DNA from: Phycisphaerae bacterium
Lineage (GTDB): Bacteria > Planctomycetota > Phycisphaerae > UBA1845 > Fen-1342
Length of the DNA: 64,000 nucleotides
Direction of reading: 5' to 3'
NCBI GenBank assembly: GCA_050115495.1
Contig: JASFQK010000002.1
Coordinates: 64,001-128,000, forward strand
Part shown: in pieces, positions 1-64,000 of the stretch
Layout: every line of letters begins with the position of its first letter
Numbering within the stretch: position 1 is the first letter of the stretch
Notes under the pieces: model-generated
The model's input: the letters and a program-made list of their open reading frames with translations, nothing else
Database searches by the model: none
What the model was told of the DNA's origin: nothing
Made by a program: the position numbers and the translations under genes

Positions 1-300
1 GCTCAGGCCCAGGCTGAGGCCGGTCTGAGCGGCGCGTTGGGCCGGCTCATGCTCGTCGTCGAGCAGTACCCTGACCTCAAGGCGAACCAGAACTTCCTGG
101 CGCTCCAGGAAGAGCTGACCTCGACCGAGAACCGCATCGGCTTTTCGCGGCAGTACTACAATGACACGGTGATGCACTTCAACACGCGCATCGAGAGCTT
201 CCCGCAGAACGTCGTCGCCGGCATGTTCCAGTTCCGGCAGGCGGCCTTCTTCGAGCTCGAAGACCAGGCCGAGCGGGCTGTGCCGCAGGTGAAGTTCTAG
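1..300 (+). CDS. lemA: LemA family protein (5'-truncated by the window edge)
   Basis: EQYPDLKANQNFLALQEELTSTENRIGFSRQYYND...FPQNVVAGMFQF...VPQVKF is the LemA C-terminal signature; it lies directly before an HtpX-like gene, a common pairing. Confidence 0.93.
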   Translation, partial: AQAQAEAGLSGALGRLMLVVEQYPDLKANQNFLALQEELTSTENRIGFSRQYYNDTVMHFNTRIESFPQNVVAGMFQFRQAAFFELEDQAERAVPQVKF

Positions 301-389
301 CGGCACGTCGCAAAAGGGGACTGGCTCCGAGCCGACGAGACGGCGCAGTTGCAGAGACCGCACGCGGCGAACGCGAGTTGGGATGAGTC

Positions 390-1904
390 ATGTGGGAAGC
401 GATCGCCAGCAACCGGCAACGGTCGTTGATGCTCATCGGGTTGATGGGCATGTTGCTGGTTGCGCTGGGGGCGGTCATCGGGGCGGCGCTGGTGCCGCCG
501 GCGGGCAACCACTACCTGGACCCGGGTCACCGGGGCGGCGGTGTGGATCCGCTGGTGTCGGGGGCGTGGGGTGCGGGCATCGCCCTGACTATCTGGCTCA
601 TCCTGTGGCTGGTGGCGGTGGCCGGCGGGGATGACATCCTGCTGTCGGCGGCCGGCGCCAAGCGCGTCGACAAGGAGCACGCCCCGCAGCTCTGGAATGT
701 CGTCGAGGAAATGACCATCGCCTCCGGGCTGGGCAAGGTGCCGCGCGTTTACCTCATCGAAGATGACAATCCGAACGCCTTCGCCGTGGGCTACAAACCG
801 GGAAAGGCGGCCGTCGCCGTCACGACCGGCCTGCTGCGACGGCTGAACCGCGACGAGCTGCAGGGGGTCGTCGCCCACGAGATCGGCCACATCCGCAACA
901 TGGACGTGCGATTCCTGACCATCGCCGGCGTGATGATGGGCAGCATCGTCCTCATCGCCGATCTGTTCCTGCGTTCGTTGTGGTACGGCAGCGGGCGGCG
1001 CAGCTCGCGCTCCAGCCGCGGCGGCGGTCAGGCGCAGCTCATCCTCCTGGTCGTGGCGATCGTGCTGGCCATCGCCGCTCCGCTGCTGGCCCAGATCCTG
1101 TACTTCGCCTGTTCGCGGAAGCGCGAGTACCTGGCCGACGCGTCAGCAGCCCGCTTCACCCGCTACCCGGCGGGGTTGGCCAGCGCCCTGGAGAAGATCT
1201 CCACCAACGTCGGCCGTTCGCCGGTGAAGGGGGCCCGGGCCAATCGCGTGGTCGCCCCGATGTTCATCGTGAATCCGTTACAGGCCCGCGGGGCGGTCGG
1301 GCTGCTGGCCACGCACCCGCCAACGGAGAAGCGGATCCGGATTCTCCGCAGTATGGGCGGCGGGGCCGGGCTGGCGGAGTACGAGGCGGCGTATCAGCGG
1401 GAGATCGGTCAGAAGGAGCACTGTTTGGGCGAGCGGACGTTGCGGGAGGCTGAGGCGGTCGCCATCCGTGAACCGAGCGTGACGGCCGACGAGCGGGCGG
1501 ATGCGGTGGCCCGGGCACGGGAGGCGGGGGATCTGGCGGCCGGCCTGGCGAACTTCCTGTTCATCGCCTGCGTCTGCGGCCTGCGGATCAAGGTGCCGCC
1601 GGACTTCAAGCGTTCGGAAATCAAGTGTCCACGTTGCGGGCGGGAGCACGAGGTGCCGGTGGCGGAACTGGCGGTGGTGACTGCGGCGGCGGGCGCTGTC
1701 CGGCAGGGGGGAAAGAAGGCGGCTAAGCCGACGCCGCCGGCACCCCAGTCGGCGACGATCCGGTACAAGCGGAAAGGCGGTGGGTGGGAATCGTTCAAGT
1801 GCCGCTGTGGGCACCCGATCCAGCTCAGCCCGGGGTTCCGTTCGCCCACCGTGACGTGCCCGAAATGCCGGGCCGTCGTCTCGGTGGATTCCACCGGGCG
1901 GTAG
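390..1904 (+). CDS. htpX: M48/HtpX-family zinc metalloprotease with two C-terminal Cys-rich zinc-ribbon-like motifs
   Basis: PNAFA, HEIGH (HExxH), SRKREYLAD, ALEKI and THPP motifs; N-terminal TM helices. Confidence 0.9.
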   Translation: MWEAIASNRQRSLMLIGLMGMLLVALGAVIGAALVPPAGNHYLDPGHRGGGVDPLVSGAWGAGIALTIWLILWLVAVAGGDDILLSAAGAKRVDKEHAPQLWNVVEEMTIASGLGKVPRVYLIEDDNPNAFAVGYKPGKAAVAVTTGLLRRLNRDELQGVVAHEIGHIRNMDVRFLTIAGVMMGSIVLIADLFLRSLWYGSGRRSSRSSRGGGQAQLILLVVAIVLAIAAPLLAQILYFACSRKREYLADASAARFTRYPAGLASALEKISTNVGRSPVKGARANRVVAPMFIVNPLQARGAVGLLATHPPTEKRIRILRSMGGGAGLAEYEAAYQREIGQKEHCLGERTLREAEAVAIREPSVTADERADAVARAREAGDLAAGLANFLFIACVCGLRIKVPPDFKRSEIKCPRCGREHEVPVAELAVVTAAAGAVRQGGKKAAKPTPPAPQSATIRYKRKGGGWESFKCRCGHPIQLSPGFRSPTVTCPKCRAVVSVDSTGR

Positions 1905-1999
1905 GCGGCTCGACCGGCGGGGGGCCCTGGATTACAATGGCGGTTTGTTTGTCCGCCGAGCGGACGAGCGGCTTGTTCAAGCAAGTGTGAGGTCCTGCC

Positions 2000-3142
2000 A
2001 TGAGAAAGTTCCGTCTGTTTACGCCCGGTCCTTGTGCGGTTCCTGAGGAAGTGCTGATCGAGATGGCGCGGCCATTTCATCATCACCGTACGGACTGGTT
2101 CAAGGGGTACATGAAAGAGGCGACGACCAAGCTCCAGCAGGTCATGTGCACCAAGCAAACGGCGATCATCATCACCGGCTCGGGCACGGCGGCGGCCGAG
2201 GCGGCCATCGTCGGCTGCAACCCGCCGGGCTCGAAGATGCTGACGATCGAGGGCGGCAAGTTCGGCCAGCGCTGGGGCGAGATCGCCCAGCAGTACGGCG
2301 TCGACGTGATCCGTCATGAGATCGAGTGGGGCACGGCGCCGCAGGCCGACGTCGTCGCCGACCTCCTGAAGAAGGACCCGGCGATCACCGCCGTCATGGT
2401 CGTGCACAGCGAAACGTCGACGGGCACGGCCTGCGACCTGGCGGCGATCGGCAAGGTCGTCCGCGGGGCGGGCAAGCTGCTGCTGGCGGACTGCATCACG
2501 TCGGCCGGGGCCTTGCCGCTGAAGCCGGATGAGTGGGGTGTGGACGTGGCGATCACCGGGGCGCAGAAGTCGCTGATGCTGCCGCCGGGCCTGGGCTTCC
2601 TCACCGTCAGTGACCGGGCCTGGAGCGTGATCGAGAGCAACAAGAGCCAGCACGCCTACTACCTGAACCTGCTGAAGGCCCGCAAGAGTGCCGAGGGCAG
2701 CGACACGCCGTTCACCCCGGCGCACCTGCTGATTCGCGGGCTGAACAAGGCGCTGGACATCATCCTCGAAGACGGCATCGAAGCCGTGTGGAAGCGCGTG
2801 GCGGCGATGGCGGCGGCGACGCGGGCCGCGGGCGAAGCCATCGGCTGCAAGACTTTCTCGAAGTCGCCGTCGGATTCGGTGACGGCGCTCATGCCGCCGG
2901 CCGGCATCGCGGTGAAGGACATCCGCAAGGAACTCGAGAAGCGTTACGGGATCGAGTCGGCGGGTGGCCAGGACCAGCTCAAGGGCAAGATCTTCCGCAT
3001 CGGGCACATGGGCTACGTGGACGAGATGGACGCCATCACCGTCGTCGCCGCCCTGGAGCAGGTGCTGCACAAGCTGGGGCACAAGTTTGAGCTCGGCGCC
3101 GGCGTGACGGCGGCGCAGAAGATCCTGGCCGAGCGGATGTAG
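2000..3142 (+). CDS. Class V PLP aminotransferase (serine-pyruvate/alanine-glyoxylate type)
   Basis: LFTPGP, VHSETSTG, GAQKSLMLPPGL (PLP lysine), FRIGHMG; GAGG SD upstream. Confidence 0.9.
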   Translation: MRKFRLFTPGPCAVPEEVLIEMARPFHHHRTDWFKGYMKEATTKLQQVMCTKQTAIIITGSGTAAAEAAIVGCNPPGSKMLTIEGGKFGQRWGEIAQQYGVDVIRHEIEWGTAPQADVVADLLKKDPAITAVMVVHSETSTGTACDLAAIGKVVRGAGKLLLADCITSAGALPLKPDEWGVDVAITGAQKSLMLPPGLGFLTVSDRAWSVIESNKSQHAYYLNLLKARKSAEGSDTPFTPAHLLIRGLNKALDIILEDGIEAVWKRVAAMAAATRAAGEAIGCKTFSKSPSDSVTALMPPAGIAVKDIRKELEKRYGIESAGGQDQLKGKIFRIGHMGYVDEMDAITVVAALEQVLHKLGHKFELGAGVTAAQKILAERM

Positions 3143-3178
3143 TCGCCGGTCTGGATGCAGAACATCGCAGTGACGATT

Positions 3179-3207
3179 GCAGGGCGGGCCCGTGCGGCTC
3201 GCCCTGC
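3179..3207 (+). terminator. GC-rich hairpin after the aminotransferase gene (terminator-like or REP-like)
   Basis: GCAGGGCGGGCC-cgtgc-GGCTCGCCCTGC, a 12-bp stem with one G-T pair; weak U tract. Confidence 0.4.
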
Positions 3208-3270
3208 TGTATTGTGGGGATAGGGCTGGGAATTATCGGACGAAATAGTCGCCCCGCCGACGGATTCGCG

Positions 3271-3300
3271 TTGAGCCTCATCCCGCCGCCGACTTAGAAT
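3271..3300 (+). promoter_or_regulatory. Putative sigma70 promoter
   Basis: TTGAGC-N18-TAGAAT upstream of the CDS at 3348. Confidence 0.45.
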
Positions 3301-3347
3301 GGGCTCAGCGGCGCTCAGGTCTGACGAAGCCCGCATCGTGCCGGCGT

Positions 3348-5537
3348 TTGCACATGTCGCGTGTGGCGCACTTGTCGATTTTTGTATGTTCGGCCACGCT
3401 GCTGGCCCCTATGTCGGTGTTCGCACAGGGCACCGCCACGCAGGGCGAGAAGCGCGTCGACGTCGGCGTGGCCATGAACGACGCCGTCTCCCCGAGTGAG
3501 ATCAGCATATCGGGAACACAGAGCGTCCACAGCGCGCACGGCGGGTCGGGGGCGGTTGTGGTGGCGGTGCTCGCGGACAGCAACGACGGGACGGAGATCG
3601 ATCGGCGCGTGTGGGATAGCGCCGGCTGCTGCGGAACGGGGCGCAACTGGCTCGGTCTGGGAGGCGGCTTGCGCTTCGAGACCGGACTGCGCTTTCATCT
3701 ACCGAACATCGGGCAGGGCGAGAGCTTCGTGTACGCCCGCCTGGCGCTGCCGGTGACCGATGACGGCTGGGTGGATTCACACGTGGCGTTGCGGCTCGTC
3801 GGTGTGAACCAGGACGGCGTGGCGGATTTCACCAGTGGTCGCCCGTCGCAACTGCCCAAGACGCTGGCCAGTGTGGCGTGGGAGCTCGACGAGGACTGGC
3901 CCGCCGGTGCGGGCGACCGCGAGTGCTGGCCGCTCTGGCGGTACAGCCCGGACATCTCGCCGATCCTCAACGAGATTCTGGCGCGGCCGGGCTGGGGCAC
4001 CGGATCGCAAGGGCACACGTTGGGTATCGTCATCGAGGACGGCGGCACGCCCGACGGGAACTTCGTCGTCATCGAGGATTACCACGAGGTCGATCATGCC
4101 GGCTGCGCCGGAGCGGTGATCGCTCCGCGGCTGGAGCTCTACCGCTCGACGCGGGACACGTTCCTCGGCGAAGAGCTGCTGGGTTGTCCGACCGATCACT
4201 CCGTTACGCTGAACGTGTTGGCCCTGCTGCCGCTGGAGGCGTACGTCGAGTACGGCGTGATGCCCGACGTCTACACGCGGGCGACGTCACCGGTGTCGGC
4301 GGCGGGCGGCGCGCCGCTGGAGATCATCGTCGACGGCCTGTCGCCGAACGCGCAGTACTACTACCGGGTGCGCTATCGACGGGCCGGAGCACAGGCGTAC
4401 GTCGCCGGCCCGGAAGGTTGTTTTCGCACGCAGCGGGAAACGGGGCGGTCGTTCGTGTTCACGGTGCAGTCGGATCCGCACATGATCGCCGGTTCGCTGG
4501 GGCCGGATGCGGACCGCGACACGCTGTACCGGCTGACGCTGGCGAACGTGGCGGCGGACCGGCCGGACTTCCACATCGACCTGGGTGACACGTTCTTCTG
4601 CGAGGACTACGGCGGACGGGACGTGCTCGACGGAGTGGAGGCGGTCGAGCGGCACGTGGCCCAGCGGCTGTACTTCGACGCGGTGGCGCACTCGTCGCCG
4701 TTGCTGCTGGCGCTGGGCAACCACGAGGGTGAGCAGGGCTGGCGCCTGGACGGAACGGCGGAGAACGTCGCGGTCTGGGCGGCCGGCGCGCGGAAGCTGG
4801 TCTATCCGTTGCCGGTCCCGGGTTCGTTCTACACCGGCAACAGCGATGTGACGGCGTTCGTCGGCCTGCGCGAGGACTACTACGCGTGGACGTGGGGTGA
4901 TGCGCTGTTCGTCGTGCTGGATCCGTACTGGTATACAACGCGCAAGCCGCATTTCCTGCCGATGGGCGGGCCGCCGGGCAGTGGCGACAACTGGGACTGG
5001 AGCCTCGGTCACGCGCAGTACGACTGGCTGGCGGCGACGTTGGCGGCGAGCCCGGCGAAGTACAAGTTCGTGTTCACGCATCAGTTGACCGGCGGCGTAA
5101 CGTGGTACGGCCGCGGCGGGATCGAGGCCGCCAGTCACGCGCTCGGTGGCTGCGGTTCGTATGAGTGGGGCGGCGAGGATCTGTACGGCCGCGAGCGCTT
5201 CGCCGAGTACCGGCCGCACTGGGGTGTACCGCTGCACGATCTGCTGGTGCAAAACGGTGTGACCATCGTCTTCCATGGCCACGATCACGTCTTCGTACGG
5301 CAGGAGCTTGATGGCGTCGTGTACCAGGAATGCCCGCAGCCCAGCGATGCGACGTACGGCTTCGGGCACCTGTGGGACGGGCACTACGTCAACGGCGACG
5401 CAGTGGCCAATTCCGGGCATCTGCGCGTCACTGTCTCGCCGGCGGAGGTGCACGTGGAGTATGTGCGGGCCTATCTGCCGGGGGATGGCCTCAACGGCGA
5501 CGTGGCCTACACGTACACGATCGCGGCACTGCCGTAG
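3348..5537 (+). CDS. Secreted metallophosphoesterase (purple-acid-phosphatase-like, with FN3-like and unknown N-terminal domains)
   Basis: Signal peptide; SDPH, DLGD, GNHE and HGHDH calcineurin-like motifs; GLSPNAQYYYRV is FN3-like. Confidence 0.8.
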   Translation: MHMSRVAHLSIFVCSATLLAPMSVFAQGTATQGEKRVDVGVAMNDAVSPSEISISGTQSVHSAHGGSGAVVVAVLADSNDGTEIDRRVWDSAGCCGTGRNWLGLGGGLRFETGLRFHLPNIGQGESFVYARLALPVTDDGWVDSHVALRLVGVNQDGVADFTSGRPSQLPKTLASVAWELDEDWPAGAGDRECWPLWRYSPDISPILNEILARPGWGTGSQGHTLGIVIEDGGTPDGNFVVIEDYHEVDHAGCAGAVIAPRLELYRSTRDTFLGEELLGCPTDHSVTLNVLALLPLEAYVEYGVMPDVYTRATSPVSAAGGAPLEIIVDGLSPNAQYYYRVRYRRAGAQAYVAGPEGCFRTQRETGRSFVFTVQSDPHMIAGSLGPDADRDTLYRLTLANVAADRPDFHIDLGDTFFCEDYGGRDVLDGVEAVERHVAQRLYFDAVAHSSPLLLALGNHEGEQGWRLDGTAENVAVWAAGARKLVYPLPVPGSFYTGNSDVTAFVGLREDYYAWTWGDALFVVLDPYWYTTRKPHFLPMGGPPGSGDNWDWSLGHAQYDWLAATLAASPAKYKFVFTHQLTGGVTWYGRGGIEAASHALGGCGSYEWGGEDLYGRERFAEYRPHWGVPLHDLLVQNGVTIVFHGHDHVFVRQELDGVVYQECPQPSDATYGFGHLWDGHYVNGDAVANSGHLRVTVSPAEVHVEYVRAYLPGDGLNGDVAYTYTIAALP

Positions 5538-5556
5538 GCGCGGGGGCGTGATTTTC

Positions 5557-5586
5557 TTGACGGGCGCAGCGCGCGGGCGATAGACT
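5557..5586 (+). promoter_or_regulatory. Putative sigma70 promoter giving a leaderless transcript
   Basis: TTGACG-N18-TAGACT ends 6 nt before the ATG at 5593; no SD. Confidence 0.55.
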
Positions 5587-5592
5587 CGCGCC

Positions 5593-7836
5593 ATGCGATG
5601 GAATCTCCTTGCCGCGGGCGCGCTGCTGGCGGGGGTGTTGCTGGTCGGGGCTTGTGATCGGCCACCGGCCGGGAGCGCCGGCCCGGGATCAGCCGATCAT
5701 CCCAACGTTCTGCTGATTACGCTGGATACGACGCGAGCCGACCACCTCGGCTGCTACGGCCACACAGCGGCACAGACACCCGTGCTGGACAAGCTGGCCG
5801 CCGGCGGCGTGCGTTGCGAGCGAGCCTATTGCCAGGCGCCGTTGACGCTGCCGTCGCACACGGCGTTGCTGACCAGCTCCTATCCGCCGGCGAACGGCAT
5901 TCGCATGAACGGTGGCGGCGTGGTGGCCGAGAGCTGGCCGACGCTGGCGGAGCAGTTTCACGCGCATGAGTATCGGACCGGGGCGTTCATCGCGGCCTGG
6001 GTGCTGCACGCCGGCTTCGGCCTGAACCGCGGCTTTGATCGCTACGACGATGAGCTCGGCGGCGAAGAAGCCGGCGCCGTGGAGCAGCTCGAACGCCGGG
6101 GGGACGACGTCTGCGACCGGGCCTTGGCCTGGCTGGCGGAGCAGCCGGGCAAGCCGTTTTTCGCCTGGGTGCATTTCTTCGATCCGCATCATCCGTACGC
6201 GCCGCCGGCGCCGTACGACGCGAAGCTCGCCGATCCGTACGACGGTGAGATTGCCTTCATGGATGCCCAGGTGGGGCGGCTGGTGGCCTGGCTCGAAGAG
6301 AAGGGGCTGCGTGAGCGAACACTGATCGTGGTCGTGGGCGATCACGGCGAGGCGTTCGGCGAGCACGGTGAGACCGAGCACGGGCTGTTCCTGTACGACA
6401 CGACGCTACGCGTGCCGCTGATCTTCTCGTTCCCGTCGCGCGTGAACGCGGGGCACGTTGTGGCCGGCAGCGTGCGCCTGGTGGATATCGCCCCGACCGT
6501 GCTGGAGCTGCTGGGCTGGCCGTTGCCGGCGGCGTGGCAGGGCGAGAGCCTGCGGTCGGCGCTGGCCGGTAAGGCACTGGCCGGCCGTCCGGTCTACGGT
6601 GAGACGCAGTACCCGCGCGTCGGCTTCGGCTGGGCGCCGCTGCGCTGCTGCATCATGGACCAGTGGAAGTACATCGATGCGCCGCGTCCGGAGCTGTATG
6701 ACTGGCGGGCGGATCCGGCCGAGGAAACGAACGTGCTGGATGCGCACGCCGACGTCGCCGCGCAGCTTCGTGCGGAACTGGCCGATTTGGTGGCCGGCTG
6801 GGAGAGTTCACCGGCGCGGCAGGTGGCGCTCGACGCAGAGGACATCCAGGCGCTCGAAAGTCTCGGCTACGTGGGTGTGGCCGGCGAGATGCCGGAATCG
6901 GACACGCCGCGGCGCGACGCGAAGGACATGGTGGACGTGCATCGCGGGTTGCTCGCCGGCCGGCGCATGCTGACCGAGGGTCGCTCCGCCGACGTGGTGG
7001 CGCTGCTCGAACCGCTTGCGCAGCAGAGCCCGGAATCGGACGAGCTGCACGCCGTGCTCGGCGAGGCGTACCTGAAGCTGCAACGCTTCGCCGACGCGGA
7101 GCGCGAGTACCGCGACAGCCTGCGCAGCGTGGCGACGAACGCCCGCAAGTGGTGCCGGCTGGGCGACGCCGTGCTTGGGCAGCAACGCGTCGACGAAGCG
7201 CTGGCCTGCTACCAGCGGGCGGCGGATTTGCCCGGCGAATACGGCCCGGCGCTGAGCCGGCTCGGCGCGCTCTACGCCAGACGCCGCGAGTTCGCCCAGG
7301 CTGAGCCGTTTCTGCGGCGGCGGCTGGCGCTCGAACCGCACTCGCCCGGAGCGTTGGTTAACCTGGCCAACGTGCTCGGTCCGCTGGGGCGTCGTGAGGA
7401 GGCGGTCCGTCTTGCCCGGCAGGCGCTGACCGAAGACCCGCGGTTCACGGCGGCGCATCGCTTCCTGTGGCAGGTGCTGGTCGCCACACACAAGAACGGC
7501 GAAGCGATCGAGGCGTTACGGGCGGCGGTGACGGCGCTGCCCGAGGATGTGTCGTTGCGGCGGCAACTGGCCACGCTGCTGGCGATGGTGCCGGAGGCCG
7601 GCGCGGCGGGGCGGGAAGAAGCGTTGGCGCTGGCCGAGCAGTGCGTCGCGCTGGCCCCGCAGGATCCGGAATGTCTGGACACGCTGTCCATCGTGCACGG
7701 GGCGCGGGGAGATGTTGCTCGGGCGTTGGAGCTCGGCCGACAAGCGCTGGCGCTGGCTCAGCACCAGGGCAAGCGTGCGGTGGCCGAGCGCATCGCGGCT
7801 CGCTTGCGCATGCTGGAAGGGCAGCGCCGGCCGTAA
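5593..7836 (+). CDS. Sulfatase/alkaline-phosphatase-superfamily lipoprotein with C-terminal TPR repeats
   Basis: Lipobox LVGAC; PNVLLITLDTTRADHL, TLPSH, WVHFFDPH, YDGEIAFMD and GDHGE motifs; TPR-like helices from about aa 450. Confidence 0.85.
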   Translation: MRWNLLAAGALLAGVLLVGACDRPPAGSAGPGSADHPNVLLITLDTTRADHLGCYGHTAAQTPVLDKLAAGGVRCERAYCQAPLTLPSHTALLTSSYPPANGIRMNGGGVVAESWPTLAEQFHAHEYRTGAFIAAWVLHAGFGLNRGFDRYDDELGGEEAGAVEQLERRGDDVCDRALAWLAEQPGKPFFAWVHFFDPHHPYAPPAPYDAKLADPYDGEIAFMDAQVGRLVAWLEEKGLRERTLIVVVGDHGEAFGEHGETEHGLFLYDTTLRVPLIFSFPSRVNAGHVVAGSVRLVDIAPTVLELLGWPLPAAWQGESLRSALAGKALAGRPVYGETQYPRVGFGWAPLRCCIMDQWKYIDAPRPELYDWRADPAEETNVLDAHADVAAQLRAELADLVAGWESSPARQVALDAEDIQALESLGYVGVAGEMPESDTPRRDAKDMVDVHRGLLAGRRMLTEGRSADVVALLEPLAQQSPESDELHAVLGEAYLKLQRFADAEREYRDSLRSVATNARKWCRLGDAVLGQQRVDEALACYQRAADLPGEYGPALSRLGALYARRREFAQAEPFLRRRLALEPHSPGALVNLANVLGPLGRREEAVRLARQALTEDPRFTAAHRFLWQVLVATHKNGEAIEALRAAVTALPEDVSLRRQLATLLAMVPEAGAAGREEALALAEQCVALAPQDPECLDTLSIVHGARGDVARALELGRQALALAQHQGKRAVAERIAARLRMLEGQRRP

Positions 7837-7845
7837 CGCGTGCGG

Positions 7846-9303
7846 CTATGTCTGAGACGGATGGGCGGCATCGCTCGTCGCTGCGGTTTCGAAGAAGCGC
7901 AGTTGCCGATCCTCGAACAGGTCTTTCTGGAACGCCGGGTCGATGGGGATGGGGTACTCACCCGTGAAGCACGCGTGGCAGAAGTCCGCATCGGGCGTGC
8001 GCGCCGCGGCCAGCAGGCCCTCGAGCGAGAGATAGGCGAGCGAGTCGACGCCGAGGAACTGACGAATCTCCTCGACCGACCGCTCGTTGGCGATCAGCTC
8101 CTCACGGCTGGGGAAGTCGATGCCGTAGTAGCAGGGGTGGCGAATGGGCGGGCTGGCGACGCGAAGGTGGATCTCGCGGGCGCCGGCCCGGCGGAGCGAG
8201 TCCATCTTGCCGCGGGTGGTCGTGCCGCGCACCACGGAGTCTTCGACGACGACCAGCCGCTTGCCCTCGACGCTGGCCCGAATCGGGTTGAGCTTCAGCC
8301 GCACGGTGAGATCGCGGATGGTCTGGGTCGGCTGGATGAACGAGCGGCCGACGTAGTGGTTCGTCGTGAAACCGCGGCCCATCGGTATGCCGGACTCTTC
8401 GTGATAGCCGAGGGCGGCGCAGCGGGCGCAGTTGGGCACGGGGATGACGAGGTCGGCGTCGACCGGCGCTTCGCGGGCCAGGGCCCGGCCCATCGCCTTG
8501 CGCACCAGGTGCACGTTGTCGCCGAAGACCAGGCTGGCCGGATCGGCGAAGTACACGTGCTCGAAGATGCAGTGGGCGCGGCGCTGGCTGTCGGCGTCGA
8601 CAAAGCGGCGCGAACTCATACTGTTGACGCGCAGCGTGACGATCTCGCCGGGCTCGACATCGCGGACGTATTCCGCCTCGATGATGTCCAGGGCGACGGT
8701 CTCGCTGGCGACGATCCAGGCATCGCCCTTGCGGCCGAGGCACAGCGGGCGGTTGCCGGTTGGATCGCGCACCGCCTCGATGCGGTCCGGGTAGGCCAGC
8801 AGCAGGCAGTACGCCCCGCGCAGGTGCCGCAGCACCGTGGCCAGCGGGTCCGGCTGCTCGGCGAAATGCTGGTCGGCCAGCATGTGCAGGATCACTTCGG
8901 TGTCCGAGGTGGTGACGAAAATGTGCCCGTGGGCCTCGTACGCCTGGCGGATCTCGGCGGCGTTGACCAGGTTGCCGTTGTGACAGATGGCCACCTGCCC
9001 GATCGAGCAGGACACCAGCAGCGGCTGGATGTTCGCTTCGCGGCTGGAGCCGGTTGTTGAATATCGTACGTGGCCGATGGCCAGCGGGTGCCGGACGTTG
9101 GCCAGTTGCCGCTGGTCGATGGCGTCGGTGAGCAGGCCCATGCCGGCCAGGCGATGGAGCTGCTGGCCGTCGGCGAAACAAATTCCCGCCGATTCCTGCC
9201 CGCGATGCTGCTGGGCGTACAGTCCCAGGTAGGTCAGATGGGCGGCATCAGGGTGGGCGGCGATGCCGAACAGGCCGCAGTGATGGGTGATTTCGAGCAC
9301 CAT
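7846..9303 (-). CDS. purF: Amidophosphoribosyltransferase
   Basis: Short propeptide then CGLFG; QHRGQESAGI, GHVRYSTTG, VVVEDSVVRGTT and PCYYGID; start placed at MVLEITHHCG (9303). Confidence 0.96.
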   Translation of the reverse strand: MVLEITHHCGLFGIAAHPDAAHLTYLGLYAQQHRGQESAGICFADGQQLHRLAGMGLLTDAIDQRQLANVRHPLAIGHVRYSTTGSSREANIQPLLVSCSIGQVAICHNGNLVNAAEIRQAYEAHGHIFVTTSDTEVILHMLADQHFAEQPDPLATVLRHLRGAYCLLLAYPDRIEAVRDPTGNRPLCLGRKGDAWIVASETVALDIIEAEYVRDVEPGEIVTLRVNSMSSRRFVDADSQRRAHCIFEHVYFADPASLVFGDNVHLVRKAMGRALAREAPVDADLVIPVPNCARCAALGYHEESGIPMGRGFTTNHYVGRSFIQPTQTIRDLTVRLKLNPIRASVEGKRLVVVEDSVVRGTTTRGKMDSLRRAGAREIHLRVASPPIRHPCYYGIDFPSREELIANERSVEEIRQFLGVDSLAYLSLEGLLAAARTPDADFCHACFTGEYPIPIDPAFQKDLFEDRQLRFFETAATSDAAHPSQT

Positions 9304-9421
9304 TGCCACGGTATACCGGCCCGGGGCCCCAGCCGCAATCCCGACCCGGTCGGCGGGGCCATTGACCCGGCGGGGCCGGTCCCGATAATGCACAGCCAGC
9401 GAGGTCTTCGGCTCCAAACGA

Positions 9422-12400
9422 GTGCGAGTGGTGCGGTCTGAATTCGTATCTGCGGGTCTGGTCGTCGCGGCGCGGTCCAACGCCGGCCGCCAACGGTTCG
9501 TGCTGCGGGCGGCCGTGGCTGCGGCCATGCTCCTGCTGACCGCCAACTGGGTCCAAGCTCAGTCCGACCTCGAAGAGCCGCTCCTGCCCGCCGAGATTTC
9601 CTCCAACGACGTCGAGCTCCGCGGCCGCTACGCCCGCCAGTGGAAGGAAGCGGACGGCACGCTCGTTGTCATGCTCACCGGCGGCTTCCAGCTCGACATG
9701 GGTCTGCGGCACTTCACGGCCAACGCCGGCGTCGTCTGGATCGTCCCCAGTCTCGACGAGGCCGCCGGCCGCAAGTACTACGCCCTCACCGTCTACCTCA
9801 GCGAACAGGCCCAGGTGCAGGAGTTCGGCGGCACGACCATCGAGGACAACGTCCTGCTGGTCAGCAACCTGCGCACGTACGGCCGCGTCATCAAGTATCA
9901 CGATGCTCACGCGCTCGAAGGCGGTGAGCAATCGCCGCTGTATCAGCAGGCGCTGCGGCATCGGACAGAGATCGAATCCGGCGTCCGCCCGGCGACGAGC
10001 CGGCCGGCACAACCGGTCGAAGTGACGCATCCGGGCGAGACACGGGCGTTGATCGAGGAAGATCGCCCGCCGCGGATCATTCGCTACGAGCTGCCGAACG
10101 TGGATCCGGCGGAGACGCCCGCGGGCATGCGGGTCTTCGTGGCGCGGGCTGACGGATCGCGGCGCGTGTACTTCTCGCGCGACGGCGGGCCGGACGCCCC
10201 GATGCTCGAAATCCAGGCGGACAACGCCGTCGTGTTCCCCGGTGAAGGGCTGACACGCCGCACGCCGAAAGAGACGCCGGCGACGGAGCCGGCCGCCGAG
10301 GAGCCCGCCGCCGGCGAAGCTGCCGTCGAGCCGGTTCAGCCTCCTGCCGATGCGGCGGAACAGGAGCCGGGGGAGCGCTCGCTGCTGCCGAGCGGCTTGG
10401 TGGAGAACGTTCGCGGCGTTTACCTCGAAGGCGACGTGGTGCTGTCGCTGGGCACGAGCTTCGTGCGGGCCAGCCGGCTCTATTACGACTTCGAGCACGA
10501 CCGGGCGATGATCCTCGACGCCGTCTTCCGCGCGGACGTCCCCGGCCGACAGATTCCGCTGTACATCCGTGCCGACGAGATCCGCCAGCTTTCGGCCACC
10601 GAGTTCACCGCGGAGAACGCGCGGGTGACCACCAGCGAGTTCTACGCTCCGCACTATCACATCGGTGCCGAGCGCGTCGTGCTGCGTGATCTGACCGATC
10701 GCGATGCGACGGGGCAGGCCGTGGGCACGGCGACCGGCGAGTACGAACTGCACGACGCGACGGCCAACGTCGAGGGTCTGCCGCTGCTGTGGTGGCCGTA
10801 CACCCGTGGCCGGGTCGAGGCCAGCGAGACCAGCCTGCGCAGCTTCCGTACCGGCTACAGCGGTGATCGCGGCGTCGAGCTCGAAACCCGCTGGCACCTG
10901 CTGAACATGCTCGGCATCCTGGAGCCCGAGGGCTACGACACGACGTGGCGACTCGACTACTTCTCCGAGCGCGGACCGGCGACGGGCGTCGACGTCGATT
11001 ACGCCCGTGACGACTACTTCGGCCTGTGGCGCTCCTACTACATCCACGACGACGGCGAGGACGACCTCGGCCCGCTCCGTCGTAACCAGGAAGAGCCCGA
11101 CAACGACGACCGCGGCCGGCTTCTCTGGCGGCATCGGCACTTCCTGCCGAACGACTGGGAGGCGACGTTCGAGATCGCCTACCTCAGCGACAAGAACTTC
11201 CTCGAAGAGTACGAGCGCTCCGAATTCAACGAGAGCAAGGAGCAGGAGACGCTCATCCAGTTCAAGCGGGCCGGCGAGGTCGACGCCGTGACGCTGCTGG
11301 CCAACTGGCGGCTGCTCGACTTCCTCACGCAGACCGAGCACCTGCCCGAATTGGCGTACCGCCGAATCGGCGACACGTTCCTCTCGCCGCTCGTGCTGTA
11401 CCACGAGTCGCGGATCGGGGCGGTGCGGTATCGGCCGGCGGGGCTCGATTTCGAGGATCTGCCGCTGTGGCTGTACGAGCACAAGTACACGGGGCTGCCG
11501 GGCCGGCGTGGCGGCGCGACGGACACGACCTTCCGCGTGGATGCGCGGCAGGAAGTCGAGCTGCCGCTACGGCTGGGGCCGGTGAACCTGGTGCCGTTCG
11601 CGTCGTTCCGCGGTACGTACTGGGACGGCAGCCGCATGCGGGACGGCGGCCTGTGGCGCGGACTGGGTGTGTACGGCATGCGCGGCGGGACGGTGTTCAG
11701 CCGCGTGTACGACGACATCGAGTCGGCGTTGCTGGACATCCACCGCATCCGCCACATCATCCGCCCCGAGTTCGTGGCCTGGTTCGGGCACAGCAACACG
11801 CGCAGCGAGCTCATCTCGCCGTTTGACTACGGCATCGAGACCATCGACGGTTTCTACGGGGCCAGCGCTGCCCTGCGGCAGACGTGGCAGACGCAGCGCG
11901 GCGGGCCGGACCATTGGCGCACCGTCGATCTGCTCACCCTCAATCTCGAAGCCGGCTTCTTCGGCAACACCGACGGCCGCGACGAGGAGTCGAACGGCTG
12001 GGTCAATCCGCTGCGACCCGAAAACAGCCGCGCTCGCAACTACCTCGGCGGCGACGTGACCTGGCGTCTAAGCGATACGACCAACCTGCTGTACGAGTTC
12101 AACGTCGACACGGACGACTGGAGCCTCGATCGGCAGAACGTGTCGCTGGCGGTGGAGCGCCTGCCCCGGCTGGCGTACGTCCTTGGCTATCGCCACGCCG
12201 GCGACATCGACCTGGACCTGATCGGCGGCGGCTGGAACTACAAGCTGACCGAGAAGCACATCACGACCGTGCGCACCTGGTTCGACGTGGACCGCGGCGA
12301 CATCGGCGAAATCTCGTTCGGCTACGTCCGCAAGCTCCCGCGCTGGTACGTGGCGGTCAGCGTCGAGTACGACCGCATCGACGACGACATCACCGTTTCG

Positions 12401-12490
12401 TTGTCGGTCTGGCCGGAGGGGATTCCCGAGTGGACGGTCGGCTCGCGGCGGTTCACCGGCCTGGGCACGACGACCGGCATTCGTCCGTAG
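9422..12490 (+). CDS. lptD: LPS-assembly outer-membrane protein, LptD-like (true start may be the ATG at 9527)
   Basis: Signal peptide; VYLEGDVV, RLYYDF, ENARVTTSEF..PHY and YLSDKNFLEEY motifs; amphipathic beta-strand C-terminal half. Confidence 0.75.
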   Translation: MRVVRSEFVSAGLVVAARSNAGRQRFVLRAAVAAAMLLLTANWVQAQSDLEEPLLPAEISSNDVELRGRYARQWKEADGTLVVMLTGGFQLDMGLRHFTANAGVVWIVPSLDEAAGRKYYALTVYLSEQAQVQEFGGTTIEDNVLLVSNLRTYGRVIKYHDAHALEGGEQSPLYQQALRHRTEIESGVRPATSRPAQPVEVTHPGETRALIEEDRPPRIIRYELPNVDPAETPAGMRVFVARADGSRRVYFSRDGGPDAPMLEIQADNAVVFPGEGLTRRTPKETPATEPAAEEPAAGEAAVEPVQPPADAAEQEPGERSLLPSGLVENVRGVYLEGDVVLSLGTSFVRASRLYYDFEHDRAMILDAVFRADVPGRQIPLYIRADEIRQLSATEFTAENARVTTSEFYAPHYHIGAERVVLRDLTDRDATGQAVGTATGEYELHDATANVEGLPLLWWPYTRGRVEASETSLRSFRTGYSGDRGVELETRWHLLNMLGILEPEGYDTTWRLDYFSERGPATGVDVDYARDDYFGLWRSYYIHDDGEDDLGPLRRNQEEPDNDDRGRLLWRHRHFLPNDWEATFEIAYLSDKNFLEEYERSEFNESKEQETLIQFKRAGEVDAVTLLANWRLLDFLTQTEHLPELAYRRIGDTFLSPLVLYHESRIGAVRYRPAGLDFEDLPLWLYEHKYTGLPGRRGGATDTTFRVDARQEVELPLRLGPVNLVPFASFRGTYWDGSRMRDGGLWRGLGVYGMRGGTVFSRVYDDIESALLDIHRIRHIIRPEFVAWFGHSNTRSELISPFDYGIETIDGFYGASAALRQTWQTQRGGPDHWRTVDLLTLNLEAGFFGNTDGRDEESNGWVNPLRPENSRARNYLGGDVTWRLSDTTNLLYEFNVDTDDWSLDRQNVSLAVERLPRLAYVLGYRHAGDIDLDLIGGGWNYKLTEKHITTVRTWFDVDRGDIGEISFGYVRKLPRWYVAVSVEYDRIDDDITVSLSVWPEGIPEWTVGSRRFTGLGTTTGIRP

Positions 12491-12512
12491 CGGCCCTGCG
12501 TCCGGCGGGAAT

Positions 12513-12541
12513 GTAGCGCCGGCCCCCCGTGGCCGACGTCG
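12513..12541 (+). repeat. GTAG-type REP element, family B
   Basis: GTAGCGCCGGCCCCCCGTGGCCGACGTCG; near-identical copies at 38476 and 63075; degenerate copy at 12633-12660. Confidence 0.8.
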
Positions 12542-12701
12542 CATGCCGAACGACGTCCGACTCGCAACGTGGCAACCGATTTCCGCGTCGGCTGTCAGGG
12601 TCGCGTGTGCATCGCACCGGTGGACAAGCACCGCAGCGTCGGTCCCTGCGGCCACCGTCGCTTTCTCGGAGGTCGTGGAAACCAGGGGATACCCGATCAC
12701 C

Positions 12702-13664
12702 ATGGATGACACCGCTCCGGAAACGTCTGGCCAGCGCCCTCCGCTGCTGATCACGCGCGTGCCGCCGCCGGCGCCGCAGTCGCTAATTGGCCAGTTGGCG
12801 ACGCTGCTGGTCGTGGTAGTGGTCGTGAGTGCGGTACCCGTTTTGGTGTTGACGCTCGTGATGGGCCCACAATGGTTGATCGCGCTGGCCGTGGTGAACG
12901 GGCTGGTTGTGTTCGCCATCGTGACCTGGGCTTGGACCCGGGCGAGAGCACGCGTTGAGGCGCAACGCGCAGCGCATGCGGCGCAGTTCCCGGACTGGGC
13001 CGCCGACCCCCTCGCGCAGAAGCTGGCGTCGCAATGGCGGCCGCGCAAGATACCGGACATCAAGACCGTGCGGGCCGCCCTGGACGAGGTGCCGCCCCTG
13101 GAGCCGCCTCGCCCGCGGATCATCTGTCTGGGGGCCGTGGAGATCCCGGAGGTTGGTGACCATCGTTTCGAGCCCGTCATCATCACACCGACGCGGTTCG
13201 TGGGTCGGCGGCTCTGGCTGGTGGTGGCGGCCGTGATGATTGTGGCGGTCTGGCTGGCGGAGGTCATTCACATCCTCCCCCGTTACCCCGGCGTGAACCT
13301 CGGTTCGTTCAGCTACTTCCTGTTTGCCGGCGGCGTGGTCGCGGCTACCTGGGTTTGGCGGACGATGATTCGGCCCACGTACGTCCGTCTGGCCCCCGGC
13401 GTCGTGCAGATCGTGCGCTTCCCGTTCGGCAAGGGAAAGCCGAACATCCGCAGCTATCCCATGGACGCGGAGGCGGTGGTGCTTGTCGTGCAAGCGCCGG
13501 TTGCCCGGGTCCCGGCGGTAATGACCCTGGCCCGCGGCGACCGGCACGACAACCTTCCCGTCTGGCAGATGAGTGGCCGGGCGGGACTGATGGAGCAGCT
13601 CTGGCAGGCGCTGCTCTCCACCGCGCCCACGCCGCCGCTGAGTGAGGAAGAACTGCTCGGCTGA
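12702..13664 (+). CDS. Membrane protein of unknown function, tandem paralog 1 of 4
   Basis: Shares QR.P.LITRVP, RFEP.IITPT, IRPTY.RLAPG and LWQALLSTAPTPPLS.E.LLG with the three downstream ORFs; start placed by alignment. Confidence 0.85.
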   Translation: MDDTAPETSGQRPPLLITRVPPPAPQSLIGQLATLLVVVVVVSAVPVLVLTLVMGPQWLIALAVVNGLVVFAIVTWAWTRARARVEAQRAAHAAQFPDWAADPLAQKLASQWRPRKIPDIKTVRAALDEVPPLEPPRPRIICLGAVEIPEVGDHRFEPVIITPTRFVGRRLWLVVAAVMIVAVWLAEVIHILPRYPGVNLGSFSYFLFAGGVVAATWVWRTMIRPTYVRLAPGVVQIVRFPFGKGKPNIRSYPMDAEAVVLVVQAPVARVPAVMTLARGDRHDNLPVWQMSGRAGLMEQLWQALLSTAPTPPLSEEELLG

Positions 13665-13685
13665 TGGAGACAGGGGTTTACCGGC

Positions 13686-14660
13686 ATGGCAGATCCCGAT
13701 CGAGAACCACCCGGCCAGCGCCTTCCGCCGCTGATTACGCAGGTGCCGGTGCCGGAGCCGCGGGCGGTACGCCGTTGGCCGTTGTGGCTGGCTGTGATCC
13801 TGATGCTGCTCGGGCTTGCGGCGGCATTCGGCCCGGGACCGACGTGGGGCGGTACGTGGCTTGTGCCGACGGGGCACGTCCTGATGGGTCTGGCGGGCAC
13901 GGCATGTCTGTTGTGGTTCTTCGCCGCCAAGCGATGGTCGCGCATCGCCCAGGCGTGCGCGGCGCAGTTGGCGCAGTTGCCCGAGTGGGAGGCGGATCCG
14001 CTGGCGCGCGCATTGCGATCGGGATGGAAACGACCGGACAAACCGCCCGGCGCTGACGCCGTGCAGGCCGCCATCGGCCAGGTGTCGTCACCGGACGCGC
14101 CGCGCGCGCGGATTATCTGCCTGGGCGTGATGGAGGTTCCTGAGGTCGGCGAACTGCGCTTCGAGCCGCGATTCATCACTCCGACGCAGTACGTGGGTCG
14201 CCGGCTCTGGCTGACTGTGATCGCCATCGCGCTCCTTGCGCTGTGGGCGGCTCGCCGAGCACGGTTGCTTCCTGCCTTCTTCGGATTGTTCAAGATGTCC
14301 TCCTTCCTGTACTTCTTCATTGCGGGCGGAGCAGTTGCGGCCGCGTGGATCTGGCGAACGGCCATTCGCCCCACGTACGTCCGCCTGGCCCCCGGCATTG
14401 TGCAGGTCGTGCGCTTCCCCTTCGGCAAGGGAAAGCCGAAGATTGACAGCTACCCCATGAGCCCGGGGACGTTGGTCATCGTGCATCGGTTGCCGGGGAT
14501 CCGGGGGCCGCGGACGATCACGCTGCTCCGCGGCGAGCAGCACGACGACCTTCCCATTTGGCAGATGGGCGGTCGGGCGGAGCTGATGGAGCGTTTCTGG
14601 CAGGCGCTGCTCTCCACCGCGCCCACGCCGCCGCTGAGTGATGAGGACCTGCTCGGCTGA
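13686..14660 (+). CDS. Membrane protein of unknown function, tandem paralog 2 of 4
   Basis: Same conserved blocks; two pairs of hydrophobic helices. Confidence 0.85.
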   Translation: MADPDREPPGQRLPPLITQVPVPEPRAVRRWPLWLAVILMLLGLAAAFGPGPTWGGTWLVPTGHVLMGLAGTACLLWFFAAKRWSRIAQACAAQLAQLPEWEADPLARALRSGWKRPDKPPGADAVQAAIGQVSSPDAPRARIICLGVMEVPEVGELRFEPRFITPTQYVGRRLWLTVIAIALLALWAARRARLLPAFFGLFKMSSFLYFFIAGGAVAAAWIWRTAIRPTYVRLAPGIVQVVRFPFGKGKPKIDSYPMSPGTLVIVHRLPGIRGPRTITLLRGEQHDDLPIWQMGGRAELMERFWQALLSTAPTPPLSDEDLLG

Positions 14661-14680
14661 TGGAGGAGGGGTTCGCCAGC

Positions 14681-15643
14681 ATGAGGGATGCGGCTCAAGA
14701 GATACCCGACCAGCGCCTTCCGCCGTTGATCACGCGCGTGCCGGCGCCGGAGCCGGCGCCGGATCAGGGCTGGCCCATCGGAACTGCTATCGTGTTGGCG
14801 TTTCTGGCGGTGTTCCTGCTTTTCGTCGGGGGATCATGGTTCACACTGGCGGGCGGCGTTCTGCTCGGGGCGGTCGTGTTGTCCGGCCTCGTCGCGTGGT
14901 TTCTGGCCGGGCAGATGCGGATCGCGGCTGTGGAGCGGGCGGCACACGTGGCGCGGTTTCCCGAATGGGAAGCGGACACGCTGGCCAAGACGCTCTCGGC
15001 GCTGTGGAGCCCGCCGTATTCGTTGCTCGACGCCAAGATCGCTCTGCTGGCTATCGGCAGTGCGCCGGACCCGGATCCACCGCGAGCCCACCTCGTCTGC
15101 ATCGGTGCGGTCGACTTGCCGGAGATCGGCGACTATCGCTTCGAACCACTGGTTATCACGCCGACACGATTCCTGGGACGGCAGCTCTGGCTGGCGGCTC
15201 TCGTGTTGTTGATCGTCGCGTTCTCGGCGGCGCGTGCCCTGTATTCTGCATTCTTCACCGGCGGAGACACTGTGGCACCGATCTTCATGCTCTTGTGCGC
15301 CGCCGCCACGCTCCCAGCCGCCTGGGTCTGGCGGTCGGCGATCCGACCCACGTACATCCGCCTGGCGCCCGGCATAGTGCAGATCGTCGCCTTCCCGTTC
15401 GGCCGGGGAAAGCCGAACATTCGCAGCTACCCCATGAGCGCGGGGACCGTCGTGCTCGTGCAGCGGCTGCCGGGCAAGCGGGCGTGCCTGCCAAGGGTGA
15501 TCACCCTCGCCCGCGACGGGCAGCGGGATGACCTTCCGCTCCACCAGATGCACGGCCGGGCGGAGGTGACGGAGCGCCTTTGGCAGGCGCTGCTTTCGAC
15601 TGCGCCAACGCCGCCGCTAAGTGACGAGGAACTACTCGGCTGA
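14681..15643 (+). CDS. Membrane protein of unknown function, tandem paralog 3 of 4
   Basis: Same conserved blocks; the ATG at 14681 has a GGAGG SD and the same 20-nt spacing as the other junctions. Confidence 0.85.
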   Translation: MRDAAQEIPDQRLPPLITRVPAPEPAPDQGWPIGTAIVLAFLAVFLLFVGGSWFTLAGGVLLGAVVLSGLVAWFLAGQMRIAAVERAAHVARFPEWEADTLAKTLSALWSPPYSLLDAKIALLAIGSAPDPDPPRAHLVCIGAVDLPEIGDYRFEPLVITPTRFLGRQLWLAALVLLIVAFSAARALYSAFFTGGDTVAPIFMLLCAAATLPAAWVWRSAIRPTYIRLAPGIVQIVAFPFGRGKPNIRSYPMSAGTVVLVQRLPGKRACLPRVITLARDGQRDDLPLHQMHGRAEVTERLWQALLSTAPTPPLSDEELLG

Positions 15644-15663
15644 GGATTGCAGGATTCGTCCGT

Positions 15664-16641
15664 ATGGCAGACCCGATCCAGGAAACGCTCGGCCAGCGCC
15701 TTCCGCCGTTGATCACGCGCGTGCCGCCGCCGGGTCCGCCGCCGGCGAAGAGGGGCCCCGTCGGGACGGCCGCAGTGCTGGCGCTCCTGGCGGTGCTTTT
15801 CCTTGTCATCGGGGGATCGGATTGGCCGGAGAAGTGGTTCACGCTGTCGGGCAAGATTCTGCTGGGGACGGTGGTGTTGTCCGGCCTCGTCGCGTGGTTC
15901 CAAGACCGGCAGATGCAGCGCGCGGGTCTAGAGCGAGCAGCGCACGCGGCGCAGTTCGCTGAATGGGAGGCGGACCCGCTTGCCAGAACGCTCTCGGCGC
16001 TGTGGAGTCCGCCGCACGCGTTGCTCCACGTCAAGACCGCGCTGATGGCCATCGGTGGCGCGCCGGAAGCGGATCCGCCGCGGGCTCGCCTTGTTTGCAT
16101 CGGTGGGGTCGACTTGCCGGAGATCGGCGACTATCGCTTCGAGCCGGTGATCATCACGCCGACGCGGTTTCTGGGGCGACAGCTCTGGCTGGCGGGGCTG
16201 GCGTCGCTGGTCTTCGCGTTCCCGGCGGGGCGTGCCGCGTACTCCGCTTTCTCCAGTGGCGGAGACCCTGTGGGACCGCTCTTCATGTTCTTGTGCGCCG
16301 CTGCTACGCTCCCAGCCGCCTGGGTCTGGCGGTCGGCGATTCGACCCACGTACATTCGCCTGGCCCCTGGCATGGTGCAAATCGTCACGTTCCCGTTTGG
16401 CCGGGGGAAGCCGAATATTCGCAGTTACCCCATGAGCGCGGGGACCGTCGTGCTCGTGCAGCGGCTGCCGGGTGCGCGGGCACGCCTGCCGCGGGTGATC
16501 ACCCTCGCCCGCGACGGGCAGCGCGACGACCTGCCCCTCTGGCAGATGAGCGGCCGGGCGGAACTAACGGAGCGCCTTTGGCAGGCCCTCCTCTCCACCG
16601 CACCCACGCCGCCGTTGAGCGATGAGGAGCTGCTCGGCTGA
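15664..16641 (+). CDS. Membrane protein of unknown function, tandem paralog 4 of 4
   Basis: Same conserved blocks; most similar to paralog 3. Confidence 0.85.
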   Translation: MADPIQETLGQRLPPLITRVPPPGPPPAKRGPVGTAAVLALLAVLFLVIGGSDWPEKWFTLSGKILLGTVVLSGLVAWFQDRQMQRAGLERAAHAAQFAEWEADPLARTLSALWSPPHALLHVKTALMAIGGAPEADPPRARLVCIGGVDLPEIGDYRFEPVIITPTRFLGRQLWLAGLASLVFAFPAGRAAYSAFSSGGDPVGPLFMFLCAAATLPAAWVWRSAIRPTYIRLAPGMVQIVTFPFGRGKPNIRSYPMSAGTVVLVQRLPGARARLPRVITLARDGQRDDLPLWQMSGRAELTERLWQALLSTAPTPPLSDEELLG

Positions 16642-16705
16642 CTGCTTCGGCGGGCTGGGTTATCGGACAGCCAGCCTTAATTAACAGTGGTGGGCGCGGG
16701 TGGAA

Positions 16706-16733
16706 TCCAGCTTGCTCTAAACCACACCGATAG
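16706..16733 (+). promoter_or_regulatory. Possible sigma28 (FliA) promoter of fliD
   Basis: TCCAG-N15-ACCGATAG resembles TAAA-N15-GCCGATAA; the -35 match is weak. Confidence 0.3.
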
Positions 16734-16795
16734 TCGGACCAGACAACGGCTCACCGTGCGCCGCCGCCCGCGACGCACGCCCCAGGAGGATTGCC

Positions 16796-19700
16796 GTGGG
16801 CACGATTACGACCGGTGTAGGGCTGTATTCGGGGCTGGACTATGCCAGCCTGGTGGACCAGCTCATCGCCCTGGACGCCGCGCCGCGCGACCAGATCGTC
16901 ACGCGGATCAGCAATATCGACGCGCAAAGATCGGCGTACATGGACATTTCTGCGCGTATCTCGGCCGTCCTGGCGCGCATCAAAACGCTGACCAAGCCGA
17001 GTTTCTTCCGCACGAACGTGGCCAGCTCGTCGAACTCGGCCGTGATGTCGGCGACCGCCGGCGAGGGGGCCGAGGCGGGCTCGTACAGCTTCGTCGTTCG
17101 CTCGCTGGCCACCCGGCACCAGTTGCTGAGCCGGGGCTTCTCCAGCCCCACGGCGTCGGTGCCCGCCGGCACGTTCACCATCGAATCCTCGCAGGCCCGC
17201 GTGAACCAGGAGACCACGCTCGACGAGCTGAACGGCTACACGGGCGTGCAGCGCGGTTCGCTGCGCATCATCGACGGCGAGGGCAACGAGGCGGTCATCA
17301 GCATCGGCGATGCCCGCACGCTCGACGACGTGCTCGACCGCATCAACGCCGCCGACATCGACGTCACCGCCGAGCTGCGCGGCGAGGGCATCGTCTTGCA
17401 GGACACGAGCGGCGGCTCCGGCGGTATCCGCGTCCGCGAGGTGGACGGCGGGCACACCGCCGCCGACCTCGGCTTCGGCGCCGGCCACACCTTCGACGCC
17501 GGCGGCGAACTCACTGGCAGCGACGTGCTCTTCCTCTCCGAAACCACGCCGCTCGACGCCCTCAACGACGGGCTGGGCATTCGGCGGGCGGCCGCCGGCA
17601 CCGACTTCACGATTCAATCGAGCACGCCCGGCGTGCAGGTCAAAGTCGAGCTCAGCGAGATTCTCAAGGGCTCGACCAAGCTGGCCCGTCTGAACCACGG
17701 CGCCGGCGTCGAGCTCGGCTCGATCCGCATCACCGCGCGAAACGGCGTCACCACCGAGGTCGATCTCAGCGAAGCGGAGACGGTGCAGGACATCAAGGAC
17801 ACGATTGAAGGGGCCGTCTCCGGCGTGTCGCTGGTCATGGCCGGCGATCACCTCGTGCTCAGCGATACCAGCGGGGCGACCGACAGCGATCTCGTCGTGC
17901 AGGACGCCTCCGGGCACGCCGCCCGCGACCTCGGTATTCTGGGCACCGCCACCAGCACGAAGATCACCGGCCGCCAGATTCTCCACGTGGACACGATGGC
18001 CGACGTCATCGCCGCGATCAACTACGGCGAAGGCAACGTCACCGACGAGGGCGGCACGCCCGTCATCGAGGCTTTCCTCGACTCGCAGACGCACCGCCTG
18101 ACCATCCGGGACAACGGCGGCGGCACGTTCCCCGAGACGATCATCCAGGCCGGCGAGAGCTCGCAGGCCCTCTACGATCTCGGCTTCGAGCCGGGCGAGT
18201 ACGACGCCACGGGCAACGGCCTGGCCAGCAAACGCGTCATGGGCGGCATCAACACGACCATGTTGAAGACGCTGAACGGCGGCAACGGCTTCACCGGCGG
18301 TACGATTCACATCGCCGCCAACGGCGCCGCCGCCGACGTGGACCTGAGCGGCGCCGAGACGCTGCGTGACGTCATCGACCGAATCAACGAGGCGTCGGCC
18401 ACGCACGGTCTCGGCATCGAGGCCCTGGCCGACTCCGCCGGCACGCGCCTGGTGATCAACAGCACGACTGACGATCCCGGCACGATCACCATCAGCGACG
18501 TCGACGGTGACTTCGCCGAGGCGACCGGCCTGGCCGGCAGCGCCGAGCACCTGCGCAGCGCCAACCTTCAGCGCCAGTACATGAACGAGAATACGCTGCT
18601 GGACGACCTGAACGGCGGCGACGGCGTCACCCTCGGCAAGATGCGGATCACCAACTCAAACGGCGCCGTCAGCGTCATCAACCTGGCCACCGACGGGGCC
18701 GAGACACTCGGCGATGTGATCGACGCCATCAACGCCCTCAACGGCGTCGAGGCTCGCATCAACGACACCGGCGACGGCCTGGTGATTATCGACACCGCCG
18801 GCGGCACCGGGAAACTCACCATCGAGGAGGACGGCAGCTCGACCGCCGCCGACCTCAACCTGCTCGGCACGGCAGACGAGGACCGCCTCGACGGCTCCTT
18901 CGAGTTCGAGATCACCAGCCACGGCGGCGAGACGCTCAGCGACCTGGTCAGCCAGATCAACGGCACCACGCTGGCCAAGGCCAGCCTGATCAACGACGGC
19001 TCGGCCGTCGCCCCGTACCGGCTGAGCATCACCTCGCGGATGACCGGGCGGGTCGGTGAGCTGATCCTCGACGGTGGCGACACGGACTTCGACTTCGCCA
19101 CGATGACCCGCGCCCAGGATGCCAGCGTCGTGCTCGGCGACTCGGTCAACGGCGGCGTGCTGGTGACCAGCTCGAACAACACGCTGACCGACGTGGTGCC
19201 CGGGCTGACGCTGAACCTGACGGCCGTGGACGACGAGCCGGTCACCATCACCGTGGACCGTGACCTGAGCACGCTGACCACGACGCTGGCCGGGATGGTC
19301 GAGTCGTACAACAGCCTGATGGACCGGATCGACGAACTGAGCGGCTACAACGCCGAAACGGAAGAGGCGGGCATCCTGCTGGGCGACGGGACGCTGCAAT
19401 TGGTCGAAACCCGGCTGATGCGTTCCTTCAACGGCAGCGTGTCCGGCGCCGGCAGCCTCATCACGCGGCTATCGCAGGTCGGCGTGAAGCTCAGCGAGGG
19501 GCAACTGACCTTCGACGAGACGAAGTTTCTCGAAGCCTACAATGAGGATCCGGAAGACGTTATTCGCTTTTTCACCGCAGAGGATAACGGCCTGGCGGTG
19601 AAGCTCGAGGATCAACTGGAGTACATGACCGAGAGCCAGGGCCTGCTCGACCGGCGGGACAGTGCCCTCGAATCGCAGCGCGAGATGCTCAGCACACGCG

Positions 19701-19849
19701 TCGAGCAGCTCAACGAGCTGCTGGAGGCGAAACGCGAGCGCATGCTGAACCAGTTCATCACCATGGAGCAGACGCTCGGCCAGTTGCAGTCGCAGCAAAC
19801 GGCTTTGCAGAACCTCTCGGATTCGATTTCGTCGATGTACTCGAGCTAG
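16796..19849 (+). CDS. fliD: Flagellar filament cap protein FliD, very long, with internal repeats
   Basis: N-terminal GL.SGLDYASLVDQLI; C-terminal SSNNTLTDVVPGLTLNL, GILLGDGTL and QFITME coiled coil; followed by fliS; AGGAGG SD. Confidence 0.92.
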   Translation: MGTITTGVGLYSGLDYASLVDQLIALDAAPRDQIVTRISNIDAQRSAYMDISARISAVLARIKTLTKPSFFRTNVASSSNSAVMSATAGEGAEAGSYSFVVRSLATRHQLLSRGFSSPTASVPAGTFTIESSQARVNQETTLDELNGYTGVQRGSLRIIDGEGNEAVISIGDARTLDDVLDRINAADIDVTAELRGEGIVLQDTSGGSGGIRVREVDGGHTAADLGFGAGHTFDAGGELTGSDVLFLSETTPLDALNDGLGIRRAAAGTDFTIQSSTPGVQVKVELSEILKGSTKLARLNHGAGVELGSIRITARNGVTTEVDLSEAETVQDIKDTIEGAVSGVSLVMAGDHLVLSDTSGATDSDLVVQDASGHAARDLGILGTATSTKITGRQILHVDTMADVIAAINYGEGNVTDEGGTPVIEAFLDSQTHRLTIRDNGGGTFPETIIQAGESSQALYDLGFEPGEYDATGNGLASKRVMGGINTTMLKTLNGGNGFTGGTIHIAANGAAADVDLSGAETLRDVIDRINEASATHGLGIEALADSAGTRLVINSTTDDPGTITISDVDGDFAEATGLAGSAEHLRSANLQRQYMNENTLLDDLNGGDGVTLGKMRITNSNGAVSVINLATDGAETLGDVIDAINALNGVEARINDTGDGLVIIDTAGGTGKLTIEEDGSSTAADLNLLGTADEDRLDGSFEFEITSHGGETLSDLVSQINGTTLAKASLINDGSAVAPYRLSITSRMTGRVGELILDGGDTDFDFATMTRAQDASVVLGDSVNGGVLVTSSNNTLTDVVPGLTLNLTAVDDEPVTITVDRDLSTLTTTLAGMVESYNSLMDRIDELSGYNAETEEAGILLGDGTLQLVETRLMRSFNGSVSGAGSLITRLSQVGVKLSEGQLTFDETKFLEAYNEDPEDVIRFFTAEDNGLAVKLEDQLEYMTESQGLLDRRDSALESQREMLSTRVEQLNELLEAKRERMLNQFITMEQTLGQLQSQQTALQNLSDSISSMYSS

Positions 19850-19913
19850 AACCAGGCGCGTGCGCGGCCGGGACGTACTAACGGGAGCACCGCGACAGAC
19901 CGATACTGCCGAC

Positions 19914-20381
19914 ATGAGTTACGCACCGGATGGCTCCAGGGAGTACCTCAAGAACGCGGTCATGACCGCCAACTCCGAGCAGTTGCACCTCATGCTGCTC
20001 GACGGCGCCATCCGTTTCACTGTCCAGGCCCGCGACGCCATCGAACGCCAGGATCACGAGACGACCTTCACTGCCCTCGACCGGGCGCAGCGGATCCTTC
20101 TCGAGCTCTCCGGCGGTCTGGTCCGCGACGTGAACCCGGAACTTGTGGACCGCATGGCCGCGCTATACGCGTTCATCTACCGCCGGCTGGTCGACGCGGC
20201 CATGAACCGCGACGTGGTGGCCGTGGACGAGGCCTTGCGGATCCTGCGGCACCAGCGGGAGACCTGGGCCATTCTGACGGAGAAGGTCCGGCAGCAGCCG
20301 TCGAGCTTCCAGCCTGAGCCGGCTCCGGCCCCCGCGGCGACCGACGACGAGCCCGCGGGCCGCTTCGTCGCCGAGGGTTGA
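19914..20381 (+). CDS. fliS: Flagellin export chaperone FliS
   Basis: YLKNAVMTANSEQLHLMLLDGAIRF...LYAFIYRRLVDA...LRHQRETW. Confidence 0.92.
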   Translation: MSYAPDGSREYLKNAVMTANSEQLHLMLLDGAIRFTVQARDAIERQDHETTFTALDRAQRILLELSGGLVRDVNPELVDRMAALYAFIYRRLVDAAMNRDVVAVDEALRILRHQRETWAILTEKVRQQPSSFQPEPAPAPAATDDEPAGRFVAEG

Positions 20382-20494
20382 TCCCCCCAACTCAGCAATT
20401 GGGGCTTCGGAGGGTACGAGGCGGAAATCACGCTGATAATGGTGTAGAAAACTGTCGGCCCCCGGGCGGACGGATACGGCTTGCCCCGGTCGGG

Positions 20495-20523
20495 TCGACA
20501 GAAAGCCTCATCTTTTATATGAT
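20495..20523 (+). promoter_or_regulatory. Putative sigma70 promoter
   Basis: TCGACA-N17-TATGAT upstream of 20566. Confidence 0.5.
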
Positions 20524-20565
20524 CCCCGCCCTGAGGAGTCGTGAACAGGTCGTGAGGATCGCCCC

Positions 20566-21753
20566 ATGTCCGACGTCTGCAACATCGCGTTGATCGGGCA
20601 GAAGTTTATGGGACGGGCGCATAGCAACGCCTATCTCAAGGCTGGCCGGTTCTTCAACCTGCCGAAGCGGCCCGTGATGCACACCATCGCCGGTCTCGAC
20701 CTCATCTCGCTGGCGCCGTTCGCCGACCGCTGGGGCTGGAAGAAGTACAGCACCCAATGGAAGGATGTCGTCAAGGACAGCGAGATCGACCTCGTCGACG
20801 TCAGCACGCCCAATTACATGCACGGGGAGCAATCGCTGGCGGCTTTGGCGGCGGGGAAACATGTGGCCTGCGAGAAGCCACTGGCCGGCACGCTCCGCGA
20901 CGCCCGGGCCATGAAGAACGCCGCCGTGCGGGCCAAGAAATGCAAGACGTTCGTCTGGTATAACTACCGGCGTTGTCCGGCCGTAGCGCTCGCGCACCGG
21001 CTGGTTGCCGAGGGGGCCCTGGGGACGATCTACCATGTGCGGGCGAACTATCTCCAGAGCTGGGGTGGGCCGGAGACGCCGCTGGGTTGGCGGTTTCAGA
21101 AGAAATATGCCGGGTCCGGGGCGCATGGTGACCTGAATGCCCACATCATCGACATGGCCCGGTTCATCACAGGGCATGAGATTGTAGAGGTGACGGGGGC
21201 GATCGCCGAGACGTTTGTGCACGAGCGGCCGCTGCCGCAGACGCCGGGCAAGGCTGCGTCGGGAGCGGTGACGCGTCGTCGTCGGCAGGTGGGCAAGAGC
21301 GACGTGGACGATGCTGTGCTGTTCCTGGCGCGTTTCCACGGTGGTGCGATCGGCACGTTCGAGGCGACCCGTCTGGCCAGCGGACACCAGAACAACAACC
21401 AGATCGAGATCAACGGCGAATTGGGCGCGATCCGCTTCGGCTTCGAAGACATGAACGTGCTGTGGTACTTCGACGCCCGCGAGCCGAAGCGGACGGCCGG
21501 CTGGCGGCGGATCATGTGCACCAGCGGCGGCGACCATCCCTACGCCGGCGCTTGGTGGCCCGACGCCCACGTGATCGGTTACGAACACACCTTCGTGAAT
21601 ATGGTCGCCGACATGATGGCCGTCCTGGCCGGCGAACAGCCCATCGTGCCGTTGCCGGACTTCGCCGACGCGTACGAGACACAGCGCGTGCTGGAGGCGG
21701 CCCTCCTGGCGGCCAAGCACCGGGCGGCGGTCAAGATCAGCGAGATCAAGTAG
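20566..21753 (+). CDS. Gfo/Idh/MocA family oxidoreductase
   Basis: IALIGQKFMGRAHS, GKHVACEKP, GDLNAHIID and WWPDAHVIGYEHTF motifs. Confidence 0.9.
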   Translation: MSDVCNIALIGQKFMGRAHSNAYLKAGRFFNLPKRPVMHTIAGLDLISLAPFADRWGWKKYSTQWKDVVKDSEIDLVDVSTPNYMHGEQSLAALAAGKHVACEKPLAGTLRDARAMKNAAVRAKKCKTFVWYNYRRCPAVALAHRLVAEGALGTIYHVRANYLQSWGGPETPLGWRFQKKYAGSGAHGDLNAHIIDMARFITGHEIVEVTGAIAETFVHERPLPQTPGKAASGAVTRRRRQVGKSDVDDAVLFLARFHGGAIGTFEATRLASGHQNNNQIEINGELGAIRFGFEDMNVLWYFDAREPKRTAGWRRIMCTSGGDHPYAGAWWPDAHVIGYEHTFVNMVADMMAVLAGEQPIVPLPDFADAYETQRVLEAALLAAKHRAAVKISEIK

Positions 21754-21792
21754 CGCACGGCAGGGGGAAAGGAGTTCGGCTCCGCGCGATTC

Positions 21793-21898
21793 GTAGGGCG
21801 GGCTCGGCCCGCCGATCGTCGTTTCGCCGGCAGGTCGTTCCTTCGCGGGGTGAACGTTGGTTGCGCATAGAAGCGTCGGCGGGTGAAACCCGCCCTAC
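21793..21898. repeat. Inverted pair of GTAG-type REPs (REPIN/BIME-like doublet), family A
   Basis: GTAGGGCGGGCTCGGCCCGCCGA at 21793-21815 (+) and GTAGGGCGGGTTTCACCCGCCGA at 21876-21898 (-), 60 nt apart, between convergent genes. Confidence 0.8.
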
Positions 21899-21921
21899 CT
21901 GTTGCGCTGCTGGATAGGGGG

Positions 21922-23202
<1,281 letters not shown>

Positions 23203-23344
23203 CAGGTCGCCTCAGTAGCCGTGCTTGCGGAGGATGAGTCCGTACTCTCCCTATCGACGGACCACGCCGTCCGCACATTTTTTATTTTAGTATGGACGGG
23301 GCGTCGTTCCAAGGCGGAAAGTCCCCCGGGCGCAGCGCGTGCGC

Positions 23345-23704
23345 CTAGTGGTCTTCTCGCCCGGCGGGATCGTCGCTCTCCACGTCGGCAGTGCCGTCGT
23401 CCAGCGGAGCGGCCAATTCGCTCTCAACCTGGCCGAGCAGGGCGGCGCGCAGCGTCCTGAACTCGTCCTCGGTGATCTTCTCCTCGGCCCGCATCTCGCG
23501 GAGATCCTGGAGCGTAAACGCTTCCGAACGCTGCTCCTGCCGCGCGTATCGCTTCGCCGCCCGGGTTGCCAGCAGCCCGCCCAGCCCGAGCACGGCCGCC
23601 ACGGCGAGCCACAGCCCGACATTGGCGATCGAACTGAAGTTCGTGCCGTCAGCGACAATAGCGCCGGCTATCAGTGTGGGATGCGTCACGGTTGGGCGTC
23701 TCAC
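23345..23704 (-). CDS. Small membrane protein with a SHOCT-like C-terminal motif
   Basis: One TM helix, then FTLQDLREMRAEEKITEDEF; start uncertain. Confidence 0.6.
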   Translation of the reverse strand: MRRPTVTHPTLIAGAIVADGTNFSSIANVGLWLAVAAVLGLGGLLATRAAKRYARQEQRSEAFTLQDLREMRAEEKITEDEFRTLRAALLGQVESELAAPLDDGTADVESDDPAGREDH

Positions 23705-23743
23705 GCTCGGCAGGCAGCGCGCCGGTCCGGCCGGCTTCCGACA

Positions 23744-24520
23744 TCAGGGGCCGACGGCTTCGTCTTGGACGTAGCCGCCGATCTGCTGGTGGACCAGCAA
23801 CGAGTTGTACACCACCAACGACTTGTTGAAGGGGTGGATGTGCCCCAGGCCGCCGTTGGCGACCCACGAGTCCGGCTCGACGGTGCCCTGGATCAGGTCG
23901 ATGATGACCTGGATGTCGGTGCCGGTGCCCTCCTGGTCGCGGCTTTCGTTCTGGTTGTTCTGGTTGCTCTGGAAGAGCTGGTTGTTGCCGCCGCCGCCGC
24001 CCTGGCCGCCCGACTGGTTGAGGGCCTGGGCCGGGTCCATGGTGGCCGCGTTGTTGAAGCGCGGCGCCGACGTGAGCAGGTCGGCCACGTCGTAGACTTT
24101 GACGATCATTTCCTGGCCGAGATCGTCCTGGGTCGAGAGGATCAGGAGCGAGCCGGCGGCCCGGTAAGCGAGGCGGACGTCACTGCCGGCGGCCTCGTTC
24201 ATGATCATCCAGAGCACCTGTGAGAGGCGCAGGTTCTTGACGCGGATGGTGAGGGGCTTGTCGCGCTCGATGCCGGCGTCCTCGATGATCTGCCAGCGGA
24301 CGACGACGTTGGCCCCGGTCAGTTCGCCTACCCATTCCATGATCTGCTCGAAGGGCACGCTCTCAAAGCTCACCTCGGGGATCCGCTGGTTGAGCAGACG
24401 GAGCGTGTTTGGTACCTGTGGCGGGGGCGTGGGCAGGTTGCGGTTGGACAGGGGAGCCTGGGCCATCGCCGGGGCACACAGCAGAAGGGCAATCGCCGCG
24501 ATCATCAGGCCTCTGGTCAT
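23744..24520 (-). CDS. Exported protein with secretin N-terminal-like domains (STN/N0 plus N3-like) and no barrel
   Basis: Signal peptide; VSFESVPFEQIM..., VKVYDVADLL and DLIQGTVEPDSW...SLVVYNSLLVHQQI; AAGGAG SD before the ATG at 24520. Confidence 0.7.
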   Translation of the reverse strand: MTRGLMIAAIALLLCAPAMAQAPLSNRNLPTPPPQVPNTLRLLNQRIPEVSFESVPFEQIMEWVGELTGANVVVRWQIIEDAGIERDKPLTIRVKNLRLSQVLWMIMNEAAGSDVRLAYRAAGSLLILSTQDDLGQEMIVKVYDVADLLTSAPRFNNAATMDPAQALNQSGGQGGGGGNNQLFQSNQNNQNESRDQEGTGTDIQVIIDLIQGTVEPDSWVANGGLGHIHPFNKSLVVYNSLLVHQQIGGYVQDEAVGP

Positions 24521-24735
24521 GGTGCTACTCCTTGAGCATGAAACGCCGCCGGACCCATCCGGCGGGAACCGAAGCCTCCCCAGCGTCCTACCACATTCTA
24601 CATCGACCAAAGCCCTGGACCAGCCCAAAACGGACCCCGCGGGGCGTCGAAAAGAGGCCCAGGCACGTCGTCTGGGGCGGTTTCCGGGGCTTCCAGGGCC
24701 CTGGAGCCCGACGCTACCCCCTCGTCGATCGCCAT

Positions 24736-26667
24736 TCAGCCTGACGCCGTGGCCGTCTTCGGCGGGCGGAGCCAGCGGATGGCCGTGGCCACGACGATGC
24801 CGGCGGTCACGACGAGCACGATAATCGTCACCACCGCCAGCACGGCCGAGTCAGGCCAGTCCGGCAGGAACTTCACGGTCAACTCGCGGATCAGCATCGT
24901 GACGGCGGTGGCCAGCATGAACAGGGCGGGTAGTAGCGTGTACCAGATCGGCCGGCGGTGGCTCGCCAGCCAGATGGTGGCCACGATCAGCGTCAGCGCT
25001 GCCAGAAGCTGGTTCACCGAGCCGAAGAGCGGCCAGACTTTCGCGTAGCCGTACAGGGCCAGTAGAAGCATCAGCCCGACGGCGATGCCCGAATTCACCC
25101 AGTACTGCCGGAGGAACAGCAGCAGCCAGCGGAACGGCCCCGAGGTCGGCACGGGGGCGGTTGGTAGGTTCGGCTCCGTCGCGTAGCGAATCGCCGGCGG
25201 TTCGACCGTCAGACCGCCCGTCCCGGTGATCTCGATGGCTCCGCGGTCGGTTTCCTGCGACGCGCCGGCGCGGGCTTGGGCGGTGGCGGCTTCGGCGAAG
25301 ACGTCGTACCGCCCGTAGAACGTCGCCCACGCTTCCTCGATCATGTACCGTGTCAGGCGGATCGCCGTGTCGAGCGTGGTGACCAGGAATCCTTCGAGCA
25401 GGAGCATCGCCCCGACCGTGCCATAGGCGACCGGCACGCCGAGGCCGGTGTACGCGGTGCGCCCGACGCTGACGGCGAAGGTCAGGATGGGGTTGCCCTT
25501 GGCACCGGTGGGCCAGCAGTAGTCGGTGTAGCCGGTCTTCGTGAGCCCGACCATCATCGCTGCCACCACGCAAACCGCCAGAAAGCTCTCCAGCAGCATG
25601 GCATAGAAGCCGACGCGGCGGGCGTCGGGTTCGCTCTTGAGCTGTTTGCAGGTGGTACCGCCGGCGCAGAGGCTGTGGAAGCCGCTGACCGCCCCGCAAG
25701 CGATCGTGACGAACAGCACGGGCCAGCCCGGGCCGAGTTTCCTGCCGGCTTCCGCCCAGTTGTTCATCGGGATGGCGTCGCCGCTATTCAGTACGCCTCC
25801 GCCGCGCGCGGCCGCCGCGATCAGGGCCACGATCAGAAACACGATCCCCACGTAGAGGATGTGCACGTTGATGAAATCGCGGCTTTGCAGGAAGAGCCAC
25901 ACCGGCAGGCCCGCTGCGATCAGCACATAGCCGGCGATGAGCCACTGCCAGGTTTGCGGGCGGACGGCCATGGGCCATTCGAGGCCGATGGCGATGGAGA
26001 TGGCGCAGATGCCCATGGCCAGCAGGCTGCACACCCACACGGGCGTCTTGCGCTTGATGTACAGGAAGCCCAACAGGGGCGAGAACGCCGTGATGACCAC
26101 GACGGACGTGCTGGCGATGCCGCCGATGACCGCCTCGCCATCCTGCATGCGGAACATCGTCTGGCCCGCCTCGAGCTGAAGGGCGGACAGCGGGACCATC
26201 GAGGTCAGGGCCTTTGCCGACAGGTCCAGGAACGACGCACAGACCAGCACCAACAGGGCCACCAGCAGCACGAGCATCATGACGAACGCCGCCGGGCCGA
26301 TGTAGCGGCGGGTGACGACGGCGAGGTTCTTGCCGCCTTCGCGGACGGCGATGTGCGTGGCGACGAAGTCGTGCACGGCGCCGAGGAAGATGCCGCCCAG
26401 CAGGATCCAGATGAGCGCAGGGCCCCAGCCGTAATAGATGGCGAGGACCGGGCCGATGATCGGGCCGGCGCCCGCGATCGACGCGTAGTGGTGGGCGAAG
26501 ACGACGGGCGTCTGCGTCGGGACGTAGTCGCGGCCGTCGTTGATGGCGACCGCGGGCGTCTGCCGATCACGCCGCTCACCGAGGACCCAGGCGATCAGCG
26601 GCGCGTAGAACCGCGCGCCGAGCCAGAGGCACCCGGCACTTCCGCCCAATATCAACAGGATGTTCAT
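24736..26667 (-). CDS. cstA: Carbon starvation protein CstA family transporter
   Basis: TPAVAINDGRDYVPT, HHYASIAGAGPIIGP, IACGAVSGFHSL, TTLDTAIRL and WPLFGSVNQL. Confidence 0.93.
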   Translation of the reverse strand: MNILLILGGSAGCLWLGARFYAPLIAWVLGERRDRQTPAVAINDGRDYVPTQTPVVFAHHYASIAGAGPIIGPVLAIYYGWGPALIWILLGGIFLGAVHDFVATHIAVREGGKNLAVVTRRYIGPAAFVMMLVLLVALLVLVCASFLDLSAKALTSMVPLSALQLEAGQTMFRMQDGEAVIGGIASTSVVVITAFSPLLGFLYIKRKTPVWVCSLLAMGICAISIAIGLEWPMAVRPQTWQWLIAGYVLIAAGLPVWLFLQSRDFINVHILYVGIVFLIVALIAAAARGGGVLNSGDAIPMNNWAEAGRKLGPGWPVLFVTIACGAVSGFHSLCAGGTTCKQLKSEPDARRVGFYAMLLESFLAVCVVAAMMVGLTKTGYTDYCWPTGAKGNPILTFAVSVGRTAYTGLGVPVAYGTVGAMLLLEGFLVTTLDTAIRLTRYMIEEAWATFYGRYDVFAEAATAQARAGASQETDRGAIEITGTGGLTVEPPAIRYATEPNLPTAPVPTSGPFRWLLLFLRQYWVNSGIAVGLMLLLALYGYAKVWPLFGSVNQLLAALTLIVATIWLASHRRPIWYTLLPALFMLATAVTMLIRELTVKFLPDWPDSAVLAVVTIIVLVVTAGIVVATAIRWLRPPKTATASG

Positions 26668-26757
26668 GGAACGCCTCCGTGATGTTCAAGGGAGACGAGT
26701 TGTCCTCCGCAATATAGCCAGCGCGGCTGTGACGTACAATCGCAACCGGTTGTGCGG

Positions 26758-27903
26758 CTAGGTGTGCTCGCCGGTCACGAGGTGCTCGACAAAGTCGGCG
26801 ATGGCCCGGGCACGCGCCGGCCATGAGTTCGCCTGGGCGAAAGCGATGCGAGTTGCGGCGTCGTTGGCTGGGGTCGTTGCCGCTGACCGCAGCGCCGCGG
26901 CCAGCTCCGCCGGTGTGCGGGCCACGTGCAGGAGGTCGCCGAACGTGTCGGTGTCGGCGACGGGCGTTGTCACGACCGGTTTGCCCAGGGCGAGGTACTC
27001 GTAGATCTTGACCGGGTTGGCGGCGGTGGCGACGTCGCCCGGCTGGAAGGGGACCCAGCAGACGTCGAAGGCCCGGACGTACGCCGGTACACGCTCGTAC
27101 GGCCGGCGGCCAAGCAGGTGCACGTTGGGTAGGCCGGCGATCTTCTCGACGGCGCCGCGGCCGTCGTGCGGGCCGACGAAGACGAAATCGAGCTCGGGCA
27201 CGGCGCGGATCGTCTCGGCCATCAGGTCCCACGCCAGCCAGTCGTACATCGCCCCGACAAAGCCGACGATGGGGCGTTCGGTGGGCAGGTCCGTCGGCTG
27301 CGGGTCGCGGGCGGCCAATGCGGCGAACCGCTCGGCGTCGACGCCGTTGCGGACCATAAGTTGCGGCAGATCAGGCCGGCGACGGCGTAGGTCGGTGGCC
27401 AGTTGCTCGGCCGTGACGATCGCTCCGTCGGCGCGGGCGACCAGCTCCGCTTCCCAACGCATGTACATGTCGTGCAGCGACGCACGCGGGACGTGCACAC
27501 TGGGCTCGTCGATGCAATCGTAGACGACGGCGCGGAACGGCAGGCTGTCGAGCCAGGGCGCCCACACCGGCGAGACGACCAGGGCGGCGGCGCGGTCCCA
27601 ATCCAAAAGGCCGTCCAACTGCCGGCGGACGGCACGGGCCCGCCGAGCGCTCCACGCATTGACGCGCTGCGCACCGAGCAACGGCCACAGTCGCCGCGGC
27701 GCCGCCGGCCAGGGCCGCACGACGCGGACAGACTCCGCTGGCCGTCCCCACGGGCACAGCTTCTCCATCGCCGTCCGTACATACGGCACCTGCACGAACG
27801 TCGTCGGCTGGCCGAGTTGCTGCCACGCTTCGGACAGCATGCGCGTTCGCCCCACGAGCGGGAAATTCCACGTCACGGCGCTGAACGAGACCAGGTGGAT
27901 CAT
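26758..27903 (-). CDS. GT-B (GT4-like) glycosyltransferase
   Basis: VYDCIDE, RNGVD and NPVKIYEYLALGKPVV; start MIHLVSF at 27903 overlaps the upstream stop (ATGA). Confidence 0.88.
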   Translation of the reverse strand: MIHLVSFSAVTWNFPLVGRTRMLSEAWQQLGQPTTFVQVPYVRTAMEKLCPWGRPAESVRVVRPWPAAPRRLWPLLGAQRVNAWSARRARAVRRQLDGLLDWDRAAALVVSPVWAPWLDSLPFRAVVYDCIDEPSVHVPRASLHDMYMRWEAELVARADGAIVTAEQLATDLRRRRPDLPQLMVRNGVDAERFAALAARDPQPTDLPTERPIVGFVGAMYDWLAWDLMAETIRAVPELDFVFVGPHDGRGAVEKIAGLPNVHLLGRRPYERVPAYVRAFDVCWVPFQPGDVATAANPVKIYEYLALGKPVVTTPVADTDTFGDLLHVARTPAELAAALRSAATTPANDAATRIAFAQANSWPARARAIADFVEHLVTGEHT

Positions 27904-30419
27904 GGCTCCTGTGCCCGCGGCGGCGGCCAGCCGGCCTGCTGAAGGTGCTCGATGACGGTGGTGACACGCTGTGGCCAAGAGTTCTGCCGGGCGAGCTCGG
28001 CGAGTCGCGCGCGAGCTTTCGGCTTGCACACCTCTTCGCTCGCCGCATCGAGGGCGGCGCAGAAGCCCGCGGCGTCGGCGGCGATGTGCACTTCCGGATG
28101 CCGCTGGCACTCGGGTAGCGGCGTCGTTACCACCGGCTTGCCCGCCGCGAAGTACTCGTAGAGCTTCAGCGGCGACGTGGCTCGCGTGATGTCGTTGATG
28201 CGGAAGGGGATCATGGCCACATCGAACAGGCGGACGTACGCGGGCAGGTCTTCGTACTCCCGCGGCCCGAGCCGCACGACATTCTCGCAGCGCGAGAGGC
28301 CGCTGCTCGCGAGGCTGCCGTCGTAGTCCGGACCGATGAGCAGGAACCGCCACTCCGGCCGGCGGCGGGCCACCTCGGCGAGCAGGTCATAGTCGAACCA
28401 CTTCGCCAGCGCCCCGTAGTAGCCGGCGACGAGGCCGGTATGTTCCCGCAGCGGGGCCAACGCCGGATCGGCTGGTGTGCTGGCGGCCGGCGCGGCGAAT
28501 CGGTCCACCTCGACGCCGTTGGGCAGGTAGACCGCGTCCGGCCGCGGCTTCAGCAGCCGTTCGAGCGCCCGGGCGACGTAGGTCACGACCAGCGCCTCGC
28601 GCAGGGCCCGGCGATGGTTGGCGTGCAGCAGGCGCTGTCGGCCCGGGTGCACCGCCGGTTCGTCGATGAGGTCGTAGAGTGTCCGCGTGCCGGGGGCGAA
28701 GCCGTCGACGTGGTGGTAGTTGTAGCAGAAGCACCATAGCAACGGATCGGGGACCGCTCGCAGTGCGTCTATCGGCCCGCGGTACACGTACAGATTGGGC
28801 TCGACTTCGCGGCAGCCGGCATAGTGGCCGTCGCGTTTCCCGCCGACGTAGATCACGCGGAAGCCCCGGCGGGCGAAGTGGCGGGCCAGGTGGTGCGGGC
28901 GCTGATAGAGATCGACGTTCCAGTCGATGCCGCGCGGGAAGATGATCGTGCCGTGCGGCGCGGGTCGCCGGGCGAGGACGTCCGCGAGCGCGTGCACCGG
29001 CCCCGGCACGAGCCGGGCGTGCAACGTATCGAACCGCGCCAGCCAGCTATTCTCGCAAGCCGCGGCCAGCAGCCGGTGACGGTGCTCGCGGTCGGCCCCG
29101 AGCTCGCGGGCCCGGTCGAGGCAGTAGACGAAGTCAGCGGCGTCGGCCGCGGCGAGCACCAGCTCGTGGCGGATGCACTCCGGCAGCGGCGTCGTCACCA
29201 CCGGCTTGCCGGCGGCCATGTACTCGAACAGCTTGATCGGCGACGTGGCCCGCGTCAGGTCGTTTAGCCGGAACGGGATGATCGCCACCGAGAAGCGGTG
29301 CAGGTACGCCGGCAGGTCCGCGTAGCGCTTCTCGCCGAGCACGTGCACATTGGGCAGGCGCGTGGCGTCCTGCCGGGCCAGCGCTCCCTCGTAGTCCGGG
29401 CCGATGAGCACGAATTCGCAGTCCGGTCGGCGGCGGGCGACGTCCCGCAGCAGCTCGAAATCAAACCACGGGGCGAGCGCGCCGTAGTAGCCGATCAGCG
29501 GCCGGCCCGAGCGCACCAGGTCGGCGAGATCGGCGGGCACCGCCGGCGCTGCCGCCGCGTGGAAGTGGTCGAAGTCGGCGGCGTTCGGGCAGAGCAGCAC
29601 GTCGGCCCGGGTTCGCCGGGCGTCTTCGTAGAGCTCGGTCGCGGTGGCGCAGACCACGGTCGCCGTCTGCAATAGCCGCTCGTGCTGCTGGCGCAGGCGG
29701 CGGCCGACGCGGCCGGTCGGCGAGTGGATCGAGAGTTCGTCGAGGTAGTCGTAGATGATGGACGGGTCGCGGAAGCCGCGGGCGAGGCGCTCGTCCTGCG
29801 GCTTGCTCAGCAGCACCAATGGCTCGCGTAGGCTGTAGAGCCAGTCGATCTGGCCGCACAGGTACAGCCGTTCGCCGACGCGGGCGAAGCCGGGGACGTA
29901 ATCCGTGCGAGTCTGCGGCGGGCAGTAGAACGCGAGGTAGCCGGCACGGGCGAACTGGCTCATCAGGTGGTGCGGGCGCTGCTTCATCCAGCCCCAGTCG
30001 GTCAGGGCGGGGTGGACGATGATGCCGCGGCGGTCGGGGTGGCGGGCCAGGATGGCGGCCAGCTCTTCGGCGGGGCCGGTGATAGCGCGGCCGCGCAGGT
30101 GCCGGGGCCGCCGGGCTAATACGTCGGCCAGGGTCCAGAACCAGCGTGCCCGGCGTGTGCCGTAGGGAGCCAGAAGTTGCCGGAGCTTGCGGGCTCGCCG
30201 CTGCCAGCGCCACTGTCGCGAGGTCAGTAGGGCACTCAGGGCCGCCTGCAACCGGTCCCGCTCGGCGGCGAGCTCTTCGAGCTGCTGCACCACTGCCGGC
30301 GGGAGGCCCTCGCCCGGGCTGACCTCGGCGGCCCGGGCGGCCTGGAGCGCGTCCAGGTCGCGCTGGGCGGCGGCGACGCGTTCGTGCAGAGTCTCGATGG
30401 CTCGCTGCGTGGTGGACAA
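27900..30419 (-). CDS. Glycosyltransferase with two tandem GT-B modules and an N-terminal coiled coil
   Basis: Duplicated QRPHHL, GYYGALA.WFD and SP.KL.EY.AAGKPVVTTPLPEC motifs. Confidence 0.88.
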   Translation of the reverse strand: MSTTQRAIETLHERVAAAQRDLDALQAARAAEVSPGEGLPPAVVQQLEELAAERDRLQAALSALLTSRQWRWQRRARKLRQLLAPYGTRRARWFWTLADVLARRPRHLRGRAITGPAEELAAILARHPDRRGIIVHPALTDWGWMKQRPHHLMSQFARAGYLAFYCPPQTRTDYVPGFARVGERLYLCGQIDWLYSLREPLVLLSKPQDERLARGFRDPSIIYDYLDELSIHSPTGRVGRRLRQQHERLLQTATVVCATATELYEDARRTRADVLLCPNAADFDHFHAAAAPAVPADLADLVRSGRPLIGYYGALAPWFDFELLRDVARRRPDCEFVLIGPDYEGALARQDATRLPNVHVLGEKRYADLPAYLHRFSVAIIPFRLNDLTRATSPIKLFEYMAAGKPVVTTPLPECIRHELVLAAADAADFVYCLDRARELGADREHRHRLLAAACENSWLARFDTLHARLVPGPVHALADVLARRPAPHGTIIFPRGIDWNVDLYQRPHHLARHFARRGFRVIYVGGKRDGHYAGCREVEPNLYVYRGPIDALRAVPDPLLWCFCYNYHHVDGFAPGTRTLYDLIDEPAVHPGRQRLLHANHRRALREALVVTYVARALERLLKPRPDAVYLPNGVEVDRFAAPAASTPADPALAPLREHTGLVAGYYGALAKWFDYDLLAEVARRRPEWRFLLIGPDYDGSLASSGLSRCENVVRLGPREYEDLPAYVRLFDVAMIPFRINDITRATSPLKLYEYFAAGKPVVTTPLPECQRHPEVHIAADAAGFCAALDAASEEVCKPKARARLAELARQNSWPQRVTTVIEHLQQAGWPPPRAQEP

Positions 30420-30577
30420 GACGACACCCGTGCGATGGGGTTTGCGGGCAAGGTTAGGTGCGGGCGGCCGCCAGCGTCAAGCCGCCGTTGGACACGGACG
30501 GTAGCCGACGGTAGATTAGCTGACAGGTGTGAGCCCTCAGGTCCGCACCTGAGGGGCGTCACGTCGGGACGCGTTGC

Positions 30578-31342
30578 ATGTGGGGAATGCGCATGGGGAT
30601 CAGTAATCGAAAGGCGGCCGCGGCGGCTGCGCTCGGCGCTACCGGTCTGCTCGTGGCGATCGCGACGTTGGCCCTGGCCGGGGACGAGGGCGCGCCGGCA
30701 CGGGTGGATTGCGGCGGTCTGCCGCAGGGCGAAGTCATTCGCGTGGTCAGCGGCGATATGGTTATCGTGCGCGACGGTGGCGAGGCCCGGCGACTGCGGC
30801 TCGTCGGTGTCCGTGTCCCCTCGCTGGCCGAACCGGCGGGACGGCAGGCCCAGCGCTTCCTCGCGGACCTCATCGCCGGCGAGCAGGTCTACATCGAGTA
30901 TCCGTCCGGCCAGCCCGAACGCGACAAGTCGCTGTGCTACCCGGCGTACCTCTACCGGGCGCCGGAAGGGCTGCTGATCAACCTGGAACTGGTCCGCGAC
31001 GGCTATGCCGACGTGGCCGACGGCGAGTTCGTCCAGCGGCCGTTGTTTGAGCGCTACGCCGGGCGAGCCCGGGAGTCCCGCCGGGGGCGCTGGGCCGCGC
31101 CCGTCGATGTCGTGACGGATTCACAGCCAGCCGCGGGTCGAGGTGAGGCTGCAGGCGAAGCGGGTGAGCAGGCTGCCGGCGGAACCGCTGACGGCGATGA
31201 GATCGTCTACGTAACGCCGAGCGGGAAGAAGTACCACCGGGCGGACTGCTACCACGTGCGGAACAAGGGCACGCCGATGACGTTGCGGGAGGCGAAGGCC
31301 CGCGGTTACGAGCCCTGTTCGCACTGCAAACCACCGCAGTAG
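30578..31342 (+). CDS. Exported thermonuclease (SNase)-fold protein with a C-terminal Ada-like metal-binding domain
   Basis: VIRVVSGD..., RLVGV and INLELVRDGYA; C-terminal YVTPSGKKYH..C...GYEPCSHCKP; start uncertain. Confidence 0.75.
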   Translation: MWGMRMGISNRKAAAAAALGATGLLVAIATLALAGDEGAPARVDCGGLPQGEVIRVVSGDMVIVRDGGEARRLRLVGVRVPSLAEPAGRQAQRFLADLIAGEQVYIEYPSGQPERDKSLCYPAYLYRAPEGLLINLELVRDGYADVADGEFVQRPLFERYAGRARESRRGRWAAPVDVVTDSQPAAGRGEAAGEAGEQAAGGTADGDEIVYVTPSGKKYHRADCYHVRNKGTPMTLREAKARGYEPCSHCKPPQ

Positions 31343-31355
31343 GCCGCGGCGGGGA

Positions 31356-32150
31356 TCAGGGTTCGGCCGGCTTGTCTTCGCGCGGCTGGCGCTTCTGGGC
31401 GAACAGCCACTTCCACAACTCCGCGTCGTCGTAGGCCTGGTCCCAGACGTTGTGGCCGCCGGCGGGATACTCGGTGTACTGGATGTTCCCGCCTTCTTTG
31501 CGAATGGCCGCTACGAATCGGCGGGATTGCTCGACCGGAACGTGCGTGTCCGCCGCACCGTGGAAACACCAGATGGGGATGTCCTTCAGGTGCGGGGCGA
31601 GCTTCTCCGGCAGGCCGGTGTCCTGGCCGAGCTCCGCGAAGCCGCACACGGGCACCAGAGCGGCGAAATTGGCGCCGTACCGGGCACCGAGCAGCCACGT
31701 CCCATGCCCGCCGAGCGAGAGGCCCGTCAGGTAGACGCGATCCGGGTCGAGGCGATATTCCCGAGATGTGATTTCCACACAGTGCAAAGCGAGTGCGGCC
31801 ATCTGATCCGTCCAGGCGGCGCCCGCCCGGCACTGGGGCATCACCACGATCGCCGGGAAGTAGTCACGATGCCGGCGGATGGCCCGGCCGATGCCGACGT
31901 CGGTCTGGAGGAAGCCGTCCTTGCCGCGTTCGCCGGAGCCGTGGAGGGCGAGAATAACGGGCCAGGAACGCTCGGGCGTGTATTCCGGGGGGACATAGAC
32001 ACAGTAGGTATAGGTCTGCTCGTCGAGCGTCGTCTCCTTGAACAGGAAGCCGGTGGCCGTGGTGGTGGCCGGCTGGGTGGTGGCGGGCGGGTTGGCGGTG
32101 AGGATCAGGGCGGGCATGACGATCATCCAGGACAGGTTCGGCATCATCAA
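31356..32150 (-). CDS. Alpha/beta hydrolase (esterase/peptidase S9-like)
   Basis: LHGSGERG, GLSLGG nucleophile elbow, FHGAAD and GHNVW. Confidence 0.85.
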   Translation of the reverse strand: MMMPNLSWMIVMPALILTANPPATTQPATTTATGFLFKETTLDEQTYTYCVYVPPEYTPERSWPVILALHGSGERGKDGFLQTDVGIGRAIRRHRDYFPAIVVMPQCRAGAAWTDQMAALALHCVEITSREYRLDPDRVYLTGLSLGGHGTWLLGARYGANFAALVPVCGFAELGQDTGLPEKLAPHLKDIPIWCFHGAADTHVPVEQSRRFVAAIRKEGGNIQYTEYPAGGHNVWDQAYDDAELWKWLFAQKRQPREDKPAEP

Positions 32151-32215
32151 GTCTCCAGCGTGACAACCGCCGTATGCTACCGTCTCACAGCCCGCTTGGC
32201 GCGGCGGGGGCCATC

Positions 32216-32244
32216 TTGCCGGGGCGGGGCGCTTCGCATAGACT
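32216..32244 (+). promoter_or_regulatory. Putative sigma70 promoter of tdh-kbl
   Basis: TTGCCG-N17-TAGACT. Confidence 0.55.
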
Positions 32245-32394
32245 CTCTGCTTCGGCGACCGCCACGAAGGAAGCGCTGACGGCGCGGGGACGGTGACGTA
32301 CCCCGGGGATTACGGGATCGGTTGGGGGAGCGGTGCCGAATCCTCATCGCGGGCGCGACGCGGCGGTGTGGTGCGACGCACAGGAGAATTGTTC

Positions 32395-33504
32395 ATGGCG
32401 ACCATGAAGGCTGTGGTCAAGACGAAACCGGAGTTGGGCGCAGAGATGCAGGACAAGCCCATTCCGGAGCTGAAGTCGGACTGGGTGTTGGTGAAGGTGC
32501 GGGCGACGAGCATCTGCGGTACGGACGTCCACATCTACAAGTGGGATCCGTGGTCCGCAGGTCGCATCGGCGCGAAGGCTTTGCCGCAGATCCTCGGGCA
32601 CGAGGTGGCCGGCGAGGTCGTCGAAGTCGGCCAGCACTGCAAGCGGATCAAGGTCGGTGACTACATCTCGGCCGAGACGCACATTTACGATCCCGGCGAC
32701 CTGACCAGCATGCTGGGCTCGTTCCACGTCGGCGCGCACATGAAGATCCTCGGCGTCGATTACGACGGCTGCTTTGCCGAGTACTTCGCGCTGCCCGAGT
32801 CGATCTGCTGGCCGAACGACCCCTCGATTCCGCCGGAGATCGCCAGCATTCAGGAGCCGCTGGGCAACGCCTGCTACGCGGTGCTCGGTGAGGATGCCGA
32901 CGTGGCCGGCAAGACCATGGTGATCACGGGCGACGGCCCGATCAGCCTGTTCGCCATCGGCGTGGCCCGAGCGACCGGCGTGGCCCGGATCTTCCACTTC
33001 GGCAAGTACGACGTGAACATGGCCATCGGCAAGAAGATGGGCGCCGATTTCCAGCAGTACACGAACAAGACGACCGCCCAGGAGCGGTTGCAGTTCGTGA
33101 TGGACCACACCGGCGGCAACGGTGTGGACATCGCCCTGGAGATGGTCGGCTCGCAGGACTCGATCAACGACTGCTTCGCCATGGTGCGCAAGGCGGGGCG
33201 CGTGACGGCCTTCGGTATCGCCGCCGAGTCGCCGCTGCCGGTGGACTACAACAACGGCATCGTCTTCAAGGGCTGCCAGATCCACGGCATCAACGGGCGG
33301 AAGATCTTCGACACCTGGTACCGCAACCGGAACCTGCTGGCCAACGGCCGGCTCGATCCGACGCCGGTGATCACGGACCTCTTCCCCCTCGGCGAGTTCG
33401 AGGCTGCGTTCGGCAAGATGATCGAGCGGCCCCGGAACAGCGCCAAGGTCGTGCTGTTCCCGGATGACAAGGAATACCAGGCGGCATTGAAGCGGCGTAA
33501 GTAA
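32395..33504 (+). CDS. tdh: L-threonine 3-dehydrogenase (MDR family)
   Basis: SICGTDVHIYKWD, LGHEVAGEV, IQEPLGNA and GINGRKIFDTWY; adjacent to kbl; AGGAG SD. Confidence 0.88.
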   Translation: MATMKAVVKTKPELGAEMQDKPIPELKSDWVLVKVRATSICGTDVHIYKWDPWSAGRIGAKALPQILGHEVAGEVVEVGQHCKRIKVGDYISAETHIYDPGDLTSMLGSFHVGAHMKILGVDYDGCFAEYFALPESICWPNDPSIPPEIASIQEPLGNACYAVLGEDADVAGKTMVITGDGPISLFAIGVARATGVARIFHFGKYDVNMAIGKKMGADFQQYTNKTTAQERLQFVMDHTGGNGVDIALEMVGSQDSINDCFAMVRKAGRVTAFGIAAESPLPVDYNNGIVFKGCQIHGINGRKIFDTWYRNRNLLANGRLDPTPVITDLFPLGEFEAAFGKMIERPRNSAKVVLFPDDKEYQAALKRRK

Positions 33505-33599
33505 CGGCCAGAACCCGGCGAAACCGGGCGGCGGTGTCAGGAACGGTTTCCCACGCGTGCACGTGCGGGACAAATAGCGAGTAAGAGCGGAGCGACCCT

Positions 33600-34841
33600 A
33601 TGTTTGGCAAGATGAAAGAGGACCTGCAGAAGGAACTGGCCGCCGTTCGCGAGGCCGGGTTGTACAAGGAAGAGCGCTTCATCCTGGGACCGCAGTCTGC
33701 GGACATCCAGGTCGAGTATCCGGCGGGCGCGCCGAAGAAAGGCGTCATCAACTTCTGCGCCAACAACTACCTCGGCCTCTCCTCGCACCCGCGCGTGATC
33801 GAGGCCGCCCACGAAGCCCTGAAGACGCACGGCTACGGCATGAGCAGCGTCCGCTTCATCTGCGGCACGCAGGACATCCACCGCGAGCTCGAAGCCAAGA
33901 TCGCCAAGTTCTTCAAGACCGAAGACACGATCCTGTACTGCGCCTGCTTCGACGCCAACGGCGGCGTGTTCGAGCCGCTCTTCGGTAAGGAAGACGCGAT
34001 CATCACCGACGCGCTCAACCACGCGTCGATCATCGATGGCATCCGCCTCTGCAAGGCCAGCCGCTACATCTACAAGAACAACGACATGGCCGACCTCGAG
34101 TCCAAGCTCCAGGAGGCCAAGGACGCCCGCTATCGCGTCGTCGCCACCGACGGCGCTTTCTCCATGGACGGCACCGTCGCCCAGCTCGACAAGATCTGCG
34201 ACCTGGCCGACAAGTACGACGCCCTCGTCATGGTCGACGACTGCCACTGCACCGGCTTCATGGGCAAGACCGGCCGCGGCTCGACCGAGTACTGCAACGT
34301 CATGGGCCGCGTCGACATCGTCACCGGCACGCTGGGCAAGGCCCTCGGCGGCGCTTCCGGCGGTTTCACCACCGGCCGCAAGGAGATCGTCGAGCTGCTC
34401 CGGCAGCGCAGCCGCCCCTACCTGTTCAGCAACACGGTCTCGCCGATCGTCGTCAAGGCGTCGATCACCGTCTTCGACATGATCACCGAGTCCACCGCCC
34501 TGCGCGACAAGGTCATGGCCAACACCACGCGCTTCCGCGAGGGCATGACCAAGGCCGGCTTCGACATCAAGCCCGGCGAGCACCCGATCGTTCCGATCAT
34601 GCTCTACAACGCCAAGCTGAGCCAGGACGTCGCCCGCGACATGTACGCCGAAGGCGTGTTCGTGATCGGCTTCTTCTACCCGGTGGTCGGCAAGGGCCTG
34701 GCCCGCATCCGTTGCCAGATGTCCGCCGCCCACGACTTCAGCCACATTGACAAGGCCATCGCGGCCTTCACCAAGGTCGGCAAGAAGTACGACATCCTTG
34801 GCAAGACCAAGGAGCAGATCATCGCCAAGTACGGCGAGTAA
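33600..34841 (+). CDS. kbl: Glycine C-acetyltransferase (2-amino-3-ketobutyrate CoA ligase)
   Basis: [37 protein letters not shown] and [11 protein letters not shown]. Confidence 0.96.
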
Positions 34842-34889
34842 TTCCGCCGGACTTCGCCGGGCTCGATCCGGCGAGAGCGCGAGATGATA

Positions 34890-34923
34890 CGAAAGCGCCG
34901 GGCCCTCGGGTCCGGCGTTTTCG
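34890..34923 (+). terminator. Rho-independent terminator after kbl
   Basis: cgaaagCGCCGGGCCC-tc-GGGTCCGGCGttttcg hairpin followed by a T run. Confidence 0.6.
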
Positions 34924-35082
34924 CTTGGTCCGCGGGCAGGGGATGTTCGCAAAGCCCCAATTCCGGCGGGGCTATGGCGAAATCGCGATTTGCGTCATAC
35001 TCATGATGTGTGGCGCGGATGTCCTCGCCGCGGGCAACAACGTCGCGCTGCGTCAGAGGAATCGTGCATGAAGGGGACGCAT

Positions 35083-35715
35083 ATGAATCGCTGTCGGCAC
35101 TCGATCATCATGGTTGTTGCGCTCCTGGTGTTGGCGGTCGTTGGCTGCCGGACGCCAGAACGCCCGGCTGCTTCGGACGCGACACCGGCCGCCGAACCCG
35201 TCGCCGTGGCCGACAACGAGGAACTCCAGGCCATGTTCGAGGCCGACCAGGGAGAGCGCATGACGGAGGACGGCAAGATTAACTGGGCCGTCGTCGCGAA
35301 GAACGACAAGGAGCGACAGGCTCGCGTGCTCGAACTCGAATCAGCCGGGCTGATCCGCACCGGCAACGACTATTTCCACGCCGCGATGATCTTCCAGCAT
35401 GGCAGCACGCCGGAGGATTACGAGCGAGCGCACCAGTATGCGAAGAAGGGCGTCGAGCTGGGCAGCTCACATCCCGTGGCGAAGTGGCTGATCGCCGCCA
35501 CGTGGGATCGCTGGCAGATGTCGCGCAAGCTGCCGCAGTGGTACGGGACGCAGTACATACGAAGATCGCTGGACGGTCCGCTGGAGCTGTACACGATCGA
35601 CGAAACCGCTGTCACGGACGATGATCGCCGTGCCCTCGGTGTGCCGACGCTGGCGGAGGCGAAGCAGCGGCTGGTGGAGATGAACGGGGAGCGGCAGGAA
35701 TCGACGTCGCCGTGA
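35083..35715 (+). CDS. Putative lipoprotein of unknown function
   Basis: Lipobox VVGC; DQ.ER, AAMIFQHG, DRW...PQWYGTQY and DRRALGVPTL; start 35068 or 35083. Confidence 0.7.
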   Translation: MNRCRHSIIMVVALLVLAVVGCRTPERPAASDATPAAEPVAVADNEELQAMFEADQGERMTEDGKINWAVVAKNDKERQARVLELESAGLIRTGNDYFHAAMIFQHGSTPEDYERAHQYAKKGVELGSSHPVAKWLIAATWDRWQMSRKLPQWYGTQYIRRSLDGPLELYTIDETAVTDDDRRALGVPTLAEAKQRLVEMNGERQESTSP

Positions 35716-35775
35716 TCTTCGTGTAGATCTGCAACGGCGCGACTGGTGGTCCCCCATGCGGCCTTCGAGCCAGAC

Positions 35776-36609
35776 TCAGGCCTGCGTGTCGTCGTTGCCC
35801 TCGGCCTCGGTCGTCTCGTCCGTCGCCGACTCGTCCTGCTCTTCGTCCTCTTCCTCGTCTTCCCGTTGGGCGGCGAGGATGGGGTTCTCGAAACCCTTCT
35901 TCTCACAGATCAGTTCGGCGATTTCGCTGAAGCAGGCGATTTTCTGGTTGTCGATGCGCAGGCGCGTTTCGTTGCCGCCGGAAGTCCGATAATGCAGGTC
36001 CACCCAACCTTTCGGGTTGTAGTCGCGCAGGGAGACCATGTTCTCGAAGGGGATCCGCCGGCTCCCGTACGTCATCCCGTCATCATCGATCACCGCCCGG
36101 AGCGTGAAAGCCCGATAGGCACGGAGCACGAAGTACAGGGCGATCACACCAACGATGATCGCCATGTAGAGCTGCATTTTGATATCGCCCGGGCTGTGTG
36201 CCCACGACTGCCAGGTCGTGCGGGCGATGTCTGGTCGGCCGTCGCCGTGGAGCGGCACGGTGACCATGCCCCAGGCGCTGGCATAGCGCGCTGCGTCTAT
36301 GGGGCCAATGTCGTCCGCCTTGGGAGGCAGCGGCTTGCCGAACTCCCTCTCCAGCATTGCGCGGTCAGGTTTGGCGGCCCGCACGCGTTTGAAGTCCTCC
36401 TCGGTTGGACGCTCGGGGAGGTTGGTGATCAGGTCGTCGGCGACGCGGGTCCACCGGGCGAGTTCCGTCGCCGCCGCGGCTCGGTTTTCCGCCGGATAGC
36501 GATAGGCCCAATCGTAGACACACCAGCCGGCGAAACCCATGAAGGCAATCGTAACCACCAGCCAGTAGTACCGATCGGTCTTGGCCGGGCCGCTTTCTAG
36601 CAGAACCAT
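35776..36609 (-). CDS. Two-TM membrane protein with an acidic tail
   Basis: Two hydrophobic helices, a beta-rich C-terminal domain and an E/D-rich tail. Confidence 0.65.
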   Translation of the reverse strand: MVLLESGPAKTDRYYWLVVTIAFMGFAGWCVYDWAYRYPAENRAAAATELARWTRVADDLITNLPERPTEEDFKRVRAAKPDRAMLEREFGKPLPPKADDIGPIDAARYASAWGMVTVPLHGDGRPDIARTTWQSWAHSPGDIKMQLYMAIIVGVIALYFVLRAYRAFTLRAVIDDDGMTYGSRRIPFENMVSLRDYNPKGWVDLHYRTSGGNETRLRIDNQKIACFSEIAELICEKKGFENPILAAQREDEEEDEEQDESATDETTEAEGNDDTQA

Positions 36610-36811
36610 GTTCAGGATTCCCGTTTACGCGTGACCAAGCGGTAGGGCGCCAGCCGATGATCGTCAGCCGGCGGACGAGTTCGCGAAATACACTTGCCCC
36701 TTATGCTGTTGGTATTATGCCGTGGGTGTTGCCGGCTGTCTGCCACGCAGGTTGCAAAAAACCGTCGGCGGGCGGTACGCTACCTCGTTCTGAGCCGACA
36801 GGAGACACGCC

Positions 36812-38428
36812 GTGCCCAAACCCATGAAACACCGGCCCTGCCTGTTGCTGATCCGGGACGGCTGGGGCGATAACCCGGATCCCTCCTGGGACCATGCCAA
36901 CGCCGTCAAGGTCGCCAAACCGCCGGTCGATGCCCGATTGCGGTCCGAGTGGCCGGCGACGCTGATCGCCACCAGCGGGCTGGACGTCGGTCTGCCCGAA
37001 GGCACGATGGGCAACAGCGAGGTCGGGCACCAGAACATGGGGGCCGGGCGGATTGTCGACCAGGAGTCCGTGCGGATCTCGAAGGAGATCCAGCAGGGCG
37101 GGTTCTTCCGCAATCCCGAGCTCGTCGCCGCCGTCGAACGCTGCCTGGCCCGCAAGTCCAAGCTGCACCTGATGGGCCTGGCCAGTGATATCGGCGTGCA
37201 CTCGCGGCTGGAGCACCTGTACGCCTGCGCCAAGCTCGCCGCCCAGCGCGGCCTGCGCGACGTGTTCGTGCATTGCTTCACGGACGGTCGCGACTCGCCG
37301 CCCAACAGCGGTGTCGACTATGTCCAGCAGATTGAGGCCCGTCTGCGCGAGATCGGTGCCGGCCGCATCGCCTCCGTTTGCGGGCGCTTCTACGCCATGG
37401 ATCGCGACAACCGCTGGGACCGCGTCGAGCAGGCCTACCGCATGCTTACTCGCGGTCATGGCGAAGCCGCCCCCAGCGCCGTCGAGGCCCTCCGCCGCTA
37501 CTACGCCAAACCCACCTCGCCCAACATGCAGGGCGACGAGTTCGTCGCGCCCACCGTTATCAGCGAGGACGGCCGGCAGCCGATGGCCACCGTCACCAGC
37601 GGCGACGCCGTCATCTTCTTCAACTTCCGCGGCGACCGCCCGCGCGAGCTGACCCGGGCCTTCACGTTCGACACGTTCCCCTACACCGCTCGGGACAAGT
37701 CGGGGGAGGACGTGGAGATGGGCTTCGAGCGGCCGGAGAAGCTCGACCTGTTCTACGTCACGATGACCGCCTACGAGAAGAGCCTGCCGGTCAAGGTGGC
37801 TTATCCAAAGCCGCCGCCGATGAAGAACATCGCCGGCGAGTACCTTGGCGGCCTCGGCCTGCGGCAGTTCCGCTGCGCCGAGACCGAGAAGTACGCCCAC
37901 GTGACGTTCTTCTTTAACGATTATCGTGAAGAACCGTTCCCCGGCGAAGAACGCAAACTCGTGGCCTCGCCCAAGGTGCGCACGTACGACGAGCAGCCGG
38001 AGATGTCGGCGTACGAGGTGTGCGAGGGGGCACTCCAGCGCATCGCCAGCCGCGTCGACGACCTGCTCGTGGTGAACTTCGCCAACCCCGACATGATCGG
38101 GCACACCGGCTCGCTCGAGGCGGCGGTGAAGGCCTGCAAGGTCGTGGACGAATGTGTCGGCCGCGTGCTGGCCGCCATCGACGAAGTGGGCGGCGTTGCT
38201 CTCATCACCGCCGACCACGGCAACTTCGAGCTGATGATCGACCCGGAGACGGGTGGCCCACACACGTCGCACACGACGTTCCCCGTGCCGCTCTATCTCT
38301 ACGGGGAGGGGCTCCGCGGCCTCAAGCTGCGCACGGATGGACGCCTGGCCGACGTCATGCCTACCATCCTGACGATGATGGGCCTCGACATCCCGGCGGA
38401 GATGACCGGCCAGCCGCTGATCCTGTAG
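36812..38428 (+). CDS. gpmI: 2,3-bisphosphoglycerate-independent phosphoglycerate mutase
   Basis: MGNSEVGH, DGRD, GRFYAMDRD, AETEKYAHVTFF, NPDMIGHTG and TADHGN. Confidence 0.97.
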   Translation: MPKPMKHRPCLLLIRDGWGDNPDPSWDHANAVKVAKPPVDARLRSEWPATLIATSGLDVGLPEGTMGNSEVGHQNMGAGRIVDQESVRISKEIQQGGFFRNPELVAAVERCLARKSKLHLMGLASDIGVHSRLEHLYACAKLAAQRGLRDVFVHCFTDGRDSPPNSGVDYVQQIEARLREIGAGRIASVCGRFYAMDRDNRWDRVEQAYRMLTRGHGEAAPSAVEALRRYYAKPTSPNMQGDEFVAPTVISEDGRQPMATVTSGDAVIFFNFRGDRPRELTRAFTFDTFPYTARDKSGEDVEMGFERPEKLDLFYVTMTAYEKSLPVKVAYPKPPPMKNIAGEYLGGLGLRQFRCAETEKYAHVTFFFNDYREEPFPGEERKLVASPKVRTYDEQPEMSAYEVCEGALQRIASRVDDLLVVNFANPDMIGHTGSLEAAVKACKVVDECVGRVLAAIDEVGGVALITADHGNFELMIDPETGGPHTSHTTFPVPLYLYGEGLRGLKLRTDGRLADVMPTILTMMGLDIPAEMTGQPLIL

Positions 38429-38442
38429 CGGCCGACCTCCGC

Positions 38443-38504
38443 ACGCACCGGATTGCATCCGGTGCGTCGTTGTCCGTAGCGTCGGCCCCCCGTGGCCGAC
38501 GTCG
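38443..38504 (+). repeat. 11-bp hairpin followed by a GTAG-type REP (family B)
   Basis: ACGCACCGGAT-tgc-ATCCGGTGCGT at 38443-38467, then GTAGCGTCGGCCCCCCGTGGCCGACGTCG at 38476-38504. Confidence 0.75.
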
Positions 38505-38538
38505 ATCCCTTGAAACGCCGGTCCGCCGGAGACCGCCG

Positions 38539-39516
38539 ATGACGACCTCCATCCTCGGCCTCGATATCGGCGGCACGAAGACCGCGGTTGTTCTTGGTGA
38601 TTCGGCGGGGCACATCCACGACCGGACTGAGTTTGCCACCCAGCCCCAAGGCGGCTTCGACGATACCTTCGCCGAATTGTGCGCGTGCGCCGACGACGTT
38701 CGCACCCGGGCAATCGCCGCCGACCGGGCCCCGACGGTGATCTCCGTCTCCATCGGCGGGCCGCTGGCAATCGAACCCGGGATCATTCAAGCTCCGCCGA
38801 ACCTGCCAGGCTGGGACGACATTCCGCTGAAACAACTGCTCGCCGACCGGTTCGGTCTGCTCGTCCATGTCGAGCACGACGGCAACACGGGGGCGCTGGC
38901 GGAGTGGTACTTCGGCGCCGCCCGCGGGGCCCGCAACGTCATCTTCCTGACGATGGGCACCGGTTTCGGCGGCGGGCTCATCCTCAACGGTGACCTCTAC
39001 CGCGGCACGTGCGATCTCGCCGGCGAGGTTGGCCACCTGCGCATCGCCGACGACGGGCCGCTGGCCTTCGGCAAGGCCGGGTCATGGGAGGGGCTTTGCG
39101 GCGGGGCGGGCATCGTGCGGCAGGCGGTTCGGCGGTTTCCACAGCGCTGGCGGGCGGACGAGCTGACCATGCCCGAACTGGCCCGGCTGGCCCGCGCGGG
39201 CGACGCCGACGCCCTGGCCGTGTTCGATGAGACCGGCCGGCACCTGGGCCGCGGTCTGGCGATCCTGCTGGACGTGCTGAATCCCGAGGTGATCGTGATC
39301 GGCTCGCTGGCCTGCCGGCTGGGTGAACTCGTGCTGGGCCCGGCCCGCAACGAACTCCGCCAGGAGGCCCTGCCCGGGGCCGTGGCGGTCTGCCGCCTCG
39401 TGCCGGCGGCGCTGGGCGAGCAGCTCGGGGACGTGGCCGCGCTCTGTGCGGCGATTCGTGCCGGCGGCGGACCGGCCGGTGGCCCTCAGGGACGCCCGGA
39501 GCCCGCCACCCGCTGA
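38539..39516 (+). CDS. ROK family sugar kinase
   Basis: GLDIGGTK, EHDGNTGALAE, GTGFGGG and AGEVGH; no N-terminal HTH. Confidence 0.9.
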   Translation: MTTSILGLDIGGTKTAVVLGDSAGHIHDRTEFATQPQGGFDDTFAELCACADDVRTRAIAADRAPTVISVSIGGPLAIEPGIIQAPPNLPGWDDIPLKQLLADRFGLLVHVEHDGNTGALAEWYFGAARGARNVIFLTMGTGFGGGLILNGDLYRGTCDLAGEVGHLRIADDGPLAFGKAGSWEGLCGGAGIVRQAVRRFPQRWRADELTMPELARLARAGDADALAVFDETGRHLGRGLAILLDVLNPEVIVIGSLACRLGELVLGPARNELRQEALPGAVAVCRLVPAALGEQLGDVAALCAAIRAGGGPAGGPQGRPEPATR

Positions 39517-39621
39517 CCCACCGCGCTTCCCGTGCGGTGAAAGGGGTGTTATAGTACACTGTTTCTGCCGGTGGCCGTCCGGCGGCCCGAATGACGGGCG
39601 GGAGCGGCCCCGGCACGAAGG

Positions 39622-41091
39622 ATGGCCATGGCCGAAGCGAACAAAGACGATAAGGCGTCGGCGAAGGCGGTGACATTCACGGAGGTAGAGCAGAAGAAGG
39701 CGCGAGCCTGGTTCGAGAAGGCCGCTGACTGCCGTGAACGCCGCGAGTACGACTACGCCATCGAGTGCATCATCACCGGCCTGGGCTTTTGGCCCGAAGC
39801 GGTCGAGGATGGGCACATGCCCCTACGCTCGCTGGCCATCCAGCGGCAGCAGGTTGGGGGCAAGAAGCCCGGTATGGGCGAGCGGCTGAAGAAGTCGACC
39901 ATCGGTCGCGACCCGAAGCAGTGCATGCTCAACGCCGAGTTCCTGCTGGCCAAGGACCCGACCAACGCCGGCTACGTCGACAGTCTGCTGAAGAACGCCA
40001 CCAAGGCGGGCTACCTGAACACGGTGAACTGGGTGGCCCCCCTGGTGATGGAGTCGCTCAGGCGTGACAAGAAGCCGGATCGCGCCCGCTTCAAGGCCTA
40101 CCGCGCCGCCCTGGTCGAGTCGGCCGAGCGAGCCGACGCGCAGGAAGACATGGTTATGACCTGCCAGTTGTTGCAGGCCGCCGTGGAGTCGCTCGAGTAT
40201 CTGCTGGTGCGCATGCCGGGCGACGAGGACCTGCGCATCGAGCAGCGTGACCTGGCCGGCAAGCTGGCCATCGCCCGCGGCAAGTACGAAGACGCGGACA
40301 CGTTCCGTGACTCGTTGCAGGATGCCGAGCAGCAGAAGCTGCTGCACGACGCCGACCGCTCGAAGCAGGCCGAGGACACGTACGAGGCGGTGGTAGCCGC
40401 GGCCCGCAAGGCCTGGGAGGCCGAGCCGACCGTCCCGAAGGTGATCAACGCCCTGGTCGACGCCCTCCTCCGCCGCGAGGTAGCCAAGGAGGAGAACGAG
40501 GCCGTCGTCGTGCTGATGAAGGCCTACGAGCAGTCGAACGACTACAGCTACAAGGTCCGGGCCGACGACGTGCGCCTGCGGCAACTCGCCCGGCAGACCC
40601 GGCGCGTGCTGGCCCAGGCCCGTGAGTCCGGCGCCGCCGAGGACGCTCAGCAGGCCCGCCTCGCCCGGCTCGAGGAGTTGCAAACCGAGATGGAGGTCTA
40701 CCGCGAGCGCGTGGACAAGTACCCCACCGACCTGCGGCTCAAGTACCGGCTCGGTCGGACCCTGTTCGCGGCGAAGGAATACGACGAGGCGATTCCTGTT
40801 CTCCAGATTGCGCAGGGCGATCCGCGCAGCCGCCGGCAGTGCCAGCTCCTGATCGGCCGTGCGTTTTACGAGAAGCAGGCGCCGGCCCAGGCCGTCGAGG
40901 TGCTGAAGGAGCTGCTCACCGACGACGAGCTTTCCGACGACCAGAGTCGGGAAGCGATGTACTGGCAGGCCCGCGCCCTGGAGGCCGATGGTCGGATCGA
41001 CGATGCCCGGAGCGCCTATGGCAAATTGCTCCGACAGGATTACAACTACGCCGACGGCGACGCCCGCCGGCGTATGGAAGCTCTGAAGTGA
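39622..41091 (+). CDS. Tetratricopeptide repeat protein
   Basis: All-helical; YDYAIE, YPTDLRLKYRLG and AMYWQARALE are TPR-like. Confidence 0.75.
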   Translation: MAMAEANKDDKASAKAVTFTEVEQKKARAWFEKAADCRERREYDYAIECIITGLGFWPEAVEDGHMPLRSLAIQRQQVGGKKPGMGERLKKSTIGRDPKQCMLNAEFLLAKDPTNAGYVDSLLKNATKAGYLNTVNWVAPLVMESLRRDKKPDRARFKAYRAALVESAERADAQEDMVMTCQLLQAAVESLEYLLVRMPGDEDLRIEQRDLAGKLAIARGKYEDADTFRDSLQDAEQQKLLHDADRSKQAEDTYEAVVAAARKAWEAEPTVPKVINALVDALLRREVAKEENEAVVVLMKAYEQSNDYSYKVRADDVRLRQLARQTRRVLAQARESGAAEDAQQARLARLEELQTEMEVYRERVDKYPTDLRLKYRLGRTLFAAKEYDEAIPVLQIAQGDPRSRRQCQLLIGRAFYEKQAPAQAVEVLKELLTDDELSDDQSREAMYWQARALEADGRIDDARSAYGKLLRQDYNYADGDARRRMEALK

Positions 41092-41119
41092 AGACTGGTC
41101 AGTAGCAGAGGAACGTAAC

Positions 41120-41401
41120 GTGGCCCATTCGCTGTCCGCCAAGAAACGCATTCGCCAGAACGAAAAACGGCACGCCATGAACCGTGCCCGGCGAACGGCG
41201 TTGAAAACCAAGATTCGCAAGTGCCGGGAAGAGCTGCTCCGCGGTACGCCGGAGTCCGCCAGCGAGACGCTGTGCGACGCGGCCCGCGCCCTGGACCGGG
41301 CGGCGACCAACGGCACGATTCACCGGAACGCCGCGGCCCGGAAAAAGAGCCGCCTGACGCGCAAGCTGAATACGATGCGCGCCAAAGCCGCCGCTTCCTG
41401 A
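41120..41401 (+). CDS. rpsT: 30S ribosomal protein S20
   Basis: AHSLSAKKRIRQNEKR...IHRNAAARKKSRL; GTG start with GAGG SD. Confidence 0.97.
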   Translation: MAHSLSAKKRIRQNEKRHAMNRARRTALKTKIRKCREELLRGTPESASETLCDAARALDRAATNGTIHRNAAARKKSRLTRKLNTMRAKAAAS

Positions 41402-41674
41402 GCCTGTTCCCGTCGTCGGTTGCCGGCTGGGGTCCGCTTCGGCCCGGAGCGGAGCACGTTTCCGCCGGCGATAGTCCGATAGCTTGCAGCGCTTCGTCTG
41501 AGGGCCGATCACCCGCTCCCAGGGCAGTACCACGGCAGGGGGGACGAACGGGGCCGGGGTGCAGGGTGTGCGCGGTGGACGAAGTCGGACGGGCGCCGGC
41601 AGCCTCTTGCTGTAGCTCGCAGCCCAAGGCGCCGATAGTACCACGCGGACCTTCGCCGGCATGAAGGATTATCG

Positions 41675-43441
41675 TTGCTCAACGTCATCCACGTTACACA
41701 CGAGGCGGTCTACAAGGTCGGTGGCATCGGCACCGTCCTCGAAGGCCTGATCAACAGCCGGCCTTACCGTGAGCAAGTCGGCCGCACCGTTCTCGTCTGC
41801 CCCCTGTTCTATCCGGAGAATACGGAGCGGCTGGGTCCGGGTGGCATTATCGAGTACTCCTCGCTCGACGGTATCTGCGAAGGACCCTACGCCCGCGCCT
41901 TCCAGCAGATCGAGCACGAATTCAACGTGCACCTGGTCTATGGCCGGCGCCCGCTCGAAGACGGCCCCACCGCCCGGCGGAGCCTCTGCGAGGTGCTGCT
42001 CGTCGACCTGCGCGGCATCAACCAGGATCGGCTGAACTACCTCAAGAGCCGGCTCTGGGATCGGTACGGTTTGCAGTCCGACCACTTCCAGCACATCTGG
42101 GAGTACGAGCAGTACGTCCAGGTGGCCGCCCCGGTTGTTCCGGCCATGGAAGCCATGCGCCTGGCCGGCGACGATCAGCCCGCCGTCGTCTTCGCCCACG
42201 AGTTCATGGGCCTGCCGACCGCGCTCGCGCTGGCGGCCCACAACCCCAATCGCTATCGCACGCTCTTCCACGCCCACGAGGCCGCCCCGATCCGCCGCAT
42301 TGTCGAAGCTCACCCCGGCCACGACGTCATGTTCTACAACGCCATGGCGCTCGGCCGGCGCGAGGGGGCCACGCTCGACGACGTGTTCGGCTCGCAGGCT
42401 GACTACTTCAAGTACGCCGTTGTTAACACCGCCCCGTATTGTGATGCGGTCCTGGCGGTCGGGCACCACATCCCCCACGAGCTCGAATTCCAGAACGCGG
42501 CCTTCGCCGACGTCAACGTCGAGCTCGCCTACAACGGGGTGCCCATCGGCCAGGTCAGCCTCGACGAACGCAAGGCCAGCAAGGAGCACCTGCGCGACTA
42601 CTGCGCGGCGATGCTCGGCTGGCGGCCGACCTACGTCTTCACGCACGTCACGCGTCTCGCCGTCAGCAAGGCGCTCTGGCGCGACATGGACGTGCTCGAA
42701 GCGATGGAGCCGGCCCTCGCCGCCCGCGGCGAGACCGCCGTCATGCTTGTTCTGTCCACGGAGTTACCCTCCCGGCCGGCCGGCGACATCCGCCGCATGG
42801 AGTCCGAGTGGGACTGGCCCCTGGCGCATCGCGAAGGCCCGCCCGACCTCACCGGCGGCGAGGCCCGCTACTACACGCGCGTGCAGTCCTTCAACGCCCG
42901 CGCCCGCCACAGTCACCTGATCTACATCAACCAGTTCGGCTTCAGCCGCGAGCGCTGCGGCAACCGCGTGCCGGAAAGCGTCGAGTTCCAGGATCTGCGC
43001 TGCGGCACAGACGCCGAGTTCGGCTTGAGTCTGTACGAGCCGTTCGGCATCTCGCCGCTCGAGCCGCTGACCTTCGGCGCAATCTGCGTGATCAGTACGT
43101 CGTGCGGCTGCGCCGGCTTCGTGAAGCAGGTCGGTGGCCGCCGGGCTATGCCCAACGTCATCCTGGCCGACTACATCCAGGCCGCGGGTAAGATGAAGAC
43201 CGCCGAAGAGGCCCTGGCCATCGGCAAACCGCAGCGTCGTGAAGCGGAACGCAAAGTGGCGGTGGAAGTGGCCCGCGTGCTCATGGATCGCCTGCCGCAC
43301 ACGGTGGCCCAGGAGCGGGATCTGCTGCGCACCGGGTACGGTCTGGCCCGCCGGATGAGTTGGGACGTGGTGGCCGAGACACTCATCTTCCCGGCGATTC
43401 AGAAGGCCTGCGCGCGGCGGCTGCTGCACGTCGTAGCCTAG
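41675..43441 (+). CDS. GT3-like glycogen synthase
   Basis: THEAVYKVGGIGTV resembles the GT3 WEVANKVGGIYTV motif; also AHEFM and SLYEPFGISPLE. Confidence 0.7.
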   Translation: MLNVIHVTHEAVYKVGGIGTVLEGLINSRPYREQVGRTVLVCPLFYPENTERLGPGGIIEYSSLDGICEGPYARAFQQIEHEFNVHLVYGRRPLEDGPTARRSLCEVLLVDLRGINQDRLNYLKSRLWDRYGLQSDHFQHIWEYEQYVQVAAPVVPAMEAMRLAGDDQPAVVFAHEFMGLPTALALAAHNPNRYRTLFHAHEAAPIRRIVEAHPGHDVMFYNAMALGRREGATLDDVFGSQADYFKYAVVNTAPYCDAVLAVGHHIPHELEFQNAAFADVNVELAYNGVPIGQVSLDERKASKEHLRDYCAAMLGWRPTYVFTHVTRLAVSKALWRDMDVLEAMEPALAARGETAVMLVLSTELPSRPAGDIRRMESEWDWPLAHREGPPDLTGGEARYYTRVQSFNARARHSHLIYINQFGFSRERCGNRVPESVEFQDLRCGTDAEFGLSLYEPFGISPLEPLTFGAICVISTSCGCAGFVKQVGGRRAMPNVILADYIQAAGKMKTAEEALAIGKPQRREAERKVAVEVARVLMDRLPHTVAQERDLLRTGYGLARRMSWDVVAETLIFPAIQKACARRLLHVVA

Positions 43442-43537
43442 CCACGGACGGTCCTTCAGCGCGAACCGATAGCGCCCCCCAGACGAAGACAGGAACTGCG
43501 GACTCTCGCCTCGCGCGGGTCGCGATGCGACGGCGGT

Positions 43538-43819
43538 CTAGGCGTACTCGTCGACGTTGGCACCCACGTCGGGTATGACGCGGCCGTCCGCCTGTTCGCC
43601 GTCACCGGGCGGCGCCATCTCTGCCATCTGGTCTTCCATATCGCTCAACAACAGCGCGATGATGGCCGGTGGCATGCTGACGCCTTGCTGCTGCGCCGAC
43701 TCCGGTCCTGTCTGCTCGGTCTGTTCGACTGCCCGCGGTGTTTCGGCTTCCCGCACCGGTTGCGGGGGCACCATGTTGACCACGGGTGTGGCGATAACGG
43801 GGAGGTTTGCGCCGACCAT
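43538..43819 (-). CDS. Small acidic protein with a YjfB-like C-terminal motif
   Basis: Strong GGAGG SD; ends in VGANVDEYA. Confidence 0.55.
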   Translation of the reverse strand: MVGANLPVIATPVVNMVPPQPVREAETPRAVEQTEQTGPESAQQQGVSMPPAIIALLLSDMEDQMAEMAPPGDGEQADGRVIPDVGANVDEYA

Positions 43820-43953
43820 TTGGCACCTCCGTTCTTTAAACGGAAGGCCGTGTCCTTCGAACGGAAGTGTTCAATAGACCGGGGGCGTTCGTCAAAAAGG
43901 TTGTGTAACGTTTCGTTCGGCGGCGCGTCTCCCGTTATCGGGCACGCGGTCGG

Positions 43954-45003
43954 TCAGCTTACCTCGACGAGGATCGTCTTGGAGTAATCCGGGTCGCCGG
44001 CGAAATCGACCGGCAGCGGCAGCCGCTCGACCGTCCGCCAGCGCCGGCCGCACCGACTGGCGACGTTGCCCACAACTTCCTCCAGGCGGGCCACCGTCGT
44101 CTGGCGATGGTTCGTCGCCAGTAGCAGCAGCCCGCCCGGCGATAGCAATCCGACCGCGTCGCCGACGAGCCGTTCGAGGTCCGCCACCAGCGAGAACACA
44201 CGCGTCGGCCGCCGCGTTCGCGAAAACGTCGGTGGATCCAGAATGACCAGGTCAAACTGCCGGCTCTGTCGCTGGGCGCGCCGGCAGTAGTCGAACATGT
44301 CCGTGGCCAGGAACACGTGGTCATCGAGCGGCTGGCCGTTGGCGGCGAGATTGCACTTGCCCCACTCCAGTGATTTCCGCGACACGTCCACGCTGACCGT
44401 TCCGGCCGCACCACCCACCGCCGCCGCCACCGTGAACCCGCACGTGTACGCGAACGCGTTCAGCACGCGCCGGCCGGCGGCCAGTTCGCGCACGCGCCGG
44501 CGGCTCTCGCGATGTTCGAGGAACAACCCCGTCGCGTACCCATCGTAAGGCCGCACGAGGTAGCACAGCCCGCCCTCTCGCACGGGCAGCTCCGGCTCGA
44601 CGGCACTCCCGAGCCACGGTGCCGCATCATGATGCTGCGGCTCCAGACGTTGCAGGGACATGCTGCGATCTCGCGGAAACACCTTGCGATACACGGCCCG
44701 CGCCTTTAGCCGCTCCGCCACGTCAGCACACAACGTGCGCGACAGCTCCTCGTCGGCGGTCCACTGCTCCTCGTGAAGCTGCACGACCAGCACGTCGCCA
44801 AGCTTCTCGATCACCAGCCCGGGCAGACCGTCGGCCGTGCTGTGGCACAGGCGACAGGCCGTCGTCAGCGGATCGGCCAGCAGGGCGGCCCGCCGATCGC
44901 ACGCCTGTTCGAGAAGCTCCCGGCAGCGCGCTTCATCAAGAGGCGGCGCTGCCGGCGGGCGGCGGCCCGTTGCCGGACGGTGTGGTCGGTGGGGACGTTT
45001 CAA
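43954..45003 (-). CDS. RlmI/RlmK-like class I SAM-dependent rRNA methyltransferase
   Basis: DGLPGL, TGLFLEHRE, VLNAFAYTCGF and ILDPPTF. Confidence 0.88.
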   Translation of the reverse strand: MKRPHRPHRPATGRRPPAAPPLDEARCRELLEQACDRRAALLADPLTTACRLCHSTADGLPGLVIEKLGDVLVVQLHEEQWTADEELSRTLCADVAERLKARAVYRKVFPRDRSMSLQRLEPQHHDAAPWLGSAVEPELPVREGGLCYLVRPYDGYATGLFLEHRESRRRVRELAAGRRVLNAFAYTCGFTVAAAVGGAAGTVSVDVSRKSLEWGKCNLAANGQPLDDHVFLATDMFDYCRRAQRQSRQFDLVILDPPTFSRTRRPTRVFSLVADLERLVGDAVGLLSPGGLLLLATNHRQTTVARLEEVVGNVASRCGRRWRTVERLPLPVDFAGDPDYSKTILVEVS

Positions 45004-45032
45004 CGCGGGTTTCTCGTGTTCGCCGCGGGTCG

Positions 45033-46319
45033 CTAGTTGGTCGCGACGCGCAGGACGTGGTACGTGCGCTTGCCCTTGCGCAGGATGACGAACCCGCCGG
45101 GCAGCACGTCCGCTTCGCTGAGGATGTACTCGGCGTCGCGGATCGGCACGTTGTTGACGGAGACGCCGCCGGCGGGAACGTCCTTGCGGGCTCGCCCGCG
45201 CGACGGGTAGAGCTCCGTCTCGGCCAGCAGGGCCACCAGGGCCCCGTCGGGCGTGCTGAGCTTGCCGGCCTCCAGCGTCGTCGTCGGCGCTCCGTGGAAC
45301 GCCTCAGCCAGCTCCTGCGCCGAAAGTTGCCGGTAGTCGGCGTCCTTGGCAAAAAGGACCTCGGTCGCCCGCTGCGCGCGGGTCAGCGCGTCCGGCCCAT
45401 GCACGAGCCGTGTCAGCTCCTCGGCCAGCAGACGCTGTGTGTCACGTCGTTCCGGCGCCGCGGCGGCCGCGCGGGCCGCTTCGTCGATCTCCGCCACCGG
45501 CAGGTCGGTGAAGAACTTCAGGTAGCGCACGACGTCGGCGTCTTCCGTGTTCATCCAGAACTGGTAGAACTGGTAGGGGCTCGTGCGCTGGGCGTCCAGC
45601 CAGACGTTTCCCTCCTCGCTCTTGCCGAATTTCTTGCCGTCGCTGCGGGTGATCAGCGGCATCGTAAGCCCGTACGTCTCGGCACCGCGCAGCCGGCGGA
45701 CGAGGTCGTTGCCCGAGACGATGTTGCCCCACTGGTCCGAGCCGCCCATCTGCAACTGGCAGCCGTACCGATCGTACAGCGCCAGGAAGTCGTACGCCTG
45801 GAGCAGCATGTACGTGAACTCGGTGTACGACAGACCCTGCTCGCGCGTCTCCAGCCGCATGCGCACCGAGTCGCGGGCGATCATCTGGTTCACCGAGAAG
45901 TGCTTGCCCACGTCGCGCAAGAACTCCACCAGGTTCAATTCGCACAGCCACTCGGCGTTGTCCACCAGTACGGCGTCACCCGAGAAGTCGAGGAACTGGC
46001 CGATCTGCCGGCGGATGCCCTCGCGGTTCTCGGCAGCCTTTTCCAGCGTGAGCAGCGTGCGCTCGCTTTCCTTGCCGCTGGGATCGCCGATGAGGCCGGT
46101 GCCGCCGCCGACGAGGCCGATGGGACGATGTCCGGCCCGCTGGAAGCGGCGGAGCGTGACGAGCGGCAGGAGGCTGCCCACGTGCAGGCTGTCCGCGGTG
46201 GGGTCAAAGCCGATGTAGGCGGTGACGCGCTGGCTGCGCAGGAGGTCGGCGAGCGTCGGCGCGGAGGTCTGGTGCACCAGGCCGCGCTGTTGCAGGTCGG
46301 CGAGGAAGTCAGTGTTCAT
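45033..46319 (-). CDS. tyrS: Tyrosine--tRNA ligase
   Basis: YIGFDPTADSLHVGS, LQAYDF, QMGGSDQWGNI, KFGKS and a C-terminal S4-like domain; start MNTDFL. Confidence 0.97.
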   Translation of the reverse strand: MNTDFLADLQQRGLVHQTSAPTLADLLRSQRVTAYIGFDPTADSLHVGSLLPLVTLRRFQRAGHRPIGLVGGGTGLIGDPSGKESERTLLTLEKAAENREGIRRQIGQFLDFSGDAVLVDNAEWLCELNLVEFLRDVGKHFSVNQMIARDSVRMRLETREQGLSYTEFTYMLLQAYDFLALYDRYGCQLQMGGSDQWGNIVSGNDLVRRLRGAETYGLTMPLITRSDGKKFGKSEEGNVWLDAQRTSPYQFYQFWMNTEDADVVRYLKFFTDLPVAEIDEAARAAAAAPERRDTQRLLAEELTRLVHGPDALTRAQRATEVLFAKDADYRQLSAQELAEAFHGAPTTTLEAGKLSTPDGALVALLAETELYPSRGRARKDVPAGGVSVNNVPIRDAEYILSEADVLPGGFVILRKGKRTYHVLRVATN

Positions 46320-46493
46320 AGTCCCGGTATTATACCCCCGAAGACGATGTGACCGAACGGGGCGGCGGCCCCTGCCGAGCACGATTCTGCGCGCTGCCGC
46401 CGCTGGTTCGGATGGATGCCGGCCGTGCCGCGAGCTGCCGGTCCCCTGATACCGGCGCCGTGCGGGTCGACGGCCGGGTGGCCGGGCAACCGT

Positions 46494-46970
46494 CTACTTC
46501 ATGCAGAACATGCCGCGGCCGACCTTGTTCACATCCGGCATCTGGGCGAGCGCGATCCCGACACTCTTGGCGAGCGTCTTGTTGGTCGTGGCGTAGCCGC
46601 TCTTGCGGACGGCGGCCGTGATGTCCTTGACGGCCATGGGGCTCTTCTTGGTCGTGAGCACCCGGGCGATGTGGTCCTTCAGCGAGCCGGAGCGCCGGCC
46701 GCCACCACCAGCCGCAGCCGTGCCACGGCGCCCGCGGCGGACCGAGGCCGAGGCCGCGCCCATGGCGGCCAGAGCACGATCGAGCACCGCGATCTTGGAT
46801 TCGAGCGCGCCGCGCTCGGCGACCAACTGGTCGCGGGCCTGGACGAGGTTGGACATGACGTTGCCCAGGCTCGTCGCCGGTCCGCGGCTACGGGTGCGCC
46901 GGACGCGCTTACGAGCGACCGGTTTCGTGTGCTTGCCTGCTGTCTTTCGACGGCGTTTTGCCTTCGCCAT
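46494..46970 (-). CDS. Highly basic putative DNA-binding protein (basic tail, coiled coil, winged-helix-like domain)
   Basis: K/R-rich N-terminus, heptad segment, and C-terminal SLKDHIARVL..PMAVKDITAAV..SGY...KVGRGMF; GGAG SD. Confidence 0.7.
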   Translation of the reverse strand: MAKAKRRRKTAGKHTKPVARKRVRRTRSRGPATSLGNVMSNLVQARDQLVAERGALESKIAVLDRALAAMGAASASVRRGRRGTAAAGGGGRRSGSLKDHIARVLTTKKSPMAVKDITAAVRKSGYATTNKTLAKSVGIALAQMPDVNKVGRGMFCMK

Positions 46971-47197
46971 AGTTGTGTCTCCACTGTCAGGGTGAGAATT
47001 CCGTCGGTTGCCGGGGACCGCGCGATACGTCCGACAACCGAACTGAAGGGAATCTTAGACAGGCCGTAGCGCTCAAGTCAAGCATGAGACCAGAATGAAA
47101 TGCCGCAAATGCGATATGCTCCATCGTTTCACGGCGAGCGCGCGCTCGCGCCGCCGGACGCTGAGGCCACATGTCGAGGCCGGGCGGCGCACCGCGC

Positions 47198-48320
47198 CTA
47201 GTCGTCGAAATCCCCGCTAACCGCAGCGCTCGGCAGCGGTGCCGGGCGTGAGCACGTGCTGGCCAGCGTCACCGCCCGGCCCTGTTGCGATGACTCCTCC
47301 AGCGCGTGCATGATATCCAGCACATGCCAGGCCATTTCTGCGCTGGCCCGGTGCGGTCGGCCGCGCCGCCACGCCCGAACCATGTCCGCCAGGCCCAGAC
47401 CGCGGCTGTTTTCGGCGTAACCAGGCCGTAGCGGCACCTCGTTCCACGCCGCATCGGCCGCACGACGCACGTGCACCGGCCCGCCGAAGGCATTCGGATC
47501 GGGTGCGCTGAGCGAGCCCTCCGCGCCATGAATCTCCAGCAGCGGCAGGTGGGCATGCCAGATGTCGAAGCTGGTGATGATGGTGGCCAGGGCACCGTCG
47601 ACGAAGTCTAGTGTGCCGGCCACGTGCGTGGGCGTGCGGACGTCGATGGTCCTGCCGCGTAGCGGCTCGCTGGTGATCGTCCGCTGCGGGAAGCTGATGC
47701 GGCTGAAGCCACAGACCCGCCGCACCGGCCCCAGCAGGTGGACCAGGGCCGTCAGATAGTATGGTCCCATATCAAACATGGGCCCGCCGCCCGGCTGATA
47801 ATAGAACTCCGGGGCGGGATGCCAGCCCTCATGCCCGTGGCAGACCATGAACGCCGTCGCCGCCACCGGCCGGCCGATGACGCCCTCGTCGATCAGGTGG
47901 CGGACCGTCTGCCAGCCGGCTCCGAGAAACGTGTCCGGGGCGCAGCCAACCCGCAAGCCGCGCTGGCGGGCTTCCGTCAGGATCTGTTGGCCGTCTTCAC
48001 GCGTGATGGCCAGCGGCTTCTCGTTGTAGACGGACTTACCGGCACGTAACGCCGCCACGGCCACTTCCGCATGCGCTGCGGGCACCGTGAGGTTAAGAAC
48101 CGCCTGGATGTTCGGATCGGCCAGCAGTTCGTCCACACTGCACGCCCGTGGCACGCCGTGCTGGCGGGCCTTCTCCGCCGCCCGCGAGGCGACTAGGTCT
48201 GCACAGGCCACGATTTCGATCGGCGGCAGTTTGCGGGCATTGCTCAGGTAGATGTCGCTGATGTTGCCACAGCCGATCACGCCGACTCGCACCGGTTCTC
48301 CGGTCACGGTTCGCTCCATG
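47198..48320 (-). CDS. Gfo/Idh/MocA family oxidoreductase
   Basis: [22 protein letters not shown] and [10 protein letters not shown]. Confidence 0.9.
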
Positions 48321-48389
48321 GGGGTGGTGATACCACGCCGCCGCACCCTGCGGGAGACGACCAGTCGCGCAGTATACCGAGCCGAGCGC

Positions 48390-49865
48390 CTACCGGCTCA
48401 GGATGTAATGCCCCTCGCGATCCGTCGATGTGCCGGCGGGTTCCGACTCATCCGCGTCGAGCCCAAGCCGGCGAGCGGCTGCGCTCTTGTCGGTGCGGGC
48501 CAGCTCGTGAGCAACCTCACGCAGCCCGCGCAGCGGGTCGTCGCCCACCGGCGGCAGCGTGTCGTTCAAGTGTGAGAACATCTCGTACGTGATGACGATC
48601 TGCCCGTCCGCCGCCCGCCACACTTCGACCAGCCGCCCCTCCTCCGGCCAGTCGAGCGTCGAGCAGGTTTCGATTTCGAGGTAGCCGCCGCGGTCGATGA
48701 CGCGGTTGCGGTGCTTGTGTCCGGCCACGTGTAGCACGACGTTCGGACAAGCGGCCAGCAGCGCGCGCAGCTCTTCGCCTTCTACCTCGACGCCGTATCC
48801 GGAGTACACCGCTTGCGTTGGATGGTGCGAGGCGACGATGACGAGCTCGTCACGGGCGACCGCCGCGTCGAGCTCGCCGCGCAGCCAGTCGCGTTGCGCC
48901 CGTGATAGCGCTCCGTCGTGGTAGAGCTGGCCCGCCAGCCGCGCCGTGCGATCCGTCGTGTCCAGCCCGATCAGCCGCAGCCCTGCCGTCGGGCTGACGC
49001 TGTACCACGTATGTCCGTCGGTGGCGCCGGCGAAGCCATGTCCCGTCGGCTCGGTCGCCGATTCGAAGAGGGCGTCGATGAACTCGGCTTTGCTGAAGTA
49101 GGCGCGAGCTGGATTCGGCGTGACCGGCTCCGGCAACTCGAGCAGGGTGGGAGGGCCGGGATCGGCCGGCGTGATTCGCCCGTGCGTCTCGTCGGCAACG
49201 GGGTCGAGCTCCAGCGGCAGCAGCCAACCCGGCCGCAGCGGCAGCGGCAGAGGGGCCACGCGGTGGCCGTCCGCCCGTTCGTAGATGGGGAAGACGCCGA
49301 TGCCGTGCACGTCGTGGTTGCCGAGGAGGATGTACCAGGGAATCGACGGCAAGTCCCCGTGCACGCCCTGCCGATACAGCCCCTGCGCCTGGAACGGCGC
49401 GTGCGGGTCCAGCTCGGCGGCGGGGCGCTCATCGGCCGGGCGGTCATCCGGACCGGTCAACGGGTCGATGGTTCCGCCGTCCAGGTCGGCGAGCACCCAG
49501 CCCAGCTCGTTGCCCTGCGCGTTGTCGCACGCGTCTCCGGTATGGATGAGAAAGTCGACCGTCCGCCCGCCGGCGTGGATGCGGTTCACCGTGCGGATGA
49601 TCCCGTCGAGAATCTGGGCCGAGTAGCTTTCCTGCGGCCGCCACGCGCTGCTGGCTAGAGCGTTTGCCCCAGGAAACCGGGCAGGCGACTCCTCGTCCAC
49701 GACGTGTGTGTCGGTGATCTGCACGAGCCGGGCGACGAGGGTCAGGTCCGGTTGTTCGTCGGCGGTGCTGTCGCGCGCCGCGAGCAGTATGCCCGGGTCT
49801 GCCTCGCAGCCGAGGTTGACCGCTGTCGCCAGTACGAGAATCCACAGTGTGCGCCATCCGGACAT
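48390..49865 (-). CDS. Calcineurin-like metallophosphoesterase lipoprotein
   Basis: Lipobox-like [23 protein letters not shown] and AGHKH; AAGGAG SD. Confidence 0.82.
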
Positions 49866-49941
49866 GGGACCACTCCTTGGCAGTCCCCAGTATAGCCGGC
49901 GACGGCGGACGGTTCTCGTCCGCCGCCGTCGGCTCCGTGGC

Positions 49942-52350
49942 TTACTGCGGGTTTAGCGGCATGTTGTGAGCACCGCGAACGTAGGCCACGAAGTGGCGGA
50001 AGAAGTCGGGGGCCCGTGGACGAGGCCCGGGGAAGATGACCAGCTCGTCGACGTAATCCCACGGCGGATAGTCCGGACTCTGGCCGTACCAGGGGTCGTT
50101 CAGCTCCGCACCGATCTGCCACGAGACGCTCAGCTCGTAGTCCTTGTCACACAGGTAGAAGTAGCGGTCGCCGTCCAGCCTAACCGTACCTTCGCCCAGG
50201 GAGAACCACGGCTGAATGGGCACGTTGCCGTACAATTGCGCCTGGTCGTAGATCTGGAGGAAGTAGGCGCGCATGGCCTCCATGTCCTGCGAGTAGAATC
50301 CGCCGCTGAACGAGTCGCCCTGTTCCTCGAGGTTGAAGTAGCGGTTGCAGCAGCCGCGGCCGCGGGCGAACCAGTTCACAGGCGCGCTCGGGTAGACGCT
50401 CTTGCAGATGTCGTACATCGCGTCGTATTTCTCGACCATCGCCGCATTCCACGTGTCCGCCCCGGAGCCGCCCTGCTCCTGGATCTTCCAGATTTCCGTG
50501 TCCAGGAAGATGCCGGAAACCTGCACGTTCGAGCCGAACTCGGTGTTCGCCGCGTCGATCATGTCCTTCACGCCGGAGAGGTAGTAGGTGAAGTTGTCCA
50601 GCTCCTCCTGGTACTCCGGCCCGGTGTACGTCGGCGGCGCGCCCCGCGGCCACCAGTGGGCGTACGGCGAGAAGTGCAGAGCGATCGTCGCCGGCAGCGT
50701 CGGGTTCGTCGCGTTCACCTGCTTGCACGCGTACACAGCGGCGCGTGCTTCCGGCGCATCCACCCAGCGCACGAGCAACCCGGCCGAGTGCGTCACACGC
50801 ACGTATTCATACAGCACCGGATCGTTCGGATCGTCCAGCATGTAGTCGTAGAAGCCGAAGTTGTGGTGTACCTTCGGCAACGGCGGCAGAAGCTGCAGCG
50901 CCGCCACGATCTCCGCATCCGACGGCGGAGGCGCGCGCTCCACCAGCACCGGTAGCACGTACTCCTCGCCGCCGCCGGTGATTACCAACGTGCTCTCGTT
51001 CAGCCCCGTCTGCCAGCTCGTTTCACAGCGGCGCACCACCACCGAGACCGTCCGCCACGCCTTCGGCCCCAGCGACCCCGACCGGACATCCGGTTCGACC
51101 CAGTCGTCGTCCGGCGTCACGACGAACGACAGCGTCTGGTCACTCGAGTTGTACAGCTCGACCAGTCGCTCGATGTCGTCTTCACCGTAGTCCAGCGTGT
51201 CGACGTTCACCTGCAGAGCGGCCGGCGGCGGGTCCACCGTCATCCGCACCACCACGCCGGCCCACTGCCCGTCCTCGCTGGCCACTTCGACCAGCCCCGA
51301 GTAGTTGCCCGGCGTCAGCTCGGCTCGCGACACGGTGACGTTGATCACGTCGTTTTCGCCGGTGTTCGAGCCGCTCTCGGGCGAGACTCGCACCCACTTC
51401 TCATCGCAACTCACGGAGAAGTCCAGCGTGCCCAACCCGGTGTTGCGCACCACGAACGAACCGGCCTCCGTGGCGTGGCCGAAGTCCACCTGGCTTTCGC
51501 TCACCCATAGCACCGGCTGGCTGTCGGCCTCGCCCACGGCCATCGTGACCGCCACGTAGGCCCGCTCGCCGCCAGCGTTCACCACCAGCGTGCCCTGGTA
51601 ATACCCGGTTGGGAGGCCGTCACGGCTGACGTGCACGCCCACGGCCCGGTATTCGCCGTTACTCGTTCCCGAGGCGTTGTCCAGCGTGATCCAGCCGACG
51701 TCGGCCTGCACCTCGTAGGCCAGTTCGCCGGTGCCCAGGTTCCGCACGTAGATCTGCGCCGTGGTGGCCGCAGAGCCCAGTGCGAGGGTTTCCGGCGTGA
51801 CGGAGAGGCCGCCCTCGGTGTCGCCCCCGGTGTCGTCGTCAGTCGGTCCAAGCGGAGATGGGCCGCCGCCGCCGGTGCCACCCGAGGTGCCGCCCTCTTC
51901 CGCGTCGCCGGTGTCGGGGACGTTTGCCTGTACGGTCACGAGCGTGGTCTGGCCCTCGGCCTGGATTTCCAGTGTGGCTGAATAGTCGCCGCTCGACAGG
52001 GCGCCGCGATCCACGACTACGCGGACTTCCTGCGTCTCGTCACCGATATCGCCCTGCGGGGCGCTGGCCTGCACCCAGTCCGCGCCGCTGCTGACGGTGT
52101 AGGTGACTGCGTGTCCGGAGAGATTGGTCAACTCGAATGATCGTTCAGTGAGGTACTCGCCGAACACGAGGGTGGCTGGGTCGGCCCGCAGCCAAGCCCC
52201 ACCTTCCCCCAGTTCCCCCAGCACGCCCGCGCCGTCCTCCAGCAACGATCCGCCGCCACAGCCCGACAGGCTGCAAGAGACGACGAGCACCACTGCCACC
52301 GACAGCGCGCGCTTCCAGCCCCACGTTTTGGCGACCCACGCCTTGAACAT
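49942..52350 (-). CDS. Lipoprotein with four BACON/Ig-like repeats and an unknown C-terminal domain
   Basis: Lipobox LSGC; four repeats of L.FG...F.V.N.G...L.Y.V...W....V.V.R..L..G.Y.G. Confidence 0.75.
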   Translation of the reverse strand: MFKAWVAKTWGWKRALSVAVVLVVSCSLSGCGGGSLLEDGAGVLGELGEGGAWLRADPATLVFGEYLTERSFELTNLSGHAVTYTVSSGADWVQASAPQGDIGDETQEVRVVVDRGALSSGDYSATLEIQAEGQTTLVTVQANVPDTGDAEEGGTSGGTGGGGPSPLGPTDDDTGGDTEGGLSVTPETLALGSAATTAQIYVRNLGTGELAYEVQADVGWITLDNASGTSNGEYRAVGVHVSRDGLPTGYYQGTLVVNAGGERAYVAVTMAVGEADSQPVLWVSESQVDFGHATEAGSFVVRNTGLGTLDFSVSCDEKWVRVSPESGSNTGENDVINVTVSRAELTPGNYSGLVEVASEDGQWAGVVVRMTVDPPPAALQVNVDTLDYGEDDIERLVELYNSSDQTLSFVVTPDDDWVEPDVRSGSLGPKAWRTVSVVVRRCETSWQTGLNESTLVITGGGEEYVLPVLVERAPPPSDAEIVAALQLLPPLPKVHHNFGFYDYMLDDPNDPVLYEYVRVTHSAGLLVRWVDAPEARAAVYACKQVNATNPTLPATIALHFSPYAHWWPRGAPPTYTGPEYQEELDNFTYYLSGVKDMIDAANTEFGSNVQVSGIFLDTEIWKIQEQGGSGADTWNAAMVEKYDAMYDICKSVYPSAPVNWFARGRGCCNRYFNLEEQGDSFSGGFYSQDMEAMRAYFLQIYDQAQLYGNVPIQPWFSLGEGTVRLDGDRYFYLCDKDYELSVSWQIGAELNDPWYGQSPDYPPWDYVDELVIFPGPRPRAPDFFRHFVAYVRGAHNMPLNPQ

Positions 52351-52621
52351 GCTTCTCTCCCGGCCGCCCACCCAAACCATGTAGCAGGCCCCGATACCGC
52401 TCCCGGGCCACGAACTGAAGTGTGTGAAACAGGGTAAGCTGGGGCAAATAGAAAGATAACTAGATGACAGCTGTCGTTAATAGGGGCAGTATTAGAGGTG
52501 TGGACGGCCTCGCAGGGCCGGTCAGAGCAGACGAGTGCTATCGGTTCAGTTGGCGGGGTTCAGCAATAAGGAATTGCCGGTCGGCGGTTGGGTGAGTGAG
52601 GCGGACGGGAAATGGGGACAG

Positions 52622-52657
52622 ATAACAAGAACGAGGCCACCGCGTGGGTGGCCTCGT
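52622..52657 (-). terminator. Rho-independent terminator after the RRM gene
   Basis: Minus strand ACGAGGCCACC-cacgc-GGTGGCCTCGT followed by TCTTGTT. Confidence 0.65.
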
Positions 52658-52695
52658 GAACAACTGTCTCGGACGTTGTGTGTCGGTAGGGGGGT

Positions 52696-53013
52696 CTAGT
52701 ACCCGCCGCGGCTCCCGCCGCGACCACCGTACCCACCGCGACCGCCGCCACCGCCGCCGCGAGATTCGCGGGGTTTGGCGACGTTGACGGTCAGTGCCCG
52801 GCCCATGTGCTGCTGGCCGTTCAAGGCACTGATGGCTGCCTGCGCCTCTTCTTCGCTCGCCATTTCGACGAAACCAAAGCCCTTGCTCTGCCCGGTCGCC
52901 CGATCCGTGATGACTTCCGCGCTCTCAACAGTTCCATGCTGGCCCAGCAGTTGTTCGAGGTCTGAGCTGCTGACCGAGTAGCTCAGATTCCCCACGTACA
53001 GCTTTTTGCCCAC
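52696..53013 (-). CDS. RRM RNA-binding protein with a Gly/Arg-rich tail
   Basis: KLYVGNL (RNP2) and KGFGFVEM (RNP1); RGG tail. Confidence 0.95.
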   Translation of the reverse strand: MGKKLYVGNLSYSVSSSDLEQLLGQHGTVESAEVITDRATGQSKGFGFVEMASEEEAQAAISALNGQQHMGRALTVNVAKPRESRGGGGGGRGGYGGRGGSRGGY

Positions 53014-53183
53014 CGCAAGCTCTCCTATGGCTGGCGAGCACGACCCGTTCTTTCTCTTTCAGGGTCGTAAGTGAAAGTGGCCTACGTTCCGGCCCGGAAG
53101 GTGCGAGGCGTCCAGGAAGTGCGTTGCGGACATGACTGTCAAGCGCCACGGCGCGACCTGTTCGACGAACCAACCAATGACAC

Positions 53184-53211
53184 AGTATATCCCCCCGCCC
53201 ACCAATGGCAA
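53184..53211 (-). promoter_or_regulatory. Putative sigma70 promoter of the RRM gene (leader of about 165 nt)
   Basis: Minus strand TTGCCA-N16-TATACT. Confidence 0.5.
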
Positions 53212-53288
53212 CGGGTTTTCGGGCCCCCGATGGGGGTACGGGCCGCCGGTGCCAGGCGGCGGCCCGGACCGTATACCGCCGGGTGTGC

Positions 53289-53624
53289 CTAGCTGGCGGC
53301 GCGTTGCGTGACCGGGGCATGGCCATCCGCCTTCAACTCACGCAGGATGGCGTCGACCACATAGTCGAGCTTGGCCTCGGTAACGTACGTGTCTGCGGCG
53401 ATCTGCTGCCGCACCTGCTGCACGCGCAGCTCATCGGGCGGCGTCGGCTGTGCCAGCCACGTGGCGAGCACCTCCCGGAAGGCCGCGTCCGTCCCGGACG
53501 GTGGCGTTTCGGCCGCCTTGCCGGGCGCGGCCGATGCCGCGTGCCGCTGTGTGGCCGCAAGTGCGTCAGTACAAACCCGACTGCTGTTTCCCGTCCAGCC
53601 TGTTGTCGCGTGTACCGTGTTCAT
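53289..53624 (-). CDS. flgM: Anti-sigma28 factor FlgM-like protein
   Basis: C-terminal RVQQVRQQIAADTYVTEAKLDYVVDAILREL matches the FlgM C-terminal pattern; low-complexity N-terminus. Confidence 0.6.
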   Translation of the reverse strand: MNTVHATTGWTGNSSRVCTDALAATQRHAASAAPGKAAETPPSGTDAAFREVLATWLAQPTPPDELRVQQVRQQIAADTYVTEAKLDYVVDAILRELKADGHAPVTQRAAS

Positions 53625-53967
53625 GATTCTCTTCCAATTCACGCCTCGCTCACGAGCACCTCCAGTGCTCACCCGCTTGACCTATCGACGTGCGGGACGC
53701 GACCGCTTCTGCATTGCCGACGTCGCCTAAATCCTTTGTATGTTACGCACTCCCCCCGGTTTAACAGTTTCGAGACTCTGAGACGCGCGTCGCGTTAAAC
53801 TGGGAGGAATTTGTCCCGTTTCGAAGTTGAAAGAACTTCTCCGCCGCGCAAAAAAGCTGGAAGATTCAGGCGCAATCTCTGCGCAGTGGATCTTGAAAGG
53901 GGCGATAACTCCGCGGAATTTCCGACTCCAATTGCCGTCCGCGTCAGCCTTTGCGGGCCGGTTCAGA

Positions 53968-55476
53968 TTATGGGTAGACCTTGCCCAGCATGCGGGCGTA
54001 TGGAATCGTCTCGCGAATGTGCTTCAGTCCGCATATCCACGCCACCGTCCGTTCCACACCCAGGCCGAAGCCACCGTGCGGGACGGTCCCATACCGGCGG
54101 AGGTCGAGATACCACTCGTAGTCGGCCGGGTTGAGATGTTGTCGGTGGATGGACTCCAGCAGTACGTCGGGATCGTCCTCGCGCTGTGAGCCACCGATGA
54201 TTTCGCCGTAGCCTTCCGGGGCGAGCAGGTCCAGGTTGTTTACCACGCGGTGGTCCTGCTCGTTGCGTTTCATGTAGAACGCCCGGCAGTCGCGGGGGTA
54301 GTGCGTGACGAAAACGGGGCGGTCGTGGAGGCGGGCGATGATGGTTTCGTCTGAGCCGCCCAGGTCCGTGCCCCATTCGAAGTTGGCGGCGAGCTGCATG
54401 TGCGTCGGGATGTTGCGCACGTCGTCTTCGCGGTCGGCCAATTCCTCGCGCAGTTCGGCGACCTCCTGGGCGAGCTTCTCCGCCTGCCATTTTTTCGCCC
54501 CGGGAGCGGTGCGCTCGGCCTCCTTGTCCTGGATGAGCTGCCGCAGCTCGGCCACGCGGGCGGTGGCGGCGGCGAGCTGCTCTTCGAGCATTTGCCGCAC
54601 GCGGTCGCTGTGCAGGATGTCGGCGGCCTCGGTGTACGTCAGGCGGTAGAACGGCTTCTGGACCCGCTCCAGTGCCGCCAGGTCGCGGCCGAGCAGCTCC
54701 AGCTCTGCCCGCCGCTCGCGCAGGACAGTCTGCACAATCTCGTAGACAAAGTCCTCGGCGACGGCGAGCACGTCGTCCAGGTCGGCGTAGGCGATCTCGG
54801 GCTCGACCATCCAGAACTCGGTGAGGTGTCGCCGGGTCTTGCTCTTCTCCGCCCGGAAGGTCGGCCCGAAGCAGTAGACCTTGCGGTGGGCCATGCAGGC
54901 CGCTTCGAGGTAGAGCTGGCCGGTCTGGGCCAGGAAGACGTCGTCGCCGAAATAGTCGACCTTGAAGAGCGTCTGCGTCTCTTCGCCGGCGGCGGGGGCG
55001 AAGATGGGCGTGTCGATCAGGATGAAGCCGCGATCGTTGAAGAAGCGGCGGATGGCGTCGACGACGGTGGCCCGCACGCGCAGGATGGCCCATTGCCTTT
55101 GCGACCGGAACCACAGGTGCCGGTGGCGCATCAGGAAGTCGATGCCGTGCTCTTTGGGCGTGATGGGGTAGCCCTCGGCGGCCTGGACGGGGCGGACGTT
55201 GCTGACGGCCAGCTCGTGGCCGCCGACGCTGCGCTCCTCCCGGCGGACGGTGCCGTCGACTTCGAGCGAGGACTCCTGCCCGAGGCGCTTGGCGGCGGCG
55301 AAGACCTCCTCGTTGTCGGGGGTCTTCTCCAGCACGCACTGGCACAGGCCCGTGCCGTCCCGCAGGACGAGGAAGAGGAGCTTGCCACTGGAGCGGCTGT
55401 TGTACAGCCAGCCCCGAAGTGTTACCGTTTGGCCGACATGGTCGGGCAGTTCTGCAATGGTTGTGTCGATCGCCAT
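53968..55476 (-). CDS. asnS: Asparagine--tRNA ligase with an internal coiled-coil insertion
   Basis: RGWLYNSRSSGKLLFL, FRAEKSKTRRHLTEFWM, GEIIGGSQRE and HGGFGLGVER. Confidence 0.95.
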   Translation of the reverse strand: MAIDTTIAELPDHVGQTVTLRGWLYNSRSSGKLLFLVLRDGTGLCQCVLEKTPDNEEVFAAAKRLGQESSLEVDGTVRREERSVGGHELAVSNVRPVQAAEGYPITPKEHGIDFLMRHRHLWFRSQRQWAILRVRATVVDAIRRFFNDRGFILIDTPIFAPAAGEETQTLFKVDYFGDDVFLAQTGQLYLEAACMAHRKVYCFGPTFRAEKSKTRRHLTEFWMVEPEIAYADLDDVLAVAEDFVYEIVQTVLRERRAELELLGRDLAALERVQKPFYRLTYTEAADILHSDRVRQMLEEQLAAATARVAELRQLIQDKEAERTAPGAKKWQAEKLAQEVAELREELADREDDVRNIPTHMQLAANFEWGTDLGGSDETIIARLHDRPVFVTHYPRDCRAFYMKRNEQDHRVVNNLDLLAPEGYGEIIGGSQREDDPDVLLESIHRQHLNPADYEWYLDLRRYGTVPHGGFGLGVERTVAWICGLKHIRETIPYARMLGKVYP

Positions 55477-55527
55477 GGACCGCGTTCCTTTCTGCTGCGT
55501 GGTCAACGAGCGGACAGTGTACGCGCC

Positions 55528-56409
55528 CTGGCGCAGACCCTGCAACGTGTCGCCGGCTGGTCGTTGCTATTGCTGCTGGCCGGGGGCTGCACGCTGGGGA
55601 ACGTGCCGCCGACGGTTCACGTTCGGATAACCGGGGCCCAGATTGCCACCGAGCTCGTCCAGTCCTGGCTCGAAGACGCGAAGTCCTACCGCTTCGACGT
55701 GACCCGCTCGGAGAACCCGGTCTGGTCGGACGTGGGGTTCCGGGCCCTGGCCCGCGGCGATTGCGACGTGGCCTGCACCGACCGTCCCATCGAGCGGGCG
55801 GAGTTGGAGCGTTTCGGCGACCGCGAGGTGCACGGCTACCGCGTCGCCTTCTACGGCTACGCCCTATACGTCCACCCGAGCAATCCCCTGGACAGCATCT
55901 TCGCCAGGCACATCAGCCTGCTCTTCCAGCGGAAGATCGTGGACTGGCATGAATTGGGCGGGACGCAGCTTCCCGACCTGACCGGCCCGATCATCCTGTA
56001 CGGCCCGCGCAAATGCACCCGCGGCGGCTTGGTCCTGATGCGGCAGGCGGGCATCTGGTTCGCCGAGCCGACGTGGCACGCTCTGGACAGCGACACCGAG
56101 ATTGTGGGTCGCGTGGCCGCCGACCCGCAGGCCGTCGGTTTTGCCAGCATCGGCCTGGACGAGGGCGTTCGTTACCTGGGCATCCGCATGCAACGAACGG
56201 GGACGCCGGCCTTCCCGTCGCTGGAAGAGATCGAGTCGGGGCGCTACGGCCTGGCCAAGGTCATCTACGTGTACTGCGTGGCCCCGCCGAACGAGCCTGC
56301 CGGCGCCGTGATCGAGTATCTCTTCAGCGAGCGCGGTCGCCAGGCGATCGAGCGTACGGACGTCTGGCCGATCGCGTGGGACCGGGCCGCGGTCAACACG
56401 CCACAATGA
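55528..56409 (+). CDS. PstS-like substrate-binding lipoprotein (start uncertain)
   Basis: Lipobox LAGGC; YVHPSNPLDSI...LFQRKIVDWHELGG, DPQAVGFAS, IESGRYGL and FSERGRQ resemble the PBP/PstS family. Confidence 0.7.
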   Translation: MAQTLQRVAGWSLLLLLAGGCTLGNVPPTVHVRITGAQIATELVQSWLEDAKSYRFDVTRSENPVWSDVGFRALARGDCDVACTDRPIERAELERFGDREVHGYRVAFYGYALYVHPSNPLDSIFARHISLLFQRKIVDWHELGGTQLPDLTGPIILYGPRKCTRGGLVLMRQAGIWFAEPTWHALDSDTEIVGRVAADPQAVGFASIGLDEGVRYLGIRMQRTGTPAFPSLEEIESGRYGLAKVIYVYCVAPPNEPAGAVIEYLFSERGRQAIERTDVWPIAWDRAAVNTPQ

Positions 56410-57602
56410 CCCCGCTTCGCATCCGCAGTGTCAAGATTCACCAACTGGCCATCCCGTTGCGCCTGCGCTTCGAGCACGCCGCGGCCACGCGTGATACGGC
56501 GGATCCGATCATCGTGCAGCTCGGGGCCGGCTCGCCCTATGCCCACGTGGCCGGTTTCGGCGAGACGCTGGCCCGTACGTACGTGACCGGCGAGTCGGTC
56601 GCCTCCGTGGTCGAGGACATCACCCACGTATTCGCCCCGCGGCTGGCGGCGTTCACCGCGACGAGTTTCCCCGAGGCGCTGGAGTTCATTGAGGCGCTGC
56701 CGGTGCAGCTCGGCGGCCGGATCGTCACCGCCGCCCGGACCGCCGTCGAGCTGGCCCTGCTCGACCTGGCGGGTCGCGTCTATCGACGCCGGCTGGCGGA
56801 CATCGTTGGCTGGATGGGCCTGCCCGGTTTCGGCCCGCCCGGCTGCCTGCCCACGGCCCGGTATTCGGGGGTCGTTGTGGGTCACACGCGGGCGAAGGTC
56901 GCCGGCCTGCTTCGCCTGCAACGGCTGTACGGGCTTCGTGATTTCAAGCTCAAGGTCGCGGTCGAGGGGTGGGAGGAGCGTCTTGGCTGGGCGCGGGCGG
57001 TTCTCCGGCGGGGGCTGGAGCACCGCCGACTGTCGCTGCGCGTCGATGCCAACGCGGGCTGGTCGGCGGCGGACGCCAGCGAGGCGCTGCCGATTCTCGA
57101 ACAGGGCGGCGTCTGCGCCGTGGAGCAGCCGCTCTCCGATGCCGACGACGAGCACCTGCCCTGGCTGGCCGAGCAGACCCGCTGCGCCCTGATCGTCGAC
57201 GAATCCCTGCTGACCATTCGCGACGCCGAGCGGCTCATCCACGCCGGCGGGGTCGACGTGCTGAACATCCGCATCGCCAAGAACGGCGGGTTGATGCCGG
57301 CGTTGCGCATCGCTCGATTGGCCCTGACCTCCGGGCTGGAAGTGCAGCTCGGCTGCCTGGTCGGCGAGACGAGCGTGCTTACCGCCGCCGGCATCGGCTT
57401 CCTCGAAGCCTGCCCGAAGGTGCGCTTCGTCGAGGGGGCGTTCGGCCGGCTGCTGCTCCGGCGGGACATCGTCCGTAGGCCGTTGCGGTTCGGGTATCGC
57501 GGGCGGGTTCGTCCGCTACGGGCCCCGGGGCTGGGTGTCGAGGTCGATCCGCAGGCCCTGGAGGAACTGGCGGCCGAGCGGCCCCGGGTCCTGTCCCTCT
57601 GA
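56406..57602 (+). CDS. Enolase-superfamily enzyme (MLE/dipeptide-epimerase subgroup)
   Basis: KLKV, RVDANAGW, VEQP, VDES, NIRIAKNGG, GCLVGE and PGLGV; ATGA overlap with the upstream gene. Confidence 0.85.
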   Translation: MTPLRIRSVKIHQLAIPLRLRFEHAAATRDTADPIIVQLGAGSPYAHVAGFGETLARTYVTGESVASVVEDITHVFAPRLAAFTATSFPEALEFIEALPVQLGGRIVTAARTAVELALLDLAGRVYRRRLADIVGWMGLPGFGPPGCLPTARYSGVVVGHTRAKVAGLLRLQRLYGLRDFKLKVAVEGWEERLGWARAVLRRGLEHRRLSLRVDANAGWSAADASEALPILEQGGVCAVEQPLSDADDEHLPWLAEQTRCALIVDESLLTIRDAERLIHAGGVDVLNIRIAKNGGLMPALRIARLALTSGLEVQLGCLVGETSVLTAAGIGFLEACPKVRFVEGAFGRLLLRRDIVRRPLRFGYRGRVRPLRAPGLGVEVDPQALEELAAERPRVLSL

Positions 57603-57632
57603 TCGCAGGTCCGATATGCCGCAGCCCTTGTC

Positions 57633-57661
57633 TTGGCACTGGCTTGGCCCGCCGATATGAT
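57633..57661 (+). promoter_or_regulatory. Putative sigma70 promoter giving a leaderless transcript of the secDF upstream ORF
   Basis: TTGGCA-N17-TATGAT, then 7 nt to the ATG at 57669. Confidence 0.65.
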
Positions 57662-57668
57662 GGGCGGG

Positions 57669-58166
57669 ATGCGTCGGGTTCTTGCCGACAAGCTGATCAG
57701 TATTGGTGGCGGGGTAGCGCTGCTGCTTCTTCTGGCCGTCCAGGAGAAGGTCTGCCCGCAGTTGCTCGAACCGCCCGCCGCGCCGGCGAAGTCGCGTGCG
57801 GCGACGCCGGCGACCCCCGCGCAACCGCAGACTCCCGAACAAGACGGATCCACCGAGCCCGAGCCGATTCCGCTGACGCTGACCAGCGTGCTGCCGGATG
57901 CGGTGCCGGCTCGCTGGTCCGGTCTGCCCAGCCGGGCTTCGGTGCGCGACACGGCCGGCTGGTGCAGTGGTGTCTCCGCCCGCCAGCCCCTGCTGCCGCC
58001 CGCCAGCGCGGCGGGGCCGTTTGTGGATCTCGACGCCACGCCGTTCTGGCGCTTGGCGCAGTGGTTACCTACCCCGGAAGGGACGCTGCCGCGCGGCGAT
58101 GCGCCGCCCGTGCGTGATCCCGCCCTCCACACCGTGCTTACGAGAACCGGACCGCCGCAGGCCTGA
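57669..58166 (+). CDS. Candidate translation-arrest (monitoring substrate) peptide upstream of secDF
   Basis: N-terminal basic plus hydrophobic segment, long Pro/Ala-rich linker, and C-terminal RTGPPQA-stop, 121 nt upstream of secDF. Confidence 0.6.
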   Translation: MRRVLADKLISIGGGVALLLLLAVQEKVCPQLLEPPAAPAKSRAATPATPAQPQTPEQDGSTEPEPIPLTLTSVLPDAVPARWSGLPSRASVRDTAGWCSGVSARQPLLPPASAAGPFVDLDATPFWRLAQWLPTPEGTLPRGDAPPVRDPALHTVLTRTGPPQA

Positions 58167-58287
58167 GCCGTGCGGTGTTCCCCGGCCATCTCCCGGCCGG
58201 CCGTGGCTCGCGCTGTTGCCGCAGCCGTAGCCTGAATGCTCGTAAGCAAGGTCCAAGCGACGTTGTACGTCCGTTGAGGAACCCTCT

Positions 58288-61200
58288 ATGTGGGAAAAGA
58301 ACCTGAATCAGAAGTTGCTGTTGATCGGCGTCGTGATCCTGTTCGGCGCCCTGCTCATCTACCCGCCCAGCGAGAAGCTGCGGCCCGGCCTGGACATCGC
58401 CGGCGGCGTGGCGTTGATCTTCGAAATCGACGACACCGGCTTGGAGGGCGACCCGACGCTGGCCGAGCAAATGAAGCAGTTGCTCCAGAAGCGCGTCGAC
58501 CCGAAAGGCGTGTTTGACATTGCCTGGCGCGTGCACGGGCGCAACCGCCTCGAAGTGCAGATCCCGCTGCCGCCGCCCGGCGTGACCGAGAAGCGGGAAG
58601 CCTATGCGGACAGCCTTGACAAGCTCTTCTCCGGGAACGTCACGCGCGGCGAAATGGAGACGGCTTTCGCCATGACCGGCGACGCACGCGCCGCCGAGAT
58701 CGCCCGCCTGGCCCACGGCCAGCCGCATCGCGAGCAACTGCTGACGAAGGCCGCGGAGGCTTTCGACGAGTATCAGACGGCCCTGGCCGCATATCGGCGT
58801 GGGCCGGAAGCGCCTGCCGAGAGCCAGCCGACCGAGCCCGCGGCCTCGCAGCCGACCGAGTCCGCCCCGGCCTCGCAGCCGACGAGTGCCCCGGCCAAGA
58901 CGCGCATTGATCTCGAGGACGACCTGAACGCGGCCGAGGACGACATGGACGAGGCCTACGCCGCGTTCCTGGCGACCAACCTCAACCGCGCTCGCTTCCT
59001 CGAGGTCCTGAGCATGGATCAGGGCTCGGAGATCCGTAAGAACCACCTCGCCGAGTTCTCCAAAGAGCACCCCGAGCTGCAGAAGGAGATCGAAGCGGTC
59101 GTCGTGGCACACGCCGCCTGGCGCAAGAACAGCGGTTACCTTGACGGCGCGGCCGATCTGCAGCGTTTGCTGCGTGGTGCCGGCGTGCTCGAATTCCGCA
59201 TCCTGCCCACGCACGAGCGGGAGAACCCGACCAAGTACGACGTGCAGCGCCGTCAGCTCCGGGAGCACGGCCCCCTGCCACGGGAGGGAACACTCGGTTG
59301 GTTCAAGGTGGACAACCCGCTGTCCTTCTTCGACCTGAAGACGCCGGCCGACCTGGCCGAATTCAGTCAGGCCTCCACCCGCTACGTCGTCGAGAAGCAC
59401 GGCGAGGATTACTACGTTCTGGCCAAGCTTTCCCCGGAGGACGGCCTGCTGGCCGAGAAGAAGAACTGGCAGTTGCGCTCGGTGTCGATCTCCCGTGACC
59501 AGCACGGCAGACCGTGCGTCAACTTCGCCCTGGACGTGGTTGGCGGCGGGCTGTTCGAGGAGCTCACCCGCAAGAACATCGGCAACCCGCTGTGCATTCT
59601 CGTCGACGACGTGGCCTATTCCGCCCCCAACATCCAGAGCAAGATTCGTTCGAACGGCCAGATCACCGGCGACTTCAGCCGCGAGAAGGTGACCTATCTC
59701 GCCCAGACCATGCGGGCTGGCTCGCTGCCCGCCCGTCTGCGCGAGACGCCCATCTCCGAGCGTACCATCGGCTCCAGCCTCGGTGCCACCAACCGCGACC
59801 TGGCCTTCCGCGCCGGCCTGATCGGCGTGATCGTCGTCGCCAGCTTCATGGCCATGTACTACCTCGTCTGCGGCCTGGTGGCCGACGCGGCCCTGGTGCT
59901 GAACATCGTGCTGGTCCTGGCCATCATGTCCCTCCTGCAGGCCCGCTTCACGCTGGCCGGCATCGCCGGTGTGATCCTGACCATCGGTATGAGCGTCGAC
60001 GCCAACGTGCTCATCTTCGAGCGCATGCGTGAGGAGAAGGAGCGCGGCTCATCGCTGCGACTGATGTTGAAGAACGGCTACGAGAAAGCCTTCTCGACCA
60101 TCGTCGACGCCAACATCACCACCCTGCTCACCTGCGTGATTCTCTATTACGTCGGCAGCGAAGAGATCAAGGGCTTCGGCCTGACGCTGGGCTGGGGCAT
60201 TGTGATCAGCTTGTTCACCGCCCTCTTCGTCACCCGCACGCTGTTCATGTTGCTGATCAAGTATGGGCTGCTCAAGGACATCAAGATGCTCCGCTTCATC
60301 GGCGTGCCCAAGGTTGACTGGTACGCCAAGCGGAAGTTCTTCATCCCCCTGTCGATCAGCCTCGTTGCCTTCGGCCTGTTCCTGCTCTGGGAACGCGGCT
60401 CGGATCAGTTCCTGGACGTCGAGTTCCTCGGCGGTGTCAGCGCCGAAATCGAGGTCAAGCCGCCCCAGCAGGGCGAGGAAGCGCTCGACGACGTCGAGAT
60501 CGGCGAGCTCATGGTGGAGGCCGGTGGGAAGATCGCTGCCGACGCCGACAAGCTGAACCAGGCCGAGGTGAGCTCGGTCGTCGGCGATCCAGCCGCCTTC
60601 CGAGTGCACGTTCCGGGGCTGACCGCCGCCCGCCTCGAGGCCATCCTCACCGAGCCCCTCGAGGATCAGAACGCACTTCAGCGTGGCGGCATGCGGCCCC
60701 TGCCGGACGAGCAGGCCGTCATCGTGCATATGGCGGGCAACCAGGACAGCGACTGGCTCCGCGAGTTCGTGAAGGGCGAAGTGGCTGACGTGCGGAAGGC
60801 CGGCGAGGAAATCGCCAAGGCGACGGTCGGCTCGGTCATGGAGGCCGGGTTCGAGGAGAAGGCCGGGCGCTACTGGAGCGTCACTACCACCGAGAAGAAC
60901 CGCCGGTTGGTGCAGGAAGCCCTGGAGATGGCCCTGGGCAACCGCCTCGAGCGCCAGCAGCGCATCACCTACCGTTTCCGCGGCGATTCCCAGGAGCGGC
61001 CGCTGCCCATCCTCGGCCAGCGGCTCGACAACGTCTTCCCCAACGCTCAGTTCCCCGCCGGCGTGGCCGCGGAGCCGCTCATCGAGTACCGAGACGGTGC
61101 GGCCATGTTCTTCGACGACCTCGACCCGCCGCAGAGCGTCAATCCGGAGGTGTCCGGCTCGCTGCCCGACCGCCTGCGGAACATGCGCTTGCAGCCGGGT

Positions 61201-62007
61201 TACCAGGAGTACCCCTTCCGCAAGTTCAAGGTCATCGGCGTGCGGCCGACCGAGGAACGTGACGACAAGGGTGGCCCCCTGTATGCGAGCGTCGTCGTCG
61301 TCGTTGTGGACGAGAACTTCCGCTACAACGACGATACGGCCGCCTGGTACCAGCAATTCGCCGAGCCGGAGCTCGACCTGGCCAAGACCGCCCTGGACAC
61401 CGAGCAGTCCTTCCGGCGCGTTTCGCAGTTCAAGCCGCAGATTGCCCGCCGGGCGACGACCCAGGCCGGCATGGCCCTGCTGCTCTCCTGGGCGATGATC
61501 ATCGGCTACCTGTGGATCCGGTTCGGGCGGCCTATGTTCGGTATCGCCGGCGTGGTGGCCCTGATCCACGACGTCTGCATCGCCCTGGCCTTCGTGGGCA
61601 TCGCCGGCTGGCTTGGCGGCACGAAGCACCCGATCGGGGCAGCCCTGCTGATCGACGACTTCAAGATCAACATGACCATCGTGGCGGCGTTCCTGACGAT
61701 CATCGGTTACTCGATTAACGACACGATCGTCGTGTTTGACCGCATCCGCGAAACGCGCGGGCGGCTCGGACAGGTCACGCCGCAGATCATCAACGACAGT
61801 ATCAACCAGTGCATGTCGCGTACGTTGCTGACGTCGGCGACGACGCTGGCCATTCTGGTGGTCATGTACATCTTCGGCGGCGGCAGCATCCGCGGCTTCA
61901 ACTACTGCATGATCATCGGCGTGCTCACCGGCACGTACTCGTCGGTCGCCATCGCGGCCCCGCTGCTGATGGTCCAGATGCACCGTAAGAAGTTGTCGCC
62001 GATGTGA
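58288..62007 (+). CDS. secDF: Fused protein translocase subunit SecDF
   Basis: GLDIAGG, GMSVDANVLIFER, DANITT, EF.GG, GYSINDTIVVFDRIRE and GTYSSVAIA. Confidence 0.96.
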   Translation: MWEKNLNQKLLLIGVVILFGALLIYPPSEKLRPGLDIAGGVALIFEIDDTGLEGDPTLAEQMKQLLQKRVDPKGVFDIAWRVHGRNRLEVQIPLPPPGVTEKREAYADSLDKLFSGNVTRGEMETAFAMTGDARAAEIARLAHGQPHREQLLTKAAEAFDEYQTALAAYRRGPEAPAESQPTEPAASQPTESAPASQPTSAPAKTRIDLEDDLNAAEDDMDEAYAAFLATNLNRARFLEVLSMDQGSEIRKNHLAEFSKEHPELQKEIEAVVVAHAAWRKNSGYLDGAADLQRLLRGAGVLEFRILPTHERENPTKYDVQRRQLREHGPLPREGTLGWFKVDNPLSFFDLKTPADLAEFSQASTRYVVEKHGEDYYVLAKLSPEDGLLAEKKNWQLRSVSISRDQHGRPCVNFALDVVGGGLFEELTRKNIGNPLCILVDDVAYSAPNIQSKIRSNGQITGDFSREKVTYLAQTMRAGSLPARLRETPISERTIGSSLGATNRDLAFRAGLIGVIVVASFMAMYYLVCGLVADAALVLNIVLVLAIMSLLQARFTLAGIAGVILTIGMSVDANVLIFERMREEKERGSSLRLMLKNGYEKAFSTIVDANITTLLTCVILYYVGSEEIKGFGLTLGWGIVISLFTALFVTRTLFMLLIKYGLLKDIKMLRFIGVPKVDWYAKRKFFIPLSISLVAFGLFLLWERGSDQFLDVEFLGGVSAEIEVKPPQQGEEALDDVEIGELMVEAGGKIAADADKLNQAEVSSVVGDPAAFRVHVPGLTAARLEAILTEPLEDQNALQRGGMRPLPDEQAVIVHMAGNQDSDWLREFVKGEVADVRKAGEEIAKATVGSVMEAGFEEKAGRYWSVTTTEKNRRLVQEALEMALGNRLERQQRITYRFRGDSQERPLPILGQRLDNVFPNAQFPAGVAAEPLIEYRDGAAMFFDDLDPPQSVNPEVSGSLPDRLRNMRLQPGYQEYPFRKFKVIGVRPTEERDDKGGPLYASVVVVVVDENFRYNDDTAAWYQQFAEPELDLAKTALDTEQSFRRVSQFKPQIARRATTQAGMALLLSWAMIIGYLWIRFGRPMFGIAGVVALIHDVCIALAFVGIAGWLGGTKHPIGAALLIDDFKINMTIVAAFLTIIGYSINDTIVVFDRIRETRGRLGQVTPQIINDSINQCMSRTLLTSATTLAILVVMYIFGGGSIRGFNYCMIIGVLTGTYSSVAIAAPLLMVQMHRKKLSPM
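58819..58896 (+). repeat. Three tandem SQPT-encoding repeats within secDF
   Basis: ESQPTEPAASQPTESAPASQPTSAPA; cagccgac repeated three times. Confidence 0.7.
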
Positions 62008-62111
62008 TTCCCGGCTGACGTCTCGTCGGCCGCGTTAGAGTGGCTATAATGTTGTCCGGCCCGCGACAGGTGTCGCGGGCCGGACAGCGGCGGCTCTAGC
62101 GGGGCACGACA

Positions 62112-63362
62112 ATGCGCACGGAAGTCAAAGTCGGGCTGGTGTTGGCCCTGGTCATCATCGGGGGCGTCGTTTTCTTCCTGGTGCGGAACAGCGGCACCGG
62201 CGACACCGAGGCCGAGACCATCCCCTTCAACGTGAGAGGTGCACAGGCGACAACGCCGCCTGAGACTGATCGCACGGCCGCCGCCGATCCCCCGCGAACT
62301 GCGCAGCGACCGGCCAACACGCCCCGACAGTCGACCACGCCACCGGCGCGTACGACGCGCCAGCCGGCGCAGGAGACCACGCATCGACCGACGGTCACGC
62401 ATCTCACGCCTGAGCCCGCCGTGACGCCGCGCCACACGCCGGAGCTGCCACCGCTCGCTGGCCAGCGCTCGGAAACGCCTCCCGCGGAGCCCGTGCGCCC
62501 CGGGCCGACCAGCGCGCCGATCGCCGGCGCCGAGCGCCCCGAACCGGGCGCGTCCTCACAGCCGGTTGTGCCGGGTCTACCGACGCCCAGCACAACGGTG
62601 GTCGTGCCCCCGCGTCCGCCGGTGAACACGACGCCGACCGAGCCCGTCACCCCTGTGCGCGAGGCGCCCAAGCCACGGGCGACGCCGACGAAGTACACCG
62701 TCAAGGACGGCGACACGCTGTCCAGCATCGCCCGCGAGCTCTACAGCAACCCGAATCTGTACCCGCGGATCCAGGCCGTCAATCCGGGCATCGATCCCAA
62801 CGCCCTGAAGGTCGGCCAGGTGCTGAACCTGCCTGCGCCCGAGGGTGCTACGCCAGCGCCCGCGACGTCCACCCCGGCGGCGAGTCGCCCGACCCCCGCG
62901 CCGGAGACGTACGTCGTCCAGGACGGCGATACGCTCACCAGCATCGCCCGCGAGAAGCTCGGCGATGGTTCGCGCTGGCGGGAGATCTTCGAGCTCAACC
63001 GCGACAAACTCACCGATCCGGACAAGGTACGTGAGGGTATGCGGCTGAAGCTCCCCGCTCGTCAAGACCGTGAAGTAGCGTCGGCCCCCCGCGGCCGACG
63101 TCGAATGGTAGCGTCCGGGCTCCGTACCGGACGTCTTCGTGGCGCCGGCCCCCTGTGGCCGTCGTCGAATGCCGAACGACGCGCTCCCCCTCAGCCCCCC
63201 AACTGCGTCAGGACTTCCGTCCAGTTCGTGAACCGGATGGCTCGGTCGTCGATCCACACGTCGGCCACCGGCTTGCCCATGTGCAGCCCGTCGTACGCGA
63301 ACCCGTGGTCGTCCAGCCACTTGCGCGTCACGCGATACTCGGGCCAGTTCCGCGCCGTATAG
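62112..63362 (+). CDS. Membrane-anchored protein with a Pro/Thr linker and two LysM domains (3' end runs through a REP cluster)
   Basis: N-terminal TM; YTVKDGDTLSSIA..LKVGQVLNLP and YVVQDGDTLTSIA..VREGMRLKLP; domains end at about 63056. Confidence 0.85.
   Translation: MRTEVKVGLVLALVIIGGVVFFLVRNSGTGDTEAETIPFNVRGAQATTPPETDRTAAADPPRTAQRPANTPRQSTTPPARTTRQPAQETTHRPTVTHLTPEPAVTPRHTPELPPLAGQRSETPPAEPVRPGPTSAPIAGAERPEPGASSQPVVPGLPTPSTTVVVPPRPPVNTTPTEPVTPVREAPKPRATPTKYTVKDGDTLSSIARELYSNPNLYPRIQAVNPGIDPNALKVGQVLNLPAPEGATPAPATSTPAASRPTPAPETYVVQDGDTLTSIAREKLGDGSRWREIFELNRDKLTDPDKVREGMRLKLPARQDREVASAPRGRRRMVASGLRTGRLRGAGPLWPSSNAERRAPPQPPNCVRTSVQFVNRMARSSIHTSATGLPMCSPSYANPWSSSHLRVTRYSGQFRAV
63075..63181 (+). 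repeat. Cluster of three tandem GTAG-type REPs (family B and variants)
   Basis: GTAGCGTCGGCCCCCCGCGGCCGACGTCG (63075), GTAGCGTCCGG-gctccgta-CCGGACGTC (63108) and GTGGCGCCGGCCCCCTGTGGCCGTCGTCGAATGCCGAACGACG (63139; its tail matches 12543-12555). Confidence 0.8.
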
Positions 63363-63508
63363 ACCACAACCGTATGGCCGGCGTCGCGCAGTTTCTGCAG
63401 CGCCTCGCGGGCCCCCGCGATCGGCTCCGCCAGCGGCCGCTCGAACGTGCGCTCCTCCGTGCAGATCACCCCGTCCAGATCGACCATGATCGTTTTCGGC
63501 CGGTTCAT
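63191..63508 (-). CDS. Small HAD-superfamily phosphatase
   Basis: IMVDLDGVIC (DxD), VYTAR, GKP and WIDDRA; AGGAG SD. Confidence 0.85.
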   Translation of the reverse strand: MNRPKTIMVDLDGVICTEERTFERPLAEPIAGAREALQKLRDAGHTVVVYTARNWPEYRVTRKWLDDHGFAYDGLHMGKPVADVWIDDRAIRFTNWTEVLTQLGG

Positions 63509-63777
63509 GTCGCGTTCTCCTGGCGCTCGATCGGCGGACCCGCGCCGGTCCGCGGCGCTCAGTGTTGCCGCTGTCGGCAGAATTTGCCACCGCTCGCCGC
63601 GGCCCACCGGATCACCCCGGCGAAGCAGCGGTCGCAAGTTTTTATGGGGCAAGAGGTTATCAGAGCATCGCCAGATGCGGTTCCCCACTAAGGTTACCGT
63701 GACCGTTGGCCGAAAATGTCGTGAGGTGGCACACGCCAGACGACACGCCGTCGTCGGTGCGCCCGGAGCATTGGCCT

Positions 63778-64000
63778 GTGAAGCACGCAGACGCAACGCG
63801 GTGCCGACTACCTTCGGGTTCTCGGACGGAGCCAGGGCTCAAGCTCGACTGCCTCCATTACCGGGGGCATCGACCTTGTGCTGTGGGCGTGCAGGGCGTC
63901 TGTCCGGCCGAATGCCCCAAGTACGAGTCCATGTACCACCGCATCCTCGTTATCAAGCTCGGTGCGCTCGGTGACGTGATCCGGACGGCGGCCCTGCTGC
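63778..64000 (+). CDS. GT9 heptosyltransferase-like protein with a Cys-rich N-terminus (3'-truncated; start uncertain)
   Basis: Manual translation: DCLHYRGHRPCAVGVQGVCPAECPKYESMYHRILVIKLGALGDVIRTAALL. Confidence 0.8.
   Translation, partial: MKHADATRCRLPSGSRTEPGLKLDCLHYRGHRPCAVGVQGVCPAECPKYESMYHRILVIKLGALGDVIRTAALL

Follow-up and report, generated by a model that had tools for sequence, protein, structure and literature searches.

A candidate Sec-monitoring arrest peptide encoded directly before secDF in a Phycisphaerae bacterium

Directly before the fused secDF gene of a Phycisphaerae bacterium lies a real, conserved and selected gene, an upstream ORF (uORF), whose product is likely to be a RAPP-like secretion-monitoring arrest peptide that would stall at Thr-Gly-Pro-Pro until it is pulled by the Sec machinery, and that would thereby tune secDF. 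Judged by its sequence, the uORF is of a known kind, since it agrees with the criteria published for the RAPP-like/RQH class of arrest peptides that monitor Sec. The window examined here is a stretch of 64,000 nucleotides (contig JASFQK010000002.1, positions 64,001 to 128,000), for which a sequence-only reading had proposed an arrest peptide controlling secDF. The positions that it gave for the uORF, for R159-P163 (58143-58157) and for the gap to secDF were all verified (Table 1).

Table 1. Positions of the uORF, secDF and associated features in the window
Feature	Positions	Strand	Details
Sigma-70-type promoter	57633..57661	+	TTGGCA 57633-57638, 17 nt, TATGAT 57656-57661
uORF, candidate Sec/SecDF-monitoring arrest peptide	57669..58166	+	165 aa, end RTGPPQA-stop
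Basic then hydrophobic N-terminus, residues 1-25	57669..57743	+	Signal peptide or signal anchor; hydropathy, consensus, predicted helix
Conserved mid-chain element, residues 69-83	57873..57917	+	Arg82, preceded by a short hydrophobic stretch and Pro-Asp
Predicted arrest segment, residues 150-163	58116..58157	+	TGPP 58146-58157; codon predicted in the P site: Pro162, 58152-58154
uORF-secDF gap	58167..58287	+	121 nt; secDF Shine-Dalgarno (SD) GAGGA 58276-58280
Fused secDF	58288..62007	+	1239 aa; sole full-length secDF found in the 92%-complete genome

Results

Purifying selection acts on the uORF (dN/dS 0.26-0.40 in eight close pairs), and the coding score, though low, is positive in its frame alone of the six. 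The gene is single-copy in the genome by profile search and is already called in public collections, where its relatives, which belong to the Planctomycetota/Phycisphaerae, carry the label 'hypothetical protein' only; a search of its product against Pfam and NCBIfam matched no family. Orthologues precede secDF across one Phycisphaerae family and its order, and as they are related by descent, the counts over them given below are not independent observations. A scan of the genome for paralogous arrest ORFs returned three candidates, of which the secDF uORF alone was credible.

The near-consensus promoter that had been said to point to the uORF is present and is conserved in orthologues as a leaderless-type promoter. 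It is the lone promoter-like site within 56000-59000, where shuffled sequences gave an expectation of 0.1. A TAnnnT box stands 12-17 nt ahead of the start in 61/67 loci of the family and 12/14 of the order, and among 73 box-bearing orthologue loci a -35 TTG is found at a 17-nt spacer in 40, at 16 nt in 11 and at 18 nt in 5, with 17 having no TTG. The uORF ATG lies 7 nt past the -10 box; the in-frame alternatives are two ATGs (57657 and 57660) within the -10 box and one TTG within the -35 box. The transcript is predicted to start at or adjoining the ATG, which would make the mRNA leaderless. As for a promoter belonging to secDF itself, the possibility raised against the proposal, none was called in the gap, and a TTG..TAnnnT promoter was found in 0 of the 82 orthologous uORF-secDF gaps, 23 of which contain a bare TAnnnT.

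In public RNA run X1, letter-identical contigs cover 57683-57861, 57994-58144, 58389-58539 and 59226-59550, with none on 56400-57600, and in run X2 a single contig with 4 differences covers 58134-58292. Such contigs carry no strand, start-site, level or joint-transcript information and the libraries may include DNA, for which reasons they were left out of the evidence.

At its N-terminus, the uORF product has a 19-residue hydropathy peak of 1.88, a helix predicted at residues 2-25 (pLDDT 86-95 over residues 1-20) and the family consensus RxxxGLGLLLLLAAQxKxCPW. Tat export was considered and rejected, the twin-arginine pattern occurring in 0/152 proteins. The linker (residues 25-158) contains 25 Pro and 19 Ala. 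Measured from residue 24, where the hydrophobic segment ends, to Pro162, the spacer is 138 residues long, beyond the published threshold of >30 and close to the medians of VemP (133) and of long SecM proteins (131.5). Within it, Arg82 is kept in 64/67 genome orthologues and 146/150 profile hits, P76 in 133 and D77 in 129 of the 150 hits, and across these hits the spacing from R82 to P162 (median 80, sd 3.2) varies less than that from K27 to R82 (sd 8.6). The mid-chain stretch and Arg82 are a candidate SecY-pause element like that of VemP. Of the layout first described, a signal, a spacer and an end motif, the targeting segment, the long spacer and the Pro-Pro end hold, with two refinements: the linker has features of its own, and the conserved residue is not Arg159.

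Conservation of the end motif at orthologous loci, a check that had been suggested, is borne out for x-[G/A]-P-P. When the most hydrophobic ORF ending within 350 nt of secDF was picked blind to the motif and scored for [G/A]PP in its last 16 aa, the motif was present at 67/72 family loci and 14/16 other loci of the order, compared with 4/94 (two of them the true orthologue missed by the pick) and 0/18 for other-frame ORFs at the same loci and 61 of 3610 confident genes (1.7%) in the genome background. Among the best 150 profile hits, 148 have [G/A]PP; the second motif position is G in 137 of 150 and A in 12, two odd loci have P there, and the second Pro is retained in 150/150 aligned rows. An I, L or V stands four residues ahead of the motif Gly in 146/148 members, the tail after PP is exactly two residues in 116/148, and the family pattern of the whole segment is DPA[LIVF]xTx[ILV]x[RP]T[GA]PP. 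All synonymous codons are used at this segment, which indicates that selection acts on the peptide.

As aligned, the invariant core of the C-terminus is x-[G/A]-P-P and not a SecM-like RxGP. Because Arg159 is unconserved while the second Pro is kept, the family aligns in register with RAPP, Thr taking the place of the Arg. The earlier reading of the end as GPP of the RAPP type stands as regards [G/A]PP and its register, but not as regards the first slot, which is Arg in ApdA and ApdP and here is Thr in 109/148 members and Arg in 2/148. Motifs tested elsewhere do occur in the family in the same register (RGPP 2, HGPP 5, HAPP 2, QGPP 2). The proteome of the source genome is depleted of RGPP (0.10 of expectation) and RAPP (0.12), so that its ribosomes are probably sensitive to this class of motif; TGPP is not depleted (0.72 of expectation, or 0.82 when a Markov model is used).

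The sequence-only reading also implied that the secDF ribosome-binding site is unmasked as in SecM, and this received no computational support. At the source locus the fold is itself stable (z -3.5), and 58135-58144 can pair with 58239-58248 over 10 bp; that helix is not conserved in orthologues and, by calculation, does not gate the SD. Over 82 loci, pairing between arrest zone and gap has a mean z of -0.54 (24 below -1, 5 above +1) at no fixed position. Masking the stall site changes the secDF start-opening energy by +0.3 kcal/mol at the source locus, lowering it by >1 kcal/mol in 12/77 loci and raising it in 7, and at the orthologous loci the secDF start is no more closed than in control genes (median 8.1 versus 9.6 kcal/mol). 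No consensus RNA structure was found in 12 aligned gaps. SD unmasking by a stalled ribosome is accordingly not supported by these calculations, which cover equilibrium folding; kinetic or protein-aided switches would be compatible with them. A terminator or attenuator was likewise set aside: no terminator was called in the source gap, and a loose hairpin-plus-U test was positive in 50/80 orthologous gaps, compared with 36.5 after shuffling and 41/70 control gaps of the source genome, which amounts to no enrichment.

Discussion

It is the RQH family, and in particular its secDF branch (uDF_RQH), that the uORF resembles most directly in kind. According to Fujiwara 2024 (PMC10987492), uDF_RQH members are likewise small unannotated ORFs directly before secDF; they begin with a targeting segment, have a long spacer and a RAPP-like motif at the C-terminus, and are limited in spread to single orders, and HAPP and QAPP, which were tested there, are motifs of the sister families in the uORF's order. 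Of the features used there for peptides upstream of secA, secDF or yidC, the uORF has a C-terminal motif conserved in at least three genomes of one order, and TGPP is on the authors' query list. To call the motif undescribed, as had been suggested as a possibility, was therefore too strong, although in the passages covered TGPP is absent from the tested peptides; it is unmentioned in the main text of the preprint of that study, and the STALL-seq paper contains no GPP passages. Unlike the tested RQH members, which there require Arg, Gln or His for arrest, the uORF has Thr160 as its first motif residue, and unlike uDF_RQH_Enterobacterales as described there, it has no SD-hiding stem-loop that we could find. 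As R, Q or H fills the first slot in only 11/148 members, we class the uORF as an RQH variant rather than a plain member.

ApdA and ApdP (PMC7897499, PMC10951233, PMC12992588) also precede secDF and share the x-[A/G]-P-P core and a hydrophobic or Ile residue shortly ahead of it; since the same G/A set supports arrest in them, the tolerated second position of the uORF counts toward an arrest function. However, they are R-[A/G]-P-P peptides of Actinomycetota or Alphaproteobacteria placed before a presumed secondary secDF2, whereas the uORF is planctomycete, has Thr and precedes the only full-length secDF found. VemP of Vibrio (PMC11470409), which is like the uORF in layout only, likewise lies before secDF, is about 160 aa long and, far ahead of the site where it stalls, has a conserved Arg behind a short hydrophobic segment; its segment-to-Arg spacing is 3 residues, against 6 in the uORF, and its Arg85 lies 71 residues from the P-site codon 156, against 80 from Arg82 to Pro162. 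VemP differs in that it lacks a Pro-Pro arrest motif, regulates a second, salt-adaptive SecDF and depends on PpiD/YfgM. In PMC10987492, uA_LPPP, from the planctomycete orders Phycisphaerales, UBA1161 and WQYP01, stalls at the third residue of an Arg-less x-x-P-P, and its first-slot Leu is shared by 12/148 members of the uORF family (LAPP, LGPP); it differs in preceding secA and in its PPP (LPPP or xPPP within the final 15 residues). In E. coli, SecM (RAGP) combines a signal, a long spacer and a Pro-dependent end with control of a single-copy Sec gene, but it precedes secA, its Arg is invariant and its FxxxxWIxxxxGIRAGP is absent from the uORF.

It had been proposed that RTGP corresponds to the SecM RxGP core. 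In that register R159-T160-G161-P162 would equal RAGP and the P site would hold Gly; Arg is indeed the most frequent residue at position 159, and RAGP is able to support ApdP arrest in vivo. However, Arg is found there in only 77/148 profile hits and 36/68 genome orthologues (Pro in 19 of the latter), so that half of the members lack it (Pro 36; Ile, Glu and Ala 7 each among the profile hits), while the second Pro is invariant, the Gly is replaced by Ala in 12, and Thr is absent from the residues with which arrest was supported when they replaced the Ala of ApdA/ApdP. We regard a SecM-register peptide as quite improbable. Nor does it seem likely that the uORF undergoes a mere EF-P-relieved pause, by which the leader would couple secDF to elongation speed or EF-P status and not to pulling force. 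GPP and APP are di-proline contexts, the proteome tolerates TGPP, an efp with an unusual tip loop lies directly before secA in the source genome (where there is no uORF), and lack of EF-P inflated the in vitro arrest of HAPP, QAPP and LPPP peptides according to Fujiwara 2024 (PMC10987492); such a pause nevertheless leaves unexplained the conserved I/L/V, Thr and upstream Asp-Pro-Ala, the targeting segment, the mid-chain Arg at its fixed distance and the fixed two-residue tail.

Least probable, in our estimate, is that the uORF simply encodes a small protein, exported or anchored in the membrane (an accessory factor of SecDF, for instance), and that its conserved C-terminus serves as a binding motif. 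Purifying selection does extend over the whole gene, which also conserves Cys29, LPD..PRW and Trp127 in mid-chain, and the uORF takes the place of yajC, the usual neighbour of secDF: among 74 loci from other orders, yajC lies within 1 kb before secDF in 63 and a comparable uORF in 2, a replacement that we count toward the arrest reading as well. However, yajC is intact elsewhere in the source genome, after tgt, and no globular fold is predicted for the uORF product past the first helix (pTM 0.28). Moreover, the uORFs of the order's other families, which have no detectable sequence similarity to this one, share its layout and likewise end in x[G/A]PP, which often takes the form of the tested HAPP or QAPP (HAPP, QAPP or HGPP in 14/22).

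In the arrest mechanism that we favor, a leaderless uORF-secDF mRNA would start at about 57669, and the N-terminus of the product would direct the nascent chain to SecYEG. The ribosome would stall when Pro162 is in the P site and the A site holds Pro163-tRNA. Since Thr160 is in the place of the ApdA/ApdP Arg, arrest would rely on tunnel contacts of Leu157, Thr155, Leu153 and Asp-Pro-Ala, and would probably be weaker than that of RGPP. The hydrophobic stretch and Arg82 may pause the chain in SecY, so that release would need late-stage, SecDF-driven pulling, as in VemP. A longer stall would yield more SecDF; the coupling route is the weakest step of this scheme, as no conserved SD-hiding hairpin was found. 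Several other points also speak against arrest: ApdA and ApdP lose it whichever of the 19 other residues replaces their Arg, and nearly all contacts of the RAPP motif in the structure fall on this Arg, which stacks on 23S rRNA nucleotide 2504 (PMC7897499, PMC10951233, PMC12992588); in E. coli, stalling is suppressed when Thr precedes PPP; TGPP is undepleted; SD gating is not supported; and the PpiD-type domain PF13624, required for the release of VemP, was not found in the 92%-complete genome. A stronger version, which we consider doubtful, would combine family-wide arrest independent of Arg, with Thr occupying the 23S pocket position and strength coming from the conserved tunnel-facing residues, an independently evolved VemP-like pause that senses SecDF, and leaderless control of the only secDF by a route other than SD unmasking.

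Sec-monitoring arrest peptides are a known and frequently found type of system. What sets this family apart is that it keeps TGPP, even though no residue weakens polyproline stalling more than Thr does and the Arg of RAPP is irreplaceable according to saturation mutagenesis and cryo-EM. Its approximately 150-200 sequences, in which R, H, Q, L, I and N occur as natural variants within one scaffold, constitute an allelic series for stalling at x-[G/A]-P-P, which would also address how arrest strength is tuned, and the mid-chain Arg element offers a test of whether the SecDF sensing of VemP is a general design. If the arrest reading is true, the uORF would represent the first feedback control to be proposed for SecDF in its planctomycete lineage.

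Results

The sequence-only reading had proposed that a leaderless 165-aa ORF, preceded by a near-consensus promoter and followed by co-directional secDF, encodes a candidate arrest peptide controlling secDF. Both promoter and ORF were borne out (see table); where one promoter-like site was found, 0.1 would be expected. This is the single full-length secDF found in the genome holding the window (G000, 92% complete).

Features of the window and of related loci in G000 (C, contig; L, locus)
Feature	Position	Strand	Description
Phosphate-binding-protein-like gene and enolase-superfamily gene	window 55498-57602		precede the promoter
Promoter-like site	window 57633-57661	+	TTGGCA-17-TATGAT; single such site in 3 kb
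Upstream ORF	window 57669-58166	+	165 aa; C-terminal RTGPPQA
Fused secDF	starts 121 nt downstream of the upstream ORF		1239 aa
Low-complexity insert	window 58810-58900		three (A/E)SQPT-type repeats in the first periplasmic part of SecDF
efp and secA (L115, L117)	G000:C9:62958-67554		efp 46 nt before secA; no upstream ORF between
Second EF-P-family gene (L116)	G000:C6:159134-159295		~186 aa; different tip loop
SecD-like pair	G000:C16:83254-85980		two tandem 443-aa genes matching the SecD periplasmic part only (query residues 16-496)

The upstream ORF is a real gene, and one found family-wide. Its frame alone among six scored positive (17; others -47 to -175) under a hexamer model trained on G000, with a coding score per codon that is low by G000 standards. 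Eight close orthologue pairs (>60% identical; one genome belongs to two pairs) gave an approximate dN/dS of 0.26-0.40, changes falling mostly at third codon positions. The exact protein is present in public gene calls, and its relatives, from the class Phycisphaerae of Planctomycetota, carry only the name 'hypothetical protein'. The enolase-superfamily gene neighbours secDF in just 5/72 family loci and so falls outside the unit.

All 72 family genomes were searched and DNA upstream of secDF was taken for 71, G073 being excluded because its secDF match started at query residue 89; G052 contributes two loci, giving 72 loci, 71 of them distinct. One G052 locus (L060, contig C54) has an upstream ORF identical to that of G044 (L059, contig C29), a genome of another genus, which is likely a binning artefact. 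When the most hydrophobic ORF ending within 350 nt of secDF was picked blind to motif, [G/A]PP lay within the last 16 residues at 67/72 loci, against 4/94 for control ORFs in other frames of the family loci and 61/3610 genes in the G000 background. In two of the five misses (G046, G054) the orthologue was the second pick and in G047 it lay outside the distance cut; the otherwise typical ORFs of G014 (L014) and G079 (L072) end in NPPP and LASP. The Pro-Pro end is thus kept among relatives, as the earlier reading had anticipated, with [G/A]PP in 69/71 distinct loci. A profile of 54 orthologues retrieved 197 proteins at E<=0.001 among 1.84 billion representatives, and 148 of the best 150, which contain rows of the profile itself, carry [G/A]PP; the exceptions are one fragment and the LASP protein. 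Profile matches in 201 genomes of the class were confined to this family. Sister families of the same order have unrelated ORFs of the same layout at 14/16 loci, both misses having yajC, and a second set has it at 8/8, including one RPPP (L149, G181). As these loci are kin and not independent, the counts show conservation, not repeated origin.

A TAnnnT box lies 12-17 nt upstream of the chosen start in 61/67 family and 12/14 order loci, a count that is partly circular because start choice favoured that box (G065 had no start under the selection rule), and TTG occupies the -35 place in 56/73 loci having the box. The G000 background of ~9 per offset among 2549 ATG genes is far too low for the orthologue count to come from chance. 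The predicted leaderless initiation of the upstream ORF is well supported by comparison. Across G000, a TAnnnT peak of 37-42 at -12/-13 suggests that ~3-4% of ATG genes are leaderless. A promoter of secDF's own, which would have spoken against the proposal, was sought as TTG..TAnnnT between upstream ORF and secDF and found in 0/82 orthologous gaps.

Among the 148 proteins, [G/A]PP is preceded by Thr in 109, Leu in 12, His in 7, Ile and Asn in 5 each, Arg, Ala and Gln in 2 each, and four single residues. I/L/V stands four positions before Gly in 146, a tail of exactly two residues follows PP in 116, and every synonymous motif codon is in use. Of the terminal R/xGPP first expected, the [G/A]PP end is conserved; two residues before it, Arg occurs in 77/148, Pro in 36 and others in 35. 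Motifs of 22 sister-family ORFs are HAPP (8), QAPP (4), HGPP, CGPP and LAPP (2 each) and four singles; one of these, VAPP (G030), was matched further upstream in a protein that has HAPP as its final motif. Family members with RGPP, HGPP, HAPP or QGPP align Pro on Pro with TGPP, and the second position is G, A or rarely P, as in the available data on ApdA/ApdP mutagenesis (PMC12992588). Alignment and tolerance together place the motif, as judged by comparison, in a RAPP-like register where Thr fills the Arg slot; the SecM RxGP register is not supported.

The linker carries L-x3-LPD-x3-PRW, whose Arg82 is conserved in 64/67 genome orthologues and 146 of the best 150 of 197 profile matches. In the latter, Arg82-Pro162 distance (median 80, sd 3.2, longest 88) varies less than that from signal end to Arg82 (sd 8.6, longest 96); in genome orthologues the sds are 6.3 and 10.1. 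This contrast is only suggestive because the N-terminal part is low-complexity and indel-prone. AlphaFold2 predicts a helix with confidence at the N-terminus and nothing globular beyond it (pTM 0.28). A search of G000 turned up no PF13624 (SurA/PpiD N-terminus), and the PF09976 matches there are weak and generic.

In other orders (121 genomes sampled, 82 upstream regions examined, 74 loci counted), yajC lies within 1 kb of secDF at 63/74 loci, and an RGPP or RAPP ORF precedes secDF at 2/74. These hydrophobic ORFs, ending RGPP (L199, G165) and RAPP (L189, G127; yajC also within 1 kb), are probably separate RQH-type peptides. In family f12 of another order (L157, L167, L168, L178, L181, L184, L191, L192, L194, L195, L197, L199, L201), the yajC neighbour is mostly lost (kept 2/13) and such an ORF occurs in 1/13. 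In G000, tgt-yajC is on a different contig from secDF.

Other Sec-related genes of G000 were also noted. The EF-P encoded next to secA has the tip loop SKGNWRS, the usual tips being Lys or Arg, and the predicted 1328-aa SecA has an N-terminal hydrophobic, membrane-like extension. The SecD-like pair has lipoprotein-like N-termini and no membrane-domain match, and adjoins three tandem paralogues of another gene.

Discussion

Thr in the Arg slot is the main difficulty for a stalling reading. In the portions available, every substitution of the motif Arg abolishes arrest in ApdA and ApdP (PMC12992588), the RAPP motif touches 23S rRNA almost entirely through its Arg (PMC10951233), and in E. coli stalling is suppressed when Thr precedes PPP (PMC4176338). 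In the G000 proteome, TGPP is not avoided (0.72 of expectation), whereas RGPP (0.10) and RAPP (0.12) are. HAPP, QAPP and LPPP stall without Arg, according to the accessible part of PMC10987492. In view of Thr for Arg, any stalling would have to depend on upstream residues; conservation of the Asp-Pro-Ala, hydrophobic, Thr and I/L/V positions points that way.

The putative coupling of stalling to secDF was examined by RNA folding. Known monitoring substrates open a stem-loop that hides the Shine-Dalgarno (SD) sequence, as described in the available text of PMC7897499. Folding was computed at equilibrium, for RNA that is GC-rich. With the stall site masked, the energy needed to open the start of secDF fell by more than 1 kcal/mol at 12/77 loci and rose by more than 1 at 7/77; in the window it shifted by +0.3 kcal/mol. 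Orthologous start regions are no more closed than controls (median 8.1 vs 9.6 kcal/mol), and one third of 90 control genes reach the window's 11.3 kcal/mol. No consensus structure was found in 12 aligned gaps, which also show no excess of terminator-like shapes in the wider orthologue set over controls. SD unmasking by a stalled ribosome is not supported by these folding figures; possible routes are folding under kinetic control, shielding against Rho or nucleases, and mRNA held at the translocon. The last has been proposed for SecM.

The mid-chain element resembles that of VemP in layout only. According to the accessible part of PMC11470409, VemP residues 78-81, a short hydrophobic stretch, act with Arg85, 71 residues ahead of P-site codon 156, to hold up the chain in SecY, so that its release comes to depend on SecDF.

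TGPP was among the query motifs of PMC10987492; in the tables available it has no match for secA and at least seven for yidC, at least two of these inside ApcA proteins, which makes the secDF table the probable place of the TGPP group. That this group is our lineage is roughly an even call. Among the peptides tested there, the available text yielded none with TGPP. In searches covering mostly non-subscription literature, this survey was the sole relevant match for TGPP with ribosome arrest, and none was found for Phycisphaerae arrest peptides; the accessible portions of the LudP preprint and PMC7897499 yielded no mention of planctomycetes or leaderless mRNA.

The upstream ORF is very probably a member of the arrest peptides that monitor Sec. 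A good case can be made for the full account, in which a RAPP-like-class peptide would stall at TGPP until pulled by Sec and so tune secDF. The ORF is set apart as a variant by its Thr-for-Arg motif, VemP-like mid-chain element, leaderless promoter and lack of an evident SD switch, and the NPPP (L014), LASP (L072) and RPPP (L149) forms provide useful natural mutants.
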